64,000 nt of DNA from a virus, in the IMG/VR virus record IMGVR_UViG_3300036772_000557, positions 1 to 64,000 of that record. The stretch is one strand, 5' to 3'. Of this stretch, positions 1 to 64,000 are shown one piece after another (positions within the stretch are counted from its first letter, which is position 1; each line of letters begins with the position of its first letter). The notes beneath the pieces are model-generated. The model did no database searches, was not told the origin of the DNA, and worked only from the letters and a program-made list of their open reading frames with translations. A program made the position numbers and the translations under genes.

Positions 1-159
1 ATGGAAAAAAATTCGCGGCTTCGGAATGTTGTTATTGCGGTAAGGCTGACCGCGGCCGAGCACGCGGCCCTAAAATCCATGGCTGCTAAAGACAATCGCA
101 GCATCTCGGCGTCGGTTCGAATGCTTGTTATCGAGGCTCTAAAGCAGTCAAACGCCTAA
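1..159 (+). CDS. ribbon-helix-helix (Arc/CopG-like) DNA-binding protein, 52 aa
   Basis: Hand translation MEKNSRLRNVVIAVRLTAAEHAALKSMAAKDNRSISASVRMLVIEALKQSNA*; alternating beta-strand IAVRL followed by two helices and RSIS turn typical of RHH; below the ORF-track cut-off. Confidence 0.7.
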   Translation: MEKNSRLRNVVIAVRLTAAEHAALKSMAAKDNRSISASVRMLVIEALKQSNA

Positions 160-411
160 GAGATCCCGCCACCTAGAGAGCAGCGCTGGGTTGGGGATAT
201 GCTTTCCGGCCTCCCACATATTGAGAGCCGATTCGGACACGCCGATCTGAGCGGCAAGCACCCGGCAAGAAATGCGCAGCTTGTACCTCTCGCGCCTCAG
301 CGCCGGAAGCAGGGCAGTGACGAGGTGGATGTGCCGTTCCCGGATCGCCGCAACGGCATCAAGGTAAGATCCCAACCCGTCGGCACGACCGTCATACTGA
401 TGTAGGTCCAT
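148..411 (-). CDS. XRE-family HTH protein
   Basis: LRRERYKLRISCRVLAAQIGVSESALNMWEAGKHIP matches the HTH_3 pattern; start moved to MDLH with GGAAGG RBS. Confidence 0.75.
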   Translation of the reverse strand: MDLHQYDGRADGLGSYLDAVAAIRERHIHLVTALLPALRRERYKLRISCRVLAAQIGVSESALNMWEAGKHIPNPALLSRWRDLLGV

Positions 412-427
412 GGGTTTCCCTTCCGAA

Positions 428-784
428 TCAGACGATCGACCGTAAGATAAAATCCCACTCCGGGCAGGCGTCTGGATAGACATTGTAGAATGATTGTCTC
501 AGCCTCTCCCGCCTCTTTTCACGGGCCCTTTCTTTAAGGATCTCGGGATCTGGTTTGAAGGTCACGCGCTGGCCATGGAAGAGCCTCATCCAATCTGCAG
601 CGTCACCGTCTGCGCCGCATCCATGACAATGGTAGCGTCCCTCTCCACGCCGACCACGCCAGATCTGGAACGAGGGTGTTTTCTCGGAGTGGAAGGGACA
701 GAGCCCGGACCATCTCTCCCGGCCGCTGCGCCCGAGCTTTACCGTCCTCGAAACGATCTGCGCCAGCTCCTCGACGGTCATCAT
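428..784 (-). CDS. stand-alone CHC2 zinc-finger (DnaG primase Zn-binding domain) protein
   Basis: GLCPFHSEKTPSF...YHCHGCGADGDAADW motif; no TOPRIM domain follows. Confidence 0.85.
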   Translation of the reverse strand: MMTVEELAQIVSRTVKLGRSGRERWSGLCPFHSEKTPSFQIWRGRRGEGRYHCHGCGADGDAADWMRLFHGQRVTFKPDPEILKERAREKRRERLRQSFYNVYPDACPEWDFILRSIV

Positions 785-963
785 TGCGGCTCTCCCTTTT
801 GGGGCAGCGGCACTGGCATGTTCCGGATCTTATTACAGATCGCTGATGCTGTCGCCGCTGATGGCCCATTGGGCGCCCACCCAGACGAATACTCATCGAT
901 CATCGCGACGATACGCTTCGTGCAGGAATCCCACACCCACTGCCGGACTTCGTCCTCGCTCAT
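781..963 (-). CDS. hypothetical protein
   Basis: GGAAAG RBS, ATGA overlap with downstream gene. Confidence 0.55.
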   Translation of the reverse strand: MSEDEVRQWVWDSCTKRIVAMIDEYSSGWAPNGPSAATASAICNKIRNMPVPLPQKGEPQ

Positions 964-1184
964 CTTGCTTTCCTTCCTAGTTTAATCGGTTGCGCGCCGC
1001 AACCGAACTAGCCCCGCTGGCAATGAAGCGAGGGGAATGAGGGCAAGGGTTAGCGAAGTTCGAAGAACTTTTTTGGAGGTTGCCTGCACGCGTAAGCGTG
1101 CTAGGAGGAGCCAAAAGGGCGAAGCCCCGCGCCCTTGCGCTCATGGGACGGCACGTCCCTACGCCACGTCTGTGGCGGGGAAAC

Positions 1185-1406
1185 TCAAAGCAAGATTCCC
1201 TGGCGTGATGTTGGGCTGAAAGGCCAGCGGTGGCCGCATCTCCCGCATTCGTATCCAATGTGCGTGCGATCTGGTGCTGTAGCCCAAGGGTCTAGCGTAA
1301 TATCGTTTCCGCTGCGCCACACCGGATTGATTGGGTCTCCGTAGCACGTGCATGGTTTGTTATTCGGATCGATGATCGCGTCCACTCCCTTTTGGTTGGA
1401 AAGCAT
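1185..1406 (-). CDS. small Cys-rich hypothetical protein (possible Zn ribbon)
   Basis: CTC...YECGRCGHRW; co-directional with neighbours. Confidence 0.4.
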   Translation of the reverse strand: MLSNQKGVDAIIDPNNKPCTCYGDPINPVWRSGNDITLDPWATAPDRTHIGYECGRCGHRWPFSPTSRQGILL

Positions 1407-1484
1407 CCGTCGCTTACTGACCGTCGTCGATGTCGTCGGCCTCGACGCCTACAGTCAGATCGTCAACGAGTTTGCCATATCTTT

Positions 1485-1763
1485 TCATCGTACACGTCCC
1501 CCACGTCGCACCCGTATGCCGAACAGCCAGGCTACGCGCAGGACCAAGAAGAGCAATAAACCGGGACCGATCACGAATACCGGGAAAGAAAGGAGTATTC
1601 CGGCGAAGGCAACAGAGTAAGCGATTATCGGAAACACTTGTGAGAAACCGGCCCCCACCGTCATAAGGACTGCGCTGGCGATCGCCGGGTATAAAAACGC
1701 CCATTTCATGAACCAGATAATGAAATCCTCGAGGCGCTCGTCGGTCATGGTTATCGGCTCCAT
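1485..1763 (-). CDS. small membrane protein
   Basis: 2-3 long hydrophobic segments. Confidence 0.6.
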   Translation of the reverse strand: MEPITMTDERLEDFIIWFMKWAFLYPAIASAVLMTVGAGFSQVFPIIAYSVAFAGILLSFPVFVIGPGLLLFLVLRVAWLFGIRVRRGGRVR

Positions 1764-1787
1764 AATGCCGCGGATGCGGCGTGAGAC

Positions 1788-2021
1788 TCAGTCTTTGGAC
1801 GCGCGCCCTGGTGACAATGACTCGAGGAAGCAGCCGAGGTTGAGCAGGAGAACCCCTAGAATTATCAGTATGAGGGCGGCGTTTAGCACGAAGGAAGTTT
1901 TAGTGCTGTCGGAGGCGGCAAACCAAACAGTATAAAAGAAAAATACCACCACCCCGGCCCCCCACAGAGCGGTACCGCTCGCAACAAAGTTTATAGCTAG
2001 CCCTAGAAGCCATCGCCTCAT
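1788..2021 (-). CDS. small membrane protein (2 TM)
   Basis: MRRWLLGLAINF...VVVFFFY...LILIILGVLLLNLG; ATGA-coupled to upstream ORF. Confidence 0.6.
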   Translation of the reverse strand: MRRWLLGLAINFVASGTALWGAGVVVFFFYTVWFAASDSTKTSFVLNAALILIILGVLLLNLGCFLESLSPGRASKD

Positions 2022-2149
2022 GATGTCACCAACCACACCACCACCCCGACCAAGGCGGATACAACAAGGGATCCAGTCAAAGCCGCCACGAAAAGTCCCG
2101 CCGGCCTGGCCGGTATCAACTCCCACACTCGCGAAGGCGCACCATTCAT
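2018..2149 (-). CDS. 43-aa single-TM protein
   Basis: Hand translation MNGAPSRVWELIPARPAGLFVAALTGSLVVSALVGVVVWLVTS*; ATGA overlaps at both ends. Confidence 0.55.
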   Translation of the reverse strand: MNGAPSRVWELIPARPAGLFVAALTGSLVVSALVGVVVWLVTS

Positions 2150-2394
2150 GGCGCGTCTGGCCCCGCGATGCCTCTAAACGAGACGTGCGCGCCTGCCTCG
2201 TATTGCGCGAGGAATACGATGCCGCGCCCTTCGAGGACATGCTGGATTGCCATGACATAGGCTGGCGTGCTTTCGCGGCGAGAGCCCTCGAAATCGATCA
2301 CGACGTTAGGGCTGCACCCGACCATCTTCGCGAGGTCGGCTTGCGTCAGGTCTAACCAAGCGCGAGCGGCTCTACACTGTGCTGGGGTTATCAT
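2146..2394 (-). CDS. XRE-family transcriptional regulator (alphaproteobacterial MITPAQCRAAR type)
   Basis: MITPAQCRAARAWLDLTQADLAKMVGCS...DFEG...LEGRGIVF is the characteristic pattern. Confidence 0.85.
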   Translation of the reverse strand: MITPAQCRAARAWLDLTQADLAKMVGCSPNVVIDFEGSRRESTPAYVMAIQHVLEGRGIVFLAQYEAGAHVSFRGIAGPDAP

Positions 2395-2563
2395 CCGCTA
2401 ACCTGCATTCCAAAAGATCGTCAAGAGCCGCTTGCGTGGTTACGAGATCCGCGCCCCAGATGCTCGTAATCTCTGCGATGCAGCTACGAATAGCCGCTTG
2501 CCACACTTCCCGATCACGAGCGGACCAAGCGCGAGCGGCGCGGCATTGGGCGGGGGTGATCAT
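2372..2563 (-). CDS. hypothetical protein whose first 13 aa duplicate those of the downstream XRE protein
   Basis: MITPAQCRAARAW shared; ATGA overlap with upstream gene. Confidence 0.5.
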   Translation of the reverse strand: MITPAQCRAARAWSARDREVWQAAIRSCIAEITSIWGADLVTTQAALDDLLECRLADDNPSTV

Positions 2564-3012
2564 CGCGATTTCCCATCAACGAGACGAAGCGCTCGCTCTG
2601 CCATCTCAATTGTGTCACGCGATAGCAAATCCAGCGCTCGCCCCCGGCGACCGCCCTCCCCACATTCGATCAATAGCCGCCTAAGGGCGTGGTATAGAGC
2701 GGGGCCAGCCGACCGCTGAAGGCGCTCAGTCTCCTGCGGCGTAACTACGCGCGTTTGTGGGTTGCGCGCCTTTAACTCCGCGTAACTCATCAAGTCCCGA
2801 CCTTCCACGCGATCAGGCTGTGTCATCGCCGCCTTGGCGTCATCACAACATTCGATACAAATCCGAACATTACCAGGTCCAGCGACGGGGCGATGCTGAA
2901 GTTCCGCTTCAGATCGAGCACAAAACGAGCAATAGACAACAGGGGTGATCATCTCTGCAAGTTTCCATAGCTTGCCTGATCTGTCCATCTGATAACTCGC
3001 GATGCGTTTCAT
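2560..3012 (-). CDS. protein with ClpX-type C4 zinc-binding domain
   Basis: YCSFCARSEAELQHRPVAGPGNVRICIECC resembles the ClpX N-domain (CSFCGK...LIAGPGVYICDEC); alternative start MITP at 2952. Confidence 0.75.
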   Translation of the reverse strand: MKRIASYQMDRSGKLWKLAEMITPVVYCSFCARSEAELQHRPVAGPGNVRICIECCDDAKAAMTQPDRVEGRDLMSYAELKARNPQTRVVTPQETERLQRSAGPALYHALRRLLIECGEGGRRGRALDLLSRDTIEMAERALRLVDGKSR

Positions 3013-3048
3013 ATCATTCCCTCCGTTCCATGGGGTTGGGTGGGGTGA

Positions 3049-3342
3049 TCATGGCTGCAAAATTGCCGCTATTGCTGGCTCGACGAGGTCACGAAATGCT
3101 GACTCGTGATAGGATTTCGTGTCATAAATAACTTCGCCGCTAAAAAACTCGATATGGCCAAGACGCTGGACGTTTTTACTTATGTGACCATCGCTATCGA
3201 TAAAGCGCCCATCGAAATAAATGCGGCTCTTGCCGTTCTTCTCCCACACCTTGGCGCTCAGCAAATAGGTTCCGTAACCTGAAGTGACTAGGCGCTCACC
3301 GTTCAGCGCGGCAGATATTTTTTCGATTAGCTTAGGCATCAT
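3049..3342 (-). CDS. hypothetical phage protein (KVWEKNGKSRIY motif)
   Basis: GGAGGG RBS before MMPK; first gene after leftward promoter; lower GC. Confidence 0.65.
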   Translation of the reverse strand: MMPKLIEKISAALNGERLVTSGYGTYLLSAKVWEKNGKSRIYFDGRFIDSDGHISKNVQRLGHIEFFSGEVIYDTKSYHESAFRDLVEPAIAAILQP

Positions 3343-3363
3343 TCCCTCCGTTCCACCACCCTC

Positions 3364-3392
3364 AATATAGAATCTCCGGAACGCCACGTCAA
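3364..3392 (-). promoter_or_regulatory. sigma70-type promoter TTGACG-17-TATATT (leftward)
   Basis: cgtcaa 3387-3392 and aatata 3364-3369 on + strand, 17-bp spacer. Confidence 0.8.
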
Positions 3393-3421
3393 GTTTTTTC
3401 TCATCCCGACGCATATTTTCA

Positions 3422-3450
3422 TTGACGACCTCACGAGGCCACCCTATATT
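3422..3450 (+). promoter_or_regulatory. sigma70-type promoter TTGACG-17-TATATT (rightward)
   Basis: TTGACG 3422-3427, TATATT 3445-3450, 17-bp spacer containing palindrome CCTCACGAGG. Confidence 0.8.
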
Positions 3451-3530
3451 CCAATCATCAGAAACGAACCAACGCCATTCCCGTGAAAAAGGCCGGGGTC
3501 GCTACCTCCTCTAAGCCGGAGACGCGGGGA

Positions 3531-3583
3531 TGGGTCGCGGTGATGAGACACCGCCTGATGAGAGCCAGCGAGGACGAAACCCA
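3531..3583 (+). ncRNA. type III hammerhead ribozyme
   Basis: TGGGTC|GCGGTG-atgaga-CACCGC-CTGATGA-G..C-GAAA-CCCA: complete catalytic core, GUC cleavage triplet, perfect 6-bp stem I, stem III TGGGT/ACCCA; stem II is weak. Confidence 0.75.
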
Positions 3584-3883
3584 ATGCGCAACACGAATTA
3601 CTTCGGCCGGAAGATTGGCGCCGTTGTTACCGAGAAGCGCCGCGGCACGGTCTCTAGCGTGGTGGTCGGCGATGTTCGCCGCTTCACCGCCAACGAGCAG
3701 GAAATGGGGTCTGGCATCCTCAAGTTCATTCCTAAGATCGAATTGTCGGGCCCGGCTGCGAAGCGCATCGCTATAGGCCTCAGCGCTCTCAAAGCCGCGC
3801 AATGGAAACATGGTTGTGCCACTTGGGACTGCCTCGGCGATTACGACACCATGCTGTACTCGTATCGTGAGCGGGCGGCTTAG
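3584..3883 (+). CDS. hypothetical protein (99 aa)
   Basis: ATG directly after the ribozyme; GAGGA RBS inside stem II; ends in AA. Confidence 0.7.
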   Translation: MRNTNYFGRKIGAVVTEKRRGTVSSVVVGDVRRFTANEQEMGSGILKFIPKIELSGPAAKRIAIGLSALKAAQWKHGCATWDCLGDYDTMLYSYRERAA

Positions 3884-3931
3884 GCCGCCTTCCGCTTTCC
3901 CCCTCAACCCGATGAGCAGGAGCGAAACCCA

Positions 3932-4468
3932 ATGAGCGAGACGGAGTTTCCCGCAGAGGTCGTCAAGGACGCCACCCTCCCTAACGCTTGGCGAGTCGAA
4001 AAGCTTGATAGCGATGGCGACGGTGGTGTCGATCTAGCGATCTTCGATGGCCCAAATGCAGAAGCGCGAGCGCGGGAATATGCAGCCTGGAAATATGGAT
4101 CAAACGGCAGCAAGATCATCGCCGGGCTGCAGGATGCGCTTGCGCATGTTCGCGGCGATGTGACGGCTGCGCGTGTGTCCACAGTCAGCGATCCAGAACG
4201 CGAGAAGATGACGAAGTCTCAAGTGTGCGCTGATCGACTCCTTGGTGCAGCCGGGTTTGGCCCAGACGTTTTCGATACCGAGGAAGGCCACTTTGCTGGC
4301 TATGATCCAATGCTCAGCGCTTTCCTGTATCGCAAGGGGAAGATGCACGTCGCTGTACGACCCGATGGTCGGTTTGAATGGCACACCGACAGCGGGCGGT
4401 TTGGCGGCGGCGGCAAAGCCACGCTTGACGACGAAAGCATCGAAAGTCTCGCCCGTGCTACAGAATAG
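3932..4468 (+). CDS. hypothetical, apparently chimeric phage protein
   Basis: AGGAG RBS; N-terminal WRVE..DGDGG..AIFDGPNAEARAREYA domain, central SKIIAGLQDALAHVRG segment. Confidence 0.65.
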   Translation: MSETEFPAEVVKDATLPNAWRVEKLDSDGDGGVDLAIFDGPNAEARAREYAAWKYGSNGSKIIAGLQDALAHVRGDVTAARVSTVSDPEREKMTKSQVCADRLLGAAGFGPDVFDTEEGHFAGYDPMLSAFLYRKGKMHVAVRPDGRFEWHTDSGRFGGGGKATLDDESIESLARATE

Positions 4469-4515
4469 GCAAGCCGCCCGAACACCGACGAAACTGAGGA
4501 TCAGGAGTGAAACCC

Positions 4516-4701
4516 ATGAATCTCACGGACAGGCTTTATCGCGCCCTCGCGGTCCTGGTAGCGCAACATGATCGGCCACACGGCTTTAGCGATGAGCATT
4601 GGTATCGCGAGGCGCTTGAAACGGCGCGCGCCGCTCTAGCAGACGCCTTCGTGGAAATGAACTCATCAGACAACGCCACAGACAGTGGATCGCCACAATA
4701 G
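4516..4701 (+). CDS. cassette gene, hypothetical
   Basis: CAGGAG RBS; stop TAG inside repeat; ends TDSGSPQ. Confidence 0.65.
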   Translation: MNLTDRLYRALAVLVAQHDRPHGFSDEHWYREALETARAALADAFVEMNSSDNATDSGSPQ

Positions 4702-4763
4702 GCGAGCAGCCCCGAACACCGATGAAATCAACTACTTACACGTCTGTCGAACAGGAGGAACTG

Positions 4764-4985
4764 ATGCTCGGTACCAACAAACCAATTTGGTGGAGCCCAA
4801 CAATGCCGCACGACGAGGTCACGATTGACGAGCGCCTAAGAAACCTCGGTTATACGCACAGCAAGTCTCGACTCCTAGCTTATGCATCGACAGGAAAGCA
4901 CGAAATTCGCGATCCGCAGGGCAATGTGGTTGGACACTTCACTGCCAGCGAAGCGTGCGAGTTACTCGCTCGTCTCGGTGGGTAA
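4764..4985 (+). CDS. cassette gene, hypothetical
   Basis: AGGAGG RBS at 4753-4758 before MLGTNK. Confidence 0.65.
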   Translation: MLGTNKPIWWSPTMPHDEVTIDERLRNLGYTHSKSRLLAYASTGKHEIRDPQGNVVGHFTASEACELLARLGG

Positions 4986-5015
4986 TAGGCGAGCAGCCCG
5001 AACACCGAGGAAATC

Positions 5016-5216
5016 ATGACCGTTAAAATAAATCCACAAAATCTCCCGCCAGACAAGGCGCGCCACACAATAACAATCGGACGTGGCGGCGGGCGAGCTC
5101 TCATCATCAACGGCAAGTTTTTCTTGCCAAAAAAGGGAACTGAAGACGAATGGATATCTGACGATGGATCAACGATCCAGGGAACAAAACATACAGACGG
5201 TTGCTCGCCACAATAG
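5016..5216 (+). CDS. cassette gene, hypothetical
   Basis: GAGGA RBS supplied by repeat tail; ends TDGCSPQ. Confidence 0.65.
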   Translation: MTVKINPQNLPPDKARHTITIGRGGGRALIINGKFFLPKKGTEDEWISDDGSTIQGTKHTDGCSPQ

Positions 5217-5261
5217 GCGAGCAGCAGGAACACCGCCGAAATCCAATCATTGGAGGAGCAG

Positions 5262-5492
5262 ATGAACGATACCGCCTACGAGATCCGCAACTGCTACATT
5301 AGCAACGGCGAGGAAATCGTTGCGGAGCGTCTTTATGGCTATTTCGATTACACCGAGCTCGAAGAGTTTATTCAACGCTTTATTCGTAGCATTCTGGCTC
5401 CAGGCTGGAGGTCGTACCTGAGCATCGTGGATCACGACGGAAGAGAACGAAATTTCGTGAAATACGCCGCAGACGGCGGCTCGCCACAATAG
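5262..5492 (+). CDS. cassette gene, hypothetical
   Basis: GGAGGAG RBS before MNDTAY; ends ADGGSPQ. Confidence 0.65.
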   Translation: MNDTAYEIRNCYISNGEEIVAERLYGYFDYTELEEFIQRFIRSILAPGWRSYLSIVDHDGRERNFVKYAADGGSPQ

Positions 5493-5522
5493 GCGAGCAG
5501 CCCGAACACCGGAGAGCAAACG

Positions 5523-5753
5523 ATGTTTAAATTCGAGCCAGCGTTCGGCGAGTCAGATCGCCAGCATGAGGTAACCGACTGGAGCCAAGCAAAGGACCAA
5601 TTTTTGGAGCACCAAACTTACGAAGGCGCTGAACGCTATATCCTGACTACCCTATCGCTTCTCAAAGGGAACCTGATTGGTAACGACGAATATCGGACCA
5701 TGATCCGGCGCGTCGGGAAGTTCATTGACGCGTTCGGCGTCTACACACCTTAA
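5523..5753 (+). CDS. cassette gene, hypothetical
   Basis: GGAG RBS in repeat tail; TAA abuts the sixth repeat. Confidence 0.65.
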   Translation: MFKFEPAFGESDRQHEVTDWSQAKDQFLEHQTYEGAERYILTTLSLLKGNLIGNDEYRTMIRRVGKFIDAFGVYTP

Positions 5754-5786
5754 AATAGGCGAGCAGCCCGAACACCGATGAAATTA

Positions 5787-5859
5787 CCCCGTGCGAGTCG
5801 CAGAGCCCGGCCGAAGAGGTCGGGCCGAACAACGGGTGCAAATCCCGTGACGGGGGCCA
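5787..5859 (+). ncRNA. tRNA-like structured RNA ending in CCA
   Basis: Acceptor-like CCCCGT/ACGGGG + G + CCA; T arm ACGGG-TGCAAAT-CCCGT; central hairpin GCCCGGCC-GAAGA-GGTCGGGC; no canonical D or anticodon loop. Confidence 0.55.
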
Positions 5860-5884
5860 ACCAGATGAGCAGGAGCGAAACCCT

Positions 5885-5965
5885 ATGATTATCGCGATGA
5901 TATGCCTTAGTGCCCTAATCACGGCATGGATGGCTACTACCGATACCCCGAGCGCCGCTGCATAA
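5885..5965 (+). CDS. 26-aa hydrophobic peptide
   Basis: MIIAMICLSALITAWMATTDTPSAAA*, preceded by AGGAG RBS in a hammerhead-like unit. Confidence 0.45.
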   Translation: MIIAMICLSALITAWMATTDTPSAAA

Positions 5966-6123
5966 CCTTATTCAAAGAGGAGTAACCGATCGAGGAACCG
6001 ATCACCCCTGCTGACGGGGCCGCCCCTGAATATCGAGGCAGGGGCGGTCGGCTAAAGCGCAGGCTCGGCCATCAAACTTCGAAACGCGCTCCCATACAGA
6101 TGAGCGGAACAAGTCTGGCGTGG

Positions 6124-7974
6124 TCATGCCAACCCATAAGCGATGACTCGGGCATCGTATGGCGTCAGATACAGGATGCCGTCTGCGACTACAGGACCGA
6201 GAAATTTATTGAAGTCGAACTCATGGTTCCATCGTTGGCTGTCCCAGATGAGCGGGATCACTGCCCCGTTCGGACCCTCCTTGAACTGCGTCAGGTCATA
6301 GCCGAGCAGCCGACCGCGCGTGACCTCGCGGTTGGCGTCGCCGTAAGGGATGGTGGCGAACAAGACTGGTGTCTCAGCGGGTCGCGCCTGATCGTAGCAC
6401 AGGGACATGAACCCGCCCGGCATCCCGCCGGGGGGGACCGCCGCCTCGGGGCTGGCGTATTCCTCGCCGGCCGCGAGATAGGTGATTTTCACGTGGGGGG
6501 AGAGGCCGTGGATCGGCTCGATGCTCCACATCCGCAGGGTACTGTTCTCGCCCCAGCAGAGAAGCCGCCACCCCTGCGGGCTTTTCCATACGATCGGTGA
6601 GCCGTGCTGATGGTGTGTCCGACTGTAAAAAAGCTTGTTGAGATCCCTGATGTCGCTGGGCATCGGGCTTGCATCGGACGTGTAAAAGGTGAACCATATC
6701 GGTAGGCACGCCAACGCCATGTAATTTTTTGCGATCCCCTGCGCGGTCGACAGCATTTCCGGCGTCGTGCCGCCCATCGCGTTCAGGCGGACCGCGTAGA
6801 GGATGCCGTCCTTCCCAGAGACGAGGCAGAGCTCGAGCTCCTCGATGACGACCGGACCGCCCGAACCGAGATCCATGTCGATCGCCTCGGCCGGATTAAG
6901 CGGGACGTTGCCCGTGGCGGCATCTATCCTCTCGGCCGGCACCATCGCATAGCGCCGTAGGTTAGTGGGCGGCCGTTCCCGACGCGTCTGCTGAGCGATC
7001 TGTGTTGCCGCGACAACCGTTTCCGGCACCGTAACGGAAACCGCTTTCGGGGCCGCTACGCGGGCGCTATCGAGGAAGGGGCTCCAATGGTCGACCACCT
7101 TCAGTTCGCCCATCAGGGCGGGCCCGGGCGGCGTGTAGCGCAGCTTGATGACGCACTCTCCCCACTCGGTCTTGCCATCGAAGGTGCCGTTGCCGGTTAC
7201 CAGGATGATGTCGCCCTTGCTGTCGGCCGCGAGCCCCGCACCGGCCTGCCAGATACCGCCTCCCGAACCGATGACCGCGGTGCACAATGTGGCGGTGACT
7301 CTCCACAGCCGGACGTCGACGGCGATCACCCAGCCGCGGTTCGATGCGTCAATCTCGTAGATCGAGCCGAACCCGATGAACACGGTTTGCCCGAGCATCA
7401 GCAACGATGCCCGTTGCTTGCGGGCCGCGCTCGCGAATTTCTGTGGCGGGATCCCGCCGGGATCGTAGACAGCGCCCTCGAGGTCGAGCGGCTGCTTCGC
7501 GCGCGCTCCCGAGACGAGCGAGACCGCCTCGAGGAAGTGCCGAGCTCGAGCCACCGACCCGTCAGGGCTCGCCCAGCTGCAGGCGTAGAGCGTCTGGGTC
7601 GCCGGGTCGATGACTGGGGTCGACAGAATTCCCCAGTGGTCGTTAACAGCCCATCCGTCTATCGATTTATTGCCGTCGATCGGCCGACCGAGTTCGCGCT
7701 TCCAAAGCTCCGCACCAGTCTTCGCATCCGCACAGACGATCTCGTTCGCCATGGTCGCTACGACGAGCAGGTCGTGCACCTGGCCGTTCGTGAGACGCAC
7801 GCCCGGCAGGGTCAGGGGCTGCGCCTCAGCGCCGCGCGCGTCTCCCGGGAGGGGAAGCTCGTAGAGTTTTTTGATCCCGCGCGTCGCGACCGCCTGGGCC
7901 GTCAGAACGGTTTCGTTGGGATTCACCCCGGCGTTATCGGTCGTGTAGGCGCGGCGCGTGACCGCGACTGCCAT
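6124..7974 (-). CDS. PQQ-repeat-like beta-propeller protein (~616 aa)
   Basis: NETVLT...AQPL...DAKTGAELWKR...GILSTPVIDP...GGGIWQAGAGLAAD...DLGSGGP pattern; start placed at TAATG overlap with GGAGAG RBS; no signal peptide. Confidence 0.75.
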   Translation of the reverse strand: MAVAVTRRAYTTDNAGVNPNETVLTAQAVATRGIKKLYELPLPGDARGAEAQPLTLPGVRLTNGQVHDLLVVATMANEIVCADAKTGAELWKRELGRPIDGNKSIDGWAVNDHWGILSTPVIDPATQTLYACSWASPDGSVARARHFLEAVSLVSGARAKQPLDLEGAVYDPGGIPPQKFASAARKQRASLLMLGQTVFIGFGSIYEIDASNRGWVIAVDVRLWRVTATLCTAVIGSGGGIWQAGAGLAADSKGDIILVTGNGTFDGKTEWGECVIKLRYTPPGPALMGELKVVDHWSPFLDSARVAAPKAVSVTVPETVVAATQIAQQTRRERPPTNLRRYAMVPAERIDAATGNVPLNPAEAIDMDLGSGGPVVIEELELCLVSGKDGILYAVRLNAMGGTTPEMLSTAQGIAKNYMALACLPIWFTFYTSDASPMPSDIRDLNKLFYSRTHHQHGSPIVWKSPQGWRLLCWGENSTLRMWSIEPIHGLSPHVKITYLAAGEEYASPEAAVPPGGMPGGFMSLCYDQARPAETPVLFATIPYGDANREVTRGRLLGYDLTQFKEGPNGAVIPLIWDSQRWNHEFDFNKFLGPVVADGILYLTPYDARVIAYGLA

Positions 7975-8132
7975 TACAGCACTCTCCACATCATCCACTG
8001 GAGGCGTGCCCATCGCCACTTCTCCCGCCATCGGAAATGGCTCGCGACCACCAATCCGAGAGCGGCGAACCCTGCGATGCCTCCAGCGAAGCCGAAGGCC
8101 GCGCCTATCGTCTGATACAGCTCCAGGGTCAT
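7974..8132 (-). CDS. 52-aa single-TM protein
   Basis: MTLELYQTIGAAFGFAGGIAGFAALGLVV...; translationally coupled on both sides. Confidence 0.55.
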   Translation of the reverse strand: MTLELYQTIGAAFGFAGGIAGFAALGLVVASHFRWREKWRWARLQWMMWRVL

Positions 8133-9943
8133 AAGGCGTACTCCTCTGTTCCGTGATATTCGGGCGTCAGCCATTCGCCGATCGGCCCGCCAAGACCAGC
8201 ACTCTCGGTCCCGAGGTTGACCCACCCGTCGCGCGGGACCTGCAGCAAGACCAGCGTGTTGGCGGCTGTCCCCGGCGCCATCTCCGCTGTAGCCACGACG
8301 CCGTCCGCGTCTGTAGACGCAAATAGCTGGACTGAGCTGCGGGGAGGAACTGGTTCCTTCAGCGCCAATTCGGCGGCGAGCCGCGTGCCCTTCTTCGCCC
8401 ACACCCGGGCCATGCGGATATTGCCGTTGTCGACCGGCGGTATATCGAGGCTGAGGTCGGCGGCACCCTCGAACACGTGCCTCGTCGAACGCGCCGGAGG
8501 CCTCGGCCCGTCTTCGACACCGGCCGGCCCGAGGCAGACATAAGAGTTGCCAGACCACCATCGATTATGCGGGATCGTGAACGTCACGACACCATTGCGA
8601 TCAGCCCAGACGTCGGGAATGTGCCCATTATAATCCTGAAGGTGGGCATAGGCGCCGAACGATGTTTGAACGCTGCGGGTCTGATCGTTCCACCCGTCCG
8701 TGCTGATCGCCGACAGGCAACCCGGTTTGTCCACCACGTGCCCCATCCGTTCTGTGATCAAGACGTTCTGATCAACCCACCGGTCAACCGCCGGACCCCC
8801 GACGAGGTTATTGTGGCACCAGATCATATTGTCGATTAGGGGGCCGAGTCCGTAGCACCCGGGATCACTCGAATAATCCTTATGATAAATCATCGGGTCG
8901 CCCAGCGAGTGCTGCAGAATGTACGCGTAGCCCAACAACTTGCTCGTCGCAATCTGCTGCCCCGGGCTAGCGTCGGTATCGGGCGTGTCGACAAACGGCA
9001 CCGACTGAAAGTTGTCCCACGCCGCCCAGGTTTGGTTTGTCCGCAACGCCCACATACCCTGCCCGTAATCGAGAACCGCCTTGAGCGCAAAATGGACGTT
9101 GAAGTCCAACAGGCTCATTCGGCCCCCCATCGCGGTCCAGGCGTACCAATGCAGCGTGTTAGGGTTGCCATCGAAATACTCTCCCACCGCACGCAGCGCG
9201 GCCATCTTGCCGCTGGCGAGGAGTTCTTTCACGAACGGAACCCATAGCCCCTTGCAATCGTCGATACGGACGCCGTCGAGATTGAGCCGCCCGATATACC
9301 AATCCGCCCATTCCAGCGCCCCGTCGATCATGTAGCGATACGGGTCGCTGTTCTGGTAGCAGCACTCGTCGCCAAACGGGAAATCGTTAAATCGGTCAGG
9401 CACGGCGTCTTCCTGCACGAAAGGCGGGATCGTCTTGCCGTCAACACCGCCGCGGAAGCACCCGGGTGTCTTCGGCCAACGGCCAGCGTTGGGCGCGCCA
9501 ACCGGATATTGCTTCGTCGCAGCGCCTTTGTAGCTGTAGAAGCCGGCGCGACCGCCGGCCATCTGGTGCAGCACCATATCCGCGTGGTTCCGCATCCCGT
9601 TCTGGCGAACGATCGCTATCGCGCGCTGCAGCTGCTCAGCCGTGCCGAACCGCGTCGGGATGGATCCCTGCTGCAGCTTGCTGCCGAGGTCGTAGTGATC
9701 GAATACGCCATAACCTGTGCCCGTCGGCAGGTCGCCTGATTGCGTCTTGCACAGCGGAGGCCACATGATGTCGGTAAACCCCACGCGTGCCAGATGTGAA
9801 GCCCGCGAGGCAATGCGATCCGCCCACCACGGCTCGTTGGGCGTAGCGGCATCCACCGGCGCGGGCACCGATATCCGGTGCCCCCGCGGATCATTGGGAA
9901 ACGCAGGATCCGGGAAAAACGCGTTCGCCAGATACCAGACCAT
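8129..9943 (-). CDS. GH13 alpha-amylase family protein
   Basis: GYGVFDHYDLG..TRFGT, ADMVLHQ (region I), GVRIDDCKG (nucleophile), VGEYFD (acid/base), FVDTPDTD (region IV, His replaced by Pro). Confidence 0.9.
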   Translation of the reverse strand: MVWYLANAFFPDPAFPNDPRGHRISVPAPVDAATPNEPWWADRIASRASHLARVGFTDIMWPPLCKTQSGDLPTGTGYGVFDHYDLGSKLQQGSIPTRFGTAEQLQRAIAIVRQNGMRNHADMVLHQMAGGRAGFYSYKGAATKQYPVGAPNAGRWPKTPGCFRGGVDGKTIPPFVQEDAVPDRFNDFPFGDECCYQNSDPYRYMIDGALEWADWYIGRLNLDGVRIDDCKGLWVPFVKELLASGKMAALRAVGEYFDGNPNTLHWYAWTAMGGRMSLLDFNVHFALKAVLDYGQGMWALRTNQTWAAWDNFQSVPFVDTPDTDASPGQQIATSKLLGYAYILQHSLGDPMIYHKDYSSDPGCYGLGPLIDNMIWCHNNLVGGPAVDRWVDQNVLITERMGHVVDKPGCLSAISTDGWNDQTRSVQTSFGAYAHLQDYNGHIPDVWADRNGVVTFTIPHNRWWSGNSYVCLGPAGVEDGPRPPARSTRHVFEGAADLSLDIPPVDNGNIRMARVWAKKGTRLAAELALKEPVPPRSSVQLFASTDADGVVATAEMAPGTAANTLVLLQVPRDGWVNLGTESAGLGGPIGEWLTPEYHGTEEYAL

Positions 9944-10278
9944 TAGCCGGCCATGCACAGATCGAGCGCCCGCGCCTTTGCCAGCGCGAAGCCGTCGAGA
10001 ACGTCAGCCGGCATGCGTTCAGGGCGGTCATTCCAGACTTCCACCTGGCTCACACCAATCGCCTCGCCATAACATTTGCAGGCGTCCCATCGCAGCCGAA
10101 AGCATTGCTCGAAGTTGAGCCCCATGTCGGCAACAGCCTGCTGGATCGCGCCAATGACGCAGCTTGGCCTGCCCCTTTCTCCGTACATGCTTTTGCGCCA
10201 GCCGTACCGCCGGATGTTTGCTTCCGCGCGGTTGAGCGCTTCGTAGACCGGGTCGAAGCCGGTTCCGTCTAGTGGCAT
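9943..10278 (-). CDS. conserved phage hypothetical (DUF6197-like)
   Basis: IRRYGW...CVIGAI...WNDRPER..ADVL pattern. Confidence 0.6.
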   Translation of the reverse strand: MPLDGTGFDPVYEALNRAEANIRRYGWRKSMYGERGRPSCVIGAIQQAVADMGLNFEQCFRLRWDACKCYGEAIGVSQVEVWNDRPERMPADVLDGFALAKARALDLCMAG

Positions 10279-10291
10279 GGTGTTCTCCTGG

Positions 10292-10627
10292 TTACGCCCG
10301 CTTGCGCTCGGCCGCCGGCGAATTGCGCTCTCCGCCGACCTTGCGCTTCGGGTTGAGCAGGTCGCGCAGCGCCGGCGCCACCCTCAGCGTCACGGTGCGG
10401 CCGGCGGGGATCTGCATCGCCTCGCCGGTGAACGGGTTGCGTCCGCTCTTTGGCGCGGTATTGCGCACGCGGAAGCTGCCGAAGCCCTGGATGGTGACGT
10501 TCTCGCCGCGGGTAGCGTGATTCGCCAGGGCGGCGAATACCGCGTTGACGACTACCCTCGCCACGGCTTGCGACAAGAGCTGAGTCTCCTCGGAGACTTG
10601 TTTGGCGATCGAAGTCTTTGTGATCAT
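10292..10627 (-). CDS. HU/IHF family DNA-binding protein
   Basis: GENVTIQGFGSFRVR...GRNPFTGEAMQIPA signature. Confidence 0.92.
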   Translation of the reverse strand: MITKTSIAKQVSEETQLLSQAVARVVVNAVFAALANHATRGENVTIQGFGSFRVRNTAPKSGRNPFTGEAMQIPAGRTVTLRVAPALRDLLNPKRKVGGERNSPAAERKRA

Positions 10628-10672
10628 GTGGTTTTCTCCTTCTCAATCAGCCGCGATCGCCTGGGGACACCG

Positions 10673-11299
10673 TCATTCGACAGTTGCCTCGCGCAGCTTT
10701 CGCTCGCGATCAAGCGCCGACACGGCAAATACCGCGTCTTCCTCGCCTACCTGCCACGCCGCGACCAGCGCCGTCGCTCTATGGTCCGGCAACCTCTGCC
10801 GAATGTACGGGACCATGGTCTGCCAAAACCAAATGCTCGGATCGGCATCTTCGACATCAGTTCCCTTGCACGGCTCATCTGACCACGCCCGCCGCGGGGC
10901 GTGGCGAAGAGCGTCCGCCAGTGCAAAACGCCGCTCGCACCGATCATCAAGCAGCGATTTCAATTCAGCCCACGCGGGCCACCATTTCTCCCGCGAGCCC
11001 CAATAGCGTAACGCATCGACGACAACATCTTCCGGATACCGAGCCAGCTCGTCGGCATAGACGGCGACCTGAAACACCAACTCGTCCTCACTCTGCGTTC
11101 TCGACTTCGTGGTCAATTTCAGCCGCAATAATTCCTTTTTCACTACTGCGTCGGGGCAAGGGCGCAGCGTCGCCTCGACGATGGCAATCGCCGTTGCGAG
11201 CTCGGTCGGATCGGCGCCTGAGCGTAGGCTATAGCCCACGAATTTGGTCTCGTAACCGTATTCCATGGTCGAGCAGTCAGTTCGCCTCTCGGAAATCAT
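10673..11299 (-). CDS. putative replication accessory / helicase-loader-like protein
   Basis: VYADELARYPEDVV...KWWPAWAEL motif, directly downstream of initiator; start uncertain. Confidence 0.5.
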   Translation of the reverse strand: MISERRTDCSTMEYGYETKFVGYSLRSGADPTELATAIAIVEATLRPCPDAVVKKELLRLKLTTKSRTQSEDELVFQVAVYADELARYPEDVVVDALRYWGSREKWWPAWAELKSLLDDRCERRFALADALRHAPRRAWSDEPCKGTDVEDADPSIWFWQTMVPYIRQRLPDHRATALVAAWQVGEEDAVFAVSALDRERKLREATVE

Positions 11300-12167
11300 C
11301 GATGCGACTGAAGGCGGCAAGGATGCTACTAGATTGCGTTCCACCAGCTGCGGGTCGTGAGCGGATATCGCGGCTGAAATCCGCGGCCCGCTGAACCCAG
11401 GTCCTCCAAGCCGCATTCCAGTCGGCGAAACGGGAGCCGTTTTTGAGATGATGGTCTCGGAACCGTTCGGCTTCCCAGGCGACCCAGCCGAGGTCATAAC
11501 CTTTGCCGATGGCATAGGCGTAATCCTGTTCATCAGGCTGCCAATCGGGCGAAATCCTGGACTTCCGTTCTCCGCTTCCACTTGCCCTTACCTTTCGATG
11601 ATCATCGATTTGAACAACCTCGGCCTTCGGCGGCTCTCTCTCAGAAGCGATAGCTTCTGAGATAACTGAATCTGTATCTGCGGCCGATGTAACGGTCGGA
11701 TGTAACGCTTCGAGCGGCGCCGTAACGGCGGGCTCGGCTGGTTTGATGGGCGTAGCTCGCGGTTCAAGTTTAAGTTCCTCCTGCGCCGCTCGCGCCGCCG
11801 CTGCAGCTCGACTCCGAGCCGTTCTTTCAGCTCCCGGTGATCTAGGCTTCGGCAGCTTCTCGTCCTGGCGCTTCTTCCAGGATGCGATCTGATCACCGAT
11901 CAGTATCCGCATGTCCCGGAAGGCCTGAATGACGCGTTGGATCTCGTCGACCGTCACTCGGCAAAACGCAGCGACTACTTGGAGATTGAACCCGGTAATT
12001 GAACCGCGCTGCTTCCCCCGAGACAGCTGCTCGTTTGAGAACGTCATGGCGCAGGAAAACGTGTGCCACGCGACAGAGGGCGAGGTTCCCGCCACCTCGG
12101 CGACCGCCAGCCATTTAGGGTCGGTCGGCGCCTCGTTCCAAAGCTTGAGCCAAGGGAATCCGCTCAT
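11277..12167 (-). CDS. phage replication initiator protein
   Basis: N-terminal PWLKLWNEAPTDPKW winged-helix-like part; C-terminal DnaT-like PDWQP...ERFRDHH...DWNAAWRTW. Confidence 0.75.
   Translation of the reverse strand: MSGFPWLKLWNEAPTDPKWLAVAEVAGTSPSVAWHTFSCAMTFSNEQLSRGKQRGSITGFNLQVVAAFCRVTVDEIQRVIQAFRDMRILIGDQIASWKKRQDEKLPKPRSPGAERTARSRAAAAARAAQEELKLEPRATPIKPAEPAVTAPLEALHPTVTSAADTDSVISEAIASEREPPKAEVVQIDDHRKVRASGSGERKSRISPDWQPDEQDYAYAIGKGYDLGWVAWEAERFRDHHLKNGSRFADWNAAWRTWVQRAADFSRDIRSRPAAGGTQSSSILAAFSRIDDFREAN
11639..11727. other. candidate replication origin inside the initiator gene
   Basis: GTAACG repeats (GATGTAACG at 11686 and 11699, CGTAACG at 11721) next to perfect inverted repeat TCTCAGAAGC-gata-GCTTCTGAGA. 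Confidence 0.45.
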
Positions 12168-12266
12168 GGCCGGCCCCTCCCGGCGTGCATGTCTCGTAAA
12201 GTACACGAAAAGGTGCTATATTCGGTTGAGCGGGTCACCTCGTTTTCCCCCATATGAGTGGACTCG

Positions 12267-12605
12267 TTAGACTGCAGTCGGCGGCGCCGCTGTTTCTCCC
12301 CTGGACGGCGGTGCCGCCCCTTCCCCTATGCCCACCGGCGGTGCACGCTGGGCGGCCTCTTGTTCACACATCTTCTGCGACCAGAAGTCGGAGAGCGCCC
12401 ACAGGGCAGTCCACCAGGTTTCTCCTACCGGATTCGGGACGAAGCCGTTGATGATCAGGATCTTCCTCGGGGAAATCATCGGCGCAGCGGCCAGGCAGCG
12501 GCGCAAATACGCGATGGCGACATAGGGCCCATCGTCGACACGGCCGATCGCGAGCGCCTCGCTGATCGCCTCTTCGAGGAGACGCCGGTTGAGTTGCGGG
12601 GTCAT
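12267..12605 (-). CDS. hypothetical protein
   Basis: Co-directional ORF in operon. Confidence 0.5.
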   Translation of the reverse strand: MTPQLNRRLLEEAISEALAIGRVDDGPYVAIAYLRRCLAAAPMISPRKILIINGFVPNPVGETWWTALWALSDFWSQKMCEQEAAQRAPPVGIGEGAAPPSRGETAAPPTAV

Positions 12606-12616
12606 CCAGGCGCCAC

Positions 12617-12901
12617 CTAAAGACCCGGCCGAGCCGGAGCTCGACCGGGCAAGTTTAGGGAGGACTGCCTCTTCTCAGAGGCCCCCGGCGGCGCGATGAA
12701 GGTCGCCGCCGAAGCTCGCTGTTGCTGAAGCTCGCGCCAAACGTCGGCGGCGTAATCCTCAGCGCATTGGTTCGAACAGAATTGAGCCGGCCAGGCGCGC
12801 CATTCCTGTTCGGTGAGAATGAAGCCCGGCGGGCTAATGGTTTCCCCGCACCAGTTGCACCAGCGATGCGAAAGCCGGTTATTCGCGGGGCGTCCGCTCA
12901 T
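12617..12901 (-). CDS. Zn-finger hypothetical protein
   Basis: CNWC...FCSNQC; ATGA overlap. Confidence 0.6.
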   Translation of the reverse strand: MSGRPANNRLSHRWCNWCGETISPPGFILTEQEWRAWPAQFCSNQCAEDYAADVWRELQQQRASAATFIAPPGASEKRQSSLNLPGRAPARPGL

Positions 12902-13419
12902 GCGGCCCCCGCGAACATGTCCGCCGAGAGAGGTTTGCCGCCGCCGGCAATCGTCAATGCGCGCGTGCCATACAAAGCAATAAGGGCAGACTCGGCTCTG
13001 CCATCATGCTTCTTCAATGGCCACTGCGCGGAAGCTTGTGGCATCAACTGAGACGCCCTCGCGCGCGCGGCGTCTTTGGCGGCGGGCACGGCAAGCGCTT
13101 TCTTCCAAGTCCGTGGATGAACGATCGTAAATGGGATTCCGGTAGCGATCAGGATGCCTCTGACTTCGCCGTACACCTGGAAGAAGATTCCGGTAGCGTA
13201 GGCCGATTGTTTTGGCATCCCCTGCGCTTGCTCGACGAAAGCGTGATCAGGTTGCGCCGCGACAATAATCCGATGCAATGCGTGCCCGTCGAGGTCGCGC
13301 CGTTTGGTTTTCCCGCGACCAATCTCAAAGGTCGGCATATCATGGATGCTTGCGGTCGCTCCCGTGTCGAGAAACGTTAGCGCTCCCCCAAGACCGCAGT
13401 CGACACCGAGAATAATCAT
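12898..13419 (-). CDS. RuvC-like Holliday junction resolvase
   Basis: ILGVDCG, FVEQ, HPRTWKK, DGRAESALIALYG motifs. Confidence 0.88.
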   Translation of the reverse strand: MIILGVDCGLGGALTFLDTGATASIHDMPTFEIGRGKTKRRDLDGHALHRIIVAAQPDHAFVEQAQGMPKQSAYATGIFFQVYGEVRGILIATGIPFTIVHPRTWKKALAVPAAKDAARARASQLMPQASAQWPLKKHDGRAESALIALYGTRALTIAGGGKPLSADMFAGAA

Positions 13420-14006
13420 GTCGAGATCCGAGTTACGTAGTAACAAAGTTTATGCTTATCAAATGATAGAACGCCCATAGCCATTAACTCGGCAACGCAG
13501 TCGTTCAGGGTTGCGTGAACACGACGATGAGCCGCGTCGGTCTTGCACGTCACTAGGTTATCTGGTGTGTTGTTATCTCTTATCAGATCAATATGATGAA
13601 CGACTTCCTTTTCCAAAAGAATCCGCCCAATCTCCCGCTCAACTATTAACCTATGCTCTGGAACGAATCCTTTCCTAGCGAACGGATGATTTGGTGCTTG
13701 AATTAAAATGTGATTGCCACGCTTATCGTTACTACGATTTCCTTTTCTGCGTCTAATTGGGCGCGTCTCTGCTCTATGAAGCATCCCGCATCGCTTGGAG
13801 CAGAACGCCGCCGTACGAGTCCGCGACCTCTCAGCAAGATATGATACGCCGCACTGTTCACATTGGAGTCTAATCACATAGCGGTTCGTGTGGCGCCCGT
13901 TCCAAATGTATGGAATTCTCAACGAGCCATCTGGGCGCTCAATAGCCTGAGGGAAATCAATAGACCAGAGTTCCCCGGCCTTTAGACGGAGGCCATGCCC
14001 TGCCAT
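13416..14006 (-). CDS. HNH homing endonuclease
   Basis: HPFA..GFVPEHRLIVE..IGR.L...EVVHHID..RDNN.PDNL; Zn finger CEQC..FCSKRC; AT-rich relative to flanks. Confidence 0.88.
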   Translation of the reverse strand: MAGHGLRLKAGELWSIDFPQAIERPDGSLRIPYIWNGRHTNRYVIRLQCEQCGVSYLAERSRTRTAAFCSKRCGMLHRAETRPIRRRKGNRSNDKRGNHILIQAPNHPFARKGFVPEHRLIVEREIGRILLEKEVVHHIDLIRDNNTPDNLVTCKTDAAHRRVHATLNDCVAELMAMGVLSFDKHKLCYYVTRIST

Positions 14007-14010
14007 TTCC

Positions 14011-14106
14011 TTAAAACTCTTCGACTCTATTGTTGCGGGTCATGGCAGGCTCGATAAAGGCCAATGCGCCGTCCAGGCCTGGGTCGACGCCACAAATCAG
14101 AGGCAT
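14011..14106 (-). pseudogene. orphan 5' fragment of a ruvC-like gene
   Basis: MPLICGVDPGLDGALAFIEPAMTRNNRVEEF*, paralogous to the N-terminus of 12898-13419. Confidence 0.8.
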
Positions 14107-14111
14107 ATCGG

Positions 14112-14432
14112 CTATTTCCTGCCCGCTGCCCAGTCGAAGAGATCAAATCCCACGACGCGACCGATACGCTGCAGTGCTTCGAGTTGATCGCGAGCATCAC
14201 TACCCTTGTCCTGTAGACGCAGTTTTGCGATCTTTTTCATAGCCACGATGTCGCGCTGGACGATTTCGCGCTCGACACACTCAGCAACTACCTCTTTGAG
14301 ATCGTCTGCCGCGACTTTTGCTTGGCGCATGCACTCTTCCATGCGCTGTACCATGCTTTTGATTAATGTCGATCGATCAAGATCAAAGATCTTTTCAAAG
14401 TCACGACCTGACCCCGGATCATCTTTCGGCAT
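14112..14432 (-). CDS. GapR-like (DUF2312/UPF0335) DNA-binding protein
   Basis: IKSMVQRMEE....ADDLKEVVAE...AMKKIAKLR pattern. Confidence 0.65.
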   Translation of the reverse strand: MPKDDPGSGRDFEKIFDLDRSTLIKSMVQRMEECMRQAKVAADDLKEVVAECVEREIVQRDIVAMKKIAKLRLQDKGSDARDQLEALQRIGRVVGFDLFDWAAGRK

Positions 14433-14476
14433 TTCCCCTCTAACTCCCCAGTTCGAATGCGTGTTGCTAACAATCC

Positions 14477-14857
14477 TTACTCAGCCGCTTCTTTCGCCAA
14501 TCGCCGCGCGACAGCACCCAAATCCTGATACGCATTGGAATGAGCAATCCGTTCCGCATTGCCATCAATAAGAAGGCGCCTGCCAGCTTCGTCCATTTCC
14601 CCATACAGGAGCGCTCTCAACCTCGACCGCAGTTCGTCCCTGCGGGCATCTTGTTTGTCCATCGCCATAAGCAGTGCGAGCGCTAATTGCTGGCGCCGGC
14701 GAACGGGGAATTTCTTGTAGAGATAATTTCGGGCGCTCTCGAGCGAGACATCCAGGATTTCGGCCAGCTGATACATCGCATCGCGCTTGAAAACCTCCTT
14801 TATGAGCCGAGATTCGACCGTCATGGTGTTACCCGTGACGGCCAACATTTTTGGCAA
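14477..14857 (-). CDS. putative CII-like regulator
   Basis: HTH-like YQLAEILDVSLESARNYLY; position downstream of cro; start uncertain. Confidence 0.5.
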   Translation of the reverse strand: MPKMLAVTGNTMTVESRLIKEVFKRDAMYQLAEILDVSLESARNYLYKKFPVRRRQQLALALLMAMDKQDARRDELRSRLRALLYGEMDEAGRRLLIDGNAERIAHSNAYQDLGAVARRLAKEAAE

Positions 14858-14919
14858 GACAGAATTTATTTTTCACGGCAGTTTGACGATAAGAGGCGGC
14901 TGGTGGAACGAAACACCAT

Positions 14920-15230
14920 GAAACGCGTTGCAGACGCCGGGCCAGATCGACCGCACACCCCCCGTGCGATCGACCATGGTGCTTGGGCTCACGCCCGGCT
15001 CTGCTCCAGGCAGACCGGAACGTCTGCCATCCCCACCAATGTGCCCAAGTGGAGCTCGGAAGGCCGCTGGTTCCCCCATCAGGGCCTGATGAGAGGCGGA
15101 CCCGCCGGTCGCGACGGCGGGTCCGCGGCCTCGCCCAGCCGCGTGGAACATGCGGCCATGTTGGCGAGGTACACCCCGGATCGTTGCCGCGCCGGGGAAT
15201 CGGAAAAGAAATTCAGCGGAGCGCGCGGAA
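14920..15230. ncRNA. multi-hairpin structured region, candidate ncRNA or leader
   Basis: Stems: GCGGACCCGCCG/CGGCGGGTCCGC (15096-15126), GGCAGAC/GTCTGCC, CTTGGGC/GCCCAAG, AACATG/CATGTT, CCCCGG/CCGGGG, CCGCTG/CAGCGG; no convincing ORF. Confidence 0.45.
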
Positions 15231-15307
15231 GTGTGGGATAGGTCACACTCGCGATCGCCGCGGATAGCTACGCTCCGGCTTGGTGAACAAACCGGGAGGA
15301 TGCGGCC

Positions 15308-15475
15308 ATGACCACGCTGGAAATCTTCGGCGCCGCGATAATCGCCGCTGCCTGCTTCTGTATCATGCTGGTGGTCGACCGGATCCGGTCGCGCCGCAAT
15401 GCCGCCGCCGCGACGAGGCGCGCGATGATTGCGAGCGTGGGCGCGGCGGGCCGCGGCCAGCCGCCGACTCTTTAG
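15308..15475 (+). CDS. 55-aa single-TM protein, antisense to the cro operon
   Basis: GGGAGGA RBS; MTTLEIFGAAIIAAACFCIMLVVDRIRSRR...PPTL*. Confidence 0.6.
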   Translation: MTTLEIFGAAIIAAACFCIMLVVDRIRSRRNAAAATRRAMIASVGAAGRGQPPTL

Positions 15476-15495
15476 GCCGACGGACATTGCGGACA

Positions 15496-15723
15496 TCACG
15501 CGGCCTTCGCTCTCTCGGCGGCCATGTAGGCGCGGATCTTCTTTACCGTCCTCAGCGTGACGCCATAGACTCTGATCCGACCGACCACCTGACTGTCGTT
15601 CACGGCGAGACGTCCGAATGTCGTCTCGCTGATTCCAACCGCGTCGATGAACTGCGCGATCTCCTCCAAAACGTGGGAGGGGTCGTAGTCGAATCCGGTC
15701 GGGTCCGTGGGTTTTTGTTTCAT
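15496..15723 (-). CDS. Cro-like repressor
   Basis: LEEIAQFIDAVGISETTFGRLAVNDSQVVGRIR...TLRTVKKIRAYM family typical of alphaproteobacterial prophages; divergent from cI. Confidence 0.8.
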   Translation of the reverse strand: MKQKPTDPTGFDYDPSHVLEEIAQFIDAVGISETTFGRLAVNDSQVVGRIRVYGVTLRTVKKIRAYMAAERAKAA

Positions 15724-15731
15724 GTCAACCC

Positions 15732-15810
15732 ACCATAAATGGGAGAAATCCCATTTGTCAACGGGAAAAATCCCGCTCTCTGAAAAACCCAAAATGTGGG
15801 ATAAACCCCA
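15732..15810. promoter_or_regulatory. genetic switch: three operators plus leftward TTGACA promoter
   Basis: TGGGAGAAATCCCA 15740-15753, CGGGAAAAATCCCG 15762-15775, TGGGATAAACCCCA 15797-15810; tgtcaa 15756-15761. Confidence 0.85.
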
Positions 15811-15811
15811 C

Positions 15812-16252
15812 ATGACTAAAGCTACCAACCACTTAGCTCGAGAGATCCGGGCCCGGCGCCAGGCAATCGGGCTTACGATGAAAAAATTATCCGAGCTGGC
15901 CGGTCTCGGGGAAAGCTATATCAGCGAGATCGAGAGAGGGCTGATCGAATACCCGCGCGTCTCGACGCTCCGCAGCGTAGCGCGGGCGCTTGGGTGCGGC
16001 ATTTCAGATCTAACTGGCGAACCCGAAACGCTAAGCGACGAGACCCTGGATTACCCCAAGCTGCAATTGGCCTTTGCCGTGGCGGCCAAGAAACTGCTGA
16101 ACCAAGAGCTTACGGAGCGCGATATAGCCCTGCTTGAAATGGGAGCCGACATTTACGACTGGCTTGCCCGCGAGGAGCGGCAGGGCCGTCCCCCGGAGGG
16201 TGTCGACGATATTCTCCGCAGAATCGTGCTAGTAAGAGGGGGCCGACGTTAA
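15812..16252 (+). CDS. CI-like XRE-family repressor
   Basis: IRARRQAIGLTMKKLSELAGLGESYISEIERG...LRSVARALGCGISDL; no S24 peptidase domain visible. Confidence 0.85.
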   Translation: MTKATNHLAREIRARRQAIGLTMKKLSELAGLGESYISEIERGLIEYPRVSTLRSVARALGCGISDLTGEPETLSDETLDYPKLQLAFAVAAKKLLNQELTERDIALLEMGADIYDWLAREERQGRPPEGVDDILRRIVLVRGGRR

Positions 16253-16617
16253 CAATTGTCGATCATGTTCCCGATCAAGGCGACAATATACGCCGACATC
16301 CAGACCATTGCTCCAGGATTTGCTAAATTGTGGAAAGACAAATAACCCGCAACACACACGGCCAATGACGACGCGACCCTAGCGGCATTTATACCGAATG
16401 CGATTCGGCTTAGTATCACGGCGGCGAGCATTGGGGCGACCGGCACTGATGGGGTGATCGCCTGAGCCGCCGGGGAGACACATGAAACTCCGAAGCCGAT
16501 CATAAAAAGTCCGAGCCCTCCACCGAAGGCCCAAACTTGGCGGCGTATCGGAGTTCGCCGAGCCTGCAATCTATCGAATGTTTCCTGGAGCCTAAGGTCC
16601 CGACTGGCCCAACTCAC
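16249..16617 (-). CDS. membrane protein (about 4 TM)
   Basis: Hydrophobic segments; GGGAG RBS before GTG; located in immunity region. Confidence 0.55.
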   Translation of the reverse strand: MSWASRDLRLQETFDRLQARRTPIRRQVWAFGGGLGLFMIGFGVSCVSPAAQAITPSVPVAPMLAAVILSRIAFGINAARVASSLAVCVAGYLSFHNLANPGAMVWMSAYIVALIGNMIDNC

Positions 16618-16716
16618 ATGCCGCTCCCTAATAAAGGGTTAACCACTGATTGCCGCTGGTTCTTCTAAACCAACTCGCGGCGTTCGTAAAAGTGTCAAAA
16701 AAAATTTCGGTCGTTA

Positions 16717-16767
16717 TGGGAAAAATCCCACTTTCAGCTTGACGGTATGGGATTATCCCCATACACT
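16717..16767 (+). promoter_or_regulatory. early promoter TTGACG-17-TACACT with two operators
   Basis: TTGACG 16739-16744, TACACT 16762-16767; TGGGAAAAATCCCA 16717-16730 and TGGGATTATCCCCA 16748-16761. Confidence 0.85.
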
Positions 16768-16803
16768 CCACCCGACGATCACACTGATCGGGGGAGTTTG
16801 CCG

Positions 16804-17103
16804 ATGAAAACCGCGATAGAACAGACTGAGGCGCTCCTCGGCGCCATGGCCGACGCCGGCCGCCGCGCCGACCAGGCGATGCGCGAGGGCCTCGTCCCCT
16901 ATGACCCCCGCGTCAGCTTCGCCCGGCGCAACCTGCTCGAATTGTGGTTCGTCTGGGCGTGGGCGACACGCGAGCAGAAGGATATGGCCCCCAGATTCCG
17001 TCGCCAGCTTCGGCGCGCCATTCTCACCTATCGGCAATTATCCGCCCCGCAACCGCCGGAGCGGTTTGCGGCCTTGATCCAAATGGAATTGGCCAATGGC
17101 TAA
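16804..17103 (+). CDS. hypothetical early protein
   Basis: GGGGAG RBS before MKTAIEQ. Confidence 0.65.
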   Translation: MKTAIEQTEALLGAMADAGRRADQAMREGLVPYDPRVSFARRNLLELWFVWAWATREQKDMAPRFRRQLRRAILTYRQLSAPQPPERFAALIQMELANG

Positions 17104-17656
17104 GATCGCGCTGTCTTGCATCGCGTGCGGATCTACGTTTTTCCGCCCCCCAAGCAATGTGGCCGGCGCGAAATTCTGCTCCAGAAGCTGTTACGATAAG
17201 AATAGCCGGACCCCGGTTGCCCAGCGCTTTCTTCAGAAAGTCGTCATTCAAGACGGTTGCTGGGGATGGAATGGCAGCAAAAATTCCGGAGGATACGCCC
17301 AAATAAATATGGGGCCGCCCAAGAGCCGACCAACAGCCGCATCTCGCGTTTCCTGGGAACACTTCCGAGGCCCGATCCCTTCAGGTCTCCACGTTCTGCA
17401 TAAATGCGACAATCCCGAATGCGCGAACCCGGATCATCTGTTCTTGGGAACTCCGAAAGATAACGCTCGCGATGCTGTCGCAAAGGGGCGTTATGCCAAA
17501 GGCGAGAGGCATGGCATGGCCAAGCTGACTGCTGATGACGTTCGCGCGATCCGCGCAGACAGCCGGCCAGCGCTAGAAATAGCCGCTCAGTACGGCCTCC
17601 ACTACGAGACAGTTAATTCACTACGTCGTGGAATTAATTGGGAGTGGCTTCAATGA
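17096..17656 (+). CDS. HNH endonuclease
   Basis: GCWGWNG...GYAQI...RVSWE..RGPIPSGLHVLHKCDNPECANPDHLFLGT.KDN..D..AKGR. Confidence 0.92.
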   Translation: MAKIALSCIACGSTFFRPPSNVAGAKFCSRSCYDKNSRTPVAQRFLQKVVIQDGCWGWNGSKNSGGYAQINMGPPKSRPTAASRVSWEHFRGPIPSGLHVLHKCDNPECANPDHLFLGTPKDNARDAVAKGRYAKGERHGMAKLTADDVRAIRADSRPALEIAAQYGLHYETVNSLRRGINWEWLQ

Positions 17657-17931
17657 ACGAGCACTTCGGCGATCGCCCGCAATACCCGCCGTGGCCGGGC
17701 AAATACATACCATCGCACCAAAGCCAACAGAGAGATGCAATGAAGCCGAGCACCGCCGCTGATTGCCTCGCACACATTCGGGGGCAAATCACGCCGACGC
17801 AATACGACGAGGCGCTTGCCCGCATCGAGCAGCTGGTCGCGGCGCAGCGGGCGATCGCTGCGCAGGAAATGTACGAGGCTCACTTCGCCGCCTTCCCGCC
17901 GGTGCCGCCAGGAAAGGACAACGGCCAATGA
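17653..17931 (+). CDS. hypothetical protein
   Basis: ATGA-coupled. Confidence 0.6.
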   Translation: MNEHFGDRPQYPPWPGKYIPSHQSQQRDAMKPSTAADCLAHIRGQITPTQYDEALARIEQLVAAQRAIAAQEMYEAHFAAFPPVPPGKDNGQ

Positions 17932-18215
17932 CCACGTTAACCCGGATCCTCGACAGCCTACAAGGCGTTGCGGAGATAGATGCCGCGATAGGCGCATCGA
18001 AAGATCCCAGCGAGATAGCCAGGCAGATAGCTCTTGCTGAGGCACACATCGGCAACGCACGGGAGGCTATTAGCGACGCACGCAAACTCATCGGCGGCAC
18101 AGCCGGGAGCGTGCGAGTGGACGTGACCTGGGCCGAGATCGACCTTAATCACGCACAGCGCGCGCTCGGCAGGGCAAAGGCTGCGATCGCCGCGCCGCAG
18201 GAGACGCGGGAATGA
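17928..18215 (+). CDS. hypothetical helical protein
   Basis: ATGA-coupled, MTTLTRILDS. Confidence 0.6.
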   Translation: MTTLTRILDSLQGVAEIDAAIGASKDPSEIARQIALAEAHIGNAREAISDARKLIGGTAGSVRVDVTWAEIDLNHAQRALGRAKAAIAAPQETRE

Positions 18216-18424
18216 CCGCGTCGCCAGTCCCCCGGGATCTATTGGAAATAGCCTCGGACATAGGGCTCGCGGAGGTCCTGTCTGGCAGCGTCTTTCGCGT
18301 CCTTGGCAACGCGCACGAGGACGAGCGGCACCGGGCGCAAGCCGCAGCCGACGTGCTACCGGATCTGCGGCGTGCATTCGTGAAACTAGGGTACGCGATA
18401 ATCGAACTGGAGGGATGCCAATGA
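18212..18424 (+). CDS. hypothetical protein
   Basis: ATGA-coupled. Confidence 0.55.
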   Translation: MTASPVPRDLLEIASDIGLAEVLSGSVFRVLGNAHEDERHRAQAAADVLPDLRRAFVKLGYAIIELEGCQ

Positions 18425-18654
18425 CCATCGAATTCCTTGTCCTAAAGCCGCCGCGCAGAGCACGCGCGCCCAAAGAAGAGACTGCTGAGATGTTGGCGCT
18501 GCGCCAAGCGGGCTGGACGTACAAGCAAATCGCCGACAGGTACGGTTTGTCCAGCGGCAGCAAGATCGAGAACCGGCTCGGGCTCAAGCCAACGCGTCGC
18601 GCCCGCAACATCTATCCGCGGCCCGGCGAGCCGGGATATCGCAACTTTCCATGA
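18415..18654 (+). CDS. small HTH protein
   Basis: LALRQAGWTYKQIADRYGLS. Confidence 0.65.
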   Translation: MPMTIEFLVLKPPRRARAPKEETAEMLALRQAGWTYKQIADRYGLSSGSKIENRLGLKPTRRARNIYPRPGEPGYRNFP

Positions 18655-18944
18655 TCGGCGGCTCGCAAATGAAGAGCGCCTGCAAAAAGCCTCGGCCTCT
18701 CTCCGATAGACATTGGCAGGCGCTAAAATTCCTCGTCCTGAAATTAAGGGCCAGCGCATGGGAGATCGGCGCGTCGTGTGATCCAGGCTCTGACCCCGAT
18801 TCCAGGGCGACGGTCTGGTCGGGCGTAATGTCGCGGCTGGTGAACCGCGGCTTCGTAGAAAGACAGTTTGATCCGGCCCTTAACTATAATTTCTACACGA
18901 TTAGTGCTGCTGGCCGTAGCGCGCTGCGCGGCGATCCCCAATGA
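18651..18944 (+). CDS. putative winged-helix protein
   Basis: MSRLVNRGFVER....YTISAAGRSAL. Confidence 0.55.
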   Translation: MIGGSQMKSACKKPRPLSDRHWQALKFLVLKLRASAWEIGASCDPGSDPDSRATVWSGVMSRLVNRGFVERQFDPALNYNFYTISAAGRSALRGDPQ

Positions 18945-19426
18945 GCGCAGCCGAAATTTTCGCCGGCGTTGTCGGCGTAGGCGCGGTCGCGGCGATAGCG
19001 TTTGCCGCATCGCCCGATCCAATGGTGCCGATCAATGAACTCACGCCCGGTGTTGTGGCGTCCGTCGATAAGGCCGAGGTCTGCGGACTGGTTGACAAAC
19101 GTTCCTATAGTCGACGGCATCGCTCCGAGAGACACGACAAGTACCGATTCTTGCTCGCCTATGGATACGATGTTCGCCAGAGCGCCAGATTTCAGCTGGA
19201 CCACAGGGTGCCCCTGGAGCTTGGAGGTGCCGATGTCGCCGCAAATCTGTGGCCGGAACCGTGGACTGGCCAGATGAACGCGCATGATAAGGACCGGCTC
19301 GAGGATTGGGCTCACGACGCCGTCTGCTTCGAAGGCTCTCTGCCATTGCGCAACGCGCAGGCGATGTTCCTAGGAGACTGGCGGGAGGCGTTCGACCGGA
19401 TATTTCAAAGGGGCGAGGCGGAATGA
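18941..19426 (+). CDS. membrane-anchored/secreted HNH-like protein
   Basis: N-terminal hydrophobic stretch; LTPG...DHRVPLELGGAD..ANLWPEP...KDRLE. Confidence 0.7.
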   Translation: MSAAEIFAGVVGVGAVAAIAFAASPDPMVPINELTPGVVASVDKAEVCGLVDKRSYSRRHRSERHDKYRFLLAYGYDVRQSARFQLDHRVPLELGGADVAANLWPEPWTGQMNAHDKDRLEDWAHDAVCFEGSLPLRNAQAMFLGDWREAFDRIFQRGEAE

Positions 19427-19668
19427 ACGAATACAGCGTCTGTCAATTCTTCTCCGACGAGACTTACGAATATGTCAGGCGGTATGTCTCGGCAGAAGAG
19501 GCAATGCGCGCGGCCCTGCACTATACTCAGAGCGTTGGTGCGCAGTTTGGCTCTACTCGACGCGTCATTATCACCGATGGCGGCGATTGCTGCTGCTTCG
19601 AGTGGAAATTCGGTGAGGGAGTGACTTTTCCGCGGCGCGGCCCAGACGGCCGCTTCGTCGCTGATTAG
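19423..19668 (+). CDS. conserved phage hypothetical
   Basis: YSVCQFF...RVIITDGGDCCCFEWKFGEGVTFP. Confidence 0.65.
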   Translation: MNEYSVCQFFSDETYEYVRRYVSAEEAMRAALHYTQSVGAQFGSTRRVIITDGGDCCCFEWKFGEGVTFPRRGPDGRFVAD

Positions 19669-19694
19669 AGGCTTCTTCAAAGGGGGATAGGGAA

Positions 19695-20018
19695 ATGAGA
19701 CTGATCACAATGACCGCGATCGCCGCAGTGCTCGCCGGATCGACGGCCTGCTCAGTGATGCAGCAGCCTGCCGATCCAGCAGTTGTTAAGCGTATTGTGG
19801 CTATCTGCACCACTAGTGGGTTTTTCAAGGTCGTCAATGGGACAATTGCGCTGGCCTATCCGCCCGCGCAGATACCGGCGCAGATATTGGATTATGGTAT
19901 TGATCAGGTATGTACGAATCCCGAGCGGTTCGCTAGCGACATCTCAACAGTTGAGTGGTTGCTAAAGAACATTCCTAAGCGATCGCGAGGCTTTGGAGGG
20001 CTTGTAAATGGCAGCTGA
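19695..20018 (+). CDS. putative lipoprotein
   Basis: MRLITMTAIAAVLAGSTA-C lipobox-like N-terminus. Confidence 0.6.
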   Translation: MRLITMTAIAAVLAGSTACSVMQQPADPAVVKRIVAICTTSGFFKVVNGTIALAYPPAQIPAQILDYGIDQVCTNPERFASDISTVEWLLKNIPKRSRGFGGLVNGS

Positions 20019-20205
20019 AAACGACCCGACCGGCTGGCCGTGGGTCATTGGGCCAGCGCAGCGCGAGCGGCCGCTCATCCCCGTCGTGTCGGAGGCTCAT
20101 GCGCCACCACGCTTGCTCACGCCCGGCGGCGCGCTGCTTTTGTGTCTGCTCATAAGCCTTGGGTTGTGGGGCGTCGTCTGGTTCATTGTGGAGGCGCTAC
20201 TGTGA
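20008..20205 (+). CDS. small protein with C-terminal TM
   Basis: ALLLCLLISLGLWGVVWFIV. Confidence 0.55.
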   Translation: MAAENDPTGWPWVIGPAQRERPLIPVVSEAHAPPRLLTPGGALLLCLLISLGLWGVVWFIVEALL

Positions 20206-20516
20206 GCGAATCTCGTCCACGCGGCTCTAACGCCGACGAGTGGCATCTGTTTCTCTGCCAATATCTCGACAACAGAGCCACGAGCCCGAACGGGCTGACG
20301 TTCATGGCTGTTCAAATCGCTGAGGCTATCGAGGAGGGGCGGCGGGATGGCTTAGAACACGCGGCGCAAGAATGCGAGCGACATGGCAAATTTTGCAAGG
20401 ACGAAGCCCACAAAGCCGGCGATTTCCATCATCTCATTACGCGCCATGACGAAGCCGTTTACAACGCGAAGTGTATTCGCGGCATCGCCAATGCGATCGA
20501 GCGCGGTGGACCATGA
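20202..20516 (+). CDS. hypothetical protein
   Basis: GTGA overlap, GGAGG RBS. Confidence 0.55.
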   Translation: MSESRPRGSNADEWHLFLCQYLDNRATSPNGLTFMAVQIAEAIEEGRRDGLEHAAQECERHGKFCKDEAHKAGDFHHLITRHDEAVYNAKCIRGIANAIERGGP

Positions 20517-21409
20517 ACGGGATCATGACGGCCAATATTGTCCGTGAACTGCCGATGGATGATTACCATGCAGTGCGGGCGCTGTCAGCCAGTGGGGCCT
20601 GGACACTCATCCAGGAATGCCCGGCACAATATTGGTTCGAGTCGCCATGGAACCCCGATTTCGCGCCCAAGAACAGTCTCGTATTCGACATCGGCACCGC
20701 CACTCACCTTGCCGTTTTGGAACCAGATCAACTCGGTCGCCGAGTCGCGTGCATCGACGCAAAAGATTATAAAACCCGGCTCGCACAGGAAGCGCGCGAT
20801 TGGGCCTACGCGTCCGGTCTTGTTCCTCTCCTTCCGCAGCACGTCGACTTGGTTCGTCACCTCTCTGCTGCCTTGCGAGCGGATCCTTGGGCCGCCGACT
20901 TGTTGGAAGGCTGCGAACCAGAGCTATCCGTGTTCTGGAACGCAGACATCGGAGTGCCCTGCAAGGCACGGCCGGACTTCGTTACGCGTGACCGTGCCGT
21001 CCTCGGCGATATCAAAACATGCCCTACCGCTAATCCCCGCGCATTTCAGCGGACCGCCTTCAATAGCGGCTATTTTTTGCGAGCGGCGTGGTACATCGAC
21101 GGATACGAACAGGCCACCGGCTCGACTGTCCATGACTATTGGTTCGTAATCGTCGGAAAAGAGCCGCCTTATCTCGTCAGTACGCTCCGACTTGGCCCAC
21201 GCGCTATCGAATGGGGTCGAATGACCGTGCGTCGGGCCCTCGCCATCTTCCGTAAGTGCAGCCAAACGGGACACTGGCCGACTTACTGTTTAGAGCCTAG
21301 CACGCTGGAGTTGCCTACCTGGGCCGAATATCAGCTGCAGGAGCGCAATGAGGCTGGCGAATTCACGGCCGATGATGCCCGCTTGTCAATGGAGTTTTTA
21401 CGCCCATGA
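20513..21409 (+). CDS. RecE/exonuclease VIII-like PD-(D/E)XK nuclease (DUF3799 type)
   Basis: YHA..ALSASG...GTATH..VLEP...ELSVFW...CKARPD...DIKT...Y..RAAWY...KEPPY. Confidence 0.88.
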   Translation: MNGIMTANIVRELPMDDYHAVRALSASGAWTLIQECPAQYWFESPWNPDFAPKNSLVFDIGTATHLAVLEPDQLGRRVACIDAKDYKTRLAQEARDWAYASGLVPLLPQHVDLVRHLSAALRADPWAADLLEGCEPELSVFWNADIGVPCKARPDFVTRDRAVLGDIKTCPTANPRAFQRTAFNSGYFLRAAWYIDGYEQATGSTVHDYWFVIVGKEPPYLVSTLRLGPRAIEWGRMTVRRALAIFRKCSQTGHWPTYCLEPSTLELPTWAEYQLQERNEAGEFTADDARLSMEFLRP

Positions 21410-22815
21410 ATGCTTTCGCCTTTGCCCCTGCCACAAGGCGCAACACACACGTCCTCATTGCTCTCGCTGGCGCGTCAGGCAGCGGAAAGACTTATTCAGG
21501 CCTCGAGTTGGCAACCGGGTTGGCCGGCGATCGCGGCAGAATAGCTGTGATCGATACAGAAGCCGGCCGCGCGCTGCATTATGCCGACCGATTCAAATTC
21601 GATCATTGCGAGTTGACCCCGCCGTTCACGCCGGATCGCTACCGCGAAGCCATTGCTGCTGCGGAGCATGCCGGTTACGCCGTCATCGTAATCGACTCCA
21701 TGTCGCATGAACACGACGGCGAAGGCGGCTTGATTGAGATGGCCGAGCAAGAAGCTCAGACGCGGAGAGACGACAACAAAGCCGCCGCGTGGGCCATGCC
21801 GAAGGCAAAACATAAGCGCATGATGAACCGCTTATTACAGTTGCGCGCTCACTTGATTTTTTGCCTTCGCGCCGAGGACAAAATCAAAATGGTGAAGGTC
21901 TTCGATGAGCGCAAAGGGCGCGAGGTCATAACGATCGAACCGGCCGGGTGGCAACCGATCTGCGAAAAGCGGTTCATGTTTGAGATGACGGCCAGCTTTG
22001 TGCTGACGCCGGAAAACCCCGGCGTTCCGGGCGTGCTCCTCAAGCTCCAAGAGCAGCACCGACCGGCTTTTCCAAAAGGGCAACCCATCGGCCGAGAGAG
22101 CGGGCGCGTTATCGCTGAATGGGCAGCCGGGGGCGCTGCTCCCGAACGCCGCGAAGCTGACGAATTCGCAACCCTGAATAGGCGAGCCATCGCCGCGGCC
22201 CGGAGCGGCAAGGCAACGTTTCGGGGATTTTGGCAAGAACTCGATGCGGATGAGCGGAGTCACCTCCGGCCGATGCTAAGGGAGTTCGAGGCGATGGCCC
22301 TCCAGGCTGAAGCAGATGAAGACCCGTTCGCTCGCCACCAACCGGATTACGAACAAGATCCAGGCGATAGGCGCCAGGATCGCCCCGCGGCCGGAGCGCA
22401 GCTATCCGACCCGCCGCGGGGCGCAACCGTTTCGGCCGAAACCGGCCGCACCGAACATCCCGGAGAGCAGGATCAATCATCAACCCCAACAGAAAGGAGT
22501 AGCCCTCCTCCAGTTTCCCAAACTGAGACTATCGAACCAGCTCTCCGGGATGAACCCAAATCGCTCGCCGTAAATCTGATCGAGCCCGCCGGCAAGCCGG
22601 TCGATTATGTAGCCACCAAGGACGCGATGCTGGCGGTGATCGCCACGAAGGTCAAAACCATTGCTGATGTCGCGCGGTTCAGGATCGAAAACCGCAGCAC
22701 CTTCAACAATTGGATCGAGGCGGGGAAAGCCAATCGGGAAATCGGCGATCTGTGGCGAGATGTGCAATATCATCTCGCCAATCGCGAACGCGTGCTGCGG
22801 AGCGGCGAGCCATGA
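21406..22815 (+). CDS. AAA-family (Sak4/AAA_24-like) recombination ATPase with C-terminal extension
   Basis: GASGSGKT Walker A, VIDTE, VIDSMSHE; adjacent to exonuclease. Confidence 0.85.
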   Translation: MNAFAFAPATRRNTHVLIALAGASGSGKTYSGLELATGLAGDRGRIAVIDTEAGRALHYADRFKFDHCELTPPFTPDRYREAIAAAEHAGYAVIVIDSMSHEHDGEGGLIEMAEQEAQTRRDDNKAAAWAMPKAKHKRMMNRLLQLRAHLIFCLRAEDKIKMVKVFDERKGREVITIEPAGWQPICEKRFMFEMTASFVLTPENPGVPGVLLKLQEQHRPAFPKGQPIGRESGRVIAEWAAGGAAPERREADEFATLNRRAIAAARSGKATFRGFWQELDADERSHLRPMLREFEAMALQAEADEDPFARHQPDYEQDPGDRRQDRPAAGAQLSDPPRGATVSAETGRTEHPGEQDQSSTPTERSSPPPVSQTETIEPALRDEPKSLAVNLIEPAGKPVDYVATKDAMLAVIATKVKTIADVARFRIENRSTFNNWIEAGKANREIGDLWRDVQYHLANRERVLRSGEP

Positions 22816-22955
22816 TCCCGCAGCGAACCTGGGTCGCGCTGGCCGTCTCGGGGTGGATACTGGCCCTAATCTTCGCCGCCGCCGCCCTCGGGCTATTCGC
22901 GGCGGCGGTCCTCAACGTGTCGAGGTGTTCCGTCCTGGCGCGGGGGTTGCTGTGA
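22812..22955 (+). CDS. small membrane protein
   Basis: Hydrophobic, coupled at both ends. Confidence 0.45.
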   Translation: MIPQRTWVALAVSGWILALIFAAAALGLFAAAVLNVSRCSVLARGLL

Positions 22956-23347
22956 GCGGGGAAAGCGACCTTGTGGGCGCGGATCAACTGCCCGAGGGCG
23001 AATACGCGATCGTGGAGTGTTTCGGACATACCACGCTGGTCGGCCGCATCTCGGAGGTCGAGCGCTTTGGCGCGAAGATGCTGGCGCTGGAACCACTGTT
23101 TAACGGCCACTTGCTACCGGTGCTGTTCCAGGGCGGCGCGTCGATCTACCGGTTGACGCCGTGCACGCCCGCCGTCGCCTGGGCGCGCCAGCCGAAACGG
23201 GTCTACCTGCTGCCTCCGAACCTCGCGGCTACGCTGCCGCCCACGGCATTGCCGTCGGGGCAGTTGCCGCTTGATATCGAGGCGGTCGAGATCGGCGGGG
23301 AGGACCGCGATGGCGACAGCGACTGGAACGACCGCGATGAATATTGA
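22952..23347 (+). CDS. conserved phage hypothetical
   Basis: YAIVECFGH..LVGRISEVERFGAKML...GGASIYRLTPC. Confidence 0.65.
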   Translation: MSGESDLVGADQLPEGEYAIVECFGHTTLVGRISEVERFGAKMLALEPLFNGHLLPVLFQGGASIYRLTPCTPAVAWARQPKRVYLLPPNLAATLPPTALPSGQLPLDIEAVEIGGEDRDGDSDWNDRDEY

Positions 23348-23565
23348 TGGGCAGAGGCGATGATGGGAACAGAGGAAGGTGAAGTGACCCCGGTACGAGA
23401 CGAGATCCAGGATCTCTATTTCTGGCTGGGCGAGGAAGCTGAGCGAGTGGGCTTCACGCCGTGGGTTACTGGATGGCTCGGATATTCCGATGACAATGGT
23501 AGGAGCGACCGAGACCTAGCCCGGGGCTGTCGGCCGTAAGGGAATATCCAGGAAATGGACAACTG

Positions 23566-23826
23566 ATGGCATACCCCGTAGCGCCGATGAGCGCGGGCGC
23601 CCGATATGGCCGACTGGTTCTGACCGGCGCCAGATCGCTCCATCGTCACCCGTCGGGCAGGTGCCGCGCGTCGTGGGAGTGCATCTGCGATTGCGGCGTG
23701 GTCGTCTTTATCGCCGGGCAAAGCCTCCGGGAGGGCCGTACTCGATCCTGCGGTTGCATCCGCCGAGAGCGCTTGGCTCGGTTACGTGCGATGCAGGCGA
23801 AACCGGAAGGGAAGGCCGATGCCTGA
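23566..23826 (+). CDS. isolated HNH/AP2-associated Cys-rich DNA-binding module
   Basis: GARYGRLV...WECICDCG...LREGRTRSCGC; no nuclease domain follows. Confidence 0.65.
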   Translation: MAYPVAPMSAGARYGRLVLTGARSLHRHPSGRCRASWECICDCGVVVFIAGQSLREGRTRSCGCIRRERLARLRAMQAKPEGKADA

Positions 23827-24172
23827 ACCGATTCTCACGCTTGCAGACATAGCAAAACGCATGCGCGTGTCGGTTCGGACCGTGCAGCGGCGCATCACAG
23901 AGTCGGGCCTTGAGTTCGCTCGGCCCGGGCGGTCCTATGTTTTCACCGAAGCAGACTACGCGCTGCTTTTTGAGGCTACCCGATGCCGTTCAAACTCATC
24001 CCGCCAGGGACCAGAAAAAACAACCCCTTCTACCTCGTCCGCGGCACGGTCGACGGGCGAGACATTGAGGTCTCTGCGAAAACGAGAGACAAAGCGGCTG
24101 CTAAAAGGTTTGCGGCAGAACTCGAGCGGGAGCTCCTCGCGCGTCGTATCCCTCGACCTGGAGAAGCGATAA
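23819..24172 (+). CDS. excisionase-like HTH protein
   Basis: ILTLADIAKRMRVSVRTVQRRI...GRSYVFTEAD; overlaps integrase 5' end. Confidence 0.75.
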   Translation: MPEPILTLADIAKRMRVSVRTVQRRITESGLEFARPGRSYVFTEADYALLFEATRCRSNSSRQGPEKTTPSTSSAARSTGETLRSLRKRETKRLLKGLRQNSSGSSSRVVSLDLEKR

Positions 24173-24966
24173 CATTCGCCGCGGCAGCTGATCTGTATAT
24201 CTCCTACCGGGATCCCATTAAGGCCGATGTCGGCCGCATCGATCGGCTCAAACGCGTGATCGGCAAAAAGGTAGTCGCCGACATCCGCCAAGCCGACCTT
24301 GTCGCCGCCGCCGATCTCCTGCAGCCCAACAAGGCGCCGGCGACGCGCAACCGCGAGGTCATTCGAATGGCCGCATCGATCCTGCACTACGCCCACGAAA
24401 ACGGCTATTGCGATTGGCTTCGGGTGAAGCTGTTCAAAGAACCGGCGCCGCGGACGCGCGCCGTCACGATGGATGTGGCCGCGGAGCTAATCGAGGCCGC
24501 TCCCGCCGGGCCGCACCAGCTGTTGCTGTTGTGGCTGTTCCGGCACGGCACGCGGATTAGCCAGACGCTCAGTGTGACGTGGGACGATATCGACCTGCCG
24601 CAGCAGTCGTTCCGGCTGTACGACAAGAAGGGAGGATGCTGGCGGGTCTTCCCGTTGCATCCGGAAGTGTTCGAGCAGCTCGCCGCGATGCCGGCGCGCA
24701 GCGGCCGGCTGTGGCCATGGGAGACGAAATCAGGCGTCTACAAGTGGCTTCGCCCGTTGACGCGGAAGCTGGGGATCGCGTTCACCCCCCATGTCGGAAG
24801 GCATTCACTCGGGACGTGGCTGAATGAGAGCGGCGCCGGGCTGCGGACGATCATGGCTACACTTGGCCACCAGGACGCCAAGAGCTCGATCCGGTATCAG
24901 GCCGCCGACATTGAAATCGTGCGAGCAGCAGCGGTGAAAATTGGCCCGATTGGGAGAAAAATATGA
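23983..24966 (+). CDS. int: tyrosine integrase
   Basis: HGTRISQ (R), DKKG (K), HVGRHS (HxxR), LGH, terminal RY. Confidence 0.93.
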   Translation: MPFKLIPPGTRKNNPFYLVRGTVDGRDIEVSAKTRDKAAAKRFAAELERELLARRIPRPGEAITFAAAADLYISYRDPIKADVGRIDRLKRVIGKKVVADIRQADLVAAADLLQPNKAPATRNREVIRMAASILHYAHENGYCDWLRVKLFKEPAPRTRAVTMDVAAELIEAAPAGPHQLLLLWLFRHGTRISQTLSVTWDDIDLPQQSFRLYDKKGGCWRVFPLHPEVFEQLAAMPARSGRLWPWETKSGVYKWLRPLTRKLGIAFTPHVGRHSLGTWLNESGAGLRTIMATLGHQDAKSSIRYQAADIEIVRAAAVKIGPIGRKI

Positions 24967-24979
24967 GTTGGTCACGGTG

Positions 24980-25195
24980 ATGACGCGACGACTCCCAGAT
25001 GGCGCCGTCTCGCGCGCCGAATTGGAAAGGCTCGCGGATATGATTGAGCGTCGCTGGCCCGACCCGCAAGCTTATCTACCAACTGGACCGACAATCAATC
25101 GAGCGTTCCGATGTGGCAACGCTAGAGCACAAATCGCGCGATGTATCGTCAACGGTCGACGCGCCGCAAAACGCCGCATTCCCGGGCTCATATGA
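24980..25195 (+). CDS. hypothetical protein
   Basis: Short ORF between int and attP; weak RBS. Confidence 0.3.
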   Translation: MTRRLPDGAVSRAELERLADMIERRWPDPQAYLPTGPTINRAFRCGNARAQIARCIVNGRRAAKRRIPGLI

Positions 25196-25196
25196 G

Positions 25197-25386
25197 CCGG
25201 GGAATTTACGGGAAATATGCTGGAGATCCGCAGGAACTCTATGGTGCGCACTCCCTTGGTAAGGGAGCGGCCGTCTGTTCGATCCAGACCGGCAGCACCA
25301 ATTTCCCTAAGCTTTACGCGACAGAGGGCGCCACAGCGCGACAGAACACACCGGCAACCGCCGGGGAATCGTCGGGGAAAATCCCC
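25197..25386 (+). other. attP: core is the 3' part of tRNA-Thr(GGT) (~25248-25300), flanked by arm-type repeats
   Basis: CTCCC-TTGGTAA-GGGAG anticodon arm, GTCTG-TTCGATC-CAGAC T arm, CGGCAGC-A-CCA; 5' half absent; CCGGGGAAT/CGGG(G)AAA pairs at 25197-25216 and 25361-25382. Confidence 0.9.
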
Positions 25387-25412
25387 AAGCGAGAGGAAAG
25401 GAAGGTGGTCGC

Positions 25413-25604
25413 GTGAGCACCCAACACTGGGCCGTCACCGTCGAGCGGAACGGCGAGAACGTCGTGACAATCGAGTCGAATTGTCTTTCTGGTCGCGAGA
25501 TCAGCGAAGAGGATGAAGAGGTGATCCGAAATTGTGCTTACCATCTCCTGTCATTCATCGGAGATGGGATTCCCGTGAGTGAGGAAAGGAAGGTGGTCGC
25601 GTGA
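25413..25604 (+). CDS. cassette gene, hypothetical
   Basis: Starts and ends in repeat A; ends EERKVVA. Confidence 0.7.
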   Translation: MSTQHWAVTVERNGENVVTIESNCLSGREISEEDEEVIRNCAYHLLSFIGDGIPVSEERKVVA

Positions 25605-25882
25605 GCCAGCCGCCAGCCATAATACGCGAGCTATTCGCGCTCCTACCGCCGCCCGGCTCGTCGTTCCCGATCGAGCGGCAGGCGTCGTGGTTCCGGTGCT
25701 TCATTGAGGCGGCGAATTTGGTTTACGGCTATGTCGGCGACTTCGAGGTCACCATTGAAGGGCTGAGACAATTCAAGCCATCATCGTACTACGGCGATGC
25801 CTGTGTCGGATGTCCTGGCCGATACCCAGTTCCAGCGCTGTACCAACCACAACCAGAGCAGCGGAAGGAGAGCGCGGCATGA
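25601..25882 (+). CDS. cassette gene, hypothetical
   Basis: Repeat A to repeat B; ends EQRKESAA. Confidence 0.65.
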   Translation: MSQPPAIIRELFALLPPPGSSFPIERQASWFRCFIEAANLVYGYVGDFEVTIEGLRQFKPSSYYGDACVGCPGRYPVPALYQPQPEQRKESAA

Positions 25883-26046
25883 TCGCTCGCGTGAGTGAAC
25901 ATAGCGAAGTCACAAAAGACCGTCTGGAACCTGGGGTTGACAAGCTCGGCGTACCTTTCTGGTCGTGCCCAGGATGCGGTAAACAATGGATCAAGACGCA
26001 AAGAAATTACTGTCCTAAGTGCCGCTTCGGCATGGTCGCTGAGTGA
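25879..26046 (+). CDS. cassette gene, Zn-ribbon protein
   Basis: CPGC...YCPKC. Confidence 0.6.
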   Translation: MIARVSEHSEVTKDRLEPGVDKLGVPFWSCPGCGKQWIKTQRNYCPKCRFGMVAE

Positions 26047-26064
26047 GGAAAGGAAGGTGGTCGG

Positions 26065-26223
26065 GTGAGTGAGGAAACGGAGCGGCTGAGAGCCGCCCTC
26101 AAGCAGCTTTTGGCCGAGGTAATTGCCGCCGGCTTCGAGTCGGCCACTGACTACAACTGGCCCAAGGCCATCAAGGATGCGAGGGCCGCCCTGGGGGAGC
26201 AGCGGAAGGAGAGCGCGGCATGA
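26065..26223 (+). CDS. cassette gene, 52 aa
   Basis: Hand translation MSEETERLRAALKQLLAEVIAAGFESATDYNWPKAIKDARAALGEQRKESAA*. Confidence 0.65.
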   Translation: MSEETERLRAALKQLLAEVIAAGFESATDYNWPKAIKDARAALGEQRKESAA

Positions 26224-26465
26224 CCGATAAAATGGACCATCGGCGACCTTCGTTGCGAGCCCTGGTAAAGCAGCAAGAAAGATTCGGTCGATCAGTTCGG
26301 AATATGCGGATTCACGCGCAACATGCGCGCGAACACGTGCTGCGCGGGTTACGAGAACCCGAGGATATGCGTGTCGCCTTGCTGGACGCCTTCAGTAGCC
26401 TCAGGGCCGTTGAGAGAGCATGGCAAAACGGAATCCGTCGCACTGAGATCGAGAGCGCGGAATGA
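26220..26465 (+). CDS. cassette gene, hypothetical
   Basis: ATGA-coupled via repeat; ends ESAE. Confidence 0.6.
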   Translation: MTDKMDHRRPSLRALVKQQERFGRSVRNMRIHAQHAREHVLRGLREPEDMRVALLDAFSSLRAVERAWQNGIRRTEIESAE

Positions 26466-26695
26466 CCGATAGAGAAGACCGCCTAGAAGAGGCGCTTCAC
26501 CGCATTATCGCTTGGGCAGAGGCGTACCCCTTGGACGCATTCCCGGAGCCGACCAAGGAATATTATAAGAAGGCGCACGAAGTGCTGACTGCGAACGGGA
26601 TGACGTTAGATCGCTTATCTGCCGCCGCCATGCGGCATGTTATAAGGGGAGTCGGAAAGATCGCGCGTGACGCATTGACGGAGAGCGCGGAATGA
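26462..26695 (+). CDS. cassette gene, conserved phage hypothetical
   Basis: WAEAYPLDAFPEP...MTLDRLSAAAMRH; ends ESAE. Confidence 0.65.
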   Translation: MTDREDRLEEALHRIIAWAEAYPLDAFPEPTKEYYKKAHEVLTANGMTLDRLSAAAMRHVIRGVGKIARDALTESAE

Positions 26696-26991
26696 CCGAG
26701 AGGAGCGAGCTTGTGGAACGATATCTCGGCATATTCCTTAGACATATGGAGCAATCCGCCCCGAACAGCGCGACAGCCGACAATGCGAGTCGGGCCGCAG
26801 AATCACTGGTCGACGCGGTCCGCGAGGAGGGGCGGCGAGGGGCCGTGGAGGATCTGGCCGAACTCCAAATGTATCGAGAAGCCGCCGTATATGACGCTTG
26901 CATGGGCGGGGCCACATTCAGAACCTGGAATAGATCGGCGCTTGACCGCGCTCGCAAAGTGACAGAGCAGCGGAAGGAGAGCGCGGCCTGA
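26692..26991 (+). CDS. cassette gene, hypothetical
   Basis: Ends EQRKESAA. Confidence 0.6.
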   Translation: MTERSELVERYLGIFLRHMEQSAPNSATADNASRAAESLVDAVREEGRRGAVEDLAELQMYREAAVYDACMGGATFRTWNRSALDRARKVTEQRKESAA

Positions 26992-27107
26992 CAGAGCCTC
27001 CGCGTTTCTTGGCGAAGTTGCGTCTGTGTCCGGCGCCCCGTTAATCCCGAGTATTTTACTGTTGCAATTCCCGCATTGCAGTGATAAGCGCCACAGAGTG
27101 ATCAACC

Positions 27108-27659
27108 ATGATCAAGGTTTGCGAGGCAGACATGACTATGACACCAGCGATGCTGGTAGCAGAGAAGACCCGGCTCACGGAGCGCATCGCCAAAATCGAC
27201 ATCGACCGCACCAGGTTGGCGACTGAACTGTACGACATCGAAGCCGCCGAGCGGGCGATGGCGAAATTCGGGACGCCGGGCGCCGCAGCGCAGCGCGCAA
27301 GGGGACGACCGAGGAAGGAGGGTATTCAGCCGGCGGCGACGGAAACGGTGCATGAGGCGACCAAGCCGACCAAGCCGACCAAGCCGACCACCAATAAGAT
27401 CGCTCGCCCGCGGGCCGGAGGGGCAAAGGCCGCCACCGGTAACATGTCCCTGTCCGATGCAGTGCTGGCGGCCTGCGCCTCGTTCTCCGGCGGCGCGGAG
27501 CCGTCGAAAATTCTGACCGTTGTGGAGCGGCAACGCGGTATCACCGTGCGTCCGAACCACGTTGGGGCCGCGCTGGCGCGCCACGAGCGTGCCGGCCGCC
27601 TGAACAAGCACGACGGGCTCTGGTTCGTGCCAGAGGCCGCCAAGGCTATCGCCGCCTGA
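27108..27659 (+). CDS. coiled-coil / AT-hook-like / winged-helix putative DNA-binding protein
   Basis: N-terminal coiled coil, RGRPRK, (TKP)x3, C-terminal RPNHVGAALARH..AGRL. Confidence 0.65.
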   Translation: MIKVCEADMTMTPAMLVAEKTRLTERIAKIDIDRTRLATELYDIEAAERAMAKFGTPGAAAQRARGRPRKEGIQPAATETVHEATKPTKPTKPTTNKIARPRAGGAKAATGNMSLSDAVLAACASFSGGAEPSKILTVVERQRGITVRPNHVGAALARHERAGRLNKHDGLWFVPEAAKAIAA

Positions 27660-27682
27660 GCAAAGTACGACCTGCAGGAATC

Positions 27683-27724
27683 AAAAAAGCCTGTCAGCCC
27701 CCCGCAAGGGGACTGACAGGCTTT
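27683..27724. terminator. intrinsic (probably bidirectional) terminator between convergent operons
   Basis: AAAAAAGCCTGTCAG-CCCCCCGCAAGGGGA-CTGACAGGCTTT. Confidence 0.85.
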
Positions 27725-27755
27725 CCGTTCTTTGATGCGGTGTCGTCTTAGAGGG

Positions 27756-28040
27756 TTACGGCTTCTCCCCTCTGGCGATAGCGATCGCCTTCGCTAATGC
27801 CCTGTCAGCTGCGGCCGTCGCGGGCAGCAGGCCGGTCTGCTTAGCGTGACCGAACAGCAACGCCGCTAGCTCGAGATAGCGATAAATGCGGGCGAGCCTG
27901 GTCCCGGCGGCCGGCGTCGGCGTTATCGACGTGATGACCGAGGCCGCGATGACGATCGAGCCCACAACCGAGAGCGCCGTCTTGACCTGCTCCGCGGTCG
28001 GGATGAGCTGGCTCAGCGTCGAGAGAGAGCAACCGTCCAT
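27756..28040 (-). CDS. holin-like small membrane protein
   Basis: VVGSIVIAASVITSITPTP...IYRYLELAAL..G.AK pattern; after lysin. Confidence 0.6.
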   Translation of the reverse strand: MDGCSLSTLSQLIPTAEQVKTALSVVGSIVIAASVITSITPTPAAGTRLARIYRYLELAALLFGHAKQTGLLPATAAADRALAKAIAIARGEKP

Positions 28041-28041
28041 T

Positions 28042-29139
28042 TCAGCGGCCGCAGGGGGAATTGAGCAGCAACCGGCGAAGGTCGCCGGGCGGGCAGACCG
28101 CTAGCGGCTCCTTGTCCCATTTTGCGCTCTCATTTGAGGGCATTGAAATCGCATGCAAATCCGCCTCCTGCGCGGGCGGGAAAATAAACATGGCCTTGGG
28201 TGCCGGGCCGTCCGCCCGCTGCATTCCGAGCAGCAGCATCGCAGCTGCGGCGGCTATCATCGGCACCCGCGCGATCATCGCCCGGGCCGCGGCCGCGATC
28301 GGCGCGAACACCGGGTGCGCCAGATCAAGGACGAGATGTGCCACGGCCGGCGGCGCCGCCGGCTTAACCACCGATATTGTGATCACCTGATCGGCTCCCC
28401 TCAGCGTCGTCGGGCCGAGCGCGAGAGGCGTGATTGCGAGTTCCATGCCCGCGATGCTCGCGGAGCAGACCGACGGGTCGTCGGGCGCGATCAGATCGGC
28501 GGGAATATCCGTCACTGCCGCGCCCGAGGCGTCTGTCGCGGAGAGGATCGCGATCGTGCATTGCTGGTCGAGCGGGATCTCGAGGAGCGAGGGGGGCGGT
28601 GTGTCGATCGGGAACATGGCCAAGCTCTGAGCGTAGCGGGCCGGGAAATTTGCATCCGCTCCAGCTGGCCAAGTCGCAATCAGCGCCGGGCTTACCGTAT
28701 CAAGCTGCCCGGCCTGGAGCGCCGCGAGCAGATCGCCGCCGGCACGGACTTTGAAATCGCGAACCGCGAGGACCCAGTTATTCGTGATCTGGCTCTGCGG
28801 CTCGACCTTGGAGTCGCCGGTCAGCGCGGCGATCTCGCCATAAGTCTGCGGCTCGTCCTGCCATACCCCGAAAGCGTGCGTGTTGTGCGCGGCATTGCCG
28901 CCCCAAGCGGGAAAGACGTCGAGCGCGTCGGTCCATTGGTGAAACCCGAATTCGCACCGGAACGGCGACCAGCTGTAGGGCCAGGCGAGCGGATCGCCGA
29001 CCAGCGACTCGATCGATAGTGCGAGCATGGCCGCCTTGGCCTCTCGCGGGAGCGGCGATTTCGCGAGCTCGGCGATGACCTCACGCGCCGGGATGAAACT
29101 GATAGTCGCGGGGAGCCCCTCGACGGCAAGATCCGACAT
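28042..29139 (-). CDS. putative endolysin (lambda-lysozyme-like N-domain) with Ig-like and hydrophobic C-terminal extension
   Basis: IES...HAFGVWQDEPQTY...EPQSQ...LLAALQAG...LIATWP resembles the AAGRYQF..TW..FSP.SQD..W.SLP fold. Confidence 0.6.
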   Translation of the reverse strand: MSDLAVEGLPATISFIPAREVIAELAKSPLPREAKAAMLALSIESLVGDPLAWPYSWSPFRCEFGFHQWTDALDVFPAWGGNAAHNTHAFGVWQDEPQTYGEIAALTGDSKVEPQSQITNNWVLAVRDFKVRAGGDLLAALQAGQLDTVSPALIATWPAGADANFPARYAQSLAMFPIDTPPPSLLEIPLDQQCTIAILSATDASGAAVTDIPADLIAPDDPSVCSASIAGMELAITPLALGPTTLRGADQVITISVVKPAAPPAVAHLVLDLAHPVFAPIAAAARAMIARVPMIAAAAAMLLLGMQRADGPAPKAMFIFPPAQEADLHAISMPSNESAKWDKEPLAVCPPGDLRRLLLNSPCGR

Positions 29140-29178
29140 TGCGTCTCTACCTTTGGGAAAGCGCCGTGGCGCTAATTG

Positions 29179-29631
29179 TCAGGAGCGAGGCTCTCTCGAC
29201 TGAGCCTGCAAATAGCACCAGAGCAGCGCTCCAACATGGAACGCGGCGGCCAGCATCGCGGGCGACTGATCGGCGATCAGAAAGGAATGATGGCGAGGCA
29301 CGCCATCGGCGAACGTTGCGAGCCGCATCGCTTGCCACGCACTCAAGGCGGCCACCAACAGAACAATCTGCTGAGGCAGCATGCACGCCACCGTGCTAAG
29401 CCCGCGCATCTGCCGGAGGAGCGGCACCAGGGCAAGGCCAGCAACGAACACGAGCAGCCACGGAAGTGTTGGGCCGATCTCGGCCAATTGGGATACGGCC
29501 GTGACGGATCTCGGCCCGTCCGGAGTCGGATCAATCCACAGGGTCAGCGCCCACACGAGATGCAATGACGAGCAATACCCAACGATCAAATGACCGCGAA
29601 AACGCATCAGGCTGCGGTGCAATTCACTCAT
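29179..29631 (-). CDS. membrane protein (about 4 TM)
   Basis: Hydrophobic segments; ATGA-coupled. Confidence 0.6.
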   Translation of the reverse strand: MSELHRSLMRFRGHLIVGYCSSLHLVWALTLWIDPTPDGPRSVTAVSQLAEIGPTLPWLLVFVAGLALVPLLRQMRGLSTVACMLPQQIVLLVAALSAWQAMRLATFADGVPRHHSFLIADQSPAMLAAAFHVGALLWCYLQAQSREPRS

Positions 29632-30020
29632 GAACCCAGCAGCCCATACGCCAGGAGATATGCGGCGATTAGGGAAGCGATCAGGCCGCGGACAATTATT
29701 TCTACGGCAATCCGCTGGTCTGAGAATGAATGAGAGATCCGCCAGCACGGTACTAGGTGGACGATTGTCCCTGCCAGAATCATCGCGTCTGGAAGGATCA
29801 CCAAATCGACAACCGGCAGGTTCTCAATGTTGTTATGGAAGAAATTGAAATGTCGTAAAAAGGTCCCAGCCTGCACCAGGGCGATCCCTAGCATCAGGAC
29901 CGGCAACAGGCCCGCCGCCGCATCGGTTCGCACCTTGCGCCACCACAGGGCGTAGCGGATGCTGGTCTCGCAGCAGACGCCGATCAGCAGGAGGCGCAGG
30001 ACCAGAACCAGGATGTTCAT
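29628..30020 (-). CDS. membrane protein (about 4 TM)
   Basis: Hydrophobic segments; GGAG RBS. Confidence 0.65.
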   Translation of the reverse strand: MNILVLVLRLLLIGVCCETSIRYALWWRKVRTDAAAGLLPVLMLGIALVQAGTFLRHFNFFHNNIENLPVVDLVILPDAMILAGTIVHLVPCWRISHSFSDQRIAVEIIVRGLIASLIAAYLLAYGLLGS

Positions 30021-30196
30021 TGCCGGAGGGCCCGCTCCAACCTCCGGAGCTCCTCCCGCAACTTCAGCGCTTCCGTATGCATGTGTTCGGCCGCGCGAGT
30101 CATCGCGCGCCGCTCTGGCTCATCGCGCAATGGCGCGATCGGGAACAATTTTAGGCACTCCACAATTACTGTCATCATGCGCCTCAAGCGGTTCAT
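30017..30196 (-). CDS. small coiled-coil protein
   Basis: ATGA-coupled. Confidence 0.5.
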   Translation of the reverse strand: MNRLRRMMTVIVECLKLFPIAPLRDEPERRAMTRAAEHMHTEALKLREELRRLERALRQ

Positions 30197-30456
30197 CGTC
30201 GCCACGACCCGGGAAAGATTTGCCCGCGAAGCTCGGCTATTTGAATTGTCAGGGTCGCTAGGGAATCCGCTATCGCCTCGAAGGCTTTGGCGCGGACCGC
30301 GGCTTCTTCTTTGGCGGTCAGCCTGTCGCGTTCTCGGTCGATCCTGGACTGGTTGAACAGCCAGGCTTGATAGATATTGCCGAGCAGCAAAGTCAGAGCG
30401 ACGGTGCCGATCGCGCTCTGTAACGCCTCGATCAGGCCGTTATAGAGCGCGCCCAT
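30193..30456 (-). CDS. TM + coiled-coil protein (holin/antiholin-like)
   Basis: IGTVALTLLLGNIYQAWLF followed by coiled coil. Confidence 0.55.
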   Translation of the reverse strand: MGALYNGLIEALQSAIGTVALTLLLGNIYQAWLFNQSRIDRERDRLTAKEEAAVRAKAFEAIADSLATLTIQIAELRGQIFPGSWRR

Positions 30457-30461
30457 CGCCT

Positions 30462-30671
30462 TTAGCGCCGGCGCCCGACGATGCGGATCCCGCGCGGCCC
30501 GAAGCTCAGCGTTTTGGTTTCGGTGGTCCCGTATGCGGTGACCTGCAGGCAGCACTCCCCGGTAGTCTCGTCGGCGGCAACGATTTCGCCCGGCACATCG
30601 GTGTAGTTGTCGGTACGGACGATCCTGTAACGCCGCTTGACGGCGTCGGTTTGCCAGCCTTCGAGTTTCAT
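30462..30671 (-). CDS. hypothetical protein
   Basis: GGAGG RBS. Confidence 0.6.
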   Translation of the reverse strand: MKLEGWQTDAVKRRYRIVRTDNYTDVPGEIVAADETTGECCLQVTAYGTTETKTLSFGPRGIRIVGRRR

Positions 30672-30685
30672 TTGGTAGCCTCCAT

Positions 30686-31147
30686 TTAAAATAGCCGCAT
30701 CTTGACGGCTGCGCCTGCAGCATCCGCGGCGGTGATTGACAACTGTTTGGTCCCGTCGTCCCCGACGGTGAGCGAGCGCGCCAGCACCAGCTGCATCCCC
30801 CGAACGGCAATAAAGCTGGGATCGCTAGAAGTCAGCGTAATTGCGCCGACGGCCGGAACCGTTCCGTCCGAATATTGCACGGTGGCGGTGGCAACTACGG
30901 TGCCGGCTGGAGAATTATCCGGGATGCTCGGAGCCGGCGGCGCGACCGACATCACCAGCGTGCGCGCGGGTGGCGGCGGTGGGTTTTTAATGGTGACCAG
31001 CGAGCGCGAGTTCGTGTCTGTATTAACGAGCAGGTTTAACAGCAGGGTTTTCTTCGCGTCATAGATGCGGATCGCCACCTGTTTTGACGGCAGCTTGGCC
31101 TCGTCGATAACGATGCTGTGCGCATTCGCGAGTGTTTGGGCGGCCAT
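30686..31147 (-). CDS. virion-associated protein with cadherin-like domain
   Basis: PSIPDNSPAGTVVATATVQYSDG...LVLARSL. Confidence 0.6.
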   Translation of the reverse strand: MAAQTLANAHSIVIDEAKLPSKQVAIRIYDAKKTLLLNLLVNTDTNSRSLVTIKNPPPPPARTLVMSVAPPAPSIPDNSPAGTVVATATVQYSDGTVPAVGAITLTSSDPSFIAVRGMQLVLARSLTVGDDGTKQLSITAADAAGAAVKMRLF

Positions 31148-32250
31148 CAGGACAAGTCCTCTTCGGCACAGATCTCAAAGTCAAGAATCGCGCCGCTCGG
31201 CAACGTATCGCCGTTGCAATTGATGCAGATGAAATCATTGAGCCCGCGTAGCTCGATAGCCTTAACCGTGTCGCCGAAGGTCCAGATCGCGTCCGTACTC
31301 GGTCCGGTCGCCGCGACGTTCAGATACATGCGCTTGACGCCGGCATGGCCGCCTGCCGCAGTGCCGAGCGACCCGTAATTCGCGGTCTGGACATAGGAGA
31401 CCGTGAGCGTCGCCGCCGCATCGTTGATGTCGTGCTGGAAAGCCGTGATTGCGGTAAGCGTCGCCGATCCGAGTGTCCCGGCCGTCGAGCGCCGGATTAT
31501 CTGGGCTGTAAGCTGGCCGGCTGTCGTCGCTTTGCCGCCGACCTTGATGTATTTGATGCGGCCGGTCTTCGAAGCCGAGCCCTGGATCACGAGCACGTCG
31601 GTTGGCGTCGCTACCGGCGTGATGCCGGTCACCGAATAGCGATAGGTCGCCTTGGTCCCGTCTTGTGAGACAAGCGTAACCCCGGGACCGCCCGGCGCCT
31701 GCCGCGCTTGGTTGAACTTAAAAGCCGACGCGGTGTACGACGCGGTGTGCGTGAACAACGCGCCGCCGGCAGGGAACTGCACAGAGATGCTGGTGTTGGC
31801 GACGACCGCGGTGATCAGCGCCGATTCGTAGCTCGCCGTTCCGGGCTCGAAATTGGCCGTCCCGCCGACCACAAATCCGGTCGTGTTGGCGGTATTGAGT
31901 GTCGCCGTAACCGTTGCGGCAGCGCACGACGAGGTCATGGTCGTGAGAAATTCCTGTGCGAGGCTCGGCGCCGACGCGGGCACACCCCTCGCGGAAATCA
32001 GGTCGGAGCCGGCGTTGCGGAGCACGTCGAAATAGAGGCCCGCAGCGTTGCGCACCTTGACGACCGCGCCGACCAGCATGCTGTAGACGCCGCTGCCCAG
32101 GTTCTGGTTCTCGGCCGTATGGTTATCCACCACCGCCTGAACGCCGGTGACCGGGTCGGTGACGGAGGAGGAACTGACGTGCTGGCCGCTGACGACCTGA
32201 GTTTTCAGCGTCTGCGTGGTGCCGGAGGCGTCGGTAATATTAAGAGCCAA
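31147..32250 (-). CDS. putative minor virion / fibre protein
   Basis: Thr/Ala/Gly-rich beta protein; KATYRY...TPTDVLVIQGSASKT domain; TTG start with GGAG RBS. Confidence 0.6.
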   Translation of the reverse strand: MALNITDASGTTQTLKTQVVSGQHVSSSSVTDPVTGVQAVVDNHTAENQNLGSGVYSMLVGAVVKVRNAAGLYFDVLRNAGSDLISARGVPASAPSLAQEFLTTMTSSCAAATVTATLNTANTTGFVVGGTANFEPGTASYESALITAVVANTSISVQFPAGGALFTHTASYTASAFKFNQARQAPGGPGVTLVSQDGTKATYRYSVTGITPVATPTDVLVIQGSASKTGRIKYIKVGGKATTAGQLTAQIIRRSTAGTLGSATLTAITAFQHDINDAAATLTVSYVQTANYGSLGTAAGGHAGVKRMYLNVAATGPSTDAIWTFGDTVKAIELRGLNDFICINCNGDTLPSGAILDFEICAEEDLS

Positions 32251-32360
32251 TGCAAATGCTCCGCGAGAAATAAAAGATCAAGACCAAAGGAACCACCAAT
32301 AACGGCGTGCACTATGCCGCCCAGCGGTAAGCGTCGCCAACAAACAGAGATCCATTTGAT

Positions 32361-33311
32361 TCACACGAGTTGGTCGACCTGGAACGTACCCTTCCAAGTC
32401 GCGAATTGATCATTCGCGAATTGCTGATCGGTCGAGGCATATCCTGCGACGCTGGTGCGTTCCAGGTTGTAGGTATCATCGGGGAACGGCACTACCGCGA
32501 TCGGCGATGACTTGCCGTTGATTACTGCGAGGGCGAGCGGCCGCGAAAAAACCTGATCGCCGCGACCGACATAGATCCCATCCTGCAGCAGGAAATCGAC
32601 GCCGAGGCTGAGTCGCCGGCTGATCGGGCGTTTGACGACATAGGTCGAGCCGAAGGTGACCCGGGTCACGTCGGAAAGATCGATGGTCGAGATCGACCAG
32701 CCGTAGGACATATTGACCGGCGCTTGCCAGATCTCGCAGGCGCCGAGGAACCCGATCTGAACCGGGATGATGCTGCCGCTGACCGAGACGTTTATCGAGT
32801 TGGCGCTTACTGGAACCGGCGGTACAAAAAATCGCGGCCGACCGAGCGCATACCATTCGACGGCCGGATAGACGCCGTTTCCGTCGTTCGCCCAGGCCGG
32901 CACATTCCCGCTCGTGTAAGTCCCCGCGGTGACCGAGATCGTGGCGCTGACGTCGGCGATAAGATTCTGAATGTGGATGAGGCCGATCGTGCGCGTTGCG
33001 CCGAGATTGAGCGTGAAGCTGACACTGCCGCCACTCGCGATCGCGGTCAGCTGAGGTCGCGGGATAAGCATGTTGCTCGCTGGCGCGTTCGCCTGAAATC
33101 CACCTCCGGTGATGCTGGCTCCCGGTGCCTGGCCCCAATCGTAGTAGGACACGATGAGGTAGCGGTTCCCGCTGCCAAAGCTGGGGCCTGGCCCCGGCAG
33201 GGGGGGTGGCCCACCTGGCGGAGGTGGCGGCGGCGGCGGCGCCGATATGGTCGGTGGGGTGCCTGGCGGTGCTGGTGGCTGGCCTGGGGGGGTTGGCGGA
33301 CCAATCGGCAT
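32361..33311 (-). CDS. tail protein with Pro-rich N-terminus
   Basis: WQAPVNMSYGWS...RRLSL..FL distal-tail-like C-domain; MPIGPPTPP leader. Confidence 0.65.
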   Translation of the reverse strand: MPIGPPTPPGQPPAPPGTPPTISAPPPPPPPPGGPPPLPGPGPSFGSGNRYLIVSYYDWGQAPGASITGGGFQANAPASNMLIPRPQLTAIASGGSVSFTLNLGATRTIGLIHIQNLIADVSATISVTAGTYTSGNVPAWANDGNGVYPAVEWYALGRPRFFVPPVPVSANSINVSVSGSIIPVQIGFLGACEIWQAPVNMSYGWSISTIDLSDVTRVTFGSTYVVKRPISRRLSLGVDFLLQDGIYVGRGDQVFSRPLALAVINGKSSPIAVVPFPDDTYNLERTSVAGYASTDQQFANDQFATWKGTFQVDQLV

Positions 33312-33427
33312 TGCGTCGCACTGCCTCCGCCGCTAATGATGTGAGACCAGCCCATGCTGGGGGTAGGATCGCACCAGGGGAGAGGCTACGGCCTTTCCCC
33401 CCTTTTGCGGGGCTCAGAGCGCGTGTT

Positions 33428-34186
33428 TTACTGCGTCGCCTGGATCGTCACGTTTTCGATGGTGCCAGCCGCCGCGCCGACGCCCGGGCCCGACGGGTTG
33501 ATGATAAGGTTCGAGCCGCTGATCGCGTAGACCCCGCCGCCGTCGTTGTATGGCGCGGCAAACCCGAGCGTGCCGGTAAAGGTCGATCCGTCGCTCCAGG
33601 AAGCGGTGATCGTGCCGACCGTCGACCCGAGGGCCGCATTATCGACAATCGCAGGAGAAACGGGTGAGACCGAAACGCTGAGCGTGATGTCGCGCGTGAT
33701 CGCCTGCAGGCTCCAAAATGTCGCGGCGCACTGCGTGTCGGCGCATCCCATGAGCCATCTTGAGCCGTTCCATTTGGCGACTACAAAGGCGAGGTAAACC
33801 CAGGATCCGGAGAGATCTCCCGAAGACAGGCTGAGATCCGCAGTTGCCAAACCCGGATAAAAACTGCCGAAAAGCGCCTGAGAGGATGTGAGCGCGACTT
33901 GCGTCCAACTCGCTCCGTCGGTGCTGTAATAAGCAAATTTGTAGACGTATTCGGTGGTGTCGGTGGCTGAGCCTACCGTGAGGGTGGTAGCGGCCGTCGT
34001 GCAATCGACGCTGCCGAGCAGCGAGTTCGGCGGATTGAACAGGTCGTAAGCACCTGCCCAGCCCGCAGGGACGGGAAGGGACTTGGAATAATATTCGGTG
34101 CAGCTGCCGAGCGCATGAGCCGGTCCGGCGCCGAGGCTGATCGCTGCGATTAAAGCGGCGATGGCGGTGAGCGTCCGGAAACTCAT
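33428..34186 (-). CDS. signal-peptide protein with C-terminal cadherin-like domain
   Basis: MSFRTLTAIAALIAAISLGAGPAHA-; ...IVDNAALGSTVGTITASWSDGSTFTGTL. Confidence 0.7.
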   Translation of the reverse strand: MSFRTLTAIAALIAAISLGAGPAHALGSCTEYYSKSLPVPAGWAGAYDLFNPPNSLLGSVDCTTAATTLTVGSATDTTEYVYKFAYYSTDGASWTQVALTSSQALFGSFYPGLATADLSLSSGDLSGSWVYLAFVVAKWNGSRWLMGCADTQCAATFWSLQAITRDITLSVSVSPVSPAIVDNAALGSTVGTITASWSDGSTFTGTLGFAAPYNDGGGVYAISGSNLIINPSGPGVGAAAGTIENVTIQATQ

Positions 34187-34878
34187 GGGGCACCAATCGT
34201 CGTGACTTGCGCGGTGCCGTCGAGGCTCGGCGAGAGCGGCGCCGCGAGGACGACGTTGAAGCCGTCGATCCCGAATAATGGATTGCTCGAGGTTAATGTC
34301 CCCCCGTATGTAGATCCATCCGACATGTTCACCGTAGCGGTCGAAAGCACCGTCCCCGTTGGCGTGTTGTCGGGAACCGTCACGCCTGACGGGTTCAACG
34401 TTATTGATGTGGGAGTCGACGTGGTTCCCTGGCCGCCGACGGCAGCATAATAGGTATTGCCGCCCGCCACACTTACCGCGAGTGAGACCGATTGCGCAGC
34501 GGTACTGCTCGGAGTGAACGTCACGGTGACTCGGCATGTGGCCGCAGGAGGCGGGGGCGGGGGCGACGGCGGTGGCGTAACAGGGGCTCCCGGAGCGAGC
34601 GAGCCGGCGCAGTCGTTCGTCTGGGAAAAATCAGCCGTGTTGCCGCCGGTGAATGCGATTCCGAAAGAGATCGTCGATGTTCCGTCATTGGTCACATTGA
34701 TGGTTTGGGAACTCGCGGTGCCGACGCCTATCGTAGGAAAGGTCAGAAACGCTGGGCTGAAGGTGACCGTGTTTCCGATCGAGACCGCGACGTTCACCGT
34801 GGCTGTCGTCGCGGCAAGGAGCGTGCTGCTCGCCAGCAAGGCGCCCATCAAGAACGGCAGAAGGAATCTCTTGTGCAT
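34183..34878 (-). CDS. signal-peptide protein with ASH/choice-of-anchor-D Ig-like and cadherin-like domains
   Basis: MHKRFLLPFLMGALLASSTLLA-; LTFPTIGVGTASSQTINVTNDG...DFSQTNDCAGSLAPG...C.VTVTFTPS. Confidence 0.75.
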   Translation of the reverse strand: MHKRFLLPFLMGALLASSTLLAATTATVNVAVSIGNTVTFSPAFLTFPTIGVGTASSQTINVTNDGTSTISFGIAFTGGNTADFSQTNDCAGSLAPGAPVTPPPSPPPPPPAATCRVTVTFTPSSTAAQSVSLAVSVAGGNTYYAAVGGQGTTSTPTSITLNPSGVTVPDNTPTGTVLSTATVNMSDGSTYGGTLTSSNPLFGIDGFNVVLAAPLSPSLDGTAQVTTIGAP

Positions 34879-34944
34879 AAAAGAGGCTCCTTCCCAAAGG
34901 CCCAACACGAACGAAAGAAACGAATTAAACGAATAAAGCCCTCA

Positions 34945-37665
34945 TCAAGCCGACGGCGGCGCCAAAGCGCTGGTCGGGTTGTATGGTGTGACTGTCGATC
35001 CGGTGCTCTGCCAGTAGGCGACGTCAGCCGCGGTGAGATCGCCGACATAGCCGGGCACGTTCGGATCGATCGCGGCGGTTGGCTGAATGATTTGATAAAG
35101 GCTGGCCCCGGGCCTCGGCGTCGGCAGGGTGCCTGCATATGGGGTCACGGTGACCCCCGTGAGGCCTTGCCAATAGGCAAGATTGGCCGGCGTAAGATCC
35201 CCGACATAGGTTGGCCCGGTCGGCTGAGTGATGAAATACAGCGCCGTCGCTGGGCTTATCGTGATCGTTTCGGTGGCCGAGCCGGTTTGCCCGGCCTCCG
35301 TCGCGGCGACGGAGAAGGCGGCCCCGGGGTCGACCGTAGCCAGGTTGCGGCTGAGCACGAGATAGGTGGTGACCCCGAGGGGCAGGCCGGTCGGAGCCGT
35401 GTACGGGACGATGTTTGAACCGGTGCCCTGCCACCAGGCGACATCTGCCGCTGTCAAATCGCCGATATAGGCTGGCGCGCCGGGCTGGGGCTGGGTGATC
35501 TTATAGAGCGCCGCCCCCGGCCGCGGCGTCGGCAGGGTGCCGTTAAAAGGGGTGACCGTCGCGCTGGTGAGCTGCCACCATAGCAGGTTGCGCGGGGACA
35601 GCGCGCTAACGTAGGCCGGGCCGATTGGCTGGGTGATGCTGTAGAGGGCGGTGCCAGGCGGTGTGGTCAGGACCGGGACGGCGCTGCTGGCAGTCAGGTA
35701 ATTGGTTGACCCGGCGAAAGATACCGACAGCGTCCCGGTAAATGCTGACCCGTCGCTCATGCGGACCGAGACCGACGCGATGACTGTCCCGGCCGTCGAA
35801 TTGGCCGCAATAGACACAGTCGCGGGCGTGAGGAGCACGCTCGGCACCGGAAGCCTCGCGGGGGGTGGCGGCGTCGTACCACCGCCGCCGGCGCCGGGAC
35901 CACCGCCGCCGGTAGGCGGAGGCGGCGGCGTCATATAAGGCGGTGGCAAGGGCAGCGGGGTAGGCGCTGCGGGCACTGTGCCGAGGACCCCCCATAACTG
36001 CAATGTGGCCGGACCGCCACCGATGGCGCGAATCGCCGAGACGATGCGGAACGTCCCGGTGACCATCATGTAATCGAGCTCGACCGTGTCGTAGAGGATG
36101 ATGTCTTCGGGGCGCATCCACGCGGTCACATCAAACACGGTGCGGTTGCCGCCCCATGCCGCGATCAGCCGCGTCTGCTCGTTGGCGGCATCGGTCGGCA
36201 AGGGGCTGGTGCCAGCGAGGAGCGGGACATCCACCGCCCGGGGCTCGAGGGCGAGCGCGTTGGGGTTCTCGTAGTGCGGCTCGTAGACCAGGCCCGGCGC
36301 CGACCATTTTGCAATGTCGGTTTGCAGCACAGCGTCGTCGAAGGAGCTCTCGGGTTGCCAGTTGCGCTGCGAGCCCACGCGGAGCCGCCACGCGAGGGGC
36401 TGGATCGTATTGAGCGCGATGCTGGCGATCTCGACTTCGGTCAGCTTGTAGCTAGCCGTGACGGCCGGCGCCGCAATCGCCGCTCCCGTCGCCCGGCCGA
36501 GCGGGTTGAACCCCCACCAACACCCGGCCGCGTTCACAAAATCATCGATTGCGGCGAGGCGATTGACCGGTGTCGTAGTCGTGACGAGGCTGGCCAGTTG
36601 GTTTGCGGTCGCAAGATCGAGCGCGGCCAGAGCCGTCGCGTCGACCAGGCCGCCCGCGAACTGGACGACCGCCGTGATCAATTGGCCGACCGTGTAGGAC
36701 GCGGCCACCCCGTCCGCCCGAACATCCTGCCCTTGTGGCGGCGAGCCGAGCTGGATGCGCTGCGGGACGCCCGCGATCGAGATTGGCGACCATTGCCCAG
36801 GCTGGGGCGGCGCGATCACCTCCGTCCACGGCACGCCGCCGACCCTGACCTCATTGATCGTGGTGAGACCTTGCGGCAGCGATTGCAGTTCGTAGAGTTG
36901 CTGTGTCTCATCGACAATGACTGGCTGCGCCGAAAAGAACGCGCCCCGCGCCGTCGGCTTGGGCTTGCCTTGCAGCGCGACCGGAAACGTCACATCGTAA
37001 AAATTGGTGACCAGCGGGTTGTCGATGTCGAGGCTGGCGTCGGTCGTCTGGACCGTCGCGACGAGCGTGTCGTGGGTCAGCCCGAGGATGCGTCCGACAT
37101 AGACCGGGACCATGTCGGCGTCGACATCAGCGACGGGGACCAAAGGGTTCGGCGGGGTGCCCTCGTAGACCCGGAAGGTTCGACCGATCCAATGGTAGGC
37201 CGTCCATATCCAGATCGACTCGTCGATGTGGAACTGGATCGCGCCGCGGTTCGGCTGCGTGCGGACTGGCTGGCCGTAATCAGTGACGGTGATCGCGGCG
37301 CCGAGTTGGATCGGTAATCCGGTGAGGCGCGGGGAATATTCAAAGAGCGCGCCGCCGAGCGTGCGAGTGACGGTGCCGCGGTTGCAGAGCATAAGGGTGA
37401 CCAGCGTGCCGCTATCGTCGAGAACATCGAATTCAACCGCGACATATGGACTGACGCGCGGTGGCGGTGGCGGCGATCGCGGCGCCGCTGGCGGGGGTGC
37501 TGGCAGCGACGGTGGGGGCGCCGGCAGCGGAGGCGGTGGCGCCGGCACGGGTGGCGGCGCGGTCGGTGGCGCTGGCGTAGGCGCTGGCGTCGGCGTCGAC
37601 TCGGGTGGTGGTGCGCCCGGCAGTGCTGGCGGCTGGGATGGTGGGGTTGGTGGGCCAATCGGCAT
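34945..37665 (-). CDS. large tail tip / host-specificity protein (906 aa)
   Basis: LQGKPKPTARG...PV.VD tail-hub pattern; Pro-rich N-terminus; four C-terminal YVGDLT..WWQ repeats. Confidence 0.75.
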   Translation of the reverse strand: MPIGPPTPPSQPPALPGAPPPESTPTPAPTPAPPTAPPPVPAPPPPLPAPPPSLPAPPPAAPRSPPPPPRVSPYVAVEFDVLDDSGTLVTLMLCNRGTVTRTLGGALFEYSPRLTGLPIQLGAAITVTDYGQPVRTQPNRGAIQFHIDESIWIWTAYHWIGRTFRVYEGTPPNPLVPVADVDADMVPVYVGRILGLTHDTLVATVQTTDASLDIDNPLVTNFYDVTFPVALQGKPKPTARGAFFSAQPVIVDETQQLYELQSLPQGLTTINEVRVGGVPWTEVIAPPQPGQWSPISIAGVPQRIQLGSPPQGQDVRADGVAASYTVGQLITAVVQFAGGLVDATALAALDLATANQLASLVTTTTPVNRLAAIDDFVNAAGCWWGFNPLGRATGAAIAAPAVTASYKLTEVEIASIALNTIQPLAWRLRVGSQRNWQPESSFDDAVLQTDIAKWSAPGLVYEPHYENPNALALEPRAVDVPLLAGTSPLPTDAANEQTRLIAAWGGNRTVFDVTAWMRPEDIILYDTVELDYMMVTGTFRIVSAIRAIGGGPATLQLWGVLGTVPAAPTPLPLPPPYMTPPPPPTGGGGPGAGGGGTTPPPPARLPVPSVLLTPATVSIAANSTAGTVIASVSVRMSDGSAFTGTLSVSFAGSTNYLTASSAVPVLTTPPGTALYSITQPIGPAYVSALSPRNLLWWQLTSATVTPFNGTLPTPRPGAALYKITQPQPGAPAYIGDLTAADVAWWQGTGSNIVPYTAPTGLPLGVTTYLVLSRNLATVDPGAAFSVAATEAGQTGSATETITISPATALYFITQPTGPTYVGDLTPANLAYWQGLTGVTVTPYAGTLPTPRPGASLYQIIQPTAAIDPNVPGYVGDLTAADVAYWQSTGSTVTPYNPTSALAPPSA

Positions 37666-37735
37666 AGATCGGCCTCCGCCACAGCCGTCGCCTTGCCGGG
37701 ATTTGCTAAATTGCGCAAAAAGCGCAAACTGAAAG

Positions 37736-37807
37736 AGCGTCGAATTCGACGCTGTTTGGGGTGGTACCCCGCGCGGGGTTTAAATACGTTTAAATACGTT
37801 TAAATAC
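37736..37807. repeat. 18-bp perfect palindrome and 3x10-bp tandem repeat
   Basis: AGCGTCGAATTCGACGCT 37736-37753; (GTTTAAATAC)x3 37778-37807. Confidence 0.9.
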
Positions 37808-39347
37808 GGTCGATCGCGTCAATCACTACAAGCAAATCGGTACCGCCTCCGCTATCGCCGACGAACCCGGTGTAAGGGTTGGAATAAACCCAAACCGCGG
37901 TGCCATCCATGGTGGTGGCGCCTATGCCAGACGTGTTCCAGGCCGGCTCTGTCAGGCCTGTCACCCCAGTGGTGAAAAGGCCGAACACAGATGAGCGCGC
38001 GCTGTCTGTTATCACCGTCCCCCGGTTGACGAAGTGGCTTCCCCCAATCGTAGGCTCGGTCCAGCTCGGCGGTCTGGTATAAAACGGCGCGACATAAAAG
38101 CTCGTGCCGACATATTCCCAGGTAACTGTATGATCGACGGTCGATGCGCCGACTGCGCTCGTGTCCCAGATGGGTTCCACGGAGCCCGTATTACCTGTCT
38201 TGGTACAAGCAAAGATATGTAAGCGGCTGGCGTCGGTGACAAAGATGGACGTGCTCAAGATTCCTTGCCCCCCGCCGTAGACCCGCCAGAGCGGCGGATT
38301 GTTCGAGGGAAAATCTAGCGGCGGCCCGGTGTTCCCAGCTGCCGCAATGTCGCCGGCCGAATTGAGGTCGATCGTGAAGATCATGTATTGATTGAGATTG
38401 AAGAAGAGACCTCCCAGCGCAGGGAATAACCCTGAAAATACGGGGTTAGGATAGAGTTGCACGGCATCGGCGCCGAGCGGCTTATAGGCGCGATCGGGTG
38501 TCACATAACAAATGAATACGGTGCTTTGGTCGCCCTGCGTGGCCACAGGAAAGGATGGAAGCGAGCTGCCGGCAGTAGATATTTGAGATGCCGGCAGCCC
38601 TGGATCGGCGTCAAAGTCACCGGCGTTTTGCAGCGACCATACGGTGACGTGCGGGACGAATGCGGAGCTGCTGAATACGGCGGTGACCTGCAGCGTCGTG
38701 CCGGCGGCGAGGCCGCTGCAATCGGCCCACCAAGTCTCGAAATTAATTCCCTGATTGCCGCCGAGATCAGTCGAAAACAGTGACGCGGTGTAGGCGCTGC
38801 GCTGGTGCCACGTCAGCCCTTGCGTGTCCGACACACCTGTCACTGTCGGTGCCGTGGATCCAGCGGGAGGCAAGCCTTCGGTGTAGATAAAACACAGGAG
38901 CCGGGTAGGAGTTTTGAAATTGCCGATCCCGAAATCCACTGTATTTAGGCGGATGGTCAAGGTCGCCGTGGTCAGCGATGATGCGATCGGGCCAGGTGGA
39001 GGATCCGTCGATGCGTCCTGACCTGCATCAACCCTGTCCCACCATTTGATCCGGTAGGATTTTTGGAGCGGATTGGTGCACAGGCACACGACCACCCAAT
39101 CGTTATTAGCCCCATCGGCTAATAGGTGAGCGCTCCCACCGGAGTCCCGCATGCCAAGGCTGGGTAGGCCACCGATGGTTCCGCTATTGGGAAAGATGGT
39201 ATGGAAGTCGCCGTTGTTCTCTGTGGTCTTGACGACGAGTTCGTAGCCATTGCACGTATTCGCCGCTGGTATAACGGTTGTTTTACGCCCTAAATCGGTC
39301 GACCGCCACACTACCGCTGTTTCGGGCTTGGTGAGCCTTACTGTCAT
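37800..39347 (-). CDS. tail fibre / receptor-binding protein
   Basis: Two TG.TG..EP.W.TS..GA.T.D.T..W.Y carbohydrate-binding-like motifs; N-terminus paralogous to upstream 96-aa gene. Confidence 0.65.
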   Translation of the reverse strand: MTVRLTKPETAVVWRSTDLGRKTTVIPAANTCNGYELVVKTTENNGDFHTIFPNSGTIGGLPSLGMRDSGGSAHLLADGANNDWVVVCLCTNPLQKSYRIKWWDRVDAGQDASTDPPPGPIASSLTTATLTIRLNTVDFGIGNFKTPTRLLCFIYTEGLPPAGSTAPTVTGVSDTQGLTWHQRSAYTASLFSTDLGGNQGINFETWWADCSGLAAGTTLQVTAVFSSSAFVPHVTVWSLQNAGDFDADPGLPASQISTAGSSLPSFPVATQGDQSTVFICYVTPDRAYKPLGADAVQLYPNPVFSGLFPALGGLFFNLNQYMIFTIDLNSAGDIAAAGNTGPPLDFPSNNPPLWRVYGGGQGILSTSIFVTDASRLHIFACTKTGNTGSVEPIWDTSAVGASTVDHTVTWEYVGTSFYVAPFYTRPPSWTEPTIGGSHFVNRGTVITDSARSSVFGLFTTGVTGLTEPAWNTSGIGATTMDGTAVWVYSNPYTGFVGDSGGGTDLLVVIDAIDRI

Positions 39348-39634
39348 ACCCTGGTGTTTCCGCAGAGACAGACCACGATCCAGTCGGTGTGCGCGGCGTC
39401 GCTTAACAGGCTGAGGCTACCGCCTCGGTCGATAAAGCTGTAGGACGAGACACCTTCGATCGTCCCAGACGTCGGGGTCACCGTGTGTGTGTCTCCGTTA
39501 TTTCGCGGGGTGATGACGTCGAGGGCGTAGCCTTTGTTAGCCGAGGAGGAACCGGGGATCGACGTGCTTTTGGCGCCGGCGGCGGCCGACCTCCAGACCA
39601 CGGCGGTTTTTACCTTCGATAGAGCTACCGTCAT
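39344..39634 (-). CDS. tail fibre module protein
   Basis: TAVVWRS...GY.L.V...NNGD.HT..P.SGTI.G...GGS..LL.D....DW.VVCLC shared with 37800-39347. Confidence 0.65.
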   Translation of the reverse strand: MTVALSKVKTAVVWRSAAAGAKSTSIPGSSSANKGYALDVITPRNNGDTHTVTPTSGTIEGVSSYSFIDRGGSLSLLSDAAHTDWIVVCLCGNTRV

Positions 39635-40164
39635 ACGGATGTGCCGGAATTGACGTCCTGCATATCCCAGGTGTCGTCATCAGTGCCGCTGCCGCTGCCC
39701 GAGGTGATTGTCGCTGGGCACCATTCGCCGGTCGCCGCGTCGTAAGCCAGGACCTGCCCGTTGGTCGGCGCCGTATTACACAGCGCCAGCCCCTGTACGA
39801 GGGCATGCACGAGAACGCGAGTGCGGCCGCTCCAGTTGATCGGGTTGTTGCCGTTGCTGGATCCGAGAATGATCATCCGGCTGAGAGTGCCGGCGGCAGC
39901 ATTGAAGGAGCCGATGACGTATTCGGTATTAGAGCTGTGGTCAGATGCCCGATAGACTACGGTCGCGCCGTCGCCATAAGAAGCGCTGAACGTCTTCCAG
40001 CTGCCAACCGCGCCCGCCAGCATGTAAGGCCCGGTCCCTGTGGAGTAGCTGTATTCGTAGACGACAGCGGAGTCGGCGAGCGGCGGGATCTTGGCGCCCG
40101 GAACCGGCGTGGTCGCCGCCGGCGCAATCGCAGCACTGCCGACGGGAGGATCGAGAACAGCCAT
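39631..40164 (-). CDS. tail fibre anchor-domain protein
   Basis: STGTGPYMLAGAVGSWKTF...GTLSR..ILGSSNGNNPINW; APTNGQVLAYDAATGEW.PAT. Confidence 0.7.
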   Translation of the reverse strand: MAVLDPPVGSAAIAPAATTPVPGAKIPPLADSAVVYEYSYSTGTGPYMLAGAVGSWKTFSASYGDGATVVYRASDHSSNTEYVIGSFNAAAGTLSRMIILGSSNGNNPINWSGRTRVLVHALVQGLALCNTAPTNGQVLAYDAATGEWCPATITSGSGSGTDDDTWDMQDVNSGTSV

Positions 40165-40166
40165 GG

Positions 40167-40640
40167 TTACTGACTGACGTCCAGAAGCATCAGGGAACCC
40201 GGGACGCCGCCAGCGCCCGCGACGCCATCGATCACTGCATACGAATTGAGCTTGGAAGCAAACTCGCCTTGCGATAGCACGGCATAGCCGTTCAGTTTTG
40301 ATGCTTTCTCGTCACCACCCAGCACGGCATAACTATTGATCTTAGAAGCATTTTCGGCTCCGATAGGCTGCATCACGGCATATCCGTTTAGCTTGGAAAG
40401 GTACTCTCCCTGCCCCAGCACAGCGTAGCCATTAATCTTCGAGGCACGCTCATCAATCGCGTTCAGAACGGCGGACCCCATGATCTTCGACGCGCGCTCA
40501 TCAATCGGCTGCAGGACCGCATAGCTAGTGATCTTCGATGCGCACTCTGCTGCGCTACAGACGGCTTCTGCCGGATTGCTGTGTATGATGGCGGCGAGCA
40601 AGGGCCCGGCCAGCAGTGCGCGACGCAGCCACACTGACAT
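40167..40640 (-). CDS. signal-peptide protein with seven ASK(I/L)NxYAV(L) repeats
   Basis: MSVWLRRALLAGPLLAAIIHSNPAEA-; 15-17-aa repeats. Confidence 0.7.
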   Translation of the reverse strand: MSVWLRRALLAGPLLAAIIHSNPAEAVCSAAECASKITSYAVLQPIDERASKIMGSAVLNAIDERASKINGYAVLGQGEYLSKLNGYAVMQPIGAENASKINSYAVLGGDEKASKLNGYAVLSQGEFASKLNSYAVIDGVAGAGGVPGSLMLLDVSQ

Positions 40641-40655
40641 ATCTTGTGCTCGTGG

Positions 40656-41762
40656 TTACGGCGTGCTCTCGATGCCGAGATTAAAGCCGCTCGCGACATC
40701 CGTGATCGCCCACGCAGCCGAGGTGTGCGGGTTTGTCGCCCAGATCTGATTAGAGAAATTGGCGAAGGCTCCGACCGTCGGCGTGACCGTACCGGTCACA
40801 TGATCGGATCCATCCTTGGTTCTTACCAGCCATTCGAAGGTTTGCGGCCCGGTCGTGCTCGTCTCGACCCGGGCCTCCTGTACGATCGCCAGCAAATTCC
40901 ATGTTCCGGTCGGCGTGCTTGTGGGCGTCGTCCATTCGCTTAGCTGGCTCGACGAGGTGCTGCTGACGAAATTCGAATCAGTGATCGCCGTCGGATTGAC
41001 GTTGCCGACGGTGTTCGGGGTCCAAGATTGTGTGTTCCCCGCTGCCTGCGGTGACAGGGTCCACAGCGCCATGCCGCGCGTATCGCTGTCGGCGACGATG
41101 ACCTCTGACCATTGTGTGGCTGTCACCGTGCTGCCTTGGTTATTAAGGCTAGCTAACTCGACTTGATTGAGTTGGGTCGCCGCATCGGTACAGATGCTAG
41201 CGCCAGTGAAGGTTATGACCTGCGTGCCCGCGAGATACAGGTTCACCTGATCGCCGGCCGTGCACCCGTACACGATCTGCAGATCGATCGATGTGGTTGC
41301 CGTCGTAAGGTTGCCCGACGCGGTCGCCAGATCGGTGATGGTCCCGGCGGCGTTCCTCTTCGATACCTTCAGCTGTCCATTCGTACCCGTCTGCCGAACA
41401 ACGATACGAGAAACCCCATCCGGGCTCCGGAAAAGGATGCCCTGCTCGTTGGCCGTCGTGGTGATACCGCCGTTGTTTTCGTTCACCTCTGCGTGAAACC
41501 ACAGCGACGAGTTCGAAGTGAATGTCGGGGCCTGCATCCGGTTCGCCGGCGGGTCGGCGACCGTGGTGCTATTCTGTGTGGCGATGGAAGCCCTGGCGTA
41601 CGAGCTCCGAAACTCGGAGGAAGTCCGCACGCCAATGGCCGCACCTACGGCAGTAAAGCTGGTGTCCTCTCCTCCCGCGAAATATACGGTGACCGCGTTT
41701 GCGGCCGCTATCGGCAGCGTAAGAGCAGCTACTAGAATAAGGGCCTTCAACCCGCGCAGCAT
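40656..41762 (-). CDS. virion-like protein with signal peptide
   Basis: MLRGLKALILVAALTLPIAAANA-VTVYFAGGED...; C-terminal WATNPHTSAAWAITDV....GIES typical of phage structural proteins. Confidence 0.7.
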   Translation of the reverse strand: MLRGLKALILVAALTLPIAAANAVTVYFAGGEDTSFTAVGAAIGVRTSSEFRSSYARASIATQNSTTVADPPANRMQAPTFTSNSSLWFHAEVNENNGGITTTANEQGILFRSPDGVSRIVVRQTGTNGQLKVSKRNAAGTITDLATASGNLTTATTSIDLQIVYGCTAGDQVNLYLAGTQVITFTGASICTDAATQLNQVELASLNNQGSTVTATQWSEVIVADSDTRGMALWTLSPQAAGNTQSWTPNTVGNVNPTAITDSNFVSSTSSSQLSEWTTPTSTPTGTWNLLAIVQEARVETSTTGPQTFEWLVRTKDGSDHVTGTVTPTVGAFANFSNQIWATNPHTSAAWAITDVASGFNLGIESTP

Positions 41763-41773
41763 TAGCAAGGCTC

Positions 41774-42616
41774 CTAATATTGATCGTAGAAAACGCCGAA
41801 ATCCAGCGGGCCGGTCGAACTCGTATTCACGCAAAGCTGGTTGCTCGCGCCGGTGTTGAGGCCGCGGTAGAAGGCATTCGAGGCCTTGGCGGTCATGTTT
41901 GCCGTGGCTTGATGGAGGATGCCGATCTGCGTCAGCCCTCCGCACGTTCCCGACGTGCCTTTCTCAAGGAAGAAGTTTACGGCCCCGCCCGCCGAGAACT
42001 CGAAATCGCAGACGAAAATATTCGTCGATCCAGATGCGGCCAGCACTTGGGTGTCCGTCGCGCTGGTGATATGCACGAATTTGTAAGACCCGCACACATG
42101 AGCCTGTGCGTCGGCGTTGCCCGTGCTGAAATAAGAACGAGTGTTGAGCTTCGAACTCGACACAGCTCCTGCGAGAATATCGCCGCCTACGGTATAGGCG
42201 ATGGTCGATCCGGAACCGGCCTCGCCGTGAACAGTCAGGGTGCCGGCGCTATAGGCGGTCAGGTTGAGCCGCACCTTTTGCAGGCCGCCGGCGGCGATGA
42301 GCCATTGGCCGGCGGTCGCGCTCAAGGTGCTGTTGACAAAGGCGAGTGGCGGGGTCGCCGTGGGATCCGCGTATGAAACGGTGAACCAATGCGTCCCGTC
42401 AGAGGTGCCCTGAAAATTATAGGTGAGCCCGCTCGCGCCGCTGCTCGACAGGTTGAAGCTGACCGTGCCGGCCCCATTCGTCAGAAGGGCGCATGTGCCG
42501 GTGCCGGTCAGGGTGCAGTCTACCGTCGCATCGTTGTTTAACGTCGGGAGATTGGTCGCGAGCGCCGCTGACGCGCTCAGTAGAAGCATCAGCGCGCCGA
42601 AGATCAGATTGCGCAT
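41774..42616 (-). CDS. virion-like protein with signal peptide
   Basis: MRNLIFGALMLLLSASAALA-; FQGTSDGTHWF...AGGLQKVRLNLTAYSAGTLTV. Confidence 0.7.
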   Translation of the reverse strand: MRNLIFGALMLLLSASAALATNLPTLNNDATVDCTLTGTGTCALLTNGAGTVSFNLSSSGASGLTYNFQGTSDGTHWFTVSYADPTATPPLAFVNSTLSATAGQWLIAAGGLQKVRLNLTAYSAGTLTVHGEAGSGSTIAYTVGGDILAGAVSSSKLNTRSYFSTGNADAQAHVCGSYKFVHITSATDTQVLAASGSTNIFVCDFEFSAGGAVNFFLEKGTSGTCGGLTQIGILHQATANMTAKASNAFYRGLNTGASNQLCVNTSSTGPLDFGVFYDQY

Positions 42617-43548
42617 CAACGGACTATCCACGTGTTGAGCGCGGCAATCGCGCGCAATGACAAATTGCCGTAGGGCGAAGCGAGCCCTATTGTGGCCTGG
42701 GAGCCAAGGCCGGCGGCAGTGATCGTCCCGGTGCCGCCTGGCGTAATCGTTATCGGGTGAGCGCCTGAGTCGCCGAAATAGTCAAAAATGTCGAGATCAT
42801 AGCCGTCATAGGCGGTCGGGTCGGGAATGCCCTGGCTCTTAGCGGCGCCCGAGCTGCTCTCCCAGGTGATCTGGGTGCGAGGCGCCGACAGGGCCGAGAG
42901 AGTGTCGCTCGATCCGCTGCTCACGCGGTGGATGGTTATTCCTGCGTTGACATCAATGCGATCAATCTGCCGCCATACCGAAAGGTCCGACGCGTAGGTC
43001 GCGGAAGACCCTGGACTGTGCGAATATGCCGTCGAGACGCCGAAGTTCTCGATCTGATCGCCGGTGTGGGGCGTAGCGTTGCACGCCGCCGTCCCGGAAT
43101 TCTTCAGCTTAACACAATAGCCTTGCGGCACGGTCGATAGCGCGGGCAGCGTAAAGGTGCCGGTCGAGGCGCCAGTGAAGACGAACGATGTACCCCAATC
43201 CTGCAGCAGGACGGATTTTGAGCCGGTGAACGTCGCGACATAGGCGCTGCCCGAAATATCCCAAGCAAAAATTTGCTTGGTCATGCCGGTCCAGTTGACG
43301 GCGCTGTTGGCGTTCGAGCTCAACAGAATGGTCGCCCGCGCGATCGTGTTGGGCGTGCCGAGGGTCAGCGTGCCTACACCGATCTCGAAGCCGAATTGAT
43401 TGTCGGTGGCGCAATAGGGGACGACCGCTCCATTGCCGTAGACCGCATTAAAGGCGCGGAATGGCCCGGTCGGCGCGTCGAGCGTATAGGCCCCCGTCCC
43501 AACCGTCGTCGTCGTCTGGAGGACGCGGTCGGGGACGAGTATGCTCAA
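42616..43548 (-). CDS. tail fibre protein
   Basis: DRVLQTTTTVGTGAYTL...FEIGVGT...IARATILLSSNANSAVNW anchor domain; FTLPA..V..G..V.LKN. Confidence 0.75.
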   Translation of the reverse strand: MSILVPDRVLQTTTTVGTGAYTLDAPTGPFRAFNAVYGNGAVVPYCATDNQFGFEIGVGTLTLGTPNTIARATILLSSNANSAVNWTGMTKQIFAWDISGSAYVATFTGSKSVLLQDWGTSFVFTGASTGTFTLPALSTVPQGYCVKLKNSGTAACNATPHTGDQIENFGVSTAYSHSPGSSATYASDLSVWRQIDRIDVNAGITIHRVSSGSSDTLSALSAPRTQITWESSSGAAKSQGIPDPTAYDGYDLDIFDYFGDSGAHPITITPGGTGTITAAGLGSQATIGLASPYGNLSLRAIAALNTWIVR

Positions 43549-43552
43549 TTGC

Positions 43553-46500
43553 TTACCCTACGGCGCGGCGCGGAACCGGCGCGGCGATGGTTGTCCCGAC
43601 GGTGCGGCGGATCTCAGCAAGGTGCGTATTGCCGGCGCGCGCGTCCTGCGCGGCCTGGACCTGACCGCCTTGGAGTTGCTTCCGGCCAGCCTGCAGCTCG
43701 GTGATGATCGCGGTCAGCTTCGCGATCGTCTCGGCCGAGGTCGCATCGGGTGCTCCGCCGCCCGCTTGACCGCCGGCCCACGAATAGGTCGGCGACCGCC
43801 AATCTGTGGTGCCGAGGGCGAAGGCCCGCCCCTCGGGCGGGGTGAGCGGGAACGGGATTATCGTTGCGCCGCCCGGCTGGTCGAGGATCTGCGGCCCGTG
43901 GACCCCGACCTGCGACCAGGAATTATCGTTCGCGGCGCGGTACCATTCCGGGCCCTGCTCGCCGACGAGGATCGCGCCAGGTGGCGTGCTCCCTGTGCCT
44001 TCGGCAAAGGCCGGCAGCCCTTTTATGAGCGTGTTGTAGGCAGTCTGGTTGTTGGGTATTTGGCTGAGCGAGGTGGCCTGCGCGTTGGCGATGGCACGGG
44101 CTCGCTGGATGATCGTGGCGTATTGCGGCTCAGAGGTCGGGTTCAAGAGGCCGGAGTTGATCGCCTGGTTGATGAGCGCCCACTCCTGGAGCGTCGGCGT
44201 GCCGTTGAGCGCATCTGAGAGGGCCTGGGAGAGCAGCTGGCTCGGGTTCGCCGCCCGCCCCGCTGCCCACTGCTGGGCCTGCTCGATGACGAGCGCATAG
44301 CCCGGCTGCGAGGTCGGCGAGAGGATGCCGGCCTGCACGGCTTGGTTGATGACGGTCCAGTCCGCATCGCTCGCGGCGCCGGCGACGGCGTCGGCCAGCG
44401 CGCTGCTGAGCGTCGAGGCGCTCGGGTAGAGCGGGAAATTGGGCTGGACTGCGGTGATGCCGGACCCGGTGAAACTCTGACCGGTGACCGGGTTTGTCGT
44501 CAGGCTGCTCGACGAAGACGCTCCCGATGTCGCCGTTGTCGCCAATGTCGCCGACGACGCGGCGGCCGCGGGCGCTGTATAGGGCGTGACCGTGGCTCCG
44601 GCGTTCTGCCACCAAGCCACATCGGCGGGGGTGAGATCGCCGACGTAATCGGGCGCGGTCGGGTTGCTCGCCGAGCTCTGGGTGATGCTGTAGAGCGCGG
44701 CGCCCGCGCGCGGCGTCGGGAGCGCTCCCGTGGAGGGCGTCACCGTGGCGCCAGCGTTCTGCCACCAGGCGAGGTTTTGCGGTGTCAGGTCACCGACGTA
44801 GGACGGGCCGGAAGGTTGTGAGATCGAATAGAGCTGGGTCCCGGCCGGGGTCGCCAGCCCGGTGCCGTTGGATGTTGTGGCCGAGCCGGTCCCGGCAGTC
44901 GCGGCTGGGGCAGCGGCCGCGCCGACGGTACCGGTGCCTCCAGTCGTCCCGCCAGCTGACCCCGCGGCCGCGCCGGTAAGCGCGCTCGTCAGGTTTTGCA
45001 GCGCGGAAGTGTTCGCCCGAAGATCGCTCGTGGTGCCCGTCGCGGTCGCGCTCGCAGCGGTTCCGTTGGCGAGCGCGCTCGCTTGGCCCGTCGGATAGCC
45101 GCTCGCGGATACCAGGAACGGTGAGATCGAGGCGAGCACCTGCTCGCGCACCGAGGCGGTTTGCGGGCCGTTGCCATAAGCCTGCTGGGAGGCTTGCACG
45201 GCCGCCTGGCCGGCCGATGAGAGTTCGTTGATGAAGCTCGTGTTGCCGCCCTGGACGAGCGCGAGCACCGTGTTGAACTGCTCGAGCGCGGCGGTCACCT
45301 GATTGGCCGCGGTCAGACCGGACAGCGAACCGCCGGTGATCTCGTTCTTCAGGCTGGTGAGCTGCTGCGTCGCCTGGTACCAGATTTGCGCGATAGCGTC
45401 GGCATTCTCCTGTTGGACGCGCACGAGATTGGCGCCCGTCGCCTCGGCTATCTGCACACGCTGAATGCCGGCGGCCTGCTCCTTTTGGATGGCGAGCTGC
45501 AGCGGGGCGGTGACCGCTTCCTCGAGCTGGCCGACCCAATCCGGCAGCGGGCCGAGCGGAATCTGAGTGCCGGTCGCTTGCGCTGTCGCTTGCGCCACCT
45601 CGGCCGCGCCGAGCTGCTGGGCCTCGGCGACATTTTGGCCAGCGGCAGGCGCGGCTTGGATCTGTTCAAAGGCGAGCGCCTGGGCCTTCTGCACGGCGAG
45701 CACGCCCGCCTCGGTGATGGCCTCGGTCGCCTGCGAGAGGGCATCGGGAAGGGCGTTGCCGCTCGAGATGAGCGCGTTGATCATGGTCGTAAGCTCGGGG
45801 GCGACCGTGCCGAGCGCGGCGAGGAGTGCCTGCAGCTGGTCGGTACCGAGTCCGGCGATCGCCGGACCGGCTTGCAGCGCGGCGATCCCTTCCGGGCTGC
45901 CGTGCGCGACAAGCGCCTGCAGCGCCGCGGGATTGCTGATTTGCTGCACGATGGCTTGCACGATCGAGGCCGTGTTGAGCGCGGCGACAGCGCTCGCGTT
46001 CTGCCCGGTGGCCCGTTGCACCTCGTTGCGACCCTGAGCTTGCGCGGCCTGCTGTTGGATCGCGAGGGCGATCGGGTTGACGATCCCCTCGAGCGCCTGG
46101 GTGATGGTGTCAGGCAGTTCGGTGCCTGTGATGATGAATTGCTGCGCGAGCGCGGCCAGGTCGGGCGCAACGTTGGCCGAGGCACCGATGAGCGCGGTCA
46201 GTTGCTGCCCGCTGAGGCCCGCCAGGGTTGGCGCGGCCTGCAGCGTCTCCTGTGCCTTCAGGTTGTTCGGGTAGACGAGCGCGTTGAGCGCGGTCGGATT
46301 GCTGAGGTTGCTCAGCACCGCCTGGATCATGTTTGCGGAGTTGAGTTCCTCGACCTTGACGAGGTCCTGGCCGGTCTGCTGCGCGACCGCGATCCTCTCC
46401 TGCCCCGCCGCCTTTTCCTTCTCGATGGCCAGCTGGAGCGGGTCGGTCAGAGCCTGAATGGCTTGCGTCAGGATATCCGGCAGGGCGTTGCCGCTGTCGA

Positions 46501-49500
46501 TCAGGGCTTGCGCTTGCGCGGCGATTTCCGGCGCGACCTGGCCGAGATCCTTAATGACCATCGTCAGCTGATCGACGCCGAGAGTCGCGAGCGTCGTTCC
46601 CGCCTGAAGCGCGGCGATGCCTTTGATCTGTTGGTTCGTCTGATCCGACACGCCGAGCGCTGCGGCGTCCGAGGTGTTTTGGAGAAAGGCCTGGTGCACC
46701 TTGACCAGCGCGGCGACGAAATCGTTGCCGCCGCTTATCGCGGTTTGGAACGCCTCATCGAGAGAGGTCGTGAAATCGGTATTGAGGGTCTTGATGACCG
46801 CCTTCAAGCCGTTCGCGATCGGCGCGGTATCCACGCCGAATTGCGCCGCCTGAGAGGTCAGCTGGCTGAAGGTCGCGTTGATCTGAGTAAGGGCTTGGGC
46901 AAACGGCCCGACGGCATTCACGTTGCCGTTGAGGCTCGCCGTCAGTTGCGCCTCGGTGACGTTCAGCTTGTCGTAGACATCGGCGAACTGGACCGCCGCC
47001 TGAAGCTGCGACGGATCGTTGATGTTTTTGAGGACCTGCCCCAGCGTCCCGCTGACATTCGTCAGGCTTTGGATGATCTGAAGCTCGGTTTGCTGCACCG
47101 CACCAGCGGCGTTCTGATCGTATCGGCCGCCCGCGATGCCTGACCCGGTGACCCTGATTCCGGTCCTGTTGTCGGAGCTGACGACGGCAGTCGAAAGATT
47201 TGTGCCAATCGGCTGACCTTGCGCGTTGGTCAGCTGGCTCAGGGCGCGCACGAAGCTACCGATCTGGTCGGCTACCTGCTGAGATTGCTGAATGTTGGCC
47301 GCGCTGCCGCCCACCGTGTTCGTTTGGACTTGCCCGGTCGGGCCGATAACTGCACCTGCGGATTGGCCAGGGGGGCCGCCGCCAAAAAGGCCGCCTACGC
47401 CGCCACCAAAAAGACCGCCTAAAAGGCCGCCTATCAGCGTCCCCACGCCCGGCACGATCGAGCCGATAAGGGCACCGGCCGCGCCGCCGCCGGCGCTCCC
47501 TATATTCCCACCTACGGCGTTCCCGCCGAGCAGCGAATTGAGGAGCGATCCGGCCCCAAAGCCGGCGCCCGCGCCGGCCAGGACCGATCCGAGCGTGGCG
47601 CTGGTCGATAGGCCGAAGAGGCTGCCCTGCGAGACCGCATTCGCGCTCCCGCCCAATTCGAAGGGAACGGACGGGCCCGCAACACTGGCCGAGAACGGTG
47701 CTCCCGATATTCCTCCGATCGGTCCGGCCGCCGAAGCAAACCCGAGGTTGGGGCCGAGGTTCGAAAAGAAGCTGCCGACGTTGCCGAACAGGCCGCCTCC
47801 TCCTCCACTTCCGCCGCTCAAGAAATCTGGCAGGAAGCCAGGAAGGTTGCTGTTCAGCTTTTCGATCAGCCCGGCCAACGAGCCGATGTTCTGAAGACTG
47901 CCGAGACCGGATGTGGCCGCGGCTGGTGTGGCTGTCGCCGCGGTCGGCGCGGGCTGACCGGCCTGTGCCGCGCCGGCCGCAGAGGGAGCGGCTTGCGGCG
48001 CGATGCTGGCTGCACTCGCGATCGGCGTCTCGGTGCCCGGGATCAGGAACACGGTCGGGCCGGCCGCGCCCGCCTCGGCCGTTGCCGCTGCCGCTGTGGG
48101 TTGCGCCTCGCCGCTCGCTGCCGCGGCCAACGCGGGGACGCTCGCCGAGATCGATGCGGCCGGTTGCTGTGCCCCGGTTGGCACAATGGCGGCGCTAAGC
48201 AGCGCCTGGAACTGTTGATCGGAAAGCCCGGCGGGGCTGGGTGCCGGGGCGGTTCCTCCGCTAGAGGCGGCCGGGGCGGTGGCTCCCTGAAGATTGAGGT
48301 TGTTGCCGCTGCCGCTCTGAAAGACGTAGCCGCCTTGCGTCGCGTTGAAGATGCCAGAGCCGCTCGAAAGGCCGCTGGCGGTGACGGTGATCTGTGAGCC
48401 CGAGATCCCTCCTGCCGACGCAGCCCCCGGATTGAGGCCGCCAAAGGTCCCGATTTGTTGTGCGGCCTGCCCAAAACCGAGGGCGCCCGCGAGCGTGCCG
48501 GTTACGGGCTTGATGAACGCCAGCTGCGCGATTTGCGAGGCAATATCGCCGAGCGTTGCCTTGAGGCCAGCCCTGAACTCGTCCCAATAATGCTTGATGT
48601 GCTCGCCCGCTTCAACCGGCGTGCGGATCAGCGCGTTGCGGATCGAGTTCGCGAGCTCGCCGTCGACAACCCCGGCGACCGAGCGGAACGCCTCGTTGAG
48701 CCTGGCGGTAGCTTCCTGGGCCTGGGTTAGCGCGGCGTTCTGCTGGATGACGGCAGCCGTACTCGCGTAGATCGCGTCGCGCTGGCCTTGCGTCAGTTCC
48801 GTATAGCGCTGCTCGATTTCCTGCCGGGCGCGAAGTAGCTCGACCTGCGTACGGATCGCGTCGCTGCTCTGGCCTTGGATCGACAATTCGAGGGCGAGAA
48901 CCTGAGACTGATCCCGGTTGCCCTGGAGTTGGTGGCCGGCTTCGATCGTCTGCTCTGCCGCGGCGCGGCGCCGTTCTTGCGCTTGCGCCGCCGCGTCGAT
49001 GTCCCGCGCTACCGCTATGTAGGACAGCTTCGTCGACGCCACCGCCCGGTTTAACGCATCTTGGGTTTGAGCGGCGGCGGCGGCCTCGATTCGCGCCTTT
49101 TCCTCGGCGTCTCGGCTCTGTAATGCCGCGGCCGCGAGGCGTTCCTGCGCGGCGATCGCCGGTTCGGATAAAGCAATCCGCTCACGGCCGGTTTCTGTCG
49201 CAGCGACCGCTTGCCGGCTGAGGATATCTTGTTGCGCAGTCGGGATCTCGGCCGGCGATCCGCCCTTGGCGGCAATCTGCCGGCGGGCTTCGATCAGCGC
49301 TTGGTAGCGGTAACCTTCCGCGATGCTCGTCTGGAATGATGCGCCGATCTTGATGTTGTCGGCGACTTCCTGTTCGTTCAGCCGGTGCTGCGTCTCTTGC
49401 GCGGTAGCCAGTTTTTGCCAGAAGCCGAGCATCCCCTCTTGCACGAATCTGTTTTGATCGCCGAGCGGCAATTCCTTCGCTGCCACATCTTGCAGGCGTT

Positions 49501-52201
49501 GCCGCTCCTGCGCCGCCTCGCGCTCGACTCCTGGAAGCTGAGAGAGGATGGCTATCTGGTCTTTGAGTTTCTGGTTCTGTGTCTCAATTGCGGAGTTTTG
49601 CGTCTCGGTCGGCCGGAACGGCGTCGTCGAGGTGCCCAATGCCTGCTCGGCGAAGGCAAGCCGCTGCGGCACTTCCTTCTCGTAATTGCCGGCGCCCTCG
49701 AATTTTTTTGTTAAAATCGAGTTCTGCTCTCCAAGCGTAGAGGCCGAGAAGAACTCTGGCGCCTTGGTTTGGATCTCCTTTTTTGCGAACTGCAGCTGGG
49801 TCCGATAATCCATCGGGTCGAGGCCGTTGAGTTGTGCCCAGGCCTGCATCTGGCCCCATCGCTCGCTGTCCCACTGGAACAGGCCTTGGTGGGGGGTCCC
49901 CAATCCGGCGCCGGTATTGAACCCAGATTCCTGACGGGCTTGTCCAGCGAGCGCCGCCGCCTGGCTGGGAGTAAACCCGAGGGAGCCAGTCGCGTAATTG
50001 AGGAAGTCAGCCTGTTTGACCTCAGCGCCGCCGGTTAGCGGCCGCGGAGGTAGTGTGGCGGCCGCGCCCGGCTCTGGGTTCCCAGAGCCCGGACCATATT
50101 CAGGAAATAACTCTGCGCGCGCGCCAGCCGCGGAATGCGAGAACGGCGCCGAGAGTTTCCCTATTGAATCGGCAAGCCCTTGAATCGATGTGATGAATTC
50201 CTTCACATCGCCAAGCATGAGTTTTATTTGGGAGCTTATGACTCCCGGAACGTCACTGTGCGACAGGTCTAGAATAAAATCTTTCCAAGCGTTCTTAACT
50301 TCTAGGAGCGCCGCGCCGAGCGGGCTTAAATCTTCTGTGAATGCCGGGATAGTTGCCCGCAGCGCGGCATACACCTGGCGGAGGGCTTCTGCCGATTGCG
50401 CATGCTGATCGAGATAATGAATGTTGGCGATCTGAGAGGCGCTGAGGGCGTGCAGCGATTCTGCGAATTTGACAGCTTCGTCGACGCCGCCACCGAAGGC
50501 TTTTATCAGGTTCTCGGCAGCAACTGGCGTGCCCGCCGCGCCTTCGCCGTTATACTCTGCAATATCCCTGGCGAGTCCCGCGAAATCTCCCGTGGATTGA
50601 CCGGGCCGGACGAAGCCGGAGCGAGAAATCTCCGTTATGGTCTTCTTTGCGTCCTCGCCTGAGACGCCGGTGTGCTCTAGCTGCTCGGTGAATTTTTCCA
50701 GCTCGGCCGCACTGGTCAGGCTGCCGTCGCCCATCACCTTGACAGTCGCGCCGAATGATCGAAGATTCGCCTCGACCTGAGTCGCTTTATAAGCGGCGTC
50801 TGCCAGCACGCCGATCACTGCGGCTACGCCCAGCACGGCCGGATTTAAGAGAAGTCCCAGTGCGCCGAAGCGTTGTATTTCAATGGTCGCCGAGCCGATC
50901 AATCGGGTGAGATCGCCCCGAAAAAGCTCGCGAATTATCACGAACCCTTCGCGCACCCGGCCGCCGGCTCCAGCGGCATGTTCGCCAGCACTAGCCAATT
51001 CCTCGGTAGCCGCCGCGCCGGCATGTAAATCGCCAGCGCCACCTCGAATGCCGGTGAACAGGTTCTTCAAGCTAGTCCAATAGGAGTCGGCTCCTTGCCG
51101 GGCTTTGTTCCACGCCTCGACGTCGACTTGGTTGATCGGATTGGTGAGTTCTAGCGGCGCGCGCGCCGCGTTAAAGGCGCCGACATTGATACCCGTCGGG
51201 CCTCTCGCGTGTTGTGCCGCCGCATCTTCGATGGACTGAAGGCTTGCGCGCTGCCCGGCCATCGCCGCGTCATGCGCGGCGGAAGCGACCGCAATAGTCC
51301 CGATGCTCTCGGCGCGCGCCTCGGCCCCGGCTATCGTGCCGAGGCTTTGCCGCTCCTCGTCCGTGACAGCACGGCGCGGCGGAGGAGGGGGTCCCGCTGG
51401 AGGGGAAACCGCCGCGGCGACCTGGGGACCCGCCGTTGCGGCTTGCGCGACAGCATTTCGGGCTTGAGTTGCAGACGCTTCCGTCGCCGCTGCGGCCCGG
51501 CTGTTTGCCGCCGCCAACCCTGCGATCTCGGTCGCCAAAAGCTGTTCCGGGGCTGGCGATGCCGCCGCGATACTCCCCGCCGCTTGCGCTGCCGAAGGTG
51601 TGGCCGCGGCCGCGACCGACTCCGAGGCGTGGAGCTTTGCGATATCGGCGCCGGCCGTCGAATCTGCAGTCTGCGCTTGCCGTACGAACCGGGTGGCCTG
51701 TGTTAGCGGACCGCCGGGGTGGATGCTGCTCAGCGCCGCATCGGTTAGGGGCGCGAGGGCCGCTGCTGTTACCGCGGTGGGCGCGAGCGACCGCTCGAAC
51801 GGCATAGCGGAGATTCCGCCAGGCTCCGGGACTCTCCCAGCCTGGATATTCTGGCGAATCTGAGTAAGCGATCCCAGCGCCGCCTGCGCGTCGAACACGT
51901 TGAACGCGCCCTGTTGCATCCGGCGGATGGTCTGCTCGTGCGCGTCCGCGAGTTCTTTAAGCGCCGCTTGGTATTTGCCGACACCGGCGATTTGCTGATC
52001 GAGAGCCGTGGCGCCTGTCGTCTGGCCGGCCCGGGCCATACGAGCACCAGTTTGGTCGACTGCCTGGCCGAGCCTATCAACAGCCGCGGTGGCCTGCTCT
52101 GATGAGCGCTGAACCCGGCCCGTCGCTGTCTCGAACTCTTGCGCACCACGAACAGCCGGGGCTGCATCCAGAATCAGCTCGACGATCATCTGATCGGCCA
52201 T
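43553..52201 (-). CDS. tape measure protein (2882 aa) with phage-tail-lysozyme domain
   Basis: Ala/Gln-rich helical; follows tail chaperones; AAALAGQARQESGFN...GLFQW..ERW...QLQFAKKEI lysozyme motif; Gly-zipper segment. Confidence 0.92.
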   Translation of the reverse strand: MADQMIVELILDAAPAVRGAQEFETATGRVQRSSEQATAAVDRLGQAVDQTGARMARAGQTTGATALDQQIAGVGKYQAALKELADAHEQTIRRMQQGAFNVFDAQAALGSLTQIRQNIQAGRVPEPGGISAMPFERSLAPTAVTAAALAPLTDAALSSIHPGGPLTQATRFVRQAQTADSTAGADIAKLHASESVAAAATPSAAQAAGSIAAASPAPEQLLATEIAGLAAANSRAAAATEASATQARNAVAQAATAGPQVAAAVSPPAGPPPPPRRAVTDEERQSLGTIAGAEARAESIGTIAVASAAHDAAMAGQRASLQSIEDAAAQHARGPTGINVGAFNAARAPLELTNPINQVDVEAWNKARQGADSYWTSLKNLFTGIRGGAGDLHAGAAATEELASAGEHAAGAGGRVREGFVIIRELFRGDLTRLIGSATIEIQRFGALGLLLNPAVLGVAAVIGVLADAAYKATQVEANLRSFGATVKVMGDGSLTSAAELEKFTEQLEHTGVSGEDAKKTITEISRSGFVRPGQSTGDFAGLARDIAEYNGEGAAGTPVAAENLIKAFGGGVDEAVKFAESLHALSASQIANIHYLDQHAQSAEALRQVYAALRATIPAFTEDLSPLGAALLEVKNAWKDFILDLSHSDVPGVISSQIKLMLGDVKEFITSIQGLADSIGKLSAPFSHSAAGARAELFPEYGPGSGNPEPGAAATLPPRPLTGGAEVKQADFLNYATGSLGFTPSQAAALAGQARQESGFNTGAGLGTPHQGLFQWDSERWGQMQAWAQLNGLDPMDYRTQLQFAKKEIQTKAPEFFSASTLGEQNSILTKKFEGAGNYEKEVPQRLAFAEQALGTSTTPFRPTETQNSAIETQNQKLKDQIAILSQLPGVEREAAQERQRLQDVAAKELPLGDQNRFVQEGMLGFWQKLATAQETQHRLNEQEVADNIKIGASFQTSIAEGYRYQALIEARRQIAAKGGSPAEIPTAQQDILSRQAVAATETGRERIALSEPAIAAQERLAAAALQSRDAEEKARIEAAAAAQTQDALNRAVASTKLSYIAVARDIDAAAQAQERRRAAAEQTIEAGHQLQGNRDQSQVLALELSIQGQSSDAIRTQVELLRARQEIEQRYTELTQGQRDAIYASTAAVIQQNAALTQAQEATARLNEAFRSVAGVVDGELANSIRNALIRTPVEAGEHIKHYWDEFRAGLKATLGDIASQIAQLAFIKPVTGTLAGALGFGQAAQQIGTFGGLNPGAASAGGISGSQITVTASGLSSGSGIFNATQGGYVFQSGSGNNLNLQGATAPAASSGGTAPAPSPAGLSDQQFQALLSAAIVPTGAQQPAASISASVPALAAAASGEAQPTAAAATAEAGAAGPTVFLIPGTETPIASAASIAPQAAPSAAGAAQAGQPAPTAATATPAAATSGLGSLQNIGSLAGLIEKLNSNLPGFLPDFLSGGSGGGGGLFGNVGSFFSNLGPNLGFASAAGPIGGISGAPFSASVAGPSVPFELGGSANAVSQGSLFGLSTSATLGSVLAGAGAGFGAGSLLNSLLGGNAVGGNIGSAGGGAAGALIGSIVPGVGTLIGGLLGGLFGGGVGGLFGGGPPGQSAGAVIGPTGQVQTNTVGGSAANIQQSQQVADQIGSFVRALSQLTNAQGQPIGTNLSTAVVSSDNRTGIRVTGSGIAGGRYDQNAAGAVQQTELQIIQSLTNVSGTLGQVLKNINDPSQLQAAVQFADVYDKLNVTEAQLTASLNGNVNAVGPFAQALTQINATFSQLTSQAAQFGVDTAPIANGLKAVIKTLNTDFTTSLDEAFQTAISGGNDFVAALVKVHQAFLQNTSDAAALGVSDQTNQQIKGIAALQAGTTLATLGVDQLTMVIKDLGQVAPEIAAQAQALIDSGNALPDILTQAIQALTDPLQLAIEKEKAAGQERIAVAQQTGQDLVKVEELNSANMIQAVLSNLSNPTALNALVYPNNLKAQETLQAAPTLAGLSGQQLTALIGASANVAPDLAALAQQFIITGTELPDTITQALEGIVNPIALAIQQQAAQAQGRNEVQRATGQNASAVAALNTASIVQAIVQQISNPAALQALVAHGSPEGIAALQAGPAIAGLGTDQLQALLAALGTVAPELTTMINALISSGNALPDALSQATEAITEAGVLAVQKAQALAFEQIQAAPAAGQNVAEAQQLGAAEVAQATAQATGTQIPLGPLPDWVGQLEEAVTAPLQLAIQKEQAAGIQRVQIAEATGANLVRVQQENADAIAQIWYQATQQLTSLKNEITGGSLSGLTAANQVTAALEQFNTVLALVQGGNTSFINELSSAGQAAVQASQQAYGNGPQTASVREQVLASISPFLVSASGYPTGQASALANGTAASATATGTTSDLRANTSALQNLTSALTGAAAGSAGGTTGGTGTVGAAAAPAATAGTGSATTSNGTGLATPAGTQLYSISQPSGPSYVGDLTPQNLAWWQNAGATVTPSTGALPTPRAGAALYSITQSSASNPTAPDYVGDLTPADVAWWQNAGATVTPYTAPAAAASSATLATTATSGASSSSSLTTNPVTGQSFTGSGITAVQPNFPLYPSASTLSSALADAVAGAASDADWTVINQAVQAGILSPTSQPGYALVIEQAQQWAAGRAANPSQLLSQALSDALNGTPTLQEWALINQAINSGLLNPTSEPQYATIIQRARAIANAQATSLSQIPNNQTAYNTLIKGLPAFAEGTGSTPPGAILVGEQGPEWYRAANDNSWSQVGVHGPQILDQPGGATIIPFPLTPPEGRAFALGTTDWRSPTYSWAGGQAGGGAPDATSAETIAKLTAIITELQAGRKQLQGGQVQAAQDARAGNTHLAEIRRTVGTTIAAPVPRRAVG

Positions 52202-52225
52202 GCTGATCTCCGGCGACTGCGGGGT

Positions 52226-52678
52226 TTATCGGTTTGGCGTTTGGGATTTCGGGTCCGGTTTGTGCAATTCCGAATAGATCGCCAGCCATTCGCCGTCGAG
52301 CGCCCGGATAACGCCGAATTCCCATGGTGTGAGCCGGTGCCCCGCCAATCCAGCCCAGGCTGCTATTTCGGTCGCGGTCAGGCAGTTCGGGCCCCAGCCG
52401 TTGGAGCCGCGCCCGGCCGATGCCTCGGAAAACCACCGGTATAGATATTCGCTGCCTTCGGGGAACGCGGGCCCATCTAGATCCGTCCGCATCTTCGCAT
52501 AATCGGCCTCATCGTTGGGCCGGGTCAGCCGAGGATCGTCCAGTCGCCTTTCCAGGCGCTCCAGCTCCTTTTCCATTGACACGCGCAGCGCGAGACCGCG
52601 CTTATCCGGGATATTGAGCTCGAACTGATGCGAGGCAGCTTTGATCAGTTCTCTTTGGAGCTGTGGATAAACCCCACG
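52226..52678 (-). CDS. tail assembly chaperone, frameshift-extended (T) part
   Basis: YLYRWFSE.SAGRGSNGWGPN.LTATEIAAW..L.G..L.PWE...IRALD; frame open from 52678, in the -1 frame of upstream gene. Confidence 0.75.
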   Translation of the reverse strand, partial: RGVYPQLQRELIKAASHQFELNIPDKRGLALRVSMEKELERLERRLDDPRLTRPNDEADYAKMRTDLDGPAFPEGSEYLYRWFSEASAGRGSNGWGPNCLTATEIAAWAGLAGHRLTPWEFGVIRALDGEWLAIYSELHKPDPKSQTPNR

Positions 52679-53109
52679 TCAGCCGCTAGGAATTGTGCGA
52701 CTTGGCGGTATAGCCAAAAATAACTCGGCGAGGCGAGCAGCTTTATGGCGGCCGTGTGCGCGAATTCGAGCGGCGGCTCGTCCTTGACCAGCCGCACCGC
52801 CGGTTCCCAGCCGAGCATACGCTTGGCATAGAACTTGGCATTCTCTTCGCGGTTCTGCTCGGGCGTCTCGTCTTCGGGCTTCCACTTGCGGCCATTGACC
52901 TGGGCCGCCTCCTTCGCCTTTCGGTCCCGGATCGCGCGACGAGCGATCTCGTCGCCGAGCTCGACGCTGATCGGGTGGCCCGGCCCGGCGAAGGTGATTT
53001 TCCAGCCCGTCGGCTCGCCGGTGACCGGATGCTCGACCTCCATCACTGCAGTATCGGCATAGGCCAGCGAGGAAAGATCGAACGCCGCGCCAGCATTAGT
53101 CTCGGACAT
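52645..53109 (-). CDS. tail assembly chaperone (G)
   Basis: FDLSSL..ADTAVMEVEHPVTGEPTGWKITFAGPGHP; position before TMP. Confidence 0.8.
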   Translation of the reverse strand: MSETNAGAAFDLSSLAYADTAVMEVEHPVTGEPTGWKITFAGPGHPISVELGDEIARRAIRDRKAKEAAQVNGRKWKPEDETPEQNREENAKFYAKRMLGWEPAVRLVKDEPPLEFAHTAAIKLLASPSYFWLYRQVAQFLAADVGFIHSSKEN

Positions 53110-53158
53110 GGAACCTCGTTTTGTGGTAGACATGCAGAACCTTTGGTAGGAGGCGGCA

Positions 53159-53635
53159 ATGGCTGATCGGGAGTCTGGAGCCTATTGGATAAGGGACACA
53201 GGCGGCGACTGGGTCGTCGCTTATTGGGAAGGTGACCCCAGAGTTGCCGAGTGGTACGGCTTCGGCGACGATCGGCCGATCGACCCTAAATGGATCGCCG
53301 AGATCGGCGATCGTGTCGTTCGCCGCTCAGTAACCGCTGAGGCGACGCTAGCCGGCCGTCTCGTCGATTACGACCTCACGGCACCGACCAAATATCTGCG
53401 CTTCCCAGGCTTCGAGGAATGGCCCGAGCCGCAGCCGATCACCGAGGCGCAGAAGACCGGCGAGCGGTTCCTGGTGTGGAACGATAGCGAGTACCCTGAT
53501 ACTCGCGGTTGGTTCACTGCATTTTACGACGGCAAAATCGATGGTTGGCTTACGGGTGCCTTGGGTGGCTATACAGAATTAGATAGAGTTGCTGCCGTTT
53601 ACCTGCCGCAGCCGACGCCGTACGTGAAACCGTGA
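53159..53635 (+). CDS. hypothetical protein, opposite to late operon
   Basis: AGGAGG RBS; RESGAYWIR and QPITEAQKTGERFLVW (DUF551-like) modules. Confidence 0.65.
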   Translation: MADRESGAYWIRDTGGDWVVAYWEGDPRVAEWYGFGDDRPIDPKWIAEIGDRVVRRSVTAEATLAGRLVDYDLTAPTKYLRFPGFEEWPEPQPITEAQKTGERFLVWNDSEYPDTRGWFTAFYDGKIDGWLTGALGGYTELDRVAAVYLPQPTPYVKP

Positions 53636-53650
53636 GGGCGGCCGGAGTAA

Positions 53651-54334
53651 TTACTTCAGACGCCCAATCATCCGATGGCTGTGCCGCGCGCGCCGGCTCA
53701 TGAGGCCATTTTCCTCGCGCTTGACGATCTGGGTCCATTGTCCGTCCGGCAGCTGGATCCCGAGATAGCCGCCGTGCAGCAATGTCGGGACATGGCCGGG
53801 CAGCTTACCCATGAAATCGAAGGTCGGGCCGCCCTTGCCGGTGAAATAGCCCGGCAGCACAAAGTCCGTTACCTTGACGCCCATCTTTTCGTAGGCGTAT
53901 TGGTCGGACTCGACGGCATCGCAGACTTCCTGGAGGCAATGCAGCGGCGTGTATGGGATCGGGAAGATGGCATTGACCTGGGGGTCGCCGAGCATTTCGA
54001 GCAGTTCGTGCGTTGCATCGACGGTCCACGCCTCACCGCGCTCGATCGCGTCAGCGGCAAAGACCTTGCCTTGCACGAGGCTGCCGTCATCATCATGATA
54101 TCCACCGGCATCGGGAATGTCGGTATGGTCTAGGATGAACAGCGGCCACATGCCCATTGGAATTGAGGCATCTTTCCCGGCGAACTGCAGCGTTGTACCA
54201 CGGCCCGGCCAATGCGGCAGCCAGTCCTCGGTCACTTGCGCCTGGAATGCGGGGATCACCGACTCGATTTCGTGATCCTGCAGAACAGTGCTACGGTTGA
54301 CGAGCACAATGTCAGCAATATGAATCATGGACAA
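53651..54334 (-). CDS. putative zinc metallopeptidase-like protein
   Basis: GGYH...THELLEMLGDP...EVCDAVE...VTDFVLPGYF. Confidence 0.65.
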   Translation of the reverse strand: MSMIHIADIVLVNRSTVLQDHEIESVIPAFQAQVTEDWLPHWPGRGTTLQFAGKDASIPMGMWPLFILDHTDIPDAGGYHDDDGSLVQGKVFAADAIERGEAWTVDATHELLEMLGDPQVNAIFPIPYTPLHCLQEVCDAVESDQYAYEKMGVKVTDFVLPGYFTGKGGPTFDFMGKLPGHVPTLLHGGYLGIQLPDGQWTQIVKREENGLMSRRARHSHRMIGRLK

Positions 54335-54363
54335 TGCTTTCCTGCAATGAGGAGATACCTGAA

Positions 54364-54552
54364 ATGACCGACTGGCATCCGATTGAGTTGGCGACCGGAG
54401 AGGTAAGGAAAAGCATTGATCGTGCCCAACCCCCGGTCGTAGGGACTCATATCGGGCGATGCTGTACGCTTCCAGATGGGAGATGGTTGATTATTAAGTT
54501 CAACAACCCGAGCGGCGAGCCCGAGGCCTACTTCATTTTACCGCCACCGTGA
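54364..54552 (+). CDS. small hypothetical protein, opposite to late operon
   Basis: GAGGAG RBS; MTDWHPIELA...ILPPP. Confidence 0.5.
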   Translation: MTDWHPIELATGEVRKSIDRAQPPVVGTHIGRCCTLPDGRWLIIKFNNPSGEPEAYFILPPP

Positions 54553-56037
54553 TCAACCGGTCATATGCTGCTGCAATAACTCGCCGAGCGTGCCGCTGTA
54601 ATCGGTCTCGCCGATGTGGCTCAGCGTTATCGACGGGTCGATCCACACTCTGCCGCCGAGATCATTCCAGCGCTCGCAGAACGCGAAGTCCTCGCCGCCA
54701 TCGTTCAGATCATCAGGGTCATTCAGAAACAACTTGTAATAATATTTTGTGATCTCGGGGTCGATCGAGGCCGGCAGTGGGCGCTTCCATTCCGGGTGCG
54801 CGCCGATCATCTTCTCGATTACATGACGCTGGATGACCATAAAGGCTGCGCCGGCTTTGGTGCCTTCGGTCGTGAAGTTCCCCAAGGCATCCCATTCCAT
54901 CACCGCGTTGCGCGGCGCAAAAAAGCACCAGACGCCGGCATCGCTATTCGGCCGCGCATCTTTCTTTCGCCCGACAGCGGCAATGACATCGTGCTGAGCC
55001 ATAATGAGACGCAGCGCCGATTGCGGAGCCCACCCCATATCGTCGTCGATCAGCAGCGCATGGGTGAACTGGCCACCATCGGAGGTCTTGGCGGCCATGA
55101 ACTGTGCTATCAGGAAGTTCCTCGCCTTCGGAATATTTGACATGCCGATGACGCGGCGCCGATCCCACTCGACGCCGAGGCGCTCGAAGTCGCGTATCGT
55201 CGCGCCGTAGGAGTCGGCGTATTGCCAGACCGGCCGCCCGCCGTGCGGCGTCAGGATCATAGCCTTGCAGGTCTTGAGGTATTCGATCCTCGCGAGCTCT
55301 ACGGAGTGATCGGGCGAGCCCCCGATCGCTGGAGCGGCTGGCGTCGCCTGGCGCAGCTTCCGAGCGGCCGCGACGGCGACGTGGCGTTCGTCTTCGAGCC
55401 ATTCCCTGAAGACGCCCGCATCCGACGCCCACAGCCCGCCAGCGGGCTGGGTGGGGTAATTGACGCCGTACACCTTCTCGTGCGTCTCGTCGGCTGGCGC
55501 ATCGCCCTTGAGCACGTGGCGGTGCCGGACCATGACGCCCATGTCCATCGTCGAGCACTCGGCCTCGCGGCCGATGGTCTCCCATACGTCGTCGACGTAG
55601 AGGTGATGCAGCCCAGGCGGAAAGATGTAGCCGATCGCGCGCACAAGCGGGCCCGAGATGACCCAGCAATTCCCGATGCGATTCGGCGCCTGCCAGCCGT
55701 CGTTGCAAGCGACGAAGTTGGACCCGTCGAGCTGGGCGACCAGCCGCCTGTCCCAGGCCGGGGTCTCGGGAACGCAGTCGTCGCCGATCAGCCCGAGCCA
55801 GGCGCAGTCTACGACCTGCTCCCAGACCATGGTGATCTTTTCACCCTGGGTCTCGCCGTGCGTGTAATGGACGAACCAGCCGAGTGGCAGTTCGAGCGCG
55901 TCGTAGGCGGCGCAATTGTCGGCGTAATCCGCGACGTCGACTAGGAGCATACCGGGCGTCGAGCCGCCTGTCGCGTTGTAGGTGGCGAAGAAACGCTGTA
56001 GGTTGGCGACGCGCCTACGTGAAGGCAGGAGCCACAT
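54553..56037 (-). CDS. two-domain GT-A glycosyltransferase
   Basis: Domain 1 LPSRRR...GLIGDDCVP..WD...HLYVDD; domain 2 ILTP...KARN...LLIDDDMGW...GAAFMVIQR..GEDFAFCERW..LGG.VWIDP...L.HIG. Confidence 0.85.
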   Translation of the reverse strand: MWLLPSRRRVANLQRFFATYNATGGSTPGMLLVDVADYADNCAAYDALELPLGWFVHYTHGETQGEKITMVWEQVVDCAWLGLIGDDCVPETPAWDRRLVAQLDGSNFVACNDGWQAPNRIGNCWVISGPLVRAIGYIFPPGLHHLYVDDVWETIGREAECSTMDMGVMVRHRHVLKGDAPADETHEKVYGVNYPTQPAGGLWASDAGVFREWLEDERHVAVAAARKLRQATPAAPAIGGSPDHSVELARIEYLKTCKAMILTPHGGRPVWQYADSYGATIRDFERLGVEWDRRRVIGMSNIPKARNFLIAQFMAAKTSDGGQFTHALLIDDDMGWAPQSALRLIMAQHDVIAAVGRKKDARPNSDAGVWCFFAPRNAVMEWDALGNFTTEGTKAGAAFMVIQRHVIEKMIGAHPEWKRPLPASIDPEITKYYYKLFLNDPDDLNDGGEDFAFCERWNDLGGRVWIDPSITLSHIGETDYSGTLGELLQQHMTG

Positions 56038-56215
56038 TTTTTGCAAACCACCGAATTTGTTTTGCGGGGCGGCAAGTCTATTCGATACGTCGCCGAGGCG
56101 ATCAGGCATGAAATCGAGCGCCTTATGTCCATCGCGGACAATCCGGCCGATCAGAATGCTCAGGCGGACGCGCTAAACGACATTGGCCTCTACGAAGCCA
56201 TTCTTGCCGAGATCG

Positions 56216-56491
56216 TTAAGGCCGGATGATCGCCTCATATTCGTTGAGCGCGTCGGCTACGGACGGGCAATACCGCGGCTTCGGGACGAAGACCTTCTTT
56301 ACGATTGTCGGACCGGGAACAGGAACCTCCATCGGAACGTCGACATACTCGATCCTGGCGTGATCAAAGCCGCGCTCAAACCCGGCCTTATAGCCGCCGA
56401 TGGCAAATCCGATGGCCAGTACCATTGCAATCGCCGCCGTTATCATCGGATGCCATAGCTTTTGGGACTTATCTGTATCATAACCGGCCAT
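56216..56491 (-). CDS. small TM protein
   Basis: AAIAMVLAIGFAIGG..., EYVDVPMEVPVPGP; start uncertain. Confidence 0.45.
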   Translation of the reverse strand: MAGYDTDKSQKLWHPMITAAIAMVLAIGFAIGGYKAGFERGFDHARIEYVDVPMEVPVPGPTIVKKVFVPKPRYCPSVADALNEYEAIIRP

Positions 56492-56756
56492 GATCATCTT
56501 TCCCGCTGATACAGCCAGATTAATAAGCCAATCAGAAATCGATAGGTTGCAAGCCGCGCTGCGCCGTCTTGAGCGATCGGTCAGCACACCGGCGTCTACG
56601 CCTGAGCTGCCTCAGCGCGTCATCCGACGTGCGATCGGCGGGATTTATCCTTATCGCAAGCCCGACAGCGGTGTTGGAAAATGGTGGCGGCGGCGATGGT
56701 TACGGAAGGATCCCGCAAATTCAGGATGGCTCGCCAAAGAGAAGGAGTTGATCTGA
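56490..56756 (+). CDS. hypothetical protein
   Basis: ORF on + strand, weak support. Confidence 0.35.
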   Translation: MIIFPADTARLISQSEIDRLQAALRRLERSVSTPASTPELPQRVIRRAIGGIYPYRKPDSGVGKWWRRRWLRKDPANSGWLAKEKELI

Positions 56757-56760
56757 CGAG

Positions 56761-57021
56761 ATGACCTGCGAAACGATCCGGCTGACCGGCGGCGGTAGCA
56801 CGGAACTGGCTGATTCTGTTCCGAGCAAACGCGCCCTCGCAGCCGCAGAGGCCGTCCTGCAACACCGCCGCATCTGGCACGCCTTCCTTGGGGGCCTCGG
56901 GCTGCGCGATGCGGTCGCGATGTTGATCGACACAGAGCGCGAGTGCTGCGCGATCATCGCCGAACATTACCCCGAGGCTGGCGGCGCCGAAATCGCCGCG
57001 CGCATCAGGGCGATGCGATGA
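56761..57021 (+). CDS. hypothetical phage protein
   Basis: ERECCAIIAE....EIAARIRA C-terminal motif common in phage small proteins. Confidence 0.5.
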   Translation: MTCETIRLTGGGSTELADSVPSKRALAAAEAVLQHRRIWHAFLGGLGLRDAVAMLIDTERECCAIIAEHYPEAGGAEIAARIRAMR

Positions 57022-57048
57022 CAGACGATAGACCGCATCGCAAACGGT

Positions 57049-57237
57049 TTACAGCTGTTTGGGCCAGCAATCGAACACGACATTGCTGTCGGGCCACCGC
57101 CGAAAGATTGGATACCAGGACTTCAGATCAGCCCTGCACAGCGCCGCGGTTGGATATGCGTTTCCAATCTCCTGGACGGTGCCTTGGGAGAAGGCAACTA
57201 TTGTCCAGAATAGGATTCCAGATGCCATGAGGCTCAT
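57049..57237 (-). CDS. small hypothetical protein
   Basis: ATGA-coupled to radical SAM gene; Y.TAALC...C.P pattern. Confidence 0.45.
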   Translation of the reverse strand: MSLMASGILFWTIVAFSQGTVQEIGNAYPTAALCRADLKSWYPIFRRWPDSNVVFDCWPKQL

Positions 57238-58466
57238 GGCAAAAGTTCCCGCACCACTGTCCGAGCGTCCGCGAACGGCTCCACCTTGACGACGTGCGCC
57301 GCGCGGTACCGTAGTCGCTCGCGGTCGATCAGATCGCCCCGGAATGTGTCGTATGGCTCCAGCTCGCCGTCGCCGCGCCGTGAGAGGTAATTGCCGTCGA
57401 CCCCATCGCAGACTGGCATCGCGCGGCAAGAGCCGCATTTCTTCGCCGTGAAGACCTTGCCGGCGCCGCGGGCCGCGATAATGTCCGGCCGTTTATCGGT
57501 TGGGTCGGGCATCGTCATGTTCACTTTGAGTGGATAATGCGTCTCGTGATCCCGCAGCGGCAGCCGCCGGCCCATCACCTCGGGATCGGCCGCACCGGGC
57601 TTCGCCATGTGGTCGATCGCGTTCATCCACTCGTGCGGGTCGTGGCGCACGCCGACGACGCCCACGAGGTTTCGCTCGAGCCCCCGCATCGTGCACAGCG
57701 GCGCGTAGCGGACGTTGACGGCGATGCCGGCGGCCTCGAGGATGTCGCGGGCTTCAATCAGATAGGGTCGCACCTCGCTGTAATGCGCTTGCACCTCTGT
57801 CGCCTTGCCGCCAGGTCGCGACCAGGCGTGGTAGGCGTTCATTATGATAAAATTCGCGATGTAGACGCGGTGCGCGGCGATCTCGCGCGCGATCTGCGGC
57901 AGCAATCGAAAGTTCTCTTCGCACACCGTCGTGTTGGTGCCGTAGTCGAACCCGGCGTCGAGATCGGCCATCGCCGCCAGCAATTGCCGCCAAGAGCCGC
58001 CGGTGATCGATGAGAATCGCTCCTCGTCGACGGCATGAATCGACAGCAGGAAATCGGCCACGCCGGCGTCAAGTAGGCCAGCGAGCAGCGTCGGATACCC
58101 CGCCGCTGATTTCATCTTTCGCTTCAGGTATTGCCCGAGCGTGATGATGCGCGGCGCGAGGCCGACCTTGCGGGCGTGCACGACGAGCTCAACGATCCCC
58201 GGGTGGAGACACGGCTCGCCGCCGGTGACGTCGAAGCCGAGGAAGCCGTTGGCGTTGAGGGACGAAGCGAGCCGCTTGATATGGTCGGTCGAGTGGAACT
58301 CGGCCGTGCGCATCCCGGCGAACTGATCAGCCTCATCATTCAACCAGGAGTAGTAGCACCACTGACAGCTATGGACGCACTTCAGGCCGACATCCACGAC
58401 GCCCCACCGCGACAGGCGGCCGGGTTCGTGGAGATGGACTCCAACGAGAGCCTCTTTGGAATCCAT
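57234..58466 (-). CDS. radical SAM enzyme with C-terminal Cys cluster
   Basis: CVHSCQWC (CxxxCxxC), VTGGEP, C-terminal CGSCRAMPVCDG. Confidence 0.9.
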   Translation of the reverse strand: MDSKEALVGVHLHEPGRLSRWGVVDVGLKCVHSCQWCYYSWLNDEADQFAGMRTAEFHSTDHIKRLASSLNANGFLGFDVTGGEPCLHPGIVELVVHARKVGLAPRIITLGQYLKRKMKSAAGYPTLLAGLLDAGVADFLLSIHAVDEERFSSITGGSWRQLLAAMADLDAGFDYGTNTTVCEENFRLLPQIAREIAAHRVYIANFIIMNAYHAWSRPGGKATEVQAHYSEVRPYLIEARDILEAAGIAVNVRYAPLCTMRGLERNLVGVVGVRHDPHEWMNAIDHMAKPGAADPEVMGRRLPLRDHETHYPLKVNMTMPDPTDKRPDIIAARGAGKVFTAKKCGSCRAMPVCDGVDGNYLSRRGDGELEPYDTFRGDLIDRERLRYRAAHVVKVEPFADARTVVRELLP

Positions 58467-58535
58467 TCGATCTCCCTTGGCAAGGAAAAGCCGGCGGAGC
58501 GATAGCCCCGCCGTAGTCGGCTGCTTGAATATACC

Positions 58536-58928
58536 TTACGGCAGAGTCAGAACTGCAAATTGGACGTTGGTCGAGGTCGGGTTCAAGTAGAGCCCAGCCG
58601 GGGAAGTGTTGTTCCAGCCGGCTGGCGTCGTCTGAAATGGCCCAAAGCAGGAAGTCTTCTGCGCAAGGATCGCATAGTTCGTGATGTCGCCGGTGCGGCC
58701 CTGAGCGTCCGCCACCGAGATGATCGACAAGGTGAAGGTAGTGGTGGCGTGCGCATTAAACGCGAGCACCACGGTCTTGCCGCTGACGATCGGGACAACG
58801 TTCTCGTTGCCGCTGTCGCCAGCGGTGAAAACGAGGTCAGCCGAAGTCGCAGTAATCGGCAGGGCCGGGAAATAGGAAGCGCCACTGGCGAGCGGCAGGA
58901 CTTGGGGGGTCAAAGCAGTGCGAGCCAT
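58536..58928 (-). CDS. small virion (tail-associated) protein
   Basis: MARTALTPQ...beta-rich...FGPF; GAGGAGG RBS; after tail tube. Confidence 0.6.
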   Translation of the reverse strand: MARTALTPQVLPLASGASYFPALPITATSADLVFTAGDSGNENVVPIVSGKTVVLAFNAHATTTFTLSIISVADAQGRTGDITNYAILAQKTSCFGPFQTTPAGWNNTSPAGLYLNPTSTNVQFAVLTLP

Positions 58929-58982
58929 GAAATAGCCTCCTCAGAAAATAACGACAGTTGGAAATGGGCAGGTTGGTAGGGT

Positions 58983-59993
58983 TTAGGTGCTGCGCTCGAT
59001 GATCACCATCGTTGCGGCATTCGGCCCGCCCGAGAGGTCGATACCGACGCGGGCATCCGGAACCTGAACGTTCCTGGTCAAAGGGCCGCCATCACGCTTC
59101 ATCTCGGATTTGGTCGCTTGGCCCAAGGTCAGGTTGGGGATCGTGAACTTGAGGACTCCGGTTCCGGGCGACGGCTCCGTAACGGTGCAGCTCAGGGCCA
59201 GCGGCGTTTCGTTGATGAAATCGTTGAAGGCCACTAGGCTCGATTCCATGATCGTGAAGCCCGGAACCGAGACCTTCATCACGCCGTCGAATACGTCCGG
59301 CGAGACCTTGGATCCAGCCACCGCAGGCGCTACAGCGCCGAGATCGACGGTCATCTGGAAAGAGGTAATGTCGGCCTGCAAGACTGGCGTCCCGGGCAAG
59401 GGCCCGTTACCTAGGCTTATCGACATATCGATCGCCGCCAGCGGCGTGAAGCTGTTATTGGCATAGCTCGGGCTGCTGAAATTGAACGCCGCCCCGGTCG
59501 TGCTCGTCGCTACGCCGGTCCCCATCCACGACGGTGTCGTGATAAACATGCCGTTCGGTTGGGCGTTAAACTCGAATTTCGTCCAGACGCAATCCTGGTA
59601 GACCTGGGAAATGCCGAGATCGAGCTCGACCTCTTCGATCGTGAAGTACCGGCGCACCAGCGCGCCGGCTGGCGGGTTGGTCAGAATATGACCGCCCAGC
59701 GAGCCGCCGCCCGTCCAGGTGCCGCGCATGACCGCCTCGAATATGGAGTCGTAATTCCCCATATTCAGCTCACCTGGGTACTGGCCCGCAGTGGCGAATG
59801 TGCCGCCCCGACCGCGCAGCGACATGCCGTCCTGACGGACCAGGATCGAGTTGATAGGCGTCTGCGTGACGTTGCCCGTCCCGCCGGATAAAGTGATGAA
59901 ATTCGCGCCGGCGCCGGTGGCAAGTGTCCCTAAGCCGGATTGGGCTTTGAAGGCTGCATAGGCGTTCCATTGCCGCTGAAGTGAAAGAGCCAT
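58983..59993 (-). CDS. major tail tube protein
   Basis: AFKAQSGLG...EAVMRGTW...RRYFTIEE.E.D...S..Y.DC pattern; after tail terminator. Confidence 0.8.
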   Translation of the reverse strand: MALSLQRQWNAYAAFKAQSGLGTLATGAGANFITLSGGTGNVTQTPINSILVRQDGMSLRGRGGTFATAGQYPGELNMGNYDSIFEAVMRGTWTGGGSLGGHILTNPPAGALVRRYFTIEEVELDLGISQVYQDCVWTKFEFNAQPNGMFITTPSWMGTGVATSTTGAAFNFSSPSYANNSFTPLAAIDMSISLGNGPLPGTPVLQADITSFQMTVDLGAVAPAVAGSKVSPDVFDGVMKVSVPGFTIMESSLVAFNDFINETPLALSCTVTEPSPGTGVLKFTIPNLTLGQATKSEMKRDGGPLTRNVQVPDARVGIDLSGGPNAATMVIIERST

Positions 59994-60050
59994 AAGTATT
60001 CTCCGCCGTGATTATTCGTGTCGGTCAATAAAAAAGGCCCGCACAGGCCC

Positions 60051-60524
60051 TTAACTGCGATAAAAGAATTCATAGGGTACAGTGACGGTGCGGACGAAGC
60101 GGTTCGCCGCCTCGACTGCGGCGACATTGTCGTCGGTGCGTGCAGGATACGTCGTGAGCCGCTCCCACAAGCTCGTGTCGAGCATGATGGTCTTCTGGTT
60201 CAGCCCGGCCTCGATCGCGTCTACGTGCGCGTCCAGATCCACGGTGCCGATGCCTTGCGGGTAGATGCAGTGGATTTGGAGCAGTCCGTTGCGGCGCGCC
60301 TGGCGGTTGCCTTCGCCGCCGATCGCGGTGAGCGGGGTGCCGTGGATCACCCTCGCGTAGATGCACGGCAGCGGCGATCCGTCAGGGTTTACGGGCAGGT
60401 TGCCGTTGGAGAAATCAAGGTTCAGACCGGGCGGCCACGGCTCGTTGGGCCAGCGGATCGGCCAGTCGGTGACGATGCCTTCGAGCGCGCTGCGCAGCTC
60501 CGACTCGATAATCGTGACGGTCAC
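60051..60524 (-). CDS. tail terminator / completion protein
   Basis: IRWPNE...IGGEGNRQARRNGLLQIH..YPQG.G...VTVPY. Confidence 0.7.
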   Translation of the reverse strand: MTVTIIESELRSALEGIVTDWPIRWPNEPWPPGLNLDFSNGNLPVNPDGSPLPCIYARVIHGTPLTAIGGEGNRQARRNGLLQIHCIYPQGIGTVDLDAHVDAIEAGLNQKTIMLDTSLWERLTTYPARTDDNVAAVEAANRFVRTVTVPYEFFYRS

Positions 60525-60539
60525 TGCGATGCTCCATAA

Positions 60540-60809
60540 TCAGCGCCGGGTGCGCATCTCCGCGGCGATAGCTTCGAGTTTCGCGTTGGTTGTCGCCGCG
60601 GTACGATTGATCGCGCCGAGTGCGCCGGCCGTCGCGATGCGGGTCGTTTGAATCTCGTCGGCGATATTGCGCAGATGGCTCAGCTGTCGAGCGGCAGAGA
60701 TCTCTTCGTGCATTTCTTCGAGGTGAGAGTTCAGAACGTAGATCAGGCCGGCAAAGCCGAAGCTGACGACAATCAACAATGCCACGTCCAGTGCAGCCGC
60801 TAGCGTCAT
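60540..60809 (-). CDS. TM + coiled-coil hypothetical protein
   Basis: VALLIVVSFGFAGLIYVL; ATGA-coupled. Confidence 0.5.
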   Translation of the reverse strand: MTLAAALDVALLIVVSFGFAGLIYVLNSHLEEMHEEISAARQLSHLRNIADEIQTTRIATAGALGAINRTAATTNAKLEAIAAEMRTRR

Positions 60810-61423
60810 CTCGATGCCCTCACTGAAATGCTCGGGAACGCATAGGTGGCTTTGACCGGCCACGGGATCGGCACGGGCACCTCCCCCTCACTGACATAGG
60901 AGAACGTGATCGCCGCGTCGGGGAAGCGCTCGCGCGCGGCCATGGCCGTCAATTCGTAGACGCCGTCTGGCGCCTGGACCGAAAGGCCATGCTCGATCTT
61001 GCGCGCATAGGGTCTGGCGTTGACGAAGACGCATTCCGCATTCGCGCGGATTTGCATCGCCTCGGCGGCTTCAGGCACGTCGACCCAAACGCCGTCGACG
61101 ATCAGCCAGTGAACCTGGAAATAGTGAGGCTGACCGCGCTCGGGGCCGATCGGCGAGTGCGTGACGAGCTCGTGCCAGATCCAATCGAGGATCGGGCCGA
61201 GGTCGAGAAAGATAAAGCGAATGTTGCCGAACGGCCGGACGCTATCGAGCGGCGCTCCAGGGCGCCCGTCGACCAGCGTTCTCGACGGCGGACCTTGCTT
61301 GGCCTGCAGCGCGGCGAGTTGTTGCCGCGCCAGGTTCGCTGTGAGGCGCGGGACGTCCTGCTCGCGCAGGCGTGTGACGAGCGCGGTGGCCTGCGCGGTG
61401 GTGATCGGGCGGCTTGCTCGCAT
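60806..61423 (-). CDS. neck / tail completion protein (HK97 gp10-like)
   Basis: VDGRPGAPL.SVRP...HSP...NARPYARKIEHGLSVQAPDGVYE. Confidence 0.7.
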   Translation of the reverse strand: MRASRPITTAQATALVTRLREQDVPRLTANLARQQLAALQAKQGPPSRTLVDGRPGAPLDSVRPFGNIRFIFLDLGPILDWIWHELVTHSPIGPERGQPHYFQVHWLIVDGVWVDVPEAAEAMQIRANAECVFVNARPYARKIEHGLSVQAPDGVYELTAMAARERFPDAAITFSYVSEGEVPVPIPWPVKATYAFPSISVRASR

Positions 61424-61469
61424 CTGCAAACCCGCCCGGAATTATGCAAAGTCTATGCGCGATGGGGGG

Positions 61470-61499
61470 TAGGCCCGGTTAGGCCCGGTTAGGCCCGGT
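61470..61499. repeat. 3x10-bp tandem repeat
   Basis: (TAGGCCCGGT)x3 in intergenic DNA. Confidence 0.9.
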
Positions 61500-61511
61500 A
61501 AGTGCCGACGC

Positions 61512-61703
61512 TCACGATTTCGGCCCCGTGACAATCACCCCGCCGCTAACGCGAGGATCAGGATAAGCAACCTCAAGAGCTTCGATCAGCCCATAGGCCG
61601 TGGCACAGCACGGACACCCTGGCGCGTTATTGTGGCCCCAGGCCTTCATTTTGTCCCGGATTAACTTTATAACACGGGCCTTATCCATCGGTTCGGTCGG
61701 CAT
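61512..61703 (-). CDS. hypothetical protein
   Basis: GAGGGG RBS; co-directional. Confidence 0.45.
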   Translation of the reverse strand: MPTEPMDKARVIKLIRDKMKAWGHNNAPGCPCCATAYGLIEALEVAYPDPRVSGGVIVTGPKS

Positions 61704-61722
61704 TATCTGTCGCGCCCCTCTC

Positions 61723-62097
61723 TTAGCCTCTGACCAAAAGATTGATCCTCACGACTTGCTCGCTGATTTTCAGCACATCCACGCCCTGCACATTCCGCTG
61801 AAACCCGGCGTAGCTGACCTTGTCGGTTGCGCGCGGTGCCGTGCCGAGGCGCTGTGCGAGAGAAGGGATCGAGTCGCCCTCGATGGCGATATTTGAATCG
61901 CCTTGCATAAGACTGCCGCCCGGGATGATTTCCTGTGGTCGGTAATTGCGCACGAAGCCGGGGCATGAAGCCGAGACGGTGGTCGGCGGCGTCGTCCTGA
62001 CGTCGATGATCCGCGTAAAGGTGATTGTGGTTCCGTTGCCGCCGAGCCCGGGATCGATAAAGGCATTCGTGAGCTCGATCGCGTCGCTCGGATCCAT
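61723..62097 (-). CDS. head-closure (head-tail joining) protein
   Basis: VRNYRPQEII..G.LMQGD...P...DKV...RINLLVRG. Confidence 0.75.
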   Translation of the reverse strand: MDPSDAIELTNAFIDPGLGGNGTTITFTRIIDVRTTPPTTVSASCPGFVRNYRPQEIIPGGSLMQGDSNIAIEGDSIPSLAQRLGTAPRATDKVSYAGFQRNVQGVDVLKISEQVVRINLLVRG

Positions 62098-62113
62098 GAG
62101 GCGCTACCTACGA

Positions 62114-62467
62114 TTATTGGGTCGCGACGATGCTAACCATTTGTGTAGTGTCGCCATCGGCTCCGAGACCCGGCCCATCCGGATTGACGATCACATTATT
62201 TCCGGAGAGCGCAAACGTCGAGGAATCGTCAGAAAATGGTGTCGTGAAGGCAATCGTTCCCGTGAACGGTGCCCCGTTCGACCAAGTCACATTGACTGCG
62301 CTGACCACCGTGCTTCCAGACGCATCAGACGAGAGCGACGGCGTCGGTGGATCGAAGGTTATGACCAGCTGGGGCACGTGATGCAGGATTACGTTCCCCA
62401 TGACATTTATGGCCAGCATCATCGCCGTCGAAATGGCGAATAGGAACCAAAACAGCCGCTGATTCAC
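62114..62467 (-). CDS. N-terminal hydrophobic segment + cadherin-like domain
   Basis: GTG start (GTGA overlap); C-domain strongly similar to C-terminus of 33428-34186. Confidence 0.65.
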   Translation of the reverse strand: MNQRLFWFLFAISTAMMLAINVMGNVILHHVPQLVITFDPPTPSLSSDASGSTVVSAVNVTWSNGAPFTGTIAFTTPFSDDSSTFALSGNNVIVNPDGPGLGADGDTTQMVSIVATQ

Positions 62468-63453
62468 TGCACGAACACGGTAAGGACACCGACAGCGCTC
62501 CCGGCGGCCCAATTGCCCCCGGTCGAGATAAGGCCCAGCCGATCCCCGGCCGCGAGCGATGTAGTCGTGACCGTTAACAGCTGTTCCGTCGCCGCGGTGC
62601 CGTTTGCGTCGAACGAGCCGGAATGAAGGACGGTGCCAGAACTGAGAGCCGTTCCGCTCGCGGCCTTGACGATAGAAATGGTGCCAGCGGCCCCTATGGG
62701 GACCTCGACAGTCCCGCGAATTGCCACGATCGTCATCGCCTGTCGTATATCCGCGAATGGCGTATTGCCTGGATCTAGCCCCGCCTGATAACTGATTGAT
62801 AGGGGGATCGTTTGCTCAACCAAAGAGGGGCCGCCGATGGGCGTTCCGCCGAGGAGAATTCCGGAGATCGGCGCGACCCGGCGCCGTAGGTCGAGATCGC
62901 GTTGCGTTTCGGGCAGCAACATGGCCACAGAATACGTGCGCGACCCTATGCCCGCAGCGCTCTCGCTCGACACGCCGATGCGCGTGCGCTGCCGATATTT
63001 CTGCGCGACCAACTCGATGCAGGCCTGCTCGATGTCGGCCGGGGCCGTGGTATAGCCAGCAGTGTACGAGAACGAGACGCAGAGCGGGAGGAGCGGGACG
63101 GAAACGCCGTAAAACACCAGCTTGTCGGCGAGCGCCGCATAGCCGACTGAAAACGCCGCGGTCATCGGCAAGGTGAGCGGTGGAATCGCCTGGCCCGCGA
63201 CGCTGACCGCACTCACCGCAGAGACCGGCCGCGCCGCGAACACGTAGGTCGGGTTGCGGATGTAGAGCCCGACCCCATCGCGATATTCGGTGTAATTGGC
63301 GGCCAGGAAATTATCGCTGCAGTAATTGATTATCCACTGCGTCGCGCCGGTGATGAGCTTGTCGATCTCGGCAACGTCGAAGCTGTTGGCGTTCGCGCTC
63401 GTCTGCAGGTAGGCGATGACTGCGTCGGACGTCGTGAAGTCGCCAGCCGCCAT
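62464..63453 (-). CDS. head-tail connector (gp6/gp15-like) with extra C-terminal domain
   Basis: LITGATQWIINYC...YTE.RDG...RPVSAVS.V...YTAGYTTAPADIEQACIELVA. Confidence 0.85.
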   Translation of the reverse strand: MAAGDFTTSDAVIAYLQTSANANSFDVAEIDKLITGATQWIINYCSDNFLAANYTEYRDGVGLYIRNPTYVFAARPVSAVSAVSVAGQAIPPLTLPMTAAFSVGYAALADKLVFYGVSVPLLPLCVSFSYTAGYTTAPADIEQACIELVAQKYRQRTRIGVSSESAAGIGSRTYSVAMLLPETQRDLDLRRRVAPISGILLGGTPIGGPSLVEQTIPLSISYQAGLDPGNTPFADIRQAMTIVAIRGTVEVPIGAAGTISIVKAASGTALSSGTVLHSGSFDANGTAATEQLLTVTTTSLAAGDRLGLISTGGNWAAGSAVGVLTVFVQ

Positions 63454-63541
63454 GATCGCCTCTTAAAAATAACCGCCCCCTAGCTCTCCGCGTTGAGCTG
63501 GGGGCGGTTCTCGCCAGGTTATTCGCGGCCCGGCGAAACCT

Positions 63542-64000
63542 CTATTCGTCCCCGCTCTCGCGCTTGGTGCGCCGGCTCTTCGAGCCAGAGGACGCATTGT
63601 CCTCGAGGACCGGCGCCGGCGGCTCGCTCGGATCAGGTGGCGGTGCCGGAGGCGGCATGAAGTCCGCCATGGACAGAACCGACACGCCTTGATGCACGCC
63701 GACGACGTCCGCCACGCCTTCGGACGGGAACGCCATGACGTGCTGCAGTTCCCCGTTGGGCATCGTCGTCTCTTCGGAATGATATTCGACACCATCGAAC
63801 GATAGCGAGAACGGGCCGTCTGTGTGCACCAGCGGCATCGTTTGGCCGGATAGTTCACGGCGTTTGACGAATCCTGGCAAGGCAAAGCCTCCTTTGTGCA
63901 AAAACTCGGCGGCTGCGGCCGGCGTCACGTTGACTAGCCAGCGGTCGCCCGGGGCGGCGCGGTAAGGCTCGAAGCTGCGGTCGTGCGAACAAATCGGGAA
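63542..64000 (-). CDS. hypothetical head-associated protein (5' end outside window)
   Basis: Frame stays open to position 64000; acidic/Pro-rich C-terminus. Confidence 0.55.
   Translation of the reverse strand, partial: FPICSHDRSFEPYRAAPGDRWLVNVTPAAAAEFLHKGGFALPGFVKRRELSGQTMPLVHTDGPFSLSFDGVEYHSEETTMPNGELQHVMAFPSEGVADVVGVHQGVSVLSMADFMPPPAPPPDPSEPPAPVLEDNASSGSKSRRTKRESGDE

Follow-up and report, generated by a model that had tools for sequence, protein, structure and literature searches.

Hammerhead ribozymes have been described in clusters around prophage genes, with a stem II of one or two pairs (Perreault et al. 2011; PMC3088659). In the haloviruses HF1 and HF2, a hammerhead precedes the first ORF of the early operon by 13 nt, and the 5' end of the transcript was mapped to within 3 nt of the cut (PMC3088659). 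The role of bacterial and phage hammerheads has been a standing question since their discovery in 2011.

Here we describe an element at positions 3531–3586 of a viral window (the window being the whole stretch of DNA that was analysed, 64,000 nt). It has several features in common with the phage and prophage hammerheads of Rfam family RF00008, namely the core, the GUC triplet, a stem III that is open while stems I and II are closed, a short stem II, and a position between or before small phage genes on the same strand. It differs from them in that its stem II is interrupted and it has no conserved loops or pseudoknot. Moreover, it is promoter-proximal rather than placed between cistrons, and the Shine-Dalgarno sequence and start codon are part of the ribozyme or flush with it. 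Like the HHphage element of HF1/HF2, it lies in a leader before the opening ORF of an early operon; the HHphage element, however, belongs to an archaeal virus, is a salt-dependent structural variant and has its ribosome site outside the ribozyme. Within a limited literature collection, no published description was found of a hammerhead with the Shine-Dalgarno sequence and start codon inside it or flush with it.

RiboJ, ascribed to Lou et al. in 2012, is reportedly a synthetic insulator derived from the type III hammerhead of sTRSV, with a strong 4-bp stem II and a 3' hairpin added to present the ribosome site. On paper the two are alike, as in each a type III hammerhead in the 5'-UTR strips a promoter-derived leader and leaves an mRNA beginning with a 5'-OH hairpin. 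RiboJ is engineered, whereas the window element carries the ribosome site within stem-loop II and its activity is a prediction. Synthetic hammerhead switches (by Ogawa and Maeda in 2008, and by Wieland and Hartig in 2008) are said to mask the Shine-Dalgarno sequence in a stem of the ribozyme. By comparison, relatives of the window element pair a Shine-Dalgarno sequence (CGGAGG) with an anti-Shine-Dalgarno sequence in stem III, while that of the window lies in a poorly paired stem-loop II, with no predicted unmasking on cleavage. A further likeness is to the start-associated sequences of cluster K mycobacteriophages, reportedly described by Pope et al. in 2011. In the window too, a short conserved sequence is reused just before start codons (at 3905, 5858, and 4490), with the difference that a hammerhead 3' half can be recognised in it.

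The placement of the family, whose members stand nearly always 0–29 nt ahead of a start codon, together with the occurrence in some of them of a Shine-Dalgarno sequence inside the ribozyme (in stem-loop II) or as the 3' strand of stem III, bears on the role of these RNAs. It offers a testable idea, that the 5' ends of single-gene mRNAs, and ribosome access to them, are determined by the ribozymes, in which case the hammerheads of the family would be natural counterparts of RiboJ and of the synthetic ribozyme switches. At the locus itself, halves of the ribozyme survive purely as start modules, and cassettes appear to be exchanged at the ribozyme. The window copy is a weak example, and its value is chiefly that of a pointer to the cleaner relatives L004, L007, L027, L074, and L151.

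Hammerhead core and start codon

All parts of the element lie on the plus strand, and the letters quoted for 3531–3586 in an earlier sequence-only reading match it exactly. The 5' strand of stem III, UGGGU (3531–3535), was assigned from the sequence and the fold, and is followed by C17 (3536) of the GUC triplet; the predicted cut falls between 3536 and 3537. Stem-loop I (3537–3554) is closed, lies 3' of the cut, and has six Watson–Crick pairs, GCGGUG/CACCGC (3537–3542 / 3549–3554), and the loop AUGAGA. The core CUGAUGA (3555–3561), located by the sequence and by the Rfam alignment, is complete from C3 to A9 (C3-U4-G5-A6-N7-G8-A9). Beyond the pair G10.1-C11.1 (3562 and 3575), the stem-loop II region, GAGCCAGCGAGGAC (3562–3575), has one A left unpaired and a mismatch of G with A (3564 × 3574), followed by two C-G pairs and the loop AGCGA; the Shine-Dalgarno sequence GAGGA (3570–3574) is inside this region. 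Thereafter come G12-A13-A14 (GAA, 3576–3578) and the 3' strand of stem III, ACCCA (3579–3583), where A15.1 (3579) pairs with U16.1 (U3535). Stem III is open and has 5 bp, and the ATG at 3584–3586 abuts it. When the local region was folded, stems I and III were both present in the minimum free energy structure (P = 0.59).

The ATG that adjoins stem III opens an orphan ORF of 99 aa, P0001 (3584–3883, plus strand). Among 5.8 billion clusters it matched itself alone, where the gene call is the same 99 aa. No relatives of P0001 or of its neighbour P0003 were found in viral contigs, and blastn of 3000–5000 against phage records gave no match. A start at ATG 3530, which would place the motif inside the coding sequence, was considered and rejected: GC3 is about 44% in 3530–3583 as against about 78% in the ORF, several of the 18 codons in 3530–3583 are rare, the public gene call is the 99-aa form, and the relative L010 keeps the leader in a different frame. 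Hence, the motif is a 5' leader abutting the start codon.

RF00008 aligned end to end at 3529–3585 with 27.9 bits, the gathering score being 48.5. The E-value was 4e-4 for 301 b searched with all families, and 3e-5 for the 90-kb provirus record searched with RF00008 alone. Rfam searches of the entire window, one at the gathering score and one at E ≤ 1, reported nothing; the RF00008 match surfaces only in short-range or single-family searches. Clean relatives are also under the gathering score of RF00008 (17.2, 24.3, and 35.6 bits, and one not reported), and this threshold is consequently a weak test for the phage subfamily. Hammerhead types I and II gave nothing meaningful in the 90-kb record, and the sR7, SAH, and sR58 matches of the short search were rejected as being at chance level.

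Relatives among viral contigs

Scanning of viral contigs with the 18-mer core half, which also makes up the start modules described below, gave 17 loci, and with three further pattern scans a collection of 106 unique elements was obtained, including that of the window. At most of the 17 loci there is a clean type III hammerhead, in which GUC is followed by a 6-bp stem I with the loop UA(N)AAGU, by CUGAUGA, by a 2-bp stem II (G-C/ANGA/G-C), and then by GAAAC and stem III. Covariation was assessed on a 19-member subset. Eight of 13 pairs had changed on both sides, and 96% of the cells were paired; among 500 shuffles of this subset, the covariation score or paired fraction was reached in none, and the pair count in one.

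The window was then scored against models of the family. R1, a model built without the window, gave it 24.6 bits (E 1e-4), which is mid-range among the 13–35 bits that R1 gave to clean members of other subclasses. A second model, R2, gave 43.7 bits, a score that is partly circular. By these comparisons the window element is homologous to structures supported by covariation. It is very probable that the element at 3531–3586 is a diverged member, by descent, of the phage type III hammerhead family, and the type III core proposed in the sequence-only reading is thus borne out both by layout and by descent. A single version of the window sequence is known, so that the copy itself offers no covariation.

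A start codon on the same strand lies within 80 nt in 96 of the 106 elements, at 10–29 nt in 74, and at 4 nt or less in 7. The layout of the window, of the form (A)GGA(G/C)...GAAACCC(N)ATG with the Shine-Dalgarno sequence in loop II or in the 3' strand of stem II, recurs among clean members in L004, L007, L027, L074, L013, and both copies of L151, the latter two being consecutive. The ATG of L074 opens a 505-aa AAA ATPase. What had been singled out as unusual, a Shine-Dalgarno sequence in stem-loop II and an AUG right after stem III, proved to be a recurrent natural design among clean relatives.

About half of the UA(N)AAGU subclass carry CGGAGG, itself a Shine-Dalgarno sequence, as the 3' strand of stem III, and ATG follows 6–10 nt later. 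Members of this type include L009, L025, L028, L030, L031, L034, L040, L041, and L051; their stem III 5' strand (CCUCCGUC) is an anti-Shine-Dalgarno sequence that would be freed by cleavage. A cleavage-gated translation switch is plausible in relatives having the Shine-Dalgarno sequence as the stem III 3' strand.

Two or three hammerheads, each before a small ORF, were also seen on single short metagenome contigs (L125, L130, L132, L143, L161, L113, L127, L137, L142, L151, and L119). These contigs resemble the arrays of Perreault et al. 2011. It may be noted that L015 carries a twister-P5 ribozyme (L015:1317–1371, minus strand; 57.2 bits, above its gathering score) about 300 nt from the type III hammerhead of the same phage.

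Predicted cleavage of the window copy

A promoter-like sequence of the sigma-70 kind, TTGACG-17-TATATT, is present at 3422–3450 (plus strand). The transcription start predicted from it is at about 3457, some 80 nt before the cleavage site, in agreement with the promoter claimed earlier at about 80 nt upstream. Both hexamers are kept in L010 (TTGACA / TATCTT), with a spacer that differs from that of the window. The RiboJ-like order of the sequence-only reading, in which the ribozyme stands between the promoter and the Shine-Dalgarno sequence with the cut at 3536/3537, was likewise found. The promoter has a mirror-image twin on the other strand. There, in 3339–3414 (minus strand), a divergent gene probably starts at ATG 3342, behind GGAGG; a start at 3414 is unlikely, since the minus-strand promoter (3392–3364) would be downstream of it.

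Transcription from about 3457 would allow stem III (3531–3535 / 3579–3583), stem I (3537–3554), and a marginal stem II (3562–3575) to fold, and self-cleavage would follow between C3536 and G3537. In this way a conserved leader of about 80 nt bearing the triphosphate would be removed; it can close into a hairpin of its own, and would end in a 2',3'-cyclic phosphate. The mRNA would be left with a 5'-OH at G3537 and the stem I hairpin, followed by the Shine-Dalgarno sequence from stem-loop II and then the AUG. The sequence accords with what had been proposed earlier on this point, namely that cleavage would give a 5'-OH mRNA with the stem I hairpin first. The fate of these products and their benefit, like cleavage of the window copy, are deduced from sequence. 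No RNA run was listed as containing the locus.

Cutting in the window copy is expected to be slow or partial. Its stem II was calculated at +3.2 kcal/mol in isolation, and ranks 100 of 106 for strength; the weakness pointed out in the sequence-only reading is thus confirmed. The layout of this stem, G-A-helix-C, is shared with six clean members (L119, L128, L145, L157, L118, and L123). From L119 (GAGCC...GGCC) the window is one G.A mismatch apart, which leaves it with just two C-G pairs. When loops I and II were compared for Watson–Crick complementarity, the longest complement in the window was 2 bp, and no loop I × loop II pseudoknot was recognised in this copy. Among the ten other members with the weakest stem II, nine have a loop I × loop II pseudoknot of 3–5 bp, and the remaining one differs from the consensus by a single base. 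The loops of the window depart from the UA(N)AAGU / ANGA consensus and have no exact counterpart in any other subclass. Its stem-loop I (18 nt) resembles, without being identical to, that of the equal-length GCGGG-AUGAGUAG-CCCGC subclass.

In the full transcript, another helix takes up part of the ribozyme. Its 5' strand (3472–3485, plus strand) pairs with 3523–3535 in both the minimum free energy and the centroid structures of 3457–3620. This leader helix of 13 pairs takes the stem III 5' strand before the partner of that strand is transcribed. The hammerhead fold is 4.5–8 kcal/mol less stable than the leader-helix fold in the full transcript, and the probability of stems I and III together is 5e-6 to 4e-4, the nearest-neighbour folding behind these values leaving out the tertiary energy of the hammerhead core. 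As its upper part is not kept in L010, the leader helix is best regarded as a physical competitor rather than a proven regulator. We give about an even chance that the window copy still cuts to a useful extent.

Thermodynamic prediction was also applied to the ribosome site. The unpaired probability of the Shine-Dalgarno sequence is 0.29 in the full-length RNA as well as in the 3' product, and that of the 35-nt ribosome footprint (3566–3600) is 0.49 before and after cleavage. The earlier proposal that cleavage exposes the initiation region, and so gates translation, is not upheld for the window copy, since the predicted accessibility is unchanged. As ribosome-site access is equal before and after the cut, 5'-end remodelling fits better than a translation switch. 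The likely benefit would thus lie in mRNA stability and in insulation from the leader, and not in unmasking of the ribosome site.

Start modules, possible cassette exchange and alternative readings

Copies of the hammerhead 3' half occur elsewhere in the window as bare start modules, all on the plus strand. The module at 3905–3934, CAACC-C-GAUGAGCAGGAGCGAAACCC-A-AUG, has U4 changed to C and is without stems I and III. The second (5858–5887, U4 changed to A) is 94% identical to 3905–3935, and a weaker third copy (CUGAGGAUCAGGAGUGAAACCCAUG, 4490–4518) was recognised by its similarity to the module. Further bare modules are present at L010:5711–5748 and L013:2387–2427, the common pattern being (N)AAC(C)-N-GAUGAGCAGGAGCGAAACCC-(N)-AUG. 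In all module copies keeping GAUGAG, C3 is retained and C, A or G stands in place of U4. The copy at 4490 retains CU but reads CUGAGGAU. The common upstream AACC suggests that the bare modules may have spread as a unit. The bare 3' halves at 3905 and 5858 show that, once the ribozyme has been lost, the module is retained as a ribosome site.

Other explanations of the modules were tried and rejected. They are not hammerheads in cis, having no stem I and no upstream GGGU-H. A discontinuous hammerhead made of 3531–3536 and the module at 3909 has no stem I complementarity. A 7-codon mini-ORF (MSRSETQ/L) coupled by ATGA in the bare modules is missing from the 3555 and 4490 copies.

L010 is a mosaic relative, which shares with the window the promoter hexamers and the leader up to ...GGGGAUGG. 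Behind this leader it has a hammerhead with consensus loops, U4 changed to C, and a 3-bp stem III. It may be noted that the elements at L010:5473–5523 and L013:2594–2648 (minus strand) have stems I–III intact and consensus or regular loops, with CCGAUGA for CUGAUGA, and that the variant occurs at a depth of 20 in soil contigs. CCGAUGA may be a core change that the ribozyme tolerates, or else an inactivation that has arisen repeatedly.

In soil contigs, 3533 is joined to 3909 via a consensus stem-loop I of the L010 type, and 3528 to 3911 via a near-canonical stem-loop I with CUGAUGA. It follows from the soil and L010 joints that 3534–3908, i.e., the ribozyme body and the orphan ORF (the P0001 cassette), occupies the interior of a hammerhead that is undivided in sister genomes, and that the bare module at 3909 is the orphaned 3' half of the sister-genome hammerhead. 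Such joints point to cassette exchange at the ribozyme. Sister genomes in the same soil samples are without 3534–3908 and have one hammerhead there behind the same leader. Other joints seen in soil contigs run from 3939 back to 3906, and from 4728 back to 3905, so that the modules also occur there in other orders.

The foremost alternative to a copy that still cuts is that the element is an inactive relic, with no useful cutting rate, which is kept as a ribosome-binding module. Its 3' half would then serve as Shine-Dalgarno sequence and spacer (CGAAACCCA), and stem I would be a harmless hairpin. The weak stem II without a compensating tertiary element is in keeping with a relic, as is the competition of the leader helix with stem III; yet the stem II layout is one substitution from that of clean members, and natural hammerheads with a stem II of 1–2 bp can be fast (PMC3088659). 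Two to three ribozyme-dead 3' halves act as start modules in the island, and others in L010 and L013; U4 is replaced in sister elements (L010a, L013, and the soil variant); and predicted access to the ribosome site is equal with or without cleavage. Against this, in the window copy all invariant core bases have been preserved, together with the full set of 11 pairs in stems I and III, whereas the sister modules have altered cores and missing stems. Neutral decay that lasted long enough to remodel both loops would be expected to have reached the core or the stems as well, which argues against a relic. Taken together, we place the probability of a relic somewhat short of an even chance.

Returning to a hammerhead that is active next to its promoter, it may be a device with three roles, in which the leader is cut off as a hairpin RNA, the mRNA receives a 5'-OH hairpin and a ribosome-binding site that comes from stem-loop II of the ribozyme, and the ribozyme halves act as recombination joints for cassettes. 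We regard this combination as possible but rather unlikely.

A regulated ribozyme switch was considered as well. Here the leader hairpin would hold the 5' strand of stem III until a factor (a protein, a small RNA or the speed of transcription) frees it, and cleavage and the fate of the mRNA would be conditional. The conserved non-coding leader (3445–3533, plus strand) ends within the stem III 5' strand. It is 91% identical to L010:5390–5478 between flanks that diverge, and its reading frames in the window and in L010 differ, so that no peptide is conserved. It is also abundant in soil contigs, at a depth of about 208 as against about 6 for the ribozyme version of the window. Conservation and abundance would suit a switch, as would the overlap of the helix with stem III, which is found in the window and partly in L010. 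However, only about 7 pairs of the helix are kept in L010, where its upper part is lost without any compensatory change; the leader fold is no more stable than those of shuffles (z = −0.83); and neither a ligand or protein site nor an Rfam family came to light for the leader. A regulated switch is thus quite improbable.

In a search with our own descriptor, 3531–3586 was the sole match within the window, and 400 dinucleotide shuffles of the window gave no match at stem I and stem III of at least 4 Watson–Crick pairs each. The factorised chance estimate at the observed quality is about 3–7e-6 per window, and about 1e-5 per window overall. As a control, the 18-mer core half was counted in 596 Gb of bacterial genomes; it was present 68 times, never with stems I and III. 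The pattern with ...CGAAACCCNATG had no match in bacterial genomes, and the exact 26-mer of the window core had none in viral contigs. For a single window, the motif lies well outside chance expectation, and it becomes borderline only when the size of the entire scan is taken into account; chance is very unlikely. A look-alike unrelated to hammerheads would suit the score below the Rfam gathering score, the absence from the whole-window results, and a scan of about 250,000 windows, which extrapolates to about one to five chance matches of such quality, but it is very improbable in view of the base-for-base homology to clean relatives outside the loops (L007: GGGUCGCG...CGCCUGAUGAG...GAAACCCAAUG), the hammerheads at the orthologous site in L010 and soil variants, and the 68 stemless core halves.

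Some neighbouring sequences may be mentioned. A tRNA-like, CCA-ended fold at 5784–5863, directly before the module at 5858, was rejected: ARAGORN finds none there, and the Rfam match to Tymo_tRNA-like (16 bits, E 2.9) is not significant. The window and L010 phages share a 44-nt stretch at 95% identity (window 6004–6047 / L010:7595–7638). In L010 it begins a sub-threshold match to Proteo-phage-1 RNA (31.8 bits vs 42). That RNA was not recovered at 6004–6047 of the window, where only DUF2693-FD appeared (17 bits, E 0.45). Between single small ORFs at 4464–5785, the window has six copies of an intergenic repeat (..CUCGCCACAAUAGGCGAGCAGCCCGAACACCGAUGAAAU..), which matches no Rfam ribozyme family and is found again at L010:6257–6302.

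Follow-up and report, generated by a model that had tools for sequence, protein, structure and literature searches.

Three gene leaders in an early-type operon of a temperate phage are probably non-catalytic 3′ halves of type III hammerhead ribozymes, kept as translation-initiation modules at the junctions of gene cassettes. We analyzed a window of 64,000 nucleotides (positions 1 to 64,000 of IMG/VR record IMGVR_UViG_3300036772_000557), together with the 90-kb genome of this phage and related viral contigs. Four modules of one kind precede genes of the operon, and a complete hammerhead layout is present in one of the four (copy 1); copies 2, 3 and 4 are the modules considered here. The relevant features are as follows.

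409–431, minus strand: CUGAUUCGGAAGGGAAACCC-AUG, a degenerate leader that resembles the module (8.3 bits with covariance model R1), 5′ of gene 148-411 and containing the upstream gene's stop codon.
3422–3450, plus strand: sigma-70-like promoter TTGACG-17-TATATT, the sole plus-strand promoter match in 3300–6200.
3532–3586, plus strand: copy 1, a complete type III hammerhead layout (R1, 48.8 bits, E 1e-12).
3866–3895, plus strand: hairpin GGCGGC-UUAG-GCCGCC with the g1 stop codon in its loop, followed by a C-rich tract, UUUCCCCCUCAAC, that runs into copy 2.
3909–3934, plus strand: copy 2, truncated module CCGAUGA-GCAGGAGC-GAAACCC-A-AUG, with an AGGAG Shine-Dalgarno (SD) sequence 9 nt 5′ of the g2 AUG.
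3932–4468, plus strand: g2 (178 aa), with an N-terminal domain of ~55 aa kept in other phages.
4494–4518, plus strand: copy 3, diverged module CUGAGGA-UCAGGAGU-GAAACCC-AUG, with the SD 8 nt 5′ of the g3 AUG.
4516–4701, plus strand: g3 (61 aa), with coding-like GC1>GC2.
5787–5859, plus strand: tRNA-like cloverleaf ending in GCCA, 2 nt 5′ of copy 4.
5862–5887, plus strand: copy 4, truncated module CAGAUGA-GCAGGAGC-GAAACCC-U-AUG, adjoining the g8 start.
5885–5965, plus strand: g8, a putative gene whose status is less sure because it is a hydrophobic ORF of only 26 aa.
6004–6052, no strand assigned: G+C-rich hairpin at the operon end, between convergent genes, 95% identical to the L003 operon end.

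The three ~25-nt leaders share the consensus GA(U/G)GA-CAGGAG-(C/U)GAAACCC-(N)-AUG. An earlier, sequence-only reading of this DNA had described them as CCGATGA-GCAGGAGC-GAAA-CCCA-ATG (3909–3934), CTGAGGA-TCAGGAGT-GAAA-CCC-ATG (4494–4518) and CAGATGA-GCAGGAGC-GAAA-CCCT-ATG (5862–5887), and each is present where it was placed. Allowing up to three mismatches, the degenerate 20-mer GAKGAKCAGGAGYGAAACCC matches the window at exactly copies 2, 3 and 4, three occurrences against a chance expectation of 0.04, and none of 100 shuffles reaches three. A repeat search groups the same three copies into one family, in which copies 2 and 4 are identical at 29 of 31 positions (94% over 31 nt) and copy 3 reaches 71% identity. 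Copy 3, which lies directly 3′ of intergenic repeat 1, has no exact relative, its 18-mer returning no match in IMG/VR. The 20-mer matches in genome contigs and nine metagenome matches that have no AUG 3′ of the motif and no hammerhead context were set aside as unrelated to the modules.

In soil phages related to this one, the 20-mer that copies 2 and 4 carry recurs without a mismatch inside complete type III hammerheads, where it supplies the catalytic strand, stem-loop II and the stem III strand; such layouts are present in L001, L002, L003a, L068, L076 (twice), L079 and L080. These relatives carry a GUC cleavage site and a covarying 6-bp stem I, loop II is the SD sequence, and the AUG abuts stem III. 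Across 21 aligned complete members, retrieved with a search pattern that made no demand on stem I, this stem is 100% paired and five of its six pairs change on both sides. Copy 1 consists of GGGUC, a stem I formed by GCGGUG and CACCGC, CUGAUGA, an irregular stem II with GAGGA, and GAAACCC, followed by the g1 AUG (3584). Its R1 score extends over the full length; copies 4, 2 and 3 score 28.2, 22.7 and 6.7 bits, respectively, through their 3′ halves only. Copy 2 is moreover identical to the 3′ half of an L003a-type complete hammerhead that, in the closest relative, directly follows the same leader, and stop-in-loop hairpins like the one that precedes copy 2 lie 5′ of complete hammerheads in L076 and L080. 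Searched with blastn against cultured phages, neither a complete relative hammerhead nor region 3400–6100 gave a match. Judged from these alignments, the modules are descendants of the hammerhead family.

Truncation is a recurrent state among the relatives. Instances in a leader context comprise eight complete and seven truncated modules, the truncated ones always 5′ of an AUG and of unrelated genes. The same 20-mer followed by AUG occurs in truncated form in L003b, L004b, L069, L074 and L076#4, with complete hammerheads in the same operons; the L076 operon contains two complete and two truncated modules. All truncated relatives were retrieved by exact-match searches and thus represent close kin, not independent events. 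The AUG abuts stem III in 12 of the 15 complete hammerheads with an SD-like motif in stem-loop II versus none of the 36 others, and sister members carry GCAAGAGC or GCACGAGC in stem-loop II with a separate SD further downstream. This association and the sister members point to an order of events in which the ribozyme came first and the ribosome-binding site second.

In the core and stem II, the three modules differ from one another. Copy 3 (CUGAGGA) fits the core strand C3-U4-G5-A6-N7-G8-A9, in which N7 is free. At core position 4, where copy 3 has U, copy 2 has C (CCGAUGA), a substitution found in five of 51 complete phage hammerheads, and copy 4 has A (CAGAUGA), which occurs in none of the 51. 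GAAA supplies the 3′ core strand G12-A13-A14 together with A15.1 in every copy. Stem II of copies 2 and 4 consists of a G-C and a C-G pair closed by an AGGA loop, as in the complete relatives; copy 3 has a U10.1-U11.1 mismatch and a single C-G pair. This mismatch is a known natural variant and 2-bp stems II are common (PMC3088659). Since the core of copy 3 is formally intact and C4 occurs in complete hammerheads, the core changes alone do not prove inactivity.

Stems I and III are absent. For copies 2–4, neither the immediate surroundings nor the transcript nor the genome offers a strand that could complete a stem I adjoining C3, and the covariance-model alignment has 30–38 unaligned nucleotides in place of stem I. 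Likewise, for a stem III with A15.1-U16.1 and an N-U-H site, ACCC has no GGGUH partner with a matching stem I, and copy 2 aligns to R1 without U16.1. The earlier remark that no local GUC substrate strand or stem I accompanies these modules is correct for copies 2–4. The Rfam hammerhead model RF00008 detects none at gathering score in the window and none at E up to 10 in 3300–6200, a model that also missed the complete relatives L001 and L002, which have 2-bp stems II. Without a stem I, a stem III or a cleavage-site strand, the three modules cannot be classed as hammerheads. We also considered a copy 4 hammerhead that uses GGUC at 5818–5821 and rejected it: the site, the only GGUC nearby, is enclosed in the 8-bp central hairpin of the tRNA-like cloverleaf, the core has A at position 4, and stem I would amount to 1+4 bp interrupted by a bulge of 2 nt.

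AGGAG precedes an ATG by 8–9 nt in each of the three modules, and this ATG, the last element of the module, opens an ORF. Local folding leaves copy 3 without a stable structure (z −0.13) and pairs copies 2 and 4 only weakly. Complete members of this sub-class run from a GGGUC cleavage site through a 6-bp stem I hairpin and CUGAUGA into a 2-bp stem II, whose AGGA loop is the SD, and then through GAAA and the ACCC strand of stem III to an AUG 0–1 nt further on. The window copies retain only the stretch from core G5 to the AUG, which, having lost stem I and the cleavage strand, is unstructured. With AGGAG 8–9 nt before the start in such a stretch, the copies would work as ordinary SD sites, serving g2, g3 and g8 within a single transcript from the promoter at 3422–3450. 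We infer that the modules are SD initiation regions that drive translation and that they do not cleave; as single elements, they are most likely ordinary ribosome-binding sites.

The surroundings of the modules vary more than the modules themselves. In the comparison with L003, conservation is limited to the leader (91%), the terminator (95%), the modules and a portion of the intergenic repeat, and does not extend to the cargo. Contigs from soil metagenomes cover this punctuation deeply and the cargo thinly, and carry the same elements in other combinations. Among sequencing runs, the stretch is listed in two DNA runs of soil metagenomes, possibly its source, and in no RNA run. One metagenome variant links position 3533 straight to 3909 through 21 letters of stem I, producing a complete hammerhead that uses the sequence of copy 2. 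Conserved punctuation thus surrounds variable cargo. The probable origin of the orphaned 3′ halves would be the insertion or exchange of cassettes at hammerhead junctions, and the shared module sequence is presumably used for recombination. The sequence-only reading had proposed decayed ribozymes exapted as a ribosome-binding and recombination module. This proposal is supported by the 20-mer inside complete relatives, by truncated copies 5′ of unrelated genes, by punctuation that is conserved without its cargo in the closest relative, and by soil contigs that join the same elements in other combinations; a recombination role is presumed. The same reading had suggested aligning homologous leaders to look for intact versions, but g2 orthologues carry quite different leaders: g2 alone as query recovers no related loci, and an alignment recovers six, all with unrelated leaders. 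The conserved domain of g2 begins at residue 5.

There is a modest chance that the 3′ half is instead a portable, universal start module of this soil-phage lineage, to which the 5′ half (cleavage strand and stem I) is added, or from which it is lost, by recombination at the conserved core. If so, each junction of the early operon would be switchable between a cleaved state, giving an mRNA of its own with a 5′-OH and a hairpin head, and an uncleaved, polycistronic state, with the ribosome-binding site unchanged. Truncated copies would then be one of two maintained states rather than fossils, and would separate the part of a hammerhead selected for translation from the part selected for RNA processing.

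GAUGAG is retained in copies where catalysis is impossible, and a role as ribosome-binding site leaves this retention unexplained; it may reflect hitch-hiking in young copies or another use. It is improbable, we judge, that GAUGAG has a job of its own, either opening a 7-codon mini-ORF with coupled re-initiation or providing a tandem UGA UGA that closes upstream frames. The mini-ORF AUG AGC AGG AGC GAA ACC CNA UGA can be read in copies 2 and 4, its stop overlapping the gene's AUG (AUGA), and the same arrangement, counted from the sequences, recurs in 11 of the 13 relatives with a 1-nt spacer; in L003c, the upstream gene terminates at the UGA of CUGAUGAG. However, no SD precedes the mini-ORF, copy 3 lacks its AUG, the register is lost in variants whose spacer is 0 nt, and an A following AUG is common anyway. 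The mini-ORF may be a by-product, because catalysis already keeps CUGAUGA invariant in complete hammerheads.

Ordinary purine-rich ribosome-binding sites might resemble a hammerhead core by coincidence, with no ribozyme ancestry. SD regions are purine-rich, as is the core, and CAGGAG-N-GAAACCC-(N)-ATG occurs without a preceding GAUGA at 46 other distinct viral-contig sites. The sequence-only reading had itself allowed that GAAACCC-ATG might be a general ribosome-binding motif. The outcome is mixed. Within this phage it is not general, serving four of the eight operon genes and six starts in the 90 kb, but CAGGAG-N-GAAACCC-ATG is indeed common in unrelated viral contigs without GAUGA and so proves nothing alone. 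The Rfam result and copy 3, the most diverged copy, also fit coincidence. It is nevertheless very improbable: the identity with the complete hammerheads of relatives is 20 of 20 and includes GAUGAG, the operon opens with a complete hammerhead, here as in L003, L004 and L076, and in the metagenome variant a complete hammerhead that follows the same leader has exactly the copy 2 sequence for its 3′ half. Furthermore, GAUGA is present at five of the six IMG/VR sites that match GCAGGAGCGAAACCC-N0-2-ATG. For copies 2 and 4, these sequence comparisons largely refute a chance resemblance.

An identical 20-nt box 5′ of several unrelated genes of one early-type operon, conserved beyond the needs of an SD, could also be a binding or cleavage site for a phage or host protein, such as a translational repressor or an SD-cutting endoribonuclease (compare T4 RegA or RegB). 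We regard this as highly improbable, given that descent from a ribozyme already accounts for the box, that it precedes only four of the eight operon genes, and that no candidate protein emerged, with all eight operon proteins lacking a Pfam match.

The sequence-only reading's second proposal, enzyme half-strands that cut a remote GGGUH strand, either elsewhere on their own polycistronic RNA or in trans, is extremely improbable, although the CUGA(N)GA...GAAA core is intact in copy 3 and in the truncated copies of L069, L074 and L076#4, natural hammerheads tolerate a 2-bp stem II and a U-U closing mismatch (PMC3088659), and stems can be weak enough in nature that a weakly paired remote substrate is conceivable. 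Throughout the predicted transcript and the 90-kb genome, no U-H site pairs both arms above chance. On both strands of the genome, copies 2 and 4 have no site with stem I and stem III each of at least 4 bp, and the best sites for copy 3 (4+5 and 4+4 bp) do not surpass the chance sites of copy 1, whose own site the same scan locates at once. Within transcript 3440–6060, a scan that allows bulges and mismatches leaves copies 2 and 3 without any candidate and gives copy 4 one that scores at chance level; copy 4 also bears the A4 absent from the 51 complete hammerheads, and its nearby GGUC is enclosed in a fold of −42.7 kcal/mol. For L076#4, a GGUC 41 nt to the 5′ side would allow a bulged stem I of 7 bp, again with a score at chance level, and the 5′ flanks of truncated copies vary among relatives with no visible partner strand. 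Martick et al. (2008) reportedly described a discontinuous hammerhead in mammalian Clec2 3′ UTRs whose strands lie far apart in one mRNA, are complementary and are conserved together; unlike that case, the modules here have no partner strand in the transcript or the 90-kb genome.

As non-catalytic 3′ halves used for initiation, the modules can be set beside several known systems. Start-Associated Sequences of Cluster K mycobacteriophages and PeSL cassettes of T4-type phages are short conserved boxes before the start codons of a gene subset, found in hyperplastic regions where genes are small and the cargo varies, and have been proposed to act in translation and modular shuffling. The modules share with them a conserved box before the starts of a gene subset with variable cargo; the sequences are unrelated. 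To our knowledge, neither of these elements derives from a ribozyme. PeSL carries a promoter, unlike this operon, which has no internal promoter match. RiboJ and the designs of Ogawa and Maeda and of Wieland and Hartig are said to place a hammerhead directly 5′ of a ribosome-binding site, so that cleavage sets the 5′ end and the context of that site. Synthetic ribozyme insulators and hammerhead-gated devices of this type are, as far as we know, engineered and always catalytic, whereas the three modules occur naturally and no longer possess a catalytic architecture.

The closest natural precedent is the clustered type III, II and I hammerheads that flank single genes in prophage and phage operons, described as complete, cleaving units by Perreault et al. 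2011 (PMC3088659). Our modules resemble those hammerheads (Rfam RF00008, clan CL00010) in their temperate phage host, small genes, intergenic site and core with GAAAC, and complete members of the same sequence family stand at the head of this operon and in the operons of relatives; unlike the units of Perreault et al., the three modules have no stem I, cleavage-site strand or stem III. A literature search that included text of PMC3088659 returned no account of such halves, stripped of the ribozyme, serving as ribosome-binding sites.

The role of hammerheads in phages is still an open question (PMC3088659, PMC6155905). The family described here offers a natural comparison, since its members share one 20-nt start module that in some places has the cleavage half attached and in others lacks it, ahead of unrelated genes and sometimes within one operon. 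Such pairs therefore permit a direct test of what cleavage adds to a ribosome-binding site alone, whether in mRNA stability, definition of the 5′ end or translation yield. The three modules would be an example of a catalytic RNA converted to a plain translation signal, and the conserved punctuation illustrates how the borders between exchangeable cassettes of temperate phages can be marked.

The six intergenic repeats of the operon were considered as internal promoters and rejected; none has a promoter match, and one ends 2 nt before a start codon. A 20-mer from the intergenic repeat has no match in IMG/VR, and ARAGORN predicts no tRNA anywhere in the window, the cloverleaf at 5787–5859 included. 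A mirror copy of the promoter lies on the minus strand at 3392–3364. On the same strand, GGAAGGGAAACCC-ATG precedes gene 148-411, as the sequence-only reading had observed.

The virus record is 90,448 bp long, with the window as its first 64 kb, and has a G+C content of 61%. Because it encodes an integrase, a Sak4-like protein, a minor tail protein and a head-tail adaptor, and is present in two soil-metagenome DNA runs, we regard it as an uncultured temperate tailed phage from soil. The three leaders examined here (copies 2, 3 and 4) lie, together with a fuller hammerhead-like copy (copy 1), in an operon of eight small ORFs (g1-g8) headed by the rightward member of a predicted promoter pair. 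None of the eight products matched Pfam. Neither an additional promoter nor a plus-strand terminator was predicted within the g1-g8 run, from which we infer a single transcript.

3364-3450, both strands: two mirror-image sigma-70-like promoters, each TTGACG-17-TATATT (promoter prediction)
3532-3586, plus strand: copy 1, with GGGUC, a perfect 6-bp stem I, CUGAUGA, a longer stem II with GAGGA, and GAAACCC-A-AUG
3584-3883, plus strand: g1
3909-3934: copy 2
3932-4468, plus strand: g2
4494-4518: copy 3
4516-4701, plus strand: g3
4764-4985, plus strand: g4
5016-5216, plus strand: g5
5262-5492, plus strand: g6
5523-5753, plus strand: g7
5787-5859: tRNA-like cloverleaf (MFE fold) with acceptor CCCCGU/ACGGGG, a T-arm-like hairpin and a GCCA end
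5862-5887: copy 4
5885-5965, plus strand: g8
near 6018-6052: G+C-rich hairpin at the operon end, facing a convergent gene

The divergent promoter-like sites stand back to back, 30 nt apart, with the same hexamers and spacing, and resemble a symmetric switch region that separates the leftward genes from the cassette operon.

Copies 2-4 are located exactly where the sequence-only reading placed them, and, as it stated, no GUC substrate strand or stem I was found near them. A degenerate 20-mer covering all three has only 3 matches in the 64 kb, even with up to three mismatches, where sequence shuffles predict 0.04. Copies 2 and 4 are identical at 29 of 31 positions, including 5 nt 5′ of the core; copy 3 shares 71% identity with copy 2 over the 31-nt repeat. 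GAAACCC-ATG is not a general ribosome-binding context of this phage: GAAACCC with a start codon within 3 nt is found at six places in the entire 90 kb, of which four lie in the g1-g8 operon and another is a degenerate minus-strand copy (409-431), and g4-g7 of the same operon use other Shine-Dalgarno (SD) contexts. The combination of SD, GAAACCC and AUG is not special by itself, since viral contigs contain 46 other distinct sites that combine CAGGAG-N-GAAACCC-(N)-ATG with unrelated upstream sequence, about the chance yield of the huge number of phage ribosome-binding sites. Hammerhead descent of the window copies is marked by the added GAUGAG, 20/20 identity with complete ribozymes and shared operons. 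Beyond the window, at genome 71567-71579, GAUGAG-GAAACCC-AAC-AUG precedes a plus-strand ORF; this leader is module-like, lacks stem-loop II and has GAGGA as its SD.

Contigs of IMG/VR, JGI metagenomes and GTDB contain exact matches to the 20-mer that copies 2 and 4 share; those with neither a following AUG nor hammerhead context were set aside as unrelated. Of the leader-context matches, eight represent complete type III hammerheads (related loci L001, L002, L003a, L068, L076 twice, L079 and L080b; letters and #n denote separate copies within a locus), with GGGUC or GGUC, a 6-bp stem I, C(U/C)GAUGA, GCAGGAGC, GAAACCC and an AUG 0-1 nt later; their stem I varies from phage to phage by compensatory changes. 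A second class of seven is truncated and shows neither a cleavage strand nor a stem I (the two window copies, L003b, L004b, L069, L074 and L076#4), with near-matches in window copy 3, L003c and L076#2, and an AUG follows every truncated copy. Intact versions thus exist in the leaders of related phages, and the proposal that the modules are decayed ribozymes exapted as ribosome-binding sites gains support from both the identity to complete hammerheads and the placement before AUG. A broader pattern, in which only GGGTC, CNGATGAG and CGAAACCC were fixed, found 59 viral contigs, 57 of them with paired stems I and II. When 21 complete members are aligned, all cells of stem I (100%) are paired, and five of its six pairs show changes on both sides; shifting the partner by one column as a control reduces pairing to 37-46%. 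As stem I is paired and covarying, the complete relatives fall within the sequence and structure definition of a type III hammerhead. A 2-bp stem II is already described as common in hammerheads (PMC3088659). Rfam's own model misses the complete relatives with a short stem II, which explains why the window has no Rfam hammerhead match. Truncated modules have C-rich, G-poor tracts (CCCCCUCAACC, CCCCACC, CCCAACC, CCCCACCC) on their 5′ side where stem I would otherwise be (window 3896-3908; L003 5700-5724; L074 minus strand 988-998; L076 minus strand 1741-1750 and 2326-2335). Their occurrence in different phages suggests that the tract is part of the truncated unit.

Where the AUG abuts stem III, the complete hammerheads also hint at the direction of change: among 51 distinct sequences, which are related so that the figures are descriptive, this arrangement is found in 12 of 15 with an SD-like motif in stem-loop II vs 0 of 36 without one. 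In sister members with the same loop I, stem-loop II contains GCAAGAGC, GCACGAGC or GCAGAAGC, and a separate SD follows 8-15 nt downstream; GCAGGAGC and GCAAGAGC are one substitution apart. The simplest order would be a ribozyme, then a ribozyme whose loop II had turned into an SD, and finally a module stripped of its 5′ half. The reverse, with a ribosome-binding site later recruited into a ribozyme, is conceivable but takes more steps.

The same sequence-only reading also considered that the modules might be half-strands pairing with a distant or trans substrate, and this finds no support. Scored with a covariance model of the 21 complete members, copy 1 reaches 48.8 bits over its full length (E 1e-12) and copies 4, 2 and 3 reach 28.2, 22.7 and 6.7 bits; copies 4 and 2 align with 30-38 unaligned bases where stem I would be, and copy 2 is without U16.1. 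For every U-H dinucleotide on both strands of the 90-kb genome, we asked whether the flanking sequence could pair contiguously with the two arms of each module. Copy 1 recovered its own site, with 6 bp in stem I and 4 bp in stem III, no site gave copies 2 or 4 at least 4 bp in both stems, and the best sites of copy 3 (4+5 and 4+4 bp) were no better than chance sites of copy 1's arms. Allowing 1-nt bulges and mismatches in the predicted transcript yielded no candidate for copies 2 and 3 and only chance-level ones for copy 4 (1.5 expected). Applied to the relatives, this test detected the local site of each complete copy; truncated copies gave nothing comparable, apart from a bulged, chance-level possibility for L076#4. 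The only GGUC near copy 4 lies inside the 8-bp central hairpin of the tRNA-like fold. Core position 4 is C, U and A in copies 2, 3 and 4, respectively; complete phage hammerheads have U (46) or C (5) there, and none has A or G. Across truncated copies, similarity starts at G5 and positions 3-4 vary. Copies 2-4 lack the defining features of a hammerhead, namely a cleavage site and stems I and III, and we file them as hammerhead-derived ribosome-binding modules; a split ribozyme with very weak stems is a formal possibility. The five complete phage hammerheads with C4 (CCGAUGA; L004, L040, L045, L050 and L003) have otherwise perfect stems, and C4, which is not among the core variants given in the consulted sections of PMC3088659, may be a tolerated natural variant. 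Copy 1, though complete, may be impaired because its stem II (3562-3575, GAGCC-AGCG-AGGAC) is irregular, with A-A at the second and G-G at the third position; unlike it, stem II of L004a and L080a (GUUCC...AGGAC) forms 4 pairs.

The modules are best read as SD initiation regions, since AGGAG lies 8-9 nt 5′ of AUG, the stretch retained without the 5′ half has little structure, g2 is a real gene with a conserved domain from residue 5, and g3 has coding-like composition. Taken as single elements, they are probably plain ribosome-binding sites. A 7-codon mini-ORF, M-S-R-S-E-T-Q/L (3913-3935 and 5866-5888), begins at the AUG within the GAUGAG core remnant, and its UGA overlaps the gene start as AUGA; 11 of 13 relatives with a 1-nt spacer keep this register. 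The mini-ORF may serve as a coupling device or may be a by-product of the core. The tRNA-like fold (-42.7 kcal/mol, z -2.5), at which ARAGORN called no tRNA, has its 3′ end 2 nt before copy 4. Speculatively, tRNA-maturing enzymes acting there could define the 5′ end of g8 mRNA, replacing the missing hammerhead cut.

The modules belong to the operon scaffold and not to the genes, since the g2 domain has orthologues in six other viral contigs whose leaders are ordinary and unrelated. No cargo gene is common to the window and L003, the closest relative; the two share the upstream ClpX-zinc-finger gene (83%), the terminal hairpin (95%), the 5′ leader (91% over 89 nt), the modules and part of an intergenic repeat. 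In L003, L004 and the window the order is leader, complete hammerhead, short gene, truncated module and next gene, with unrelated genes between the conserved elements. Contigs of the two soil runs, one of which may be the source of the virus record, are deep over this punctuation (depth 123 over 3494-3590 in X1) and thin or empty over cargo (depth 0 over g1 in X1). They join 3533 to 3909 via 21 letters forming stem I, 3528 to 3911 via another stem I, intergenic repeats to one another, and a repeat to a truncated module via 5 letters; these alternative joins belong to relatives present in the same soils and need not record events in this phage. The 3533-3909 join yields a complete hammerhead of the L003a type, with copy 2, C4 included, as its 3′ half. 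The joins nevertheless show copy 2 to be the orphaned 3′ half of the hammerhead that lies directly behind the same leader in relatives; in this phage it was probably displaced by an incoming cassette bearing its own hammerhead (copy 1) and g1. Of the suggestion that the modules serve recombination, conserved punctuation, variable cargo and alternative joins bear out the cassette pattern, and that the shared sequences act as the joints is a reasonable inference. An intergenic repeat of ~30 nt (TAGGCGAGCAGCCCGAACACCGANGAAAT) has six copies at 4464-5785, each starting at a stop codon. Three ORFs upstream of repeats end SPQ*, with the stop in or beside a CUCGCC/GGCGAG hairpin. The 3′ end of the repeat, CCGAUGAAAU, looks like the module minus stem-loop II, and L003 has a related repeat and inverted copies.

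Clustered hammerheads flanking single genes are known in prophages, and U-U closing mismatches and rare core variants have been described (PMC3088659). The function of prokaryotic hammerheads has been called an open question (PMC6155905). In a limited literature search we found no description of ribozyme-less hammerhead halves kept as start modules; the natural series with and without the ribozyme makes the role of phage hammerheads testable. At the far end of the operon, L003 7596-7731 (homologous to window ~6004-6130, which gives no match at the gathering score) has a weak match to the Rfam Proteo-phage-1 RNA (31.8 bits vs a gathering score of 42, E 0.022) that begins at the conserved terminal hairpin.

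Follow-up and report, generated by a model that had tools for sequence, protein, structure and literature searches.

A stop-codon-anchored repeat between orphan mini-genes in an operon of a temperate soil phage

What joins a row of unrelated mini-genes that are separated by copies of one short repeat? In the early regions of phages, small orphan genes are a recurrent source of anti-defense and host-takeover functions. To our knowledge, gain and loss of such genes has been documented in few phage groups only, for example, at the PeSLs (promoter-early stem-loops) of T4-type phages and at some mycobacteriophage repeats. Here we analyzed a temperate soil phage of about 61% G+C (IMG/VR record IMGVR_UViG_3300036772_000557, 90,448 bp), of which positions 1 to 64,000 constitute the window. 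It carries five mini-genes in an array with six copies of a repeat, termed R. An initial annotation of the sequence had proposed a gene-cassette platform comparable to integrons and with conserved hairpins. We examined the anatomy of the array, its relatives and its similarity to known systems.

Organization of the operon and its repeat

The array belongs to a rightward operon (Table 1). In positions 2400-6600, sigma-70-like sites on the + strand comprised the operon promoter and a 9/12 site at 2989-3017 only, and no promoter was present in or near any R on the + strand of the array. A start module, S, consisting of a Shine–Dalgarno (SD) sequence, a fixed 9-nt spacer and ATG, precedes some of the genes, while each of the five mini-genes has its own SD 5-9 nt before the ATG. 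ORF2 to ORF5 lie in one frame that is broken only by the stops in R. No Pfam or PHROG families were detected for the array cargo, no homologues of ORF1 and ORF4 were found beyond their own clusters, and no usable Atlas neighbor was obtained for the cargo. In a variant contig of ORF1, 15 of the 19 differences fall at codon position 3 by our own count.

Table 1 Features of the operon and positions of R and S in the window
Feature	Position	Strand	Description
Sigma-70-like promoter of the rightward operon	3422..3450	+	TTGACG-17-TATATT
Left-facing twin promoter	3392-3364		
Transcribed leader	3445..3583	+	3445-3533 91% identical to G406 leader; similar in G407 and G408
Gene A	3584..3883	+	99 aa, orphan; S-like SD/start module before start
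S module, GATGAGCAGGAGCGAAACCCAATG	3905..3934	+	Conserved SD-spacer-start unit; common to G406, G407 and G408
Gene B	3932..4468	+	178 aa; first ~55 aa form a small domain, elsewhere stand-alone or fused
R copy 1	4464..4494	+	2 mismatches in the 24-nt core; gives gene B its TAG stop
Diverged S module after R copy 1	4490-4518	+	
Mini-gene ORF1	4516..4701	+	61 aa; SD AGGAG
R copy 2, long form	4673..4728	+	4673-4696 is a left extension within ORF1; core, with one extra C, begins at 4697
Mini-gene ORF2	4764..4985	+	73 aa; soil metagenomes contain four close relatives
R copy 3	4984..5014	+	Canonical core; TAA, then in-frame TAG; ORF3 SD in its 3' end
Mini-gene ORF3	5016..5216	+	66 aa
R copy 4, long form	5188..5242	+	10-bp hairpin, stop codon at loop; core CAGG for CCCG
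Mini-gene ORF4	5262..5492	+	76 aa; homologue search: none
R copy 5, long form	5464..5511	+	7-bp hairpin; ORF5 SD replaces 3' part
Mini-gene ORF5	5523..5753	+	76 aa; helical in Atlas model
R copy 6	5754..5784	+	Canonical core, immediately 3' of ORF5 TAA
S module of last small gene	5858..5887	+	
Hydrophobic ORF closing the operon	5885..5965	+	26 aa
G+C-rich hairpins at operon end	6004..6055	+	6004-6047 95% identical to G406

R, with the sequence AATAGGCGAGCAGCCCGAACACCG(NN)GAAAT, occurs six times within 4464-5785, always on the + strand. The starts given in the initial annotation (4464, 4697 with one extra C, 4984, 5212, 5488 and 5754) and its spacing of 228-287 bp were reproduced, with start-to-start distances of 233, 287, 228, 276 and 266, as was the presence of one ORF of 61-76 aa per interval, the ORFs being mutually unrelated apart from a common, R-encoded tail. 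Dinucleotide shuffles yielded 0 matches (0 expected by chance). Outside 4464-5785, no R was found in the 90,448-bp phage record, even with a sequence model at E<=10. Copies measure 24-31 bases, with a long form reaching 40 nt; copies 3, 5 and 6 are identical over 24/24 nt, the 5' and 3' limits vary between copies and the longest stretch common to any two is <=25 nt.

Each copy begins at the stop codon that closes the preceding gene; R supplies the stop codons of the mini-genes. The distance from the end of R to the next ATG is variable (2, about 7, 20, 35, 40 and >100 nt). Copies 2, 4 and 5 have in common a 40-nt long form that runs into the upstream ORF and encodes the C-terminal tails DSGSPQ, DGCSPQ and DGGSPQ, in agreement with the common left arm described previously for these copies. 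In all three, the tail codons TCG CCA CAA show no variation at synonymous sites, so the tail is conserved at the nucleotide level. Two ideas were discarded. Derivation of R from S gave a local alignment score of 9, which was reached in 510 of 5000 shuffles, and for TAG recoding or a suppressor tRNA, no tRNA gene was present in 90 kb and 9 of 67 long ORFs terminate in TAG.

Relatives, soil contigs and gene exchange

Used as a search probe, S retrieved three phage contigs that are otherwise unrelated (G406, G407 and G408). One of them, G406 (IMG/VR, 32 kb), is the single relative with R that was retrieved (n = 1). It matches the window in the leader and the terminal hairpins (Table 1), in the S modules (94-97%) and in a ClpX-ZBD gene, and in nothing else. 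Between the two arrays, tblastx identified S and R as the only matches; the genes between leader, S, R and terminator all differ. R of G406, CGCCACAATAGGCGAGCA.CCCG, lies 3' of an unrelated gene ending TDGSPPQ. It is the one intact copy of this phage, in which most gene boundaries are without R, and a gene boundary can therefore do without R. A homologue of ORF1 (P0003) ends in NATDGQG versus NATDSGSPQ here, and before it lies an S module that is read through to give MDEQERNPM. Separately, the fusion proteins P0018 and P0019 contain the strings GSPQ and PPEH, which might be read-through R.

Searches elsewhere were directed at R and at the cargo. In IMG/VR, an exact 22-mer, two degenerate patterns and a long-form 18-mer returned G406 and single coding chance matches only. 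Among GTDB representatives, the degenerate pattern gave >120 single matches, none with R flanks among the matches listed, and an exact 21-mer had 16 single matches in JGI metagenomes, all coding. These 16 matches, and a single match per locus among the GTDB matches listed, also led us to reject a host repeat of the REP/BIME type. Region 3400-6100 had no blastn match in cultured phages, the gene B domain was not found there either, and searches with gene B, the propeller and an ORF2 alignment revealed no protein relatives in IMG/VR. The propeller gave weak matches only against 401 Alphaproteobacteria, and in 401 genomes of a Bradyrhizobium's order, the gene B domain had 7 distant matches at loci without an R-like array.

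Soil contigs provided a view of the population. Contigs from two soil runs terminate with 30-nt overlaps at 5196-5225, 5482-5511, 5754-5783 and 3911-3940. If these Logan contigs represent a k=31 assembly, as we take them to do, overlaps longer than the <=25 nt common to R copies mean that the R and S words also occur in other contexts. One contig contains ORF3 (3 differences in 387 nt) and R, followed by 239 nt that do not follow the window, of which only 24 map to it, at the left arm of R5. A further joint, from 3533 to 3909 with 21 inserted letters, is an exact match to the leader of G406. Joints that go back (5512 to 3904) might reflect PeSL-like mini-circles, although another gene order explains them equally well. 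These joints have short sides (24 nt) or a low depth of 2-2.5, the two runs could themselves represent the source sample, and no contig was seen to span a recombinant junction end to end. Parts of the array had little or no cover in run X1, which was not used as evidence.

R and S are thus conserved against unrelated cargo in the relative, and contigs branch at both modules. The breakpoints between differing gene contents (in one relative and in short contigs) fall at conserved junction modules, as anticipated in the initial annotation for a shuffling platform. From these sequence comparisons, we infer that the array was made by recombination at R. The few copies at a single locus, with differing 5' and 3' limits, could also suggest a functionless relic of local duplication or unequal crossing-over. 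Since the genes between R copies are unrelated, segmental duplication cannot have spread R; furthermore, three copies are identical over their 24 nt and R was kept in G406 with all surrounding genes different, which makes a relic improbable.

We favor, with a probability of about 0.5, the interpretation of R as a junction (‘linker’) module in a hyperplastic accessory-gene array of a temperate soil phage, providing a homology patch for gene exchange and probably, in addition, a candidate mRNA function. In its anatomy, the operon combines short common signals (a promoter with its leader, S as the start module, R as the stop module, and a terminator), with single orphan genes placed between them. 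By bringing a stop codon and, in the long form, the last 6-8 codons, R closes any frame joined to it. Identical stretches of 24-40 nt at many gene boundaries across related phages would represent a recombination substrate, and homologous recombination of R with R (and of S with S) could insert, delete or replace single genes. A RecE-family nuclease gene of the phage (phrog_412, E 4e-76) precedes one for an AAA_24 protein; the recombination agent might be this RecE-type nuclease with a putative annealase, or host RecA. Integration of a one-R unit into a resident R would generate n genes with n+1 repeats, the arrangement observed. A pure homology patch leaves the strong conservation of R unexplained, so that a molecular function must be assumed; R may be retained through an mRNA service, for example, as a long-form 3' hairpin or an intercistronic element. 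The in-frame arrangement of ORF2 to ORF5 is left unexplained by the junction-module model. A broader and distinctly more tentative possibility is that R and S are population-wide connectors, a shared ‘grammar’ of leader, start, stop/tail and terminator that would let otherwise unrelated soil phages swap single orphan genes as plug-in units, with R donating the last codons and the stop and with amber read-through of ORF2 to ORF5 permitting occasional fusion proteins.

Hairpins and a possible RNA function

R had initially been described as the right arm of a hairpin with structure conserved while sequence varies. Pairing of the left arm in register with GGCGAG covers 5 bp (copy 2), 10 bp (copy 4) and 7 bp (copy 5); the counts for copies 1, 3 and 6 are 1, 0 and 2 bp. 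An in-register stem is therefore found in three of the six copies, with the other three at background, and the general claim was not supported. Of the other 37-nt windows in the region, 31% and 15%, respectively, pair at least as well as the alternative left arms suggested for copies 3 and 6. Fold z-scores were significant in copies 4 (-4.8) and 5 (-4.7) only; the remaining values were -2.0 (copy 2), +1.3 (copy 1), -1.7 (copy 3) and -1.3 (copy 6). Covariation was not detected: the left arms of copies 2, 4 and 5 are homologous rather than covarying and, the right arm being invariant, there is no compensatory change. No U/T tract follows the R stems, a terminator scan identified no + strand terminators, and Rfam yielded no match at gathering score over 64 kb and none overlapping R at E<=10 over 3000-6500. 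A hammerhead composed of R and S was rejected, as R lacks a GGGU/stem I and Rfam gave no match.

These data bear on the alternative that R is purely an mRNA signal, which would mark the site where a polycistronic early transcript is cut or, as a hairpin, shield the cistron before it against 3' exonucleases; gene exchange at R would then be incidental or absent. Such a role would suit the strict orientation of R with transcription, its position at the stop codon, the stable hairpins of copies 4 and 5 with the stop codon at the loop, the single-stranded GAAAU downstream and the lack of internal promoters. However, the hairpin is missing or at background in copies 1, 3 and 6 and measures 4 bp in G406, where most gene boundaries do without R altogether; moreover, covariation, a U tract and an Rfam family are all absent. 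The RNase III sites of T7 early genes, each with an irregular hairpin of ~20 bp, are similarly intercistronic and co-oriented in a polycistronic early transcript, but the best R stem has 10 bp, too short for a site of this kind, and no in-register stem exists in copies 1, 3 and 6. Taken together, we regard an exclusively RNA-based function as unlikely.

Comparison with known repeat systems

Integron attC sites are 57-141 nt long, with an inverted R''/L''-L'/R' structure, a GTTRRRY core and an adjacent IntI gene. R would, on an integron-like reading, be the attachment site of a site-specific recombinase in a capture platform with a non-attC site. The array resembles attC cassettes in having one promoterless ORF per repeat, in co-orientation under a common upstream promoter, and a stop codon overlapped by the repeat, as in some attC sites. 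R differs in its 24-40 nt length and, by direct reading, in lacking inverted core sites, GTT and RYYYAAC/GTTRRRY motifs. No recombinase gene adjoins the array; the sole tyrosine recombinase, encoded at 23983-24966 and 18 kb away, scored 41 bits against the integron integrase model TIGR02249 (cut-off 265) and 26 against NF011946 (threshold 435). The variable limits of R, in turn, suit homologous rather than site-specific exchange. The array is not an integron, and even the looser integron-like reading is already largely refuted and appears highly improbable. Of the proposed cassette platform, the single-gene units, the one promoter and a PeSL-like gene exchange pattern were retained, while the integron mechanism was not; our analysis thus corrects the integron analogy together with the covariation claim.

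Closer counterparts exist among phages. PeSLs of T4-type phages combine a sigma-70-like early promoter with a terminator stem-loop, and homologous recombination between copies, in which circular intermediates can give n genes and n+1 repeats, underlies their exchange (PMC2839356, PMC4122927). Likewise, the present array is a hyperplastic region in which short conserved units separate small, non-essential orphan genes, and relatives (here one relative and short contigs) differ by gene insertion, deletion or replacement at these units. Because R is without a promoter, the array is not a PeSL. R further differs in lacking a U tract, in having a hairpin in 3/6 copies only, and in being anchored on the stop codon and extending into coding sequence, and the host phage is temperate, with about 61% G+C, and not a T4-like myovirus. 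Most likely, the array is a promoter-less form of an already known kind of phage cassette, with R as a standard joint for swapping single genes between related phages. The locus would extend module-mediated exchange of single genes to temperate, high-G+C soil phages with a unit that is distinguished from known ones by being promoter-less, stop-anchored and reaching into coding sequence. R and S provide two short probes for finding more arrays.

The start-associated sequences (SAS) and extended SAS (ESAS) of Cluster K mycobacteriophages are conserved, asymmetric, one-orientation repeats that precede many unrelated genes, with dozens per genome (PMC3203893). S, with its SD, 9-nt spacer and ATG, is a direct analogue of SAS and has the fixed short distance to the start, and R, whose inverted left arm lies before the SD, is reminiscent of ESAS. 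Unlike these elements, R is tied to the upstream stop and not to the next start, from which it lies 2 to >100 nt away, has no sequence similarity to them and is present in six copies in one operon.

Stoperators of Cluster A mycobacteriophages are asymmetric, oriented with transcription and located in short intergenic spaces at stop or start codons; they have their sequence in common with the repressor's operator and occur genome-wide (PMC4351075). R, also asymmetric, transcription-oriented and at gene boundaries, might similarly be a candidate binding site for a protein encoded by the phage or the host, either a stoperator-like DNA roadblock silencing an operator-less operon in the lysogen or an RNA site for a translational repressor. 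Its nearly invariant 24 nt and its overlap with stop codons in short intergenic spaces, as in stoperators (PMC4351075, PMC3203893), fit such a role. Against it, all sites fall within 1.3 kb, the rest of the 90 kb is free of them and no site is at a promoter. The distance to the next start is variable, and we found no candidate for the binding protein; we consider this reading quite unlikely.

Cluster O phages have a 17-bp direct repeat on both sides of a gene that is present in one phage and missing in relatives, which was read as recombination at the repeat (PMC4351075). That repeat has dyad symmetry and R does not. The heptamer CCGAACA, which is half of the Cluster O palindrome, happens to occur in R as well.

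The stop-anchored repeat and the genes it separates

The small genes of this rightward operon are punctuated by six copies of a repeat, R, whose 24-nt core (AATAGGCGAGCAGCCCGAACACCG) is usually followed by NNGAAAT. The core is identical in copies 3, 5 and 6, carries two mismatches in copies 1 and 4 and has one extra C in copy 2; shuffled sequence gave zero matches, and neither a fuzzy search nor a sequence model made from the copies found further ones in the record. A stop codon opens every copy. The TAG within AATAGG terminates gene B, which precedes copy 1, as well as ORF1, ORF3 and ORF4; after ORF2 it is the second in-frame stop behind a TAA, and after ORF5 it lies just behind a TAA. The limits of R vary at both ends, giving long and short forms, with copy 5 cut after CACCG and internal changes in copies 1 and 4. 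The longest stretch common to any two copies of this genome is 25 nt or less.

ORF1–ORF5 are genuine genes at least in part, because 15 of the 19 differences between ORF1 and its counterpart in a variant contig fall at third codon positions (own count) and other soil samples contain four close relatives of ORF2. Their proteins are mutually unrelated except for a tail common to ORF1, ORF3 and ORF4. Its codons TCG CCA CAA TAG are invariant at synonymous sites, so conservation concerns nucleotides rather than amino acids. ORF2–ORF5 also lie in a single reading frame of 990 nt, interrupted by the R-supplied stops alone; three junctions would all be in frame by chance with a probability of about 0.04. 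We detected neither a suppressor tRNA gene nor signs of TAG recoding.

Coordinates of the repeats, genes and associated elements
Feature	Sequence	Position	Strand	Details
R copy 1	window	starts 4464	+	
R copy 2	window	starts 4697	+	
R copy 3	window	starts 4984	+	
R copy 4	window	starts 5212	+	
R copy 5	window	starts 5488	+	
R copy 6	window	starts 5754	+	
ORF1–ORF5	window	between R copies		61, 73, 66, 76, 76 aa; Shine-Dalgarno 5–9 nt before each ATG
ORF2–ORF5 chain	window	4764–5753		stops TAA-TAG, TAG, TAG; linkers 30, 45, 30 nt
Contig-end overlaps in R	window	5196–5225, 5482–5511, 5754–5783		30 nt each
Contig-end overlap in S	window	3911–3940		30 nt
Leader + S	window	3445–3586		
Leader + S	G407 (L165)	2150–2257		
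Leader + S	G408 (L166)	1130–1239		
Leader + S	G406 (L167)	5420–5525		
Gene B domain	window	3932–4111		first ~55 residues
'tRNA-like' element	window	5784–5863		after R copy 6
Terminal hairpins	window	6004–6047		
ClpX-type zinc-finger gene	window	2560–3012	−	150 aa
18-nt repeat	window	3013–3030, 3338–3355		
57-nt module	G406 (L167)	6044–6100, 6331–6387		copies 84% identical
Proteo-phage-1-like element	G406 (L167)	7596–7731		
Start-associated module	G407 (L165)	2440–2880		three small genes

Shared punctuation and proposed gene exchange

The window covers the first 64 kb of a 90,448-bp IMG/VR record classed as a provirus. The record has phage content over its whole length, including genes for an integrase, RecE-family nuclease, large terminase, portal, tail tube, methylase and a 2,882-aa tail protein carrying a lysozyme domain. 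Its closest cultured phages are Alphaproteobacteria phages (one structural protein, 24–29% identity), and its G+C content is 60.8% versus only about 52–58% for the array genes. Comparison with the IMG/VR relative G406 by blastn matched the ClpX-zinc-finger gene (83%), the leader at 3445–3533 (91%), the start modules S (94–97%), the terminator hairpins (95%) and one unrelated 181-nt patch, with no other match; tblastx between the two arrays returned S and R and nothing further. The two phages therefore have the punctuation of the operon in common but none of its genes. G406 has one good R copy (CGCCACAATAGGCGAGCATCCCGCACC...) behind an unrelated gene ending TDGSPPQ, with a degenerate copy upstream of it. 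Near-invariance here and retention in G406 imply that R has a function of its own, most plausibly an intercistronic mRNA role; a functionless leftover is accordingly improbable.

We propose that a hyperplastic accessory-gene array uses R as its junction module: single genes would move among related phages as R copies, or S copies, undergo homologous recombination with one another. Any frame joined to R is closed, since the repeat brings a stop codon and in some copies the final codons as well. Candidate machinery would be the RecE-family nuclease and the AAA_24 protein that follows it, a family that includes Sak4-type annealases; phage recombinases of this kind use homologous stretches a few tens of bases long. 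We assign a probability of about 0.5 to this composite reading, in which recombination between copies is combined with a function of R itself.

The variable limits of R suit crossovers at differing points inside a homology patch rather than a fixed cleavage site, and site-specific capture is very improbable. The integron analogy of the initial annotation does not hold: inverted cores and GTTRRRY are both absent from R, no recombinase adjoins the array, and the integrase, at a distance of 18 kb, belongs to the generic tyrosine recombinases. PeSLs are known conserved junction repeats mediating modular exchange (PMC2839356, PMC4122927), as we propose for R, but R, lacking promoter and terminator alike, is not strictly a PeSL. 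Further oriented intergenic repeats of unknown function are SAS/ESAS, stoperators and the Cluster O repeat (PMC3203893, PMC4351075). A protein-binding role for R is quite unlikely, and its confinement to 1.3 kb excludes a stoperator set. What is new is that a temperate soil phage of high G+C has a promoter-less, stop-codon-anchored junction repeat that extends into coding sequence.

Population contigs came from two soil metagenome runs containing the stretch. In their Logan assembly graph, presumably built with k=31, contigs end in 30-nt overlaps lying within R and S. With at most 25 nt common to any two R copies, such a graph would not branch there unless further sequences of the sample contained these R and S words in another context. 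One contig carries ORF3 with 3 differences in 387 nt, followed by R and by a further 239 nt departing from the window; only 24 of these fall on the window, where R copy 5 has its left arm. The ORF4 slot thus holds another gene or a strongly diverged one. In both runs, a joint 3533->3909 replaces gene A, the first of the operon, by 21 letters forming the exact G406 leader. Among further low-depth joints, 5512->3904 puts canonical R immediately ahead of S and gene B, and in 4432->5757 gene B is followed by a variant tail with R. P0003, a homologue of ORF1, has the tail NATDGQG versus NATDSGSPQ, and its called N-terminus, MDEQERNPM, is S read through. With short joint sides, low depths and runs that probably represent the source samples, these data on exchange at R and S are suggestive and not conclusive.

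Hairpin formation

Copies 2, 4 and 5 represent a longer version of R, 40 nt in length, whose 5′ part lies inside the upstream ORF. Their left arms pair with GGCGAG(CAGC) in stems of 5, 10 and 7 bp, respectively, the loop falling at the stop codon; copies 1, 3 and 6 have 1, 0 and 2 contiguous in-register pairs and fold no better than shuffles. With an in-register stem of 4 bp in G406 (read from sequence), the hairpin is a trait of the long form and not of the R family. The left arms are mutual homologues and the right arm is invariant, so there is no covariation. This contradicts the earlier view of a hairpin conserved while its sequence varies, for which alternative arms in copies 3 and 6 had been invoked; these were equalled or bettered by 31% and 15% of other same-gene windows, respectively. 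A purely RNA-level signal is an unlikely account of R. A T7-type RNase III site was rejected, as stems are too short and missing from half of the copies; a host REP was also rejected, on 16 single coding hits in JGI metagenomes and single hits per locus among the matches listed for GTDB representatives, and R had no Rfam match.

Start modules, leaders and neighbouring elements

S (GATGAGCAGGAGCGAAACCC-A/T-ATG) precedes gene B as well as the last small ORF, with diverged forms before gene A and ORF1; Rfam detected neither a hammerhead nor another family there. Probing IMG/VR with S retrieved three contigs, G406, G407 and G408, the latter two having in common with the other contigs a roughly 110-nt leader plus S and nothing else. 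This leader, ending in S, thus occurs in four phage contigs otherwise almost without DNA similarity. In G407 and G408, it reads GGGUC, 6-bp hairpin, CUGAUGA, GCAGGAGC, GAAAC, CC and start codon, which is consistent with a type III hammerhead core (GUC site, 2-bp stem II); stem I covaries between the contigs. At these positions, the window has GGC instead of GUC and G406 has CCGAUGA; Rfam gave no hammerhead match in any of the four. G407 places a start-associated module of its own, (A)CAGGAGCACAGCAGATGACCACC, ahead of three consecutive small genes; in one case the module is within the 3′ end of the gene before, and the overlap is ATGA.

In G406, a 57-nt module holding a Shine-Dalgarno sequence and start follows each R-type junction and contains a 9-bp hairpin (CGGUGUUCG...CGAACGCCG), one arm of which resembles the inverted 3′ half of R. 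A further G406 element matched the Rfam Proteo-phage-1 RNA below threshold (31.8 bits versus 42, E 0.016). Its start is 95% identical to the terminal hairpins of the window, where similarity ends at 6047; contigs from both soil runs continue G406-like there (loose ends). The 'tRNA-like' element is not supported as a known RNA, since ARAGORN made no call and the sole match was Tymo_tRNA-like (16 bits, E 4.7).

The start of gene B encodes a small conserved domain (FPAEVV..AWRVEKLDSDGDGG..WKYG) found elsewhere C-terminal to unrelated N-terminal parts or alone behind an S-like module. Copies at 67–80% identity occur in ENA, JGI and NCBI contigs, and distant ones in 7/401 genomes from the order of a Bradyrhizobium. 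On the leftward side, a protein with a ClpX-type C4 zinc finger (Pfam PF06689, E 4e-7) and no ATPase module has four close metagenome relatives, all shorter. Two leftward genes are preceded by one and the same 18-nt sequence (ATCATTCCCTCCGTTCCA), repeated exactly and reading as a Shine-Dalgarno sequence plus ATG on the − strand, so the divergent array reuses a start module too.
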